A DNA stretch of 63,999 nt, filler included, from Reclinomonas americana ATCC 50394 (taxonomy: Eukaryota): NCBI GenBank assembly GCA_048213135.1. It is 7 parts of 5 records of this genome, joined end to end, with 100 filler letters (N's around TTAATTAATTAA, not from the genome) between each part and the next. Parts side by side here need not be neighbours in the genome. Positions count along the whole stretch, not along the records: positions 44,364 to 53,746 come from PS015857.1; 6 more parts are not named here. One strand, written 5' to 3'. Position 1 is the first letter of the stretch. Every line of letters starts with the position of its first letter. Position numbers and translations under genes: made by a program. This document shows positions 1-63,999 of this stretch, piece by piece. The notes under the pieces are model-generated. The model saw only the letters and a program-made list of their open reading frames with translations, ran no database searches and was not told the DNA's origin.

Positions 1-38000: not shown

Positions 38001-41000
38001 AGGGCCAGGTGGAGCGCCTGACCAAGGAGTTGGAGGGTGCACGCCGCGAGGCCGAGCAGGCCCGCAAGCAGCTGGCCGAGGCCACTCGCAAGCACAATGC
38101 GGAGCGCGAGGCGCTGACGCAGGACCTCAACAATGTGCGCCGTCAGTTGAAGGCCACGGAGGAGGAGTTGGGCCAGCAGGTGTCGGCGTTGCAGGCGCGT
38201 GGCGACGCGCTGCAAAAGGAGCGCGACGAGTTGGCGGCCGCCCTGACGCAGTCGCAACGCCGCGCCGCCGATGCGGAGCGTGACCGCGATCAGCACCTGA
38301 AGAACCTCACCGACGTGACGGCCGACCGCAACCAGCTCAACACGGAACTCGAGCTGCTGCGCAGCCGCCTCGCTTCGACGGAGAAGGAGCGTGAGCGCCT
38401 GAAGGAGGAGAACGACGCGCAGGCTGGCAAGCTGCGCGATCTGGAGACGGAGGTGCGCCGCCTGGCGTCCGACCTCAACGTCAGCCAGTCGCACGCCGAG
38501 AGCCTCGCCGTGCAGAAGAATGCGCTGGAGCAGGACGTGGACCAGTTGCGCAAGCGTGTGACGGTGGCCGAGATGCAGCGTGCGGTGGCGCAGACGGAGC
38601 GACGCCGTCTGGAGGCCGAGGTGGCACGCCTGCAAAAGCAGGTGGAGCTGTGCAAGGTGGAGAACAAGGACTTGGCCGATGCCCGCGACAAGCTGGCGGT
38701 GGCGCTGCGCAACGCCGAGAACGAGGCGGCCCGTCTGAAGAACGAGCTCGACCAGTTGGCCCGCAGCCACGAGGACGTGTCGCGTCGCCTGCAGGAGACG
38801 CGCTCGGATTTGGACCACGTGACCAACGACCGCGACAAGATCAAGCAGGCGCTGTTCGAGGCTCGCCAGCTGTACGAGCAGGCGTCGACGGAGCGTGCGC
38901 AGGTGCGCGCCGACAAGGCCAAGCTGCAGGAGCGCTACGACGAGTTGGCGCACCAGAAGGCCAAGCAGGAGTCGGACTTTGCGGAGCGCGAGCGCAACCT
39001 CATTGCGCAGATTCGCGAGCTGGAGGCACGCGCGGTGGGCGCCGAGCTGGAGCGTGATGCGCTGTCGGCCCGTCTGCGCACCGAGTTGGAGCGCTACAAG
39101 GAGCTGGAGGCGGCTCACCGCAAGGCGTCTGCCGACCTGCGTGACGCGCAGGACGAGATTGCCGAGCTGAAGAAGCGCCTGCAGATGGCGTTGGAGATGA
39201 TTGACCAGCTGGAGGCTCGTTTGGGTCAGCTGGAGAACGATCTGGCCAAGCTGGAGGCCGAGCGTGCGGCGCTGCAGGCGGATCGCGACCGCATCAAGGC
39301 CGACCGCGACGAGTTGCTGCGCCGTGTGGCCGAGTTGCAGTCGGCACTGGAGCGTGAGCGTGGTGCGCTGACGGCGCAGGGCCGTGAGCAGCAGGCGCGC
39401 CGCAAGGCGTGGGCCGACGAGCGTGACGCGCTGACGCGTGATCGCGACCGCCTCGCCGACCTGTTGGAGCAGGAGGGTGCGCGCAACAAGGACCTGCAGG
39501 ACCGCCTGGCGGATTTGCAGCAAAAGCTGGACGCCAAGAAGGGCGAGAACGATCGCCTGCAGGAGCTGTTGGCCGGCCTGCGCAACGAGTTGGCCGCCGC
39601 CCGCAACAAGGCCGCCGCCGATGGCGACGCGTGGAACGCGGAGCGTGAGCGTCTGCTGGCGCAGATTCGCGACTTGGAGAAGAAGGTCGGCGACTTGGAG
39701 ACGGACCGCGCGCACTCGCGCGTGCAGTTGCAGGAGAAGACCACGGCGCACTCGGCGGTGTCGAACTTGCTCAACAGTCTCAAGACGCACAATGAGAACT
39801 CGACTCGCGAGCTGAAGGATCGCCTGGCGCAGTTGGAGGCGGAGAACGTGAGTGGGGGGAAGGGAGAAGGGGGATGAAAGGAGAAGGGATAGAAATGGAG
39901 AAGGGATAGAAATGGAGAAGGGATAGGGGAAGTAGAGAGAAGGGGAAGGGGAGGGAGAAGGTGAGAGTGGTCGGAGAAGTTGAGAATGGATAAGGTGACT
40001 TGTGAGGAGGGGAGTAAGAAAGGGAAGGGAGTGAATGAGTGGGAATGCAGAGAATGGAAGAGGTGGAGACGAGAGGAAGTGTGGGAAGAAAAAAGGAGAG
40101 AAGGAAAAGGAGCGAGTGAGTGGTGATGCTTAGAATGGAAGAGTGAGGTGGGGAAATAGAGAAGGAAGGGGAGAGAATGGAGAAGTGAGGTGGACAATGA
40201 GAACAAAAGGGAATGAATGAGTGAGGATGCAGAGCATGGGAATGAGGTGGAGACGAGAGGAAAATGTGGGAAGGAGAAGTGGAAATAAGAGGAGGAGAGA
40301 AAGGGAATGGAGGAAAGCAGGAAAAGGAGTGAGTGAGTGGGGTTGCAGAGAATGAAAGAGTGAGATTGAGTTTAAAGGAAATGTGGAAGGGAAGTTGAAA
40401 TAAGAGGAGAGAGAAAGGGAAGAGAGAAGGAAAGGAGTGAGTGAATGGTTAAGGGCGAAGGGAAAAAAAGAGTTGTTGAATTGAGTGGGAGTGAGTGGAG
40501 AAGGACTCGAACTTGCGCAAAGTGGGGAGGTGGAGTGAGGGTGAGAGATGGAAATTCTTCATTGATTCCTCGTTGCTCACTTCCCATCTCCTTCCCTCAT
40601 CAGGCGGCCCTGAAGGATCGCGTCGCCCAACTGGAGAGCGAGGTGGATCGCCTGCAGCAGCTGGCTCGCCAGCTGGAGCAGCAAAAGGTGGCGGCGGAGC
40701 AGCAGCGTGACTTGGCGGCGGCGGAGCGTGATCGCGTGCGTGGCGAGAACGCGGCGCTGCTGGAGAAGCTGCGTCTGCTGAATGCCGAGCTGGAGAAGGT
40801 CAAGGCCGAGAACGCCCACCTGCGAGTGGACGTGCGCGACCGCGACAACCGCATTGCGCAGCTGGAGGCTGAGCTGGCCGAGGCCCACAAGGTGCACGCG
40901 GCCCAGGTGGCCGATTTGACCAACCAGCGCAACCGCCTCAGCGCCGAGGTCACCAACCTGCAAAAGGAGCTCTCGTCGGTGAAGCAGGACCGCTCGGAGA

Positions 41001-42259
41001 TGACGGACCGCATCCAGTCGCTGTGCGACGAGGTCAAGCACGTCACCGACTTGCGCGATGTGGCGCTGAGCGACGCCGGCAAGGCGAAGCGTGAGCACGA
41101 CGCCGAGCTGGCTCGTGCCCGTGCCGCCCGTGACGAGGCCGTGGCCGAGCTGGCCAACGTGCGCCACAACCTGGAGCGCGAGTTGGCCGAGGCCAACGAG
41201 GAGATTGGCCGGCTGAAGGCGCTGCTGGATCGTGCCGAGAAGAACCGCCCGAACCCGAACCGCGACCTGGAGGCGCAGTTGCAGGAGGCCAACCGCCAAC
41301 TGCAGGCCGGCAAGGACGACAGCGATGCTCTGCGCCGCCGTGTGGTGGCACTGGAGCGCGAGAACGAGTCGACTCGTGCGGCGTTGGAGGAGGGCCGCGG
41401 ACACCACACTCGCCTGCGCGAGGAGCTGCAGAAGGCGTTGAACGAGACGGCGCAGTTGGCGGACGAGCGCAACGCGCTGCGCCAGCAGCTCGAGACGGCC
41501 GACACGCACGGTCGCAAGATCCAAGCCACCGAGCTCAGTGCCGTGGCCCGTGTGCTCGGCTTCTCACGTGGCCCGGCGGTGACGGAGACGTTTGTGCGCA
41601 GCACAACGACGACGACTCATCACGTGCCGGCGGCGGTGGTTGACGACGCCGAGCTGAATGCTGATTTGGACGGCGATTCGGACCGCGAGGACGAGGAGAA
41701 ACTGCGTCGTGTGGAGAAGACGATTGCGGAGGCTCCGGTGTCGACGACGACGACCACCACTACCACCACGGCGACCACCACCATTGCGGCGGTGGCCACG
41801 AACGGACACTCGCCCGACGATGCCAGCAGCCCGCGGTCGACGCACTCGGCGCACTCGGCGCACTCAGGGGTGAGTCGAGGGAGAGGGTAGAGGGAGAAGG
41901 AGAAGGGATGGAGAGGGAGAAGTGAGAGGGAGAAGTTAGAAATGAGAGAATATGTGAGAATGTTGGAGAGAGGAAATGTGTGGGCCGAGTGATAGTATCG
42001 AGTTAAGCAATTCACTGCTGCTCCCCTTTCCCTCACTTTTCTCTGTGCCCCCATTTCCCAGTCTGGTGGCATCCTCAGCTCTCGCCTGCCGGGAACACCG
42101 ACGATTGAGAAGCCTGCACCGGCGGCGGCCACTGCTGCGGCTGCGGCAGCGGGTGACGAAGGCGCTGGTGACGACGAGGGTGAGGAGGGTGGCGCGGGCC
42201 CCGCTGCAGGCAGCACGCCCAAGAAGAAGCGCAACAACCGCCGTCGTGGACGCAACTAA
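22852..42259 (+). CDS. Giant coiled-coil protein (~3,375 aa; rootletin/C-Nap1-like in character). 16 exons: 22852-22926, 23123-23275, 25203-25283, 25358-25447, 25534-25718, 27705-27840, 27912-28055, 28651-28845, 28911-29504, 29579-30379, 32531-32908, 32980-33753, 33845-34693, 35639-39847, 40604-41869, 42062-42259
   Basis: All junctions are GT-AG and phase-compatible, giving one continuous ORF with thousands of residues of heptad E/R/L/A/Q/K sequence. Extra exons could be hidden in the gaps at 26307-27196 and ~30994-31093. Confidence 0.8.
31955..32062. repeat. Compound (TTC)n-(TC)n microsatellite
   Basis: Direct reading. Confidence 0.9.
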
Positions 42260-42549
42260 GCGTTGACGCTAGAGAAGTGAGTTAGTGAGTGAGTGAGAGA
42301 GAGAAAATATCAGTGTTCGTGCATGTATTTTTGTGTGTGTCTGTGTCCTTTTTCCCCCCGGTGGTTTTGCTCGTCTTGCATACCTCTTCCTTGTCTTTTT
42401 TTATTGGGCAATGTGCGGGGAGAGAGAACGAGAAGCGAATGTAAGGCGAAGTGGGTAAGCGATGAGTGGGAAAGGGTGAGGGAGAGGGAGAGGGAGAGGG
42501 AAAGGGAAAGCAAAGCACTGCATCGCACGGCCACTGTGTGCCGTGCAGC

Positions 42550-42945
42550 AACTGGTGTACACGTCTGCGTCGTTGCCACTGGGTGTCCACATCTGTGTCG
42601 CTGCCACTTCATGTCCACGTCTGTGTCGTTGCCTCTGGCGTTCTCGTCTGTACTGTTGTCTGTCACTGGATGTCCATGTCTGTGTCGTTGCCACTGGTGT
42701 CCACTTTTGTGTTGTTGTCACTGGTGTCCACTTTTGTGTTGTTGTCACTTGATGTTCAAGTCTGTGCCGTAGCCGCTGATGTCCACAACTGTATCGTTGC
42801 CACTTCATGTCCACGACTGTGTCGTTGCCACTTCACGTCCACGTCTGTGTCGTTGCCACTTCATGTCCACTCCATGTCCACGACTGTGTCGTTGCCACTT
42901 CATGTCCACGACTGTATCGTTGCCACTTCATGTCCACGACTTTGT
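42550..42945. repeat. Minisatellite, ~28 bp unit GTGTCGTTGCCACTTCATGTCCACGACT, downstream of the giant coiled-coil gene
   Basis: About a dozen contiguous degenerate copies with no unique spacers. Confidence 0.85.
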
Positions 42946-43442
42946 CGCCTGTTTGCAGTCTGTGCCATGCAGACTATGCTGCCCACACAGAATACCGATG
43001 TAGCTTTCGACCTGTTCTCATCCTGAGCAACGTAAAAACGCAACAAAGAATGCCATGTTGTGCCAACTAAGTGTTTCATTCATCACTCATCTCTCGAGTA
43101 ACAGCAGTCGGCAGACTCTCTGATGGAGTTGTCGCGGCAGTCACCGGTTCGTTCGAGTAACCGCACTTGGCACTCTCACCGGTCGTGCAAAGCCTATCTC
43201 GAATCACTGCACACATCGAGTCGTGTCAGCAACACTTGCACGGCAGAGCGCCCGCATACAGAGAGAGGCAGAACGAGAGAGTGAACAACAATCAGTAAAG
43301 AGTTTGTCGTCATGATCCGCTGCCCCCATAATGTCGCTGGCGAGCGACGGGTTAACAGAGACTCGGACGCAAATTACAGCATCACTTTGTTGACACGAAA
43401 ACCACGCACAGAAAGTCCCTCTCTCCCCGGAAAAAAACTCAC

Positions 43443-44129
43443 CTCTGGATGAAGTCGGCTTTAGCGATGTGTTTTCATCGCAAACGGTGCAGGGATGTCC
43501 AGTTCACCTGCACACACACCACATTCTCCAGTCAGCGCATGCCAACACACTCTTCTCGTTGTGCACGACACATACGCAAGAGCTCAGATGCTCACGGTCT
43601 CAACACCATGTGATTAAAATATTTCTACGGTCTTCAATCTTCTGATCGGGCTTGGAGCAAAACATCTCATCATAGCTCACGTATACAGAGGTCATACACA
43701 CTCGTGTGTGTGAGTTTGTGACTCACCTCAGGGCGCACAAGTCATCGTGGCGGTGATGTTCATGTTCTTGTCATCATCACGAGCGATAGGAATTCTGTGC
43801 AGCAGCACAAATGGGGTGAGGAAGTGACGGAGGGAGATCGAGGACGTCGTTTCAAGAAGGAATGCATGCAGAGAGGCAGAGGCACTTCGAGCGAGGGAGC
43901 GACAGAGAGACACGAACAATGCAGCAACTGAGACGTACAAGCCTCGCCACGAACAGAGAAGAGAAGCAGAGGCTGCAAAGAAGCACAATGAAATCATGCA
44001 GAGTAAGAGAGAGTCACGAAGGCGCAACAGCAGAACTGCAGCATGCAAGTCGTGTTTCAAGCAGCGAAGCAGAGAGAGGGACAAAGGAGAAGCAACAACG
44101 AGACTAGCATGAATTGCTTCATGCAAGAG

Positions 44130-44170
<41 letters not shown>

Positions 44171-44363
44171 CAGAGAAGTACAAGAGAACCGACGATAGAA
44201 CTGCAGCATGACAAGTCGTACAATAGAAAGTGTGCAGAGAGAAGGACAAAGGAGAACGAAACANNNNNNNNNNNNNNNNNNNNNNNNNNNNNNNNNNNNN
44301 NNNNNNNTTAATTAATTAANNNNNNNNNNNNNNNNNNNNNNNNNNNNNNNNNNNNNNNNNNNN

Positions 44364-44413
<50 letters not shown>

Positions 44414-45371
44414 AAGTCAAGAGAACCGCGATAGAACTGCAGCATGCAAGTCGTCAATGAAAGTGTGCAGAGAGAAGGGCAAAGGAGACGAAACAACGAG
44501 ACTTGCACGTCTTGTTGCACAAAGGGAAGTGAGACAGAGAGAGAGAGAGTCACAATGCACAGCAGCAGAACTGCGACATGCAAGTCGTACGTTGAGTGAG
44601 GCACGTCCAGAGAGAGAGAATGCAAACGAAACACACACGAGAAAGAGAGTGCACAGAGTCAGAGTGCGCAACCCTCGTCTCTCGACTACTGCACACAATG
44701 CGCCCAGATGGAGGAAGAAAGTGAAGCAAAGGCGACATGTGCATGTGCACATGTGCCACGCAACAAAAAACACACACAGAAAGAGAAGCGAGGATCAGTC
44801 AACTGATTTTGACATCATGTGCAGTCGCCGCACAACCCCCACACTCAGAACGATGTGAGCGGCAAAAAAAGAACACCTCTTTCTCCCTTTTTCTTGCAAA
44901 AAAGAAAGAAAGAAGTGTGTTTCTTTGCTGGAAGGCGACAGATAGCGTGCAGACAAATGCCTCAGATATCATCATTTCCTCTTTCACACACAAGAGACAG
45001 AGAGAAAAAGAGAGCAGGAAGTGCGCCTCACCTCTTGGCTCGAAAAATGTTGCAAATGTGCGATTGGCAGTCTGCTGGATGAACCGATCAATTGCTACTG
45101 CTGAGCTCCGGTATGGCTGAGAGCAACGTCCACGCACTCGGCATTCGCATTCATAGGCCGTGTGTGCTATCTGCAGCACGCCAGCGCGACCAGGCAAGCC
45201 CATGGACGTCGAAAAGTCCAGGACAAGTCGCGTTTGCAGCTGTGAAAGCGACAAAATGCTCTCCGATCGCATCCACCACTTATCCACAGTGTCTGCAATA
45301 GTTTCCGCAGTGAATGGCGGGAAAGAAACGATCCACAGACGTTCAAGTTTCCGGACTTGTCCCGCCACCAT
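43443..45371 (-). other. Possible spliced transcript or degenerate gene of unknown function
   Basis: Unique-sequence blocks are bounded by good splice signals (~45030-45290, 43727-43794, 43443-43507). However, the downstream blocks contain stops in all three frames and no domain is recognisable. Confidence 0.25.
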
Positions 45372-45924
45372 TTTCAGACGTTTCGCACGCTACTCTTGTT
45401 CTCTCTCCTCCCTCCCACTGTGCGACGAAGAGAGAGAGAGAAAGAGACAGCTTTTCTGTCTCTCTTTCTCGCGTCTCGTTTGCGTGAATGGGCGACCTCG
45501 AGGGCGATCGCCTATCCATGAGTGATGCGCCTCCCGCTCCTGCTGGGTTTGTCTCTGCACGAGAGAGAACATCAGTCATCAAAGAGTGACACACAGAGAT
45601 TACACAAGCAGGGGTGTTGAAAGAAGAAAGAAAGAAAAAACAGGACGAGACAGGGGAGTTGTCGCGACAAGCAGAGTTGTCGTCTTTCTGTCACACTCTC
45701 TCGAAAACCACTCGCCGGGACCACCCTGAAAACCTCATTCCTTGACCAGACGACACTCAGGTGTGCATGAGAGAGACAGAGAGACACACACACACGAGTT
45801 AGAGAGAGAGAGGCAACACACGGTGATCACTCGCGAGTTGGTGTGAGAGGAATAATATTGCGCGCAAAGGGAATCATTCTCTTCTCTCTCGCTCGCTCGC
45901 AGAGTCGGCGCTGCAGGACTGCTC

Positions 45925-48900
45925 ATGCACTTGGCCTCGTGCGCACGACTGAACATACCTCCTCCTCCTCCGCCACCTCCTCCACCGCCGCCGCCGCCTC
46001 CACTGCATCACCACGAGCATCACTATCATGCGGGAATGATGGTCGAGTATGCGCCTCCTCCTCCGCCACCGCCTCCGCCTCCGCCACCACAGCAGACGCT
46101 GCCTCCGCCAGAGTCGACATCGACTTCGTTGTTTGCGTACACGGGTGAGCCGGCGCATGTGCCGCCGCCGAGTGCGCCGTTGTATTCAAACGGGCATCCG
46201 CCTCCGCCTCCGCCGCCTCCGCCACCGCCACCTCCGTCGCAGGGAATGGTGATGCAGTTGCAGATGTGCGGTGGAGGGAATGGAGTGCCGTCATCGCCGT
46301 GTGCGGAGGATTTGTATGGGCATGGTGGGGTGGGCGACGGGGGGATGGAGGAGGTCGGGGGAAGTGGTGGCAAGTTGCGTTGATGGAGGGGGAGGAAGAG
46401 GGAAGGGAGGAAGGGAAAGGAGAGAAGGGAAGGGCGATGAGGAAGGAGAGAAGAACAATGAGTGACGTTGAGAAGCTGCTGTGGAGAGGGAGGTGGACGG
46501 GAGTGAGAATGAAAGAGAGATCGGCGAGAGACAGAGAGCGATGAGTGCCGTTGAGAGCAGTGATGGAAAGCTGCTGTGGAGAGGGAGGTGAGAGATCGGC
46601 GAGAGAGAGAAAGAGCAATGAGTGACGTTGAGAGCAGTGATGGGCAGCTGCTGTGGAGACGGAGGTAGACGGAAATGAGAACGAGAGAGATTGGTGAGAG
46701 AGAAAGAACAATGAGTGACGTGGAGAGCAGTGACGGTAGGCTGCTGTGGAGAGAGAATGAGTTTGCCAGCGTGCAGAACAGCAGTCGTGCGAGAGTGTAT
46801 GCTGCAGCCTTTCGTTGTTTCTGGGGTGGTGCTATCAGGAAAGAGAATGATCCATCCAGCACATTTCATCTGTCACCTGTTTGTCGGCAAGAGCCAGTTG
46901 CCTGTTCGCCGTGTTGCAATGCGCCTTTTTTCGTCAGGAAGCCATCTTTGTTATCACTGCCTGCAGTCATCATCTTGAGCTTTCCCTCTTGTACTCCCCC
47001 TGTCACTCCTCCTCCCCTTGTCCTTCCTCCCTCCATTGCCCGTGCTCTCTCCCTTGTCCTTTCTCCTCCCCTTGTCCTTTCTCCTCCCTTGTCCATCCTG
47101 CTACCCTTGTCCTTCCTCTCCCACTTGTCCTTCCTCCACCCCCTTGCCCGTCCTCTCCCCCTTGCCCTTCCTCCACCCACCCCTTGTCCCCCCTGCTCAT
47201 CACTGCTGCAGACGCCGCCGCCGCCGCACCTCCCTCGCCTCCGCGTGGCCCGGCGCACCCGAAGTCATCACCGACTCCTCGGTGCGCCTGTTCGCCATTG
47301 ATGGCAACGGGCGCGAGAAGGAGGCCATTCTGTGCGTCAATGGCGCCCTCTCGGTCAAGTATCGCAAGATGGAGCTGCAGACGGGCTCGCAGCAGCTGGT
47401 GGATCTCGTCATTCGCGACAAGGAAACTGGCGATCCGCTGACGGTGCTGGCGGCCCGCTTCCTGCGGCATCCGTTCTTTCAGAGTGTTGCGTGGTGTGCG
47501 TGTGATTCGAGATGAACCTTTTCCCACTCTAATCCTCGCGTGCAGTCGCACAGCTACACGGCGTATGTGTTTCAAAAGTCGCACAACAGTCGACTGCTGC
47601 CCATCACTCGTGTGTTGTGGGCGAGACCGGCTCTGGGCGGAAACACGCAGGTGGGTGTTGCAGTGAGAATGATTTTCATCTCACCCAGCTCTCTCTGATT
47701 CCATTGTCGCACAGGCCGGTTTGGTGGAGCTCCTCGTGCAGAGACCCCACTCACCGCACGGCGGCCCAGCGCAGCCTACCATTCGTCTGGCGGTGCACTT
47801 TGAGCAGAAACCAAATCGTGTGCGCGAGGGAGAGGAGCGACTGAGATTAAGTGGCGGCCAGTGGACGCGACTCACCGACGAACCGTCGGTACTGGCGCGT
47901 GAGCTGGTGGCGGAGGAGGTGCGTGGAATCTGTCTGTTCTCTTTTTTATGTCGAGTATCCGCTGATTGAGGGAAAAACAGGATCTGAAACCAGACGGCGT
48001 GCTTGGCGACCGACCCTCGGAAGACATGAAAGTGCTGACGCGTGACACTCCTTCCGCTTCCGCGGCTCATGCTGTGTCGGCGGATGGCACTCAGATTATG
48101 TGGGCATATCTGGCGTCATTGCAGGTGCCTGAAGGGTGAGAATGAGGGCGAGGACGAGTGCTTCTCTTGCAATGCATTTTGCTCAATGCTCATGGCAGAG
48201 GTGGCATTCCTCCACCGTCGGCAATACCACCTCCGGAGATGACGACGCCACAATCGCAGCCGCCAGTTCCACCACCGCCGCCACCGGTGACTCCGCAATC
48301 GCCTGCAGCCATGGTTGACGTGAAGCATTTGATGAGCGGAATCGCTGCGACTGGTGACGATATGTCGGTCGGCGGTGACATTGGTGGTGGTGGTGGTGGT
48401 GGTGCGATGAGCTGTTTGCAGGCGTCACTGTCGGCGTCGATGATGAATGGGAGTGTGACGGGCAAGCGGTATGTTGACACTGTGGGTGGCAGACTGGTCA
48501 TCGCCAAGGATAACTGACGTCGATGCGGTGTAGGATGCAACCGGAGGATGGCTTTATGGCAGCAATGGATGGCATGCCGGTGTTGCATCGTGAACAGTGC
48601 GTTGTCGAAGATGAGGGGAAGGTTATCTGGAGAGCAACAAAGAGAAGAAGAAGTGTGAGCTGTGTCTCTCACGCTTTTGCTTCTTTGATTTTTCCACGCT
48701 CTCGCTCGGTTTCACTAATGTTCACGGCCACCTGCACTCACTTTTCTTCTGCGTTGTCTTTCATTCGTGTCCATGTCTCACACTTTCATTTTCGTCCAGT
48801 CCCACATTCTGCATCATGATAGTACCTCGTTGCTTCACTTCCTTTCCACTTTCTCCATTGCTCCTTGCAGTCTTTCTCATATACGTTCTCAGTTTCCCCT

Positions 48901-49783
48901 CCATTACTTGTCACCTCTTCGAATGTCATGCTCGTCCTCTCTCACGCTTTCACTTCCTTGATTCTCCAGTCTCTCGTATTCGTCTCTCAGTTTCACCTCT
49001 GTTCACTTGCCACCTTCCCTCGCTCTTCTTCCGCATTGTCTTTCATGTCGAATGTCATTGTCTTTTTCTCACGCTTTCACTCCTTTGAAACTCCAGTGTC
49101 TCCTACGTGTCTCTCAGTTGCACCTCCGTTCAGTTGTCACCTTCCCTCGCTCTACTTCCGCCTTGTTTTGCGTTCTAGTCCAATCCCACATGCCGCATTG
49201 TGATAATTCACGATAGTCGCCCTGGATTCATTCTCTCGCAGTTATGCAGTCTCTCTGACTAGTTTCGCCGAGTTTGTACTCACCACAGTCCCACGCTGAG
49301 TTGCACCTTTCCATGAGTCTCGCTACTATCACTCTTTTTCCCTCCTGCGTACGATCGCCTCTCACTTCATTCTCTCTCCGCCGCTCAGCCGCAATGCACC
49401 GACCATGGGTCTCCCGGTAACGGTGATTCTCGTACCCACCACACAAGACAGTTGCGCCCTCCGTCAGCTGCTTCTCCGTCTCCCAATCGCCCTCACCTCT
49501 TGTCGCAGTGGGCTCGGGTCGCGACGACCGCCTAGTCATGTCGTTGCCGTCACCGCGCGACTTTGTGGCGCAGCTCAACGAGCAGCTGGCGCGAGTGCAG
49601 AGATTACGCGCGCCGTCAGCACTGCCGTGGTTTGTGCTGGCCGATGGCGGCGGTCGCTGTTTCATGATGGATGAGAACGCGGCCGAACTGTTTATTGCTC
49701 GGATGGATAGAGAGAGTCAGCGCGACGACACCGGCTACTGCGTGATGTACATTCACGTCAACAGCTACGCGGTGCCGTCGTGA
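45925..49783 (+). CDS. Protein of unknown function with poly-proline N-terminus (exons include 45925-46373, 47212-47485, 47546-47650, 47715-47918, 47981-48135, 48199-48468, ~48533-48652, 49509-49783)
   Basis: Phase-compatible GT-AG junctions. Three poly-Pro tracts and a KRRRRR basic patch precede globular-looking exons. Stop at 49781-49783. The 3' exon joins are less certain. Confidence 0.6.
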
Positions 49784-49928
49784 GCGCTGCTAGGCAATAA
49801 TGGAGAACAATCAAAGAACAACAACAACAACAACCAGTGTGTGTGTGTGTAACAAAAACAACAACAACAACAATCACTCAATCGCAATAAAGTATGGTAA
49901 TCCTTTCGTTTGGTTGAGCCTCTCGTCA

Positions 49929-52900
49929 TCACACCACCGGAATGGCCACTTGCGTGTTGATGCCGCATTCGCCCTGGAAAGGGAGGAGAAGGAGGTGGGA
50001 AACAAAGGAAGGGAACGGAAGACAGAGGAGAAGAGAAGACGAACGTGGAGGAGGAAGAAGAATTGTAGAGACAAGGGAATAGAGAAGAGAGGAAGACGGA
50101 GGAGGAAGAAGAAGATAGGCAGGAGAAGGAAGTGTGGGGAGAGAGAAAAATTGAGCTAAGGAGGAGTCGCAGGCACTCGTTTAAGAAAAGCGAAGATTAT
50201 GAAGGAGGAAGAAGAAGAAGAAAGGAAAGAGAAGGAAGTGTGGGGAGAGGAGGGAAGGAGAGGAAAGAGAAGAGAACGAGTCGAAAGCACTCGCGCTGTG
50301 TGCGTCGTGACCTGGATGCGACAAAAGGGAGAAGACGAGAGAGAGCACAGGAAGAGTACAGGATAGAGAAGGAGACGAAGGCACTCGCACAGTGTGTGTT
50401 GTGAAATGAAGGTGAGAAACAAAGGAGAGAACCGAAGATGGCGAAGAGCGAGGAAGAAGAAGAAAGAAAGAAATAGTAGTGGGGAAGAGTTTGCGCAACA
50501 GTTCCACGGCGGATCTTGAAGTAGCCATCCTGTGCAGCATAGCTTGGTGAGAGAGAATTGCAGAGATACTCCAATTGAGGATGACGCAACAATGCCCCAC
50601 TTCTTGCCCCAGCTGTGCCGCGGAAAAAAGACAGAGACGAGAGTGAGAACGAAAGGGAACTGAGGTGACTGGAGGACACGGCATCGAACCTGTTCTTCAC
50701 GAGCCAGTACGGCTACGAACAGAAAACTAGTGAGTCAGACAATCGATGAAGCAGTCAGAGAGTGCTTCAATGCAAACCTTTTCCTCTCCCAGCGCGCCCT
50801 TGTCAATTCCGTAGCCTGTGTAGTGTCAAGTCAGTGATCTCATTCTTCTTCTGTGCTTTGAGACGGCGACGCACCGACGAGCAGCACGGCGTGGTCCAGC
50901 GACGTCGGATCGCAGAACGGCGGGTGCCACACCTGTCAAGAAGAGTCAGAAGAGGCGAAGCGAATTGTGTGCAGAGGATGCACGCAACTCCCGAGTGGTA
51001 GAACTGCAGCATCTCGGCGTTGAGGGCCACACTCAGGGGGCCGCGAGCCACCAGCGTGCTGGCGATCGTGGTCTCGTCCTTGTCAATGGCTCTGCAGAGA
51101 GGGTGAGTCCGTGGACAAGTCAATCAAGCGGCATGATTGACGCACTCCCAGCTGCGAATGTGCGCCGTGAAGTGGCTCTGGGAGGTGGCCAGACAGTGCC
51201 ACTGGGTGCTGCAGGCGGAGGTTGGCGACAGGCACAGAAGAAGTGATCAACGGAAGAGATAGACGCACGCATTGCAGAAGGACGGGCCGGGGCCTATGAG
51301 CAAACGGTGAGCAAGAACAACAGGGAGAGGAAGGTCGACGTATGAGTACGTACCGCACATGGTCTTGTTGTAGTTGACGGGCATGCATGGGAAGCAGCCT
51401 GCAAAGGCATGAAATGGGGGTGGGAAGGGGAAAGGGGAAGGAAACTTGAAGACAAACCATCGCAGCACTGCAAACGGATGCAGTCAGCAAAGAACACCGT
51501 GCAATGACAACACACAAGCGACGCAACGTAAGGATAATCGGCCTCGCTCATCAGACCGCCGACCTTGATAATGTACTCGAACACCAGGTACGGCCAGCTG
51601 CGACATGACGACAAAGAGACATGAGGAGACATTCACAGTTGGGAAGACAAATCGAAGAGCATGGTCGTGCAGCGAGAGAGAGCGAGAGAAGAATGACCAA
51701 CAACTAGAGAAAGCGACGCACATAAATGCACACGGGTGACAAGGACAACATCATGAGCCGAGAGCAGGGTTGAGATGCACAAAGCGGTGTTCGGCCCAAC
51801 AACTAGTCGAAACGAAAAGAGCCAAACACAAATGCACACACAGAGAGAATTGAAAATAAGGGCGATCGGAGCACCATCAGCCAAGAGCAGGTGTGAGATG
51901 CAGGGAGCGGTGTTCGGCCCAACAACCAGTAGAAATGGAACGAGCCAGACACAAAATGTGCACACAGGGAGAATAGAAACAGAAGGGTGACTGGGACAGC
52001 ACCATGAACACGAGATCAGCACTTGACCCAAACAATCAGCGGATCATAAAGAGACATCGAAACGGTAAAGACAAAGTTGAACAACTCAAATTGCAACGAG
52101 AGCAGGACAGAAGCGTACACGACGTGACGCACAGACAACGCACCCGCCAAACACGCCACAGTCATTGCTGTCGCACTCGACCACTTGCTGAACGCTCTGC
52201 GCATCCAACATAGCAAGTCAGTCACGGCACAACTGACCTCGCACGCCCCACGAATCGCCCCACCATCTGAGTCAGCTTGTTACCAGCCAAAAAGTACTGG
52301 CCCTCACTGCGCAGGCAATGAGCAAGCGGAGACAAAAAGAAAAGATATTACCAACAAAACGCACATGGCCTGGGCGGCGGAAAACGCGTAGCCTGCGAGA
52401 AGAGAGTGAACACGAGATGGTCCGGACGCTAAGCGGCAAGGATTTCGTCACGCAACAGGTGCCGCAAGCCGACTGGTCGCGCACGTCGCTCACGGCTCCG
52501 TGGTCACGCCAGTCGAATGACTCGGGCGGGGCCATGAATGTGCCTGCAACCGGTGTCAGCCACGTGACACAGCAAAGGATGGATTGAAGAGCGACGCAAC
52601 GGAGCACGGGTGCGTAGCGCTCGCGAGGGAGCACGCTCGGCTCGCGCGACGGCATGAGCACCTTGGTGCGGAACTCGTCCGGGCGCATGTCGGCGTACGG
52701 GGTGTTGATGGAGAAGACCACGTCGTCGCCACCGGACTGCTCCGGGAAGGGGAAGGAGTGAGATAAAGGGGAAGGCGCTCACCAAGGATGGAGACAGAGA
52801 GGGACATAAGCGTGAAGTGATTGGAGAGGGAGGAAAGAATGCCAGCTGGCGAATCGGAAGACAGGGGGAAGAATGCGAGAGAGGGGACGTATGACCAGGA

Positions 52901-54143
52901 TGGGTGAATGTCTGCAAAGTGAGTGAAACAGAAAGGAAGGCAACTGGACAGAGGAAACAAGGTAAGGGGAAAACGATAAGAGCGGGTGAGAAGGCGTATC
53001 TGCCTGGTCTGAGGAAAAGAAACGGAAACCAGATGCCAAGGCAGTGCGCAAGTGAATGAGAACACGATAGGGTGATGCAAATGACTGAGTGAGACGCCGG
53101 GGGTGTGCGCAAGTGAATGAGAACACGATAGGGCGATGAGAATGAATGAGTGAGACGCCGGGGGTGTGCGCAAGTGAGTGGGAATACAATAGGTCTGGGT
53201 GAGAATGAATGAGTGAGACGTCGGGTGTACGCAAGTGAGTGGGAACACGAAAGGACTGGGTGAGAATGAGAGAGTGTCAAGTAATGCCTGCGAGTAAAGA
53301 AAAAAGGAAAGGGGGAAACGTGAGGAGAATGCGCGATGAGGATGATGCCTGCAGTGGGGGAGAAGGGAAACAGACAATCATGCATGCCTCGAGCGCAAGA
53401 ACTCTGGAGTGAAGAATCGGATCAAGGAGAGAGAGACAGGCAGTCGTCGCGTCTCATTCTCTCCTCACCTTGCGCTCATTGAGCTGTCGCACCAGGGCGA
53501 CATTGTTCTTGAAGGTCTGGAAGCGCACTTGCTCCTCCGACAGCGACTTGTACCGCTTTCCGTGTTCCGCCTTCCATTCGCCAAACGCGCGCTCGTCCTC
53601 GACGAGATCGTCGTCGAGAGAAGAGGTGGAGGGCTGTGTGGTGAGTGGGAAGGGGGGTGAGGGGGGACGGTAAGGGGAAGGGATGAGTGCGAGTGAGTGA
53701 GTGAAGGGAGGGAAAGAGTGACAGAGTGAGTGAGTGAGTGAGTGAGNNNNNNNNNNNNNNNNNNNNNNNNNNNNNNNNNNNNNNNNNNNNTTAATTAATT
53801 AANNNNNNNNNNNNNNNNNNNNNNNNNNNNNNNNNNNNNNNNNNNNGAGGGAGTGAGGGAGGGAGTGAGTGAGTGAGTGAGTGAGTGAGTGAGTGAGAGA
53901 GTGAGTGAGTGAGTGAGTGAGTGAGTGAGTGAGTGAGTGAGAATGCCTCCGAAGAATGCTGACGAGTTCGCTCTCTCTCTCTCACACACACAATGCACGA
54001 GTGAGAGACAACCTCCTCTCACACACACACTTCTCTCTCTCTTCTCTTTCACTCACCCCTCGCTTGAGCTGCGACGAGTGCGCAGTCGCAGTCAGCACAC
54101 AAAGTGCGACGAGAAGAGTGCACAAGAGGAGCACTGCGCGCAT
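49929..54143 (-). CDS. Papain-family (C1A) cysteine protease, cathepsin L/F-like, with signal peptide and I29 prodomain; 19 exons
   Basis: The spliced product has a signal peptide (MRAVLLLCTLLVALCVL), an ERFNIN-type prodomain (EEQVRFQTFKNNVALVRQLN), PESFDWRDHGAV, catalytic Cys (DQSACGTCYAFS), CGVFGGWP, catalytic His (LDHAVLLVGYG) and Asn (YWLVKNSWGKKWGIDGYFKI). It ends GECGINTQVAIPVV*. Confidence 0.93.
53040..53275. repeat. Intronic tandem repeat, ~60 bp x4
   Basis: GTGCGCAAGTGA.TG.GAA.AC.ATAGG...GAGTGAGACG recurs. Confidence 0.75.
53864..53941. repeat. (GTGA)n tetranucleotide microsatellite (also at 925-954 and 53725-53746)
   Basis: Direct reading. Confidence 0.9.
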
Positions 54144-54207
54144 GTGAGCAATCAATCTCTTCGGAGGAGGAGGACACCTTTACATCAATGGTATTACATT
54201 GCGACGT

Positions 54208-57200
54208 TTATTTGATGCATTCTCCTCTCTCTTGAATGCCTCGTTTTCTCTCGTCTGTGCGGGGATCATCGTCGAGCAGATGTGGTCGTGGCGGCGCCGG
54301 TGAGTCGCGTGCTTGATGGTCGTCCACTGCACGACGTTCTTGTCTGAGAAACAATCGCGGATTGCACTCGTCTCTCACCTCTCTTTCCCTCTTGTTTTCT
54401 TCATCCTTCGTTCTCTCCTTCCACTCCTTCACTCACACTCTCAAACAACTCTTCCTCCTCTTCTTCTTCTTCTTCACAACCACACACCCTCTTCATTTCT
54501 CCTTGACAGAGACGCACAATCTCTCTCTCGCTCTGCCTCCACCTCTTACTCCTTCTCTCTCCCCTCTCTTTCTCTCTCTCTCTCTCCCTCTCTCAGTCTT
54601 GCTTGTACTCTCTTTGAAGCACACACCCAACTTATCTCTTTCGCTCTTTCTCTCCACCCTCCATAATCTCCTTTCTGCACTTGTTTTTCCTCAACACCTT
54701 CGTTCTCTCCTTACACTCCCACACTTTCACTCTCTCTCTCTCTCTCTCCCTCTCTCTCAGTCTTGCTTGTGCTCGCTTTCACACCCTCAACTTATCTCTT
54801 TCACCCCGTGCTTCCTACTCCCTTCTCTCTTCTTCTGGACTCCTCATTCCTTCACTGTCTCTCTCTTCCTGTCTCACTCGATTCTCTCTTTCCTTCACTC
54901 CTGCACTCCTGCTTCACTCTCCCCAAGCTTTCACTCTTGCTACCGTTCGCTGGTTTCCTTTACTTTCTCTATTCTTCCCTCCCTGCCATCGCTACCACCT
55001 TCACTCGCTCTCTCTCCTCTTTCTTCACTCTCCTTCGCTCTCACCGCCTCTCTCCTCACTTCACTCATCTCTGCGCTCTTTCTTCACTCTCCTTCGCTTA
55101 CACCCCTCTCTCTTCTTCTTCACTCCTTCCTTTCCTGCCACCTTCTCTGTCTTTCTCTGCCCCCTCGCTCATTCCCTTTCTCCTCCCTCTTCTCTCTTGC
55201 CTCTCCTTCGCTCTCAATCTCTTCACTCCGTTCCTTCGCTCCTTCCCCCATTCTTCTCTCTCGCTCACCTCCCGTCGACGGCCATGGCCGACGAACTCGT
55301 TCTCCGCGAGAGACTCGATGTTCTGTGCGCGCGCGAGATGAGACCACAGAAACGAATCGCAGCATGCAGTGTTCATGCCACGCAACTGCGATGGAGGCAT
55401 GACTGGCACGGGTGGTGGAATCCCGGGATTCAAGTACGACTGGCTTGCCGGACGTGCGCTGAGTCGCTTGGCTTCCTCCCTGCGACGATATCATCAGCGA
55501 CGAACACAAACACGAAGGTAGAGAACTCTTTTCCCTCAATCCCCTTTCCCTCATTCCCCTTCTCCTCTCAATCCCACCAACCTGGCCAGGAGTTCCGCTC
55601 GCTTCTTCGGCAGCTCCTGCAAACAGTACGCCTGGTGCGCCGGATCCAGAGCCATGGCCTCTCCAAAGAAATAAATGAGCTCCCGCAAATGATCGTCCGT
55701 GATCTTCAGCGGCGATCTCCGCGACGCCGAGGCCGGTGACAACACAGCGCCCGTCGGTTCTGCGACGCTGGCGGAACCATCGGCGGCGGGCAGTCGGGAG
55801 GACACGGGCGCGGTTGACGACGACGACGATGCGCTTCGTCGCACCGACGACGACATGGTCGAGGCACTGATGCTGCGTGGCGGGGTCGACGAGGCCGCCC
55901 CCGTTGCCGAGACGGCACCGGAAGCAGCAGCGGCAGCCATGGTCGCCGACGTAATGGTGGACGGTTTGGCAGGGGGCGCCGGTCCCAGGCCGGTAACCGT
56001 GCCCGGTTTGGCGGCGGCTCGCAGACTGCCGCTGCCGGTTCGGGGTAATGAGTCGCCGGCGGGGGGGAAGACCGACGATGAAGACGAGGATGACGATGAT
56101 GATCCGCCCGGAGCAGTTGGTGGTGTGCTGACTGGCGTGGGCGTCGAGATGGGAGCCTCTTTCACTGTGTAAGAGATGTGAGTGGAAAGGAGAGGAAGAA
56201 GAAGGGAAAGGATGACAAAGTAATGGCGAGAGCGGTATGTGATAGAAAGAATCGTGGCGATGAGAGAATGCACAGCGACACAAACGAAGTCAACTCACCA
56301 ACGCGAGGAAACAATGGCCCCTGCAGTCCGCGATTCCAGTTTTGCAGCAACATATTGAGCGATCGCTCGGCTTCACCGAGGCGTTCAAACATCGGGAACT
56401 GCCGATTGATATCGGCACTGCGTGAAACGCAAGAATTTTAGCCAGGCTTCCACAAATAAAGACGAGCGACAATAAAACGCACCTTGTACACGCGAGCTTG
56501 GTGACCTCCGGCATTGACGCCATCACGCCACCCCATCCAGGCACACCGATATCCAAATATCCGAGTGGCGTGGGTATACTGGGAATCTATTATCGCACTT
56601 GGTTGGTGAAAGCATATCTCAATGGAAACAGCACTGGCTCTTCCCTCTGACCTGCTTGCGTGTCTTTAACCGCGTATCCAACTCTTGGGTGATGGTCTGG
56701 TAGAACAGCAGCGAGGGCTGGTATCTGTTCTCCATGATGGCATGCACGACCTCCTCCCACGGTCCAACCTGCCAGCCAGTCGCTCACGCGTCAACACACG
56801 CACGTGTGCAATCTTCCTCCACATCATTCCACGCGCACTCACCGATCTCACGTTCGTGTCGTCAAACGCAATCCACTCATTCGTCAAGCCGCGGAACGTG
56901 TACACCACGTAATGGTTCAACGAGTAGCACACGAGCGACGTGAGAACGTATGTTGTCGGCGAACGCTGTCGCTCGATAGTCACCACACGCATTCGCGGGG
57001 ATCGATCGCCGGAGCCCTCCAAGGTGCGGTCGGTCACTGCCGACACAAAAGTGTAAAGAAAAGAGGAAGGAGGGAGGGAGAGAGGACAGGAGGGACAGCC
57101 ATGAACGCACCAGCATGGCATTTGAGCTTGGGGACCATGTGAGACCAGTGTGCAGGCTTCTTGGTGTCGGCGTCGTCGTGGCCGCGGAATACCTGCTCGA

Positions 57201-60031
57201 GATCGATGGCGGTGTCGATGGAGGAGGCCACGGCTGCAAAGAGGGAGAGAGAGAGAGGAGGGTGGTGAGAGGGATAGTAGGAGGTAGGGGGAGGGAAAGG
57301 AGGAAGGGGGAACAGCAGGGGGAGAGCAACGAGGGGGAATACGATGGGGAAGTGCAAGGGGGGAGAGCAACGAGGGGGAATACGATGGGGAAGTGCAAGG
57401 GGGGAGTATGTTGGACGAGAGAACTGGGGAGCGAAGGGGGGAGAGGATGGGGGAGGAGCACGAGGGAGAGCATGGGGAAAGAGCATGAGCGGAGAGCATG
57501 GGGGGAGAGCATGGGCGGAGAGCATGGGGGGAAAGCAAAGGGGGGAAAAGCATGGAGAAAGAGCATGCGGGAACAGCATGCGGGAACAGCATGGGGGAAG
57601 AGCACGGGGGAATACGATGGGGAAGTGCAAGGGGGAAGAGCAAGGGGGAAGAGCAAGGGGGAAGAGCAAGGGGGAAGACATGGGGGGGAAGAGCACGGGG
57701 GAGAGCNNNNNNNNNNNNNNNNNNNNNNNNNNNNNNNNNNNNNNNNNNNNNNNNNNNNNNNNNNNNNNNNNNNNNNNNNNNNNNNNNNNNNNNNNNNNNN
57801 NNNNNNNNNNNNNNNNNNNNNNNNNNNNNNNNNNNNNNNNNNNNNNNNNNNNNNNNNNNNNNNNNNNNNNNNNNNNNNNNNNNNNNNNNNNNNNNNNNNN
57901 NNNNNNNNNNNNNNNNNNNNNNNNNNNNNNNNNNNNNNNNNNNNNNNNNNNNNNNNNNNNNNNNNNNNNNNNNNNNNNNNNNNNNNNNNNNNNNNNNNNN
58001 NNNNNNNNNNNNNNNNNNNNNNNNNNNNNNNNNNNNNNNNNNNNNNNNNNNNNNNNNNNNNNNNNNNNNNNNNNNNNNNNNNNNNNNNNNNNNNNNNNNN
58101 NNNNNNNNNNNNNNNNNNNNNNNNNNNNNNNNNNNNNNNNNNNNNNNNNNNNNNNNNNNNNNNNNNNNNNNNNNNNNNNNNNNNNNNNNNNNGGGGGGAG
58201 AGCAAAGGAGGAAGAAAGGGGCAAAGTGAAGGTGAAGAAGAAGGGAAATGAGAAGGGAGGGAAGAGCAGAGGGATACAGGGAGGATTCGGCCGACAGAGA
58301 GTAACGAATACGGGAGACACAAGCGGAGAAACAAGCGGCACCAGATTCGAAACATAGAACATCCATGCCACATACCTCGAATCACTTCTTGCGCCGAGTG
58401 ATTGGTGTTCCACGCCAAGCCAATGCAGAACACAGTGGGATTGTTGCGAAGCGAGGCCGTGCGCGTGCACTTGAGTGAACATGTCGGCTACGCACGCACG
58501 TGTCAGTGGAAGAAAGATGTAGCGCGCACGATATGCATTCAATTCGCACCTCGTTTGGACACGACATCATGGAGACACCCAGCGACTGATGCACCACGTC
58601 ATCGAATCCGCGAATCACGTCGCCAAAGTTCATGTATTTCCTGTGAACGAGAATTCTCATCAGCTGCACGTGACACGGTATGGTGACACAGCGACAGCTA
58701 CGCAACACCACATCGGCCACGTTGACTGTCTGCACGTACTGCACGGTCTGTTCGAGAGACGACTCGACGCCACACAGACACTTGGATTGCCACTCGATTT
58801 GCTGGCCAAACACCTCGTCGATCAGCGTCGGGGATTTTGAGTAGGTGAGGTCGGACATTAGCAGGCTGATTACGGTTTGCTGGCGGGAGGGGGAAGGGAT
58901 AAGTGAGTGAACAGGAAGGGGGAAGGGGAGAAGGGGGAGAAGGAGAGAGAAGAGGGCGAGAAAGAATGCATGGCGAATTACAACAGAGGAAAGCAAAGCT
59001 GGTGAGTGTACAGGAAGAGGGAGCAAGGGAGAATTGTGACGCATGGATTGTGATTGACAGCGACAAGAGTGACAGCGACAAGAGCGACAGCGACACGCGA
59101 GCAACAGCGATGAGAGCGACACGAGAGTCAACGACACGGAGCGACAGCGACACAGAGCGACAGCCACAAAGCGACAGCCACAAAGCGACAGCCACAAAGC
59201 GACAGCGACACCGAGAGCGACAGCAATACACAACACCAGCAGCAACAGCGACAGCGACAAGAGAGACAGCGACAAGAGCAACAGCGACACGAGCGACTGC
59301 AACACGAGCGACAGCGACACGAGCGACTGCAACACGGAGCGACACGCGACGAGAGCGAGACAGCGACACGAGCGACTGCAACGGAACTGCAACACGGGGC
59401 GACAGCGACACGAGCGACTGCAACGGGACTGTAACACGGGGCGACAGCGACGAGAGCGACAGTCGACGAGAGCGAGACAGCGATACGAGCGACAGCAACA
59501 CGAGCAACAGCGATACGAGCGACAGCAGCAGGAGCGACAGCACAGCGACACAGAGCGACAGCGACACGAGAGGGAGAATCAATGGGGAGAGAACGAGACA
59601 GGGAAACAAGTGACAACGCTGCACGGGAGAGAGAAACGGATGGCACAAGCAAAAGAGGAAACGAGGAGCTTGAGGAAACAGAGAGTTGCAAATGCGAGCT
59701 TGTGAAAGATACGATGAGCGAGAGAGAAACTATTCATGCTCCGCACCATGGCCTCCCACGCATCCTCCATGTCACCCAAGTTGAACGCCGATGCTCTTGA
59801 CAAGGCAATGCGAACGGGCGCCGGGTCCACAATGCGCGCTCCTTCCGCGGCATACTCCCTGAACACCGTCTGTGTGCGCGACAAAGAGTGAGGACGACGA
59901 GCGCGAAGGAGGCAGCAGCGAATGCACATCGCAACTCGGAAGCCGGCCAGCACGGGCGCATAGACAACATCCTCGGGTCGCAGATCGCACTTGATGATGC
60001 GCTCGCGGAGTTGCGGGATGTGGTAGAATGT
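54208..60031 (-). CDS. USP53/USP54-like ubiquitin-specific peptidase (C19) domain protein; 5'-partial
   Basis: Spliced motifs TFYHIPQLR, FNLGDMEDAWEAM, PTVFCIGLAW, His-box LVCYSLNHYVVY...WIAFDDTNVRSVGPWEEV and YQPSLLFYQ, followed by a Ser/Ala/Pro-rich tail. The Cys-box exon lies beyond the gap at 60143. The frame of the last exon is less certain. Confidence 0.75.
57310..57706. repeat. Intronic G-rich minisatellite (GGGGGAAGAGCA-type units)
   Basis: Degenerate tandem copies running into an assembly gap. Confidence 0.75.
59055..59570. repeat. Intronic minisatellite built from GCGACA / GCGACAGCGACACGA units
   Basis: Degenerate 6/15-bp periodicity; produces spurious ATRAT/SDSDT ORFs. Confidence 0.85.
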
Positions 60032-60874
60032 CTGCGCAGAAGAAGGGAAGAAGAAGGTGAGAGTGTGGAGAGGGAGGGGAGAGAGAGAGAGAGAGGAGGA
60101 GGAGGAGAGAGAGAGAGAGAGAGAGAGAAGAAGAGGAGGGAGNNNNNNNNNNNNNNNNNNNNNNNNNNNNNNNNNNNNNNNNNNNNTTAATTAATTAANN
60201 NNNNNNNNNNNNNNNNNNNNNNNNNNNNNNNNNNNNNNNNNNGTGTACGTAGACGCTTAACTCGTTGAACCTGGGTGCTTGCCCTGCAGCTGCAGATAAG
60301 TGCAGTTCGCATTATTGGAATGTGGTGAATGAAGTGTACATGTTTTTCTTTTTTCTATTAGTATCCTATTTTGCGCCAACGCGTTTGATTGGCTTTGTCT
60401 CCTGAAAGGGAAGATGACTGTTGAAGAAGATTTTATCTATGTGTTGTATATTGTTGGTGTGCCAATGGTCATCGTCGGCAAGGGATTTGTGGACATTTGT
60501 CGCATTATTGGAATGAAGAAGTGTTTTGTGTGAAGTGTTTACGTGCATTTCATTGATCAGCTGCAAGGACGCAAGCGGACCAAGCGCGACACATTACTTT
60601 GAGGGGTGAGAGCAACACTCTCGTGAGGTCATTCCTTTCCGGCTCTCCTCCTCCTCCCCCTTCTCCACACCCACCAGTGCCAGTGCAGTATCTCTGTTCG
60701 TACCCGCGCGCCCTTTTTCTCTCCATTGTACACGTATCTTTACTCTCTCTTTCTCCCTGAGGCCCGCCCCCCCCCCCCCCTTCTCTCCCTCAGATACATG
60801 CACACACTCACGCTCCCTCCTCACTTGCTGCTTATGCCCTCCCCACTGCAGCGTGCTGTAATTGGTGGGCGAAC

Positions 60875-61291
60875 ATGACGCGCCCGCCCTTTCTCCTCCA
60901 CTCCACCACTGCGCTGCTGTGCCTCGTCGCGCTCGTGTCGCTAGTTGTGCTGTGCAGCACTGCACATGCAGCCACAGGTGAGTCCACACACACCGACCCG
61001 CACACACCACACCTTTTGTTGTTGCACAAACTCCGCTGCGGATTCGCGATGTGGCCGCGTAAAATGTGTGTTACTCTGTGTGTTGCAAAAGGACTTTTCG
61101 CCGTGTCTACACCTCCGGATCCTATCCATGTCTTCAATGTGTGCTCCTTGCAGTGCTTGCGATCGCAAGGAAGCGCTTTGCAGTTTGTACACTTTGTGCT
61201 TTCCAAACAGGTCGTCATGAATCGTGTTGTCTTCGTACCCCCTTTCCTTGTTTCTTGCTCCTCCCTGTGTCCGTTGACGTTGCACAAACAT

Positions 61292-61328
<37 letters not shown>

Positions 61329-63999: not shown

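Follow-up and report, generated by a model that had tools for sequence, protein, structure and literature searches.

Apart from the GU dinucleotide itself, a 5' splice site is determined most strongly by G at +5 and G at -1, and how U1, U6 and U5 jointly fix the position of cleavage is still debated. Ostreococcus reportedly follows a strict grammar, described by Irimia and Roy in 2008, in which a GTGCG(T/C) donor is combined with a CTGAC branch motif. In mammals, rare 5' splice sites are recognised in a shifted register (Roca and Krainer 2009, as summarised by Tan et al. 2016, PMC4856993), and the validated non-canonical registers of human are given in the same summary as jointly 1.5% of 201,541 sites (PMC4856993). 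A related group, the bulge +2/+3 sites (Roca et al. 2012), comprises 68 predicted cases, or 54 after curation, according to Table 3 of Tan et al. 2016 (PMC4856993). Lineage-wide departures from GT-AG are reported for tunicates, in an account that links them to changes in U1/U6 and U2AF (PMC13326754). Among the literature matches listed, judged by title, there is no lineage with frequent shifted donors, and the host's own genome paper may describe one.

The window considered here, that is, the whole stretch of 63,999 nucleotides of Reclinomonas americana ATCC 50394 that was analysed (GCA_048213135.1), is rich in introns and microsatellites and has long spacers. Its main donor class is of the GTGCGT type (23/105 parsed introns), and CTGAC-like branch motifs occur in its introns. 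The motif TGCATGC, which is typical of coccidia, is not enriched in the window (12 vs 10.9 expected).

A second donor class, GTTGCG(T/C/A) and rarely GTTACG, is, as judged from the sequence, a real off-by-one splice signal and an unusually common one. A sequence-only reading had listed 20 such sites, and the motif is present at all of them (19 GTTGCG and one GTTACG). All statistics on the class come from this single 64-kb window and a home-made parser. When GT was the sole prior knowledge of donors, GTTGCG emerged as the most enriched hexamer, being used at 11 of its 69 occurrences (7.2-fold, p 5e-7), and ranked beside GTGCGT, which was used at 11 of 85. In the reversed window, GTTGCG was used at 0/49 occurrences, and no hexamer fell below p 0.008. 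The donor-blind parser is noisy (155 introns called on the real window vs 148 on the reversed control), and its output served for enrichment only and was kept out of the gene models. Forbidding GTTGCG costs the parse 20.6 bits, a penalty exceeded only by that for GTGCGT (43.4 bits); six control hexamers cost 0-0.4 bits when forbidden, and six others 1-4.4 bits.

The class makes up 13/105 parsed introns, or 13/94 once 11 introns touching exons shorter than 6 nt are removed. The earlier estimate of about a fifth of the donors was somewhat high, since the share is 12-14% of parsed introns, or roughly one in seven. All 13 members are GT-AG introns, with CAG as the acceptor in 12 and TAG in one, and their median length is 64 nt, compared with 65 nt for the other introns. 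Reading frame and homology place the predicted cleavage before the first G. The reading adopted here, with moderate confidence, is that these are real and recurrent donors of the ordinary GT-AG (major-spliceosome) kind, at which the site as a whole may be read with an offset of one nucleotide.

The clearest cases lie in a gene for a cathepsin F-like papain-family (C1A) protease with an I29 propeptide (49932..53615, minus strand), which is modelled with 18 exons and 17 introns and whose 5' end was not found. Pfam identifies Inhibitor_I29 (E 3.3e-11) and pieces of Peptidase_C1, and cathepsin F is the best solved-structure match for one exon. The gene resembles cathepsin F-like papain-family proteases in combining the I29 propeptide with the Peptidase_C1 domain, but differs from them in its extremely high intron density, about 1 kb of coding sequence being interrupted by 17 introns. 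The spliced model (341 amino acids) aligns with homologues from end to end (best E 4e-102) and scores 448.6 bits against an HMM built on 14 of them. In the alignment, the catalytic Gln/Cys/His/Asn regions are in place, the protease is intact over its full length, and there is no gap at any of the six GTTGCG junctions relative to full-length homologues. The 80 homologues were retrieved with a small part of the protein as the query (exons 2-3 only). The best relatives, including a Naegleria gruberi protein, are 44-45% identical, and more distant ones include proteins of Cyanophora paradoxa and Mucochytrium quahogii; the relatives named belong to very different groups. No match came from word-based homologue searches, whose queries were the read-through ORF, the I29 exon and a USP-like exon, or from a metagenome scan with the I29 exon.

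For each of the six protease donors, GT/AG pairs within 30 nt were scored as alternatives with the HMM of 14 homologues; five of the six donors are required by homology, the best alternative costing 8.5 to 108.7 bits. The first, at 52595..52600 (all six on the minus strand), opens a 57-nt intron in the linker between the propeptide and the mature enzyme, where the best alternative costs 8.5 bits. The second, at 52451..52456, belongs to a 64-nt intron that splits the catalytic-cysteine motif (23.8 bits). At 50983..50988 (56-nt intron) the best alternative brings in a stop and costs 108.7 bits, at 50585..50590 (61-nt intron) it costs 10.8 bits, and at 50494..50499, where a 526-nt intron precedes the last exon, it costs 14.7 bits. 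The remaining donor, at 51522..51527 (60-nt intron), is preferred by a margin too small to be decisive: moving to the in-frame GTGTGT 12 nt downstream, and hence to a 48-nt intron, costs only 1.5 bits, which makes this a near tie. The cysteine directly after YPY at this junction is conserved in homologues. The sequence-only reading had counted six such donors among 18 protease introns; all six were recovered at the exact positions, while the model gives 17 introns, a count that runs from the exon of the I29 propeptide through to the final one. A total of 18 is possible because the 5' end lies at or past an assembly gap. Within the window, GTTGCG makes up 69/6994 GT hexamers (about 1%), and at this background share the probability of at least six among 17 protease donors is 1e-8.

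The 14 sites listed outside the protease fared unevenly. One with strong support is 33754..33759 (plus strand), in a giant coiled-coil gene, which is the sole GT that joins frames of 774 and 849 nt in frame, through a 91-nt intron; both candidate introns with a positive acceptor score start at this donor. The self-trained parse recovered four others. The GTTACG donor at 22041..22046 (plus strand, 78-nt intron) lies in a micro-exon gene where other in-frame GTs exist, and that at 22927..22932 (plus strand) is probable, with an uncertain choice of acceptor that gives 83 or 196 nt. Candidates with 66-nt introns at 58701..58706 and 59930..59935 (both minus strand) have alternatives as well, the former being found in the donor-blind parse too. 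The candidate at 47486..47491 (plus strand) in the self-trained parse is ambiguous, with a GTGCGT 10 nt downstream and all downstream frames open, and that at 55381..55386 (minus strand, 64-nt intron) is weak, being recovered only with a relaxed gene penalty. Seven sites (12356, 12516, 23276, 25284, 25448, 25719 and 46374) were not recovered by the parser and are neither refuted nor supported. The self-trained parse also yielded a candidate absent from the earlier list, at 49451..49456 (plus strand, 58-nt intron), for which alternatives exist.

The class was originally described as the normal motif moved one nucleotide into the intron. This description fits the data and can be sharpened to a shift of the whole site, although the textbook U1 5' end forms no stable duplex with these sites. 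Firstly, the exon-end G is missing: G occupies -1 in 0/13 members, whereas the main class has it in 55/69 (Fisher p 4.5e-8), and the same holds inside the homology-checked protease (0/6 vs 8/11, p 0.009). The -1 base resembles instead that of the main class at -2. Since GGTTGCG is scarce in the window anyway (9/69), the missing G reflects a lack of enrichment rather than depletion. Secondly, C is found at +5 in 13/13 members, and T at +7 is enriched at used sites (8/13 vs 13/56, p 0.016), in parallel with T at +6 in the main class. Thirdly, the extra base is always T, GT(A/C/G)GCG being used at 0/194 occurrences, and after it only a GCG or ACG core is seen (GTTGAG 0/38, GTTGTG 0/40). From +1 to +7 the class reads GUUGCGU, which differs from the main class between -1 and +6 (GGUGCGU) by a single G to U change. 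Thus the canonical register is weak, and the consensus is regained when the sites are renumbered by one, both of which are marks of shifted-register sites.

These signatures favour a one-base shift of the whole site over a bulge. The register in which the site is read would lie one nucleotide further into the intron, such that G+1 would take the slot of the usual exon-end G and U+3 that of U+2, with G+6 and U+7 in the slots of G+5 and U+6. The catalytic centre would still cut at the only GU available. If so, the register of recognition and the site of cleavage would be uncoupled by one base, as we propose.

Which component reads such a site is a separate question. Duplex energies were computed with nearest-neighbour parameters for the textbook 5' end of U1, modelled as unmodified, protein-free RNA. 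Median energies are -1.6 kcal/mol for the GTTGCG class, -2.4 for GT sites taken at random and -6.0 for normal donors; no stable duplex with textbook U1 forms at class sites in any register, and no register is used consistently. A third mark of shifted-register sites, a shifted U1 duplex more stable than the canonical one, is therefore not seen with textbook U1. The lack of use of GTTGAG and GTTGTG also counts against a shift read by textbook U1, which would be expected to prefer an A-rich core. Textbook U1 is thus a doubtful reader of the class. Because it pairs no better here than at random GTs, simple reuse of the mammalian mechanism is insufficient as it stands, and something lineage-specific is likely to be involved.

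What form this might take is more speculative. The reader could be a U1 with a 5' end changed to fit the GCGU core, a second paralogue of U1 or U6, or a protein factor, binding GTTGCG strongly enough to tolerate or even demand the offset; such a specific reader is a possibility that we rate as rather low. It would account for the absence of a usable duplex with textbook U1, and for a preference that textbook U1 leaves without explanation: the main class favours C at +4 (37/69), and in the shifted class the corresponding position is C in 13/13 members (p 3e-4 if these were drawn from the main class). A hypothetical U1 end complementary to the main-class consensus gives the shifted class a median of -6.5 kcal/mol, with U+3 and G+6 paired in the shifted register at 11/13 sites. 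The gain is modest, however, as random GT sites also reach -5.2 kcal/mol with this end. A changed U1 must also be set against general knowledge, since few known RNA sequences are as conserved as the 5' end of U1. An Rfam search of the window detected no snRNA gene; apart from weak microRNA-like noise, its one return was a SNORD16-like snoRNA, and no tRNA was found in the window. In its fullest form the reading would be one of rewired recognition, in which the 5' end of a changed U1, or of a second U1 or U6 variant expressed alongside it, would pair with the GCGU core as a short GC-rich helix, stable enough to allow two registers one base apart, with the cut always at GU. This version is tentative and on the whole improbable; were it true, the organism would offer a natural example of recognition register uncoupled from cleavage position, at more than one in ten introns.

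A bulged register is a different way of accommodating the extra base, and an unlikely one. U1, and later U6, would pair as with GTGCGT, with one U of +2/+3 looped out and G+1 in its normal slot. The intron side is exactly GT followed by T and GCGT, as this would require, and +2/+3 registers have been validated in human cells according to Tan et al. 2016 (PMC4856993). The micro-exon gene offers a further point in its favour: one repeat has GTTACG (22041) where two sister units with the same exon-end bases (20894 and 21061) use GTGCGT, which is consistent with an inserted T. A bulge should nevertheless leave the exon-end G in place, or make it even more necessary, and this pairing on the exon side is not kept (0/13 vs 55/69). 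The restriction of the extra base to T also speaks against looping out, and textbook U1 forms no stable bulged duplex.

Introns with an odd donor could be mimicked by faulty gene models, by a pseudogene or by errors of assembly, and some features of the data invite the suspicion: the window is a gapped draft (16 N runs), the donor-blind parser finds no fewer introns in the reversed control than in the real sequence, and seven of the listed sites are without support. Such an artefact is very unlikely, since the protease, once spliced, is intact and can be aligned from end to end with its catalytic regions present; six independent one-base errors, each creating GTTGCG at an exon end, are not credible (p 1e-8), and the reversed control uses GTTGCG at 0/49 sites. 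The spread of these introns between genes is very uneven (6/17 in the protease vs 7/77 elsewhere, p 0.012), as would be expected of a recently spread mobile intron family carrying its own GTTGCG end, but this origin is extremely unlikely, because a comparison of 94 introns at E 0.01 gave no similar pair of GTTGCG introns, all matches involving them are microsatellite and to other classes, and their sequences diverge right after the donor.

Other kinds of intron were considered and rejected. U12-type introns have a long conserved donor of the ATCCTT type; here GTTGCG is followed by variable sequence. Introns of just 56-66 nt leave no room for nested twin introns, and moving the boundary by one base does not work when the following exon has no initial G, as at 51527.

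Donors of this class have consequences for annotation as well as for mechanism. A gene finder whose training rests on one position-weight matrix would splice about one in seven introns wrongly here, with six frame errors in the protease alone. If the interpretation is correct, a lineage that routinely uses donors lacking G+5 and G-1, and yet cuts them precisely, would allow the question of how the cleavage site is fixed to be tested by natural variation in sequence, beyond a few human exceptions.

Of the systems described at the outset, the Ostreococcus grammar is matched by the main class, with its GTGCGT-type donors and CTGAC-like branch motifs; the Ostreococcus genome is intron-poor and compact, whereas the window has many introns, many microsatellites and long spacers. 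The tunicates, as portrayed in PMC13326754, share the routine use, across a whole lineage, of donors poorly read by a standard spliceosome, but they lose GT itself, while the present class retains GT-AG, with a change confined to the register of the flanking consensus. The bulge +2/+3 sites, in the summary of Tan et al. 2016 (PMC4856993), follow the same logic on the intron side (GU, U and the normal core); they keep the exon-side pairing, unlike this class, in which the exon-end G is lacking (0/13). There is also a likeness with the mammalian shifted-register sites as that summary presents them (PMC4856993). In both, GU is followed by an extra pyrimidine, the consensus is displaced one base into the intron, G is absent from +5 and -1, and the cut is made (here, predicted) at GU despite the offset pairing. 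The two differ in that the core here is GCG, with no stable duplex with textbook U1, rather than the A-rich core suited to U1. They differ also in frequency, the shifted sites being a curiosity in humans and the present class amounting to 12-14% of parsed introns. The window would thus appear to use, as a routine class, the kind of site that is a rarity in mammals.

Introns that begin with GTTGCG, or rarely GTTACG, are real at core as a donor class, and the signal is statistically strong within the window. Genes were parsed with a home-made spliced-gene parser that combines codon log-odds with an acceptor matrix and a prior on intron length, followed by self-training. GTTGCG occurs 69 times on both strands, among 6,994 GT hexamers. 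In a donor-blind parse, where every GT is treated alike, 11 of these 69 were used, a 7.2-fold enrichment (p 5e-7) that places GTTGCG first among hexamers, with GTGCGT a close second (11/85, p 4e-6). The donor-blind parser is noisy, calling 155 introns in the real window and 148 in the reversed one; in that reversed control GTTGCG was used at 0 of 49 occurrences, and no hexamer reached a p-value below 0.008. Forbidding single hexamers in the donor-blind parse cost 43.4 bits for GTGCGT and 20.6 bits for GTTGCG, the second largest loss, followed by 10.4-14.6 bits for GTGTGT, GTTTGT or GTGCGC, 3.9 bits for GTGAGT and 0-4.4 bits for the other 14 hexamers tested.

A donor model learned from scratch gave 105 introns, including 23 with GTGCGT, 13 with GTTGCG and 8 with GTGAGT. 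Removal of 11 introns touching exons shorter than 6 nt left 94: 69 main-class introns, which carry G at +5, 13 with GTTGCG or GTTACG, and 12 others. The shifted class is estimated at 12-14% of parsed introns, and the sequence-only reading, which put it very roughly at a fifth of the donors assigned, was somewhat high. It is unevenly spread, with 6/17 introns in the protease discussed below versus 7/77 elsewhere (p 0.012). The motif stands as written at all 20 positions listed in that reading (19 GTTGCG, one GTTACG), and as donors these are supported in part: seven (12356, 12516, 23276, 25284, 25448, 25719 and 46374) were not recovered by the home-made parser, 55386 was recovered only weakly, and 47486 is ambiguous. 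The self-trained parse adds a further candidate GTTGCG donor at 49451. Donor 33754, in a giant coiled-coil gene, is the sole GT able to link two long frames, one of 774 nt and the other of 849 nt.

The window is gapped eukaryotic nuclear DNA of 64 kb, with about 54% G+C and 16 N runs; its genes have short introns, and long CT- and CA-microsatellite spacers are present. Microsatellites adjoin most of the six identical 100-base contig joins (12780-12879, 30994-31093, 44264-44363, 53747-53846, 60143-60242 and 61406-61505), each of which has TTAATTAATTAA, a stop in every one of the six frames, between two blocks of 44 N. The stretch at 27700-41860 (+) holds one or two giant coiled-coil genes, whose coding sequence exceeds 9 kb and includes a 4.2-kb exon; they have few introns, and their Pfam matches are to coiled coil only. 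An acidic micro-exon gene at 19603-22400 (+) is built of repeated exon-intron units (exons 9-84 nt, introns 51-70 nt), and the introns of sister units resemble one another (88% over 52 nt between those at 20823 and 20988, for instance). Three predicted introns at 6900-7360 (-), with donors at 6945, 7141 and 7357, have 41-48 bases in common at 90-93% identity and may be a tandem repeat misread by the parser, because the predicted intervening exons are tiny. The parser also wrongly puts introns inside a 632-codon open frame at 61709-63604 (+), which has BNR/Asp-box repeats of Sortilin-Vps10 type (E 1.6e-26) and a C-terminal match to the T6SS Tli3 immunity domain. An Rfam search of the window returned no snRNA genes, and no tRNA genes were found there; the sole curated RNA family match is SNORD16, a C/D-box snoRNA at 43289-43389 (-), which scores above the gathering threshold (51.6 bits, E 2.4e-7).

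The homology check concerns a cathepsin F-like protease of the C1A papain family on the minus strand. Pfam matches at 50.8-53.7 kb (-) comprise an exon for the I29 propeptide (E 3.3e-11) and three pieces of Peptidase_C1, and human cathepsin F was the best solved-structure match for one exon. The self-trained parser's model, at 49932-53615, has 18 exons and 341 residues. An independent homologue search of 1.84 billion representative proteins, queried with the read-through ORF of exons 2-3 only, gave 80 matches at E up to 0.001. The full spliced model aligned end to end with the retrieved homologues, at 44.6% identity to the one labelled P0006 (E 4e-102) and 44.4% to another, P0050, from Naegleria gruberi; other relatives are from Cyanophora and Mucochytrium. 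Word-based protein searches returned no relatives for the read-through ORF, the I29 exon or an exon at 56777-57034 (-), which by eye resembles the His-box region at the C terminus of a ubiquitin-specific protease, a likeness confirmed by no tool. A metagenome scan with the I29 exon gave no match. The 732-nt intron after the propeptide exon carries three tandem copies of a unit of about 60 bases, at about 53050-53200 (-).

In a multiple alignment of the protease with eight homologues, no gaps fall at the six GTTGCG junctions, and the regions of the catalytic site are conserved. Against an HMM made solely from 14 homologues, the model reaches 448.6 bits. Substitution of the best alternative GT/AG pair up to 30 nt away loses 8.5 bits at 52600, 23.8 at 52456, 108.7 at 50988, 10.8 at 50590 and 14.7 at 50499 (all minus strand); thus, five of the six proposed donors are required by homology. 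The sixth, 51527 (-), is a near tie, since an in-frame GTGTGT 12 nt downstream loses only 1.5 bits. Here, the GTTGCG donor is favoured but not settled, because the cysteine after YPY is conserved and the alternative would leave a 48-nt intron. At the background share, the chance of six GTTGCG among 17 protease donors is 1e-8.

Aside from the donor, shifted-class introns look ordinary: their median length is 64 nt (main class, 65 nt), 12/13 have a CAG acceptor, and CTRAY motifs are found in 6/13. No pair is similar at E 0.01, so the class does not consist of mobile-intron copies. Beyond the sequence-only reading, there are three signatures. Firstly, G at -1 is found in 55/69 main-class introns versus 0/13 of the shifted class (p 4.5e-8), and in 8/11 versus 0/6 within the homology-checked protease (p 0.009). 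GGTTGCG is scarce in the window anyway (9 of the 69 GTTGCG occurrences), so the absent -1 G is a missing preference rather than avoidance. Secondly, the extra base is T in every case, and GT[ACG]GCG is used at 0/194. Thirdly, the only cores used with the extra T are GCG (13/69) and ACG (1/6); GTTGAG (0/38) and GTTGTG (0/40) are unused, despite the frequent occurrence of GTGAG and GTGTG as normal donors. In addition, T at +7, which corresponds to the main-class +6 T, is enriched at used GTTGCG sites (8/13 versus 13/56, p 0.016).

The reading frame shows the predicted cut before the first G of GTTGCG, since any other cut would destroy the frame. That the whole recognition site is offset by one base is a reading to which we give an even chance. 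Positions +1 to +7 of the shifted class read GUUGCGU, which differs by a single G-to-U change from GGUGCGU, the main-class consensus at -1 to +6. G+1 would occupy the slot of the exon-end -1 G, and a separate -1 G would be expected to be missing because that slot is already filled. The chance of 0/13 with -1 G is 1e-9 at the main-class rate versus 0.16 at the main-class -2 rate.

Pairing with the textbook U1 5' end was predicted by nearest-neighbour folding, with 1,000 random GT sites as a control (median -2.4 kcal/mol). The main class has a median of -6.0 kcal/mol, with the canonical register in 51/69, versus -1.6 kcal/mol and no consistent register in the shifted class. With such weak predicted duplexes, a plain transfer of the mammalian shifted-register logic has a problem. 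A lineage-specific reader, which we regard as unlikely, would suit the GCG-exclusive core and the main-class C at +4 (37/69), both of which point to a partner favouring G-C pairs there. With a hypothetical U1 end made to complement the main-class consensus, both U+3 and G+6 fall into the shifted slots at 11/13 sites (median -6.5 kcal/mol), but random GT sites reach -5.2 kcal/mol, so the gain is suggestive only. A bulge is slightly less likely still, as it would retain the -1 G that the shifted class lacks. The sequence-only reading, which proposed shifted or bulged recognition, variant U1/U6 or a dedicated factor, had the right direction; the offset reading sharpens it to what is more probably a shift than a bulge, for which textbook U1 alone is probably insufficient.

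Among publications judged by title, no report of a lineage with a routine shifted-donor class was found, and a description within a genome paper is possible. Both shifted and bulged registers are well established for human cells, where validated non-canonical registers all together make up 1.5% of 201,541 sites, according to Tan et al. 2016 (PMC4856993). As summarised there, the shifted register of mammals follows the same logic as the offset reading proposed here.
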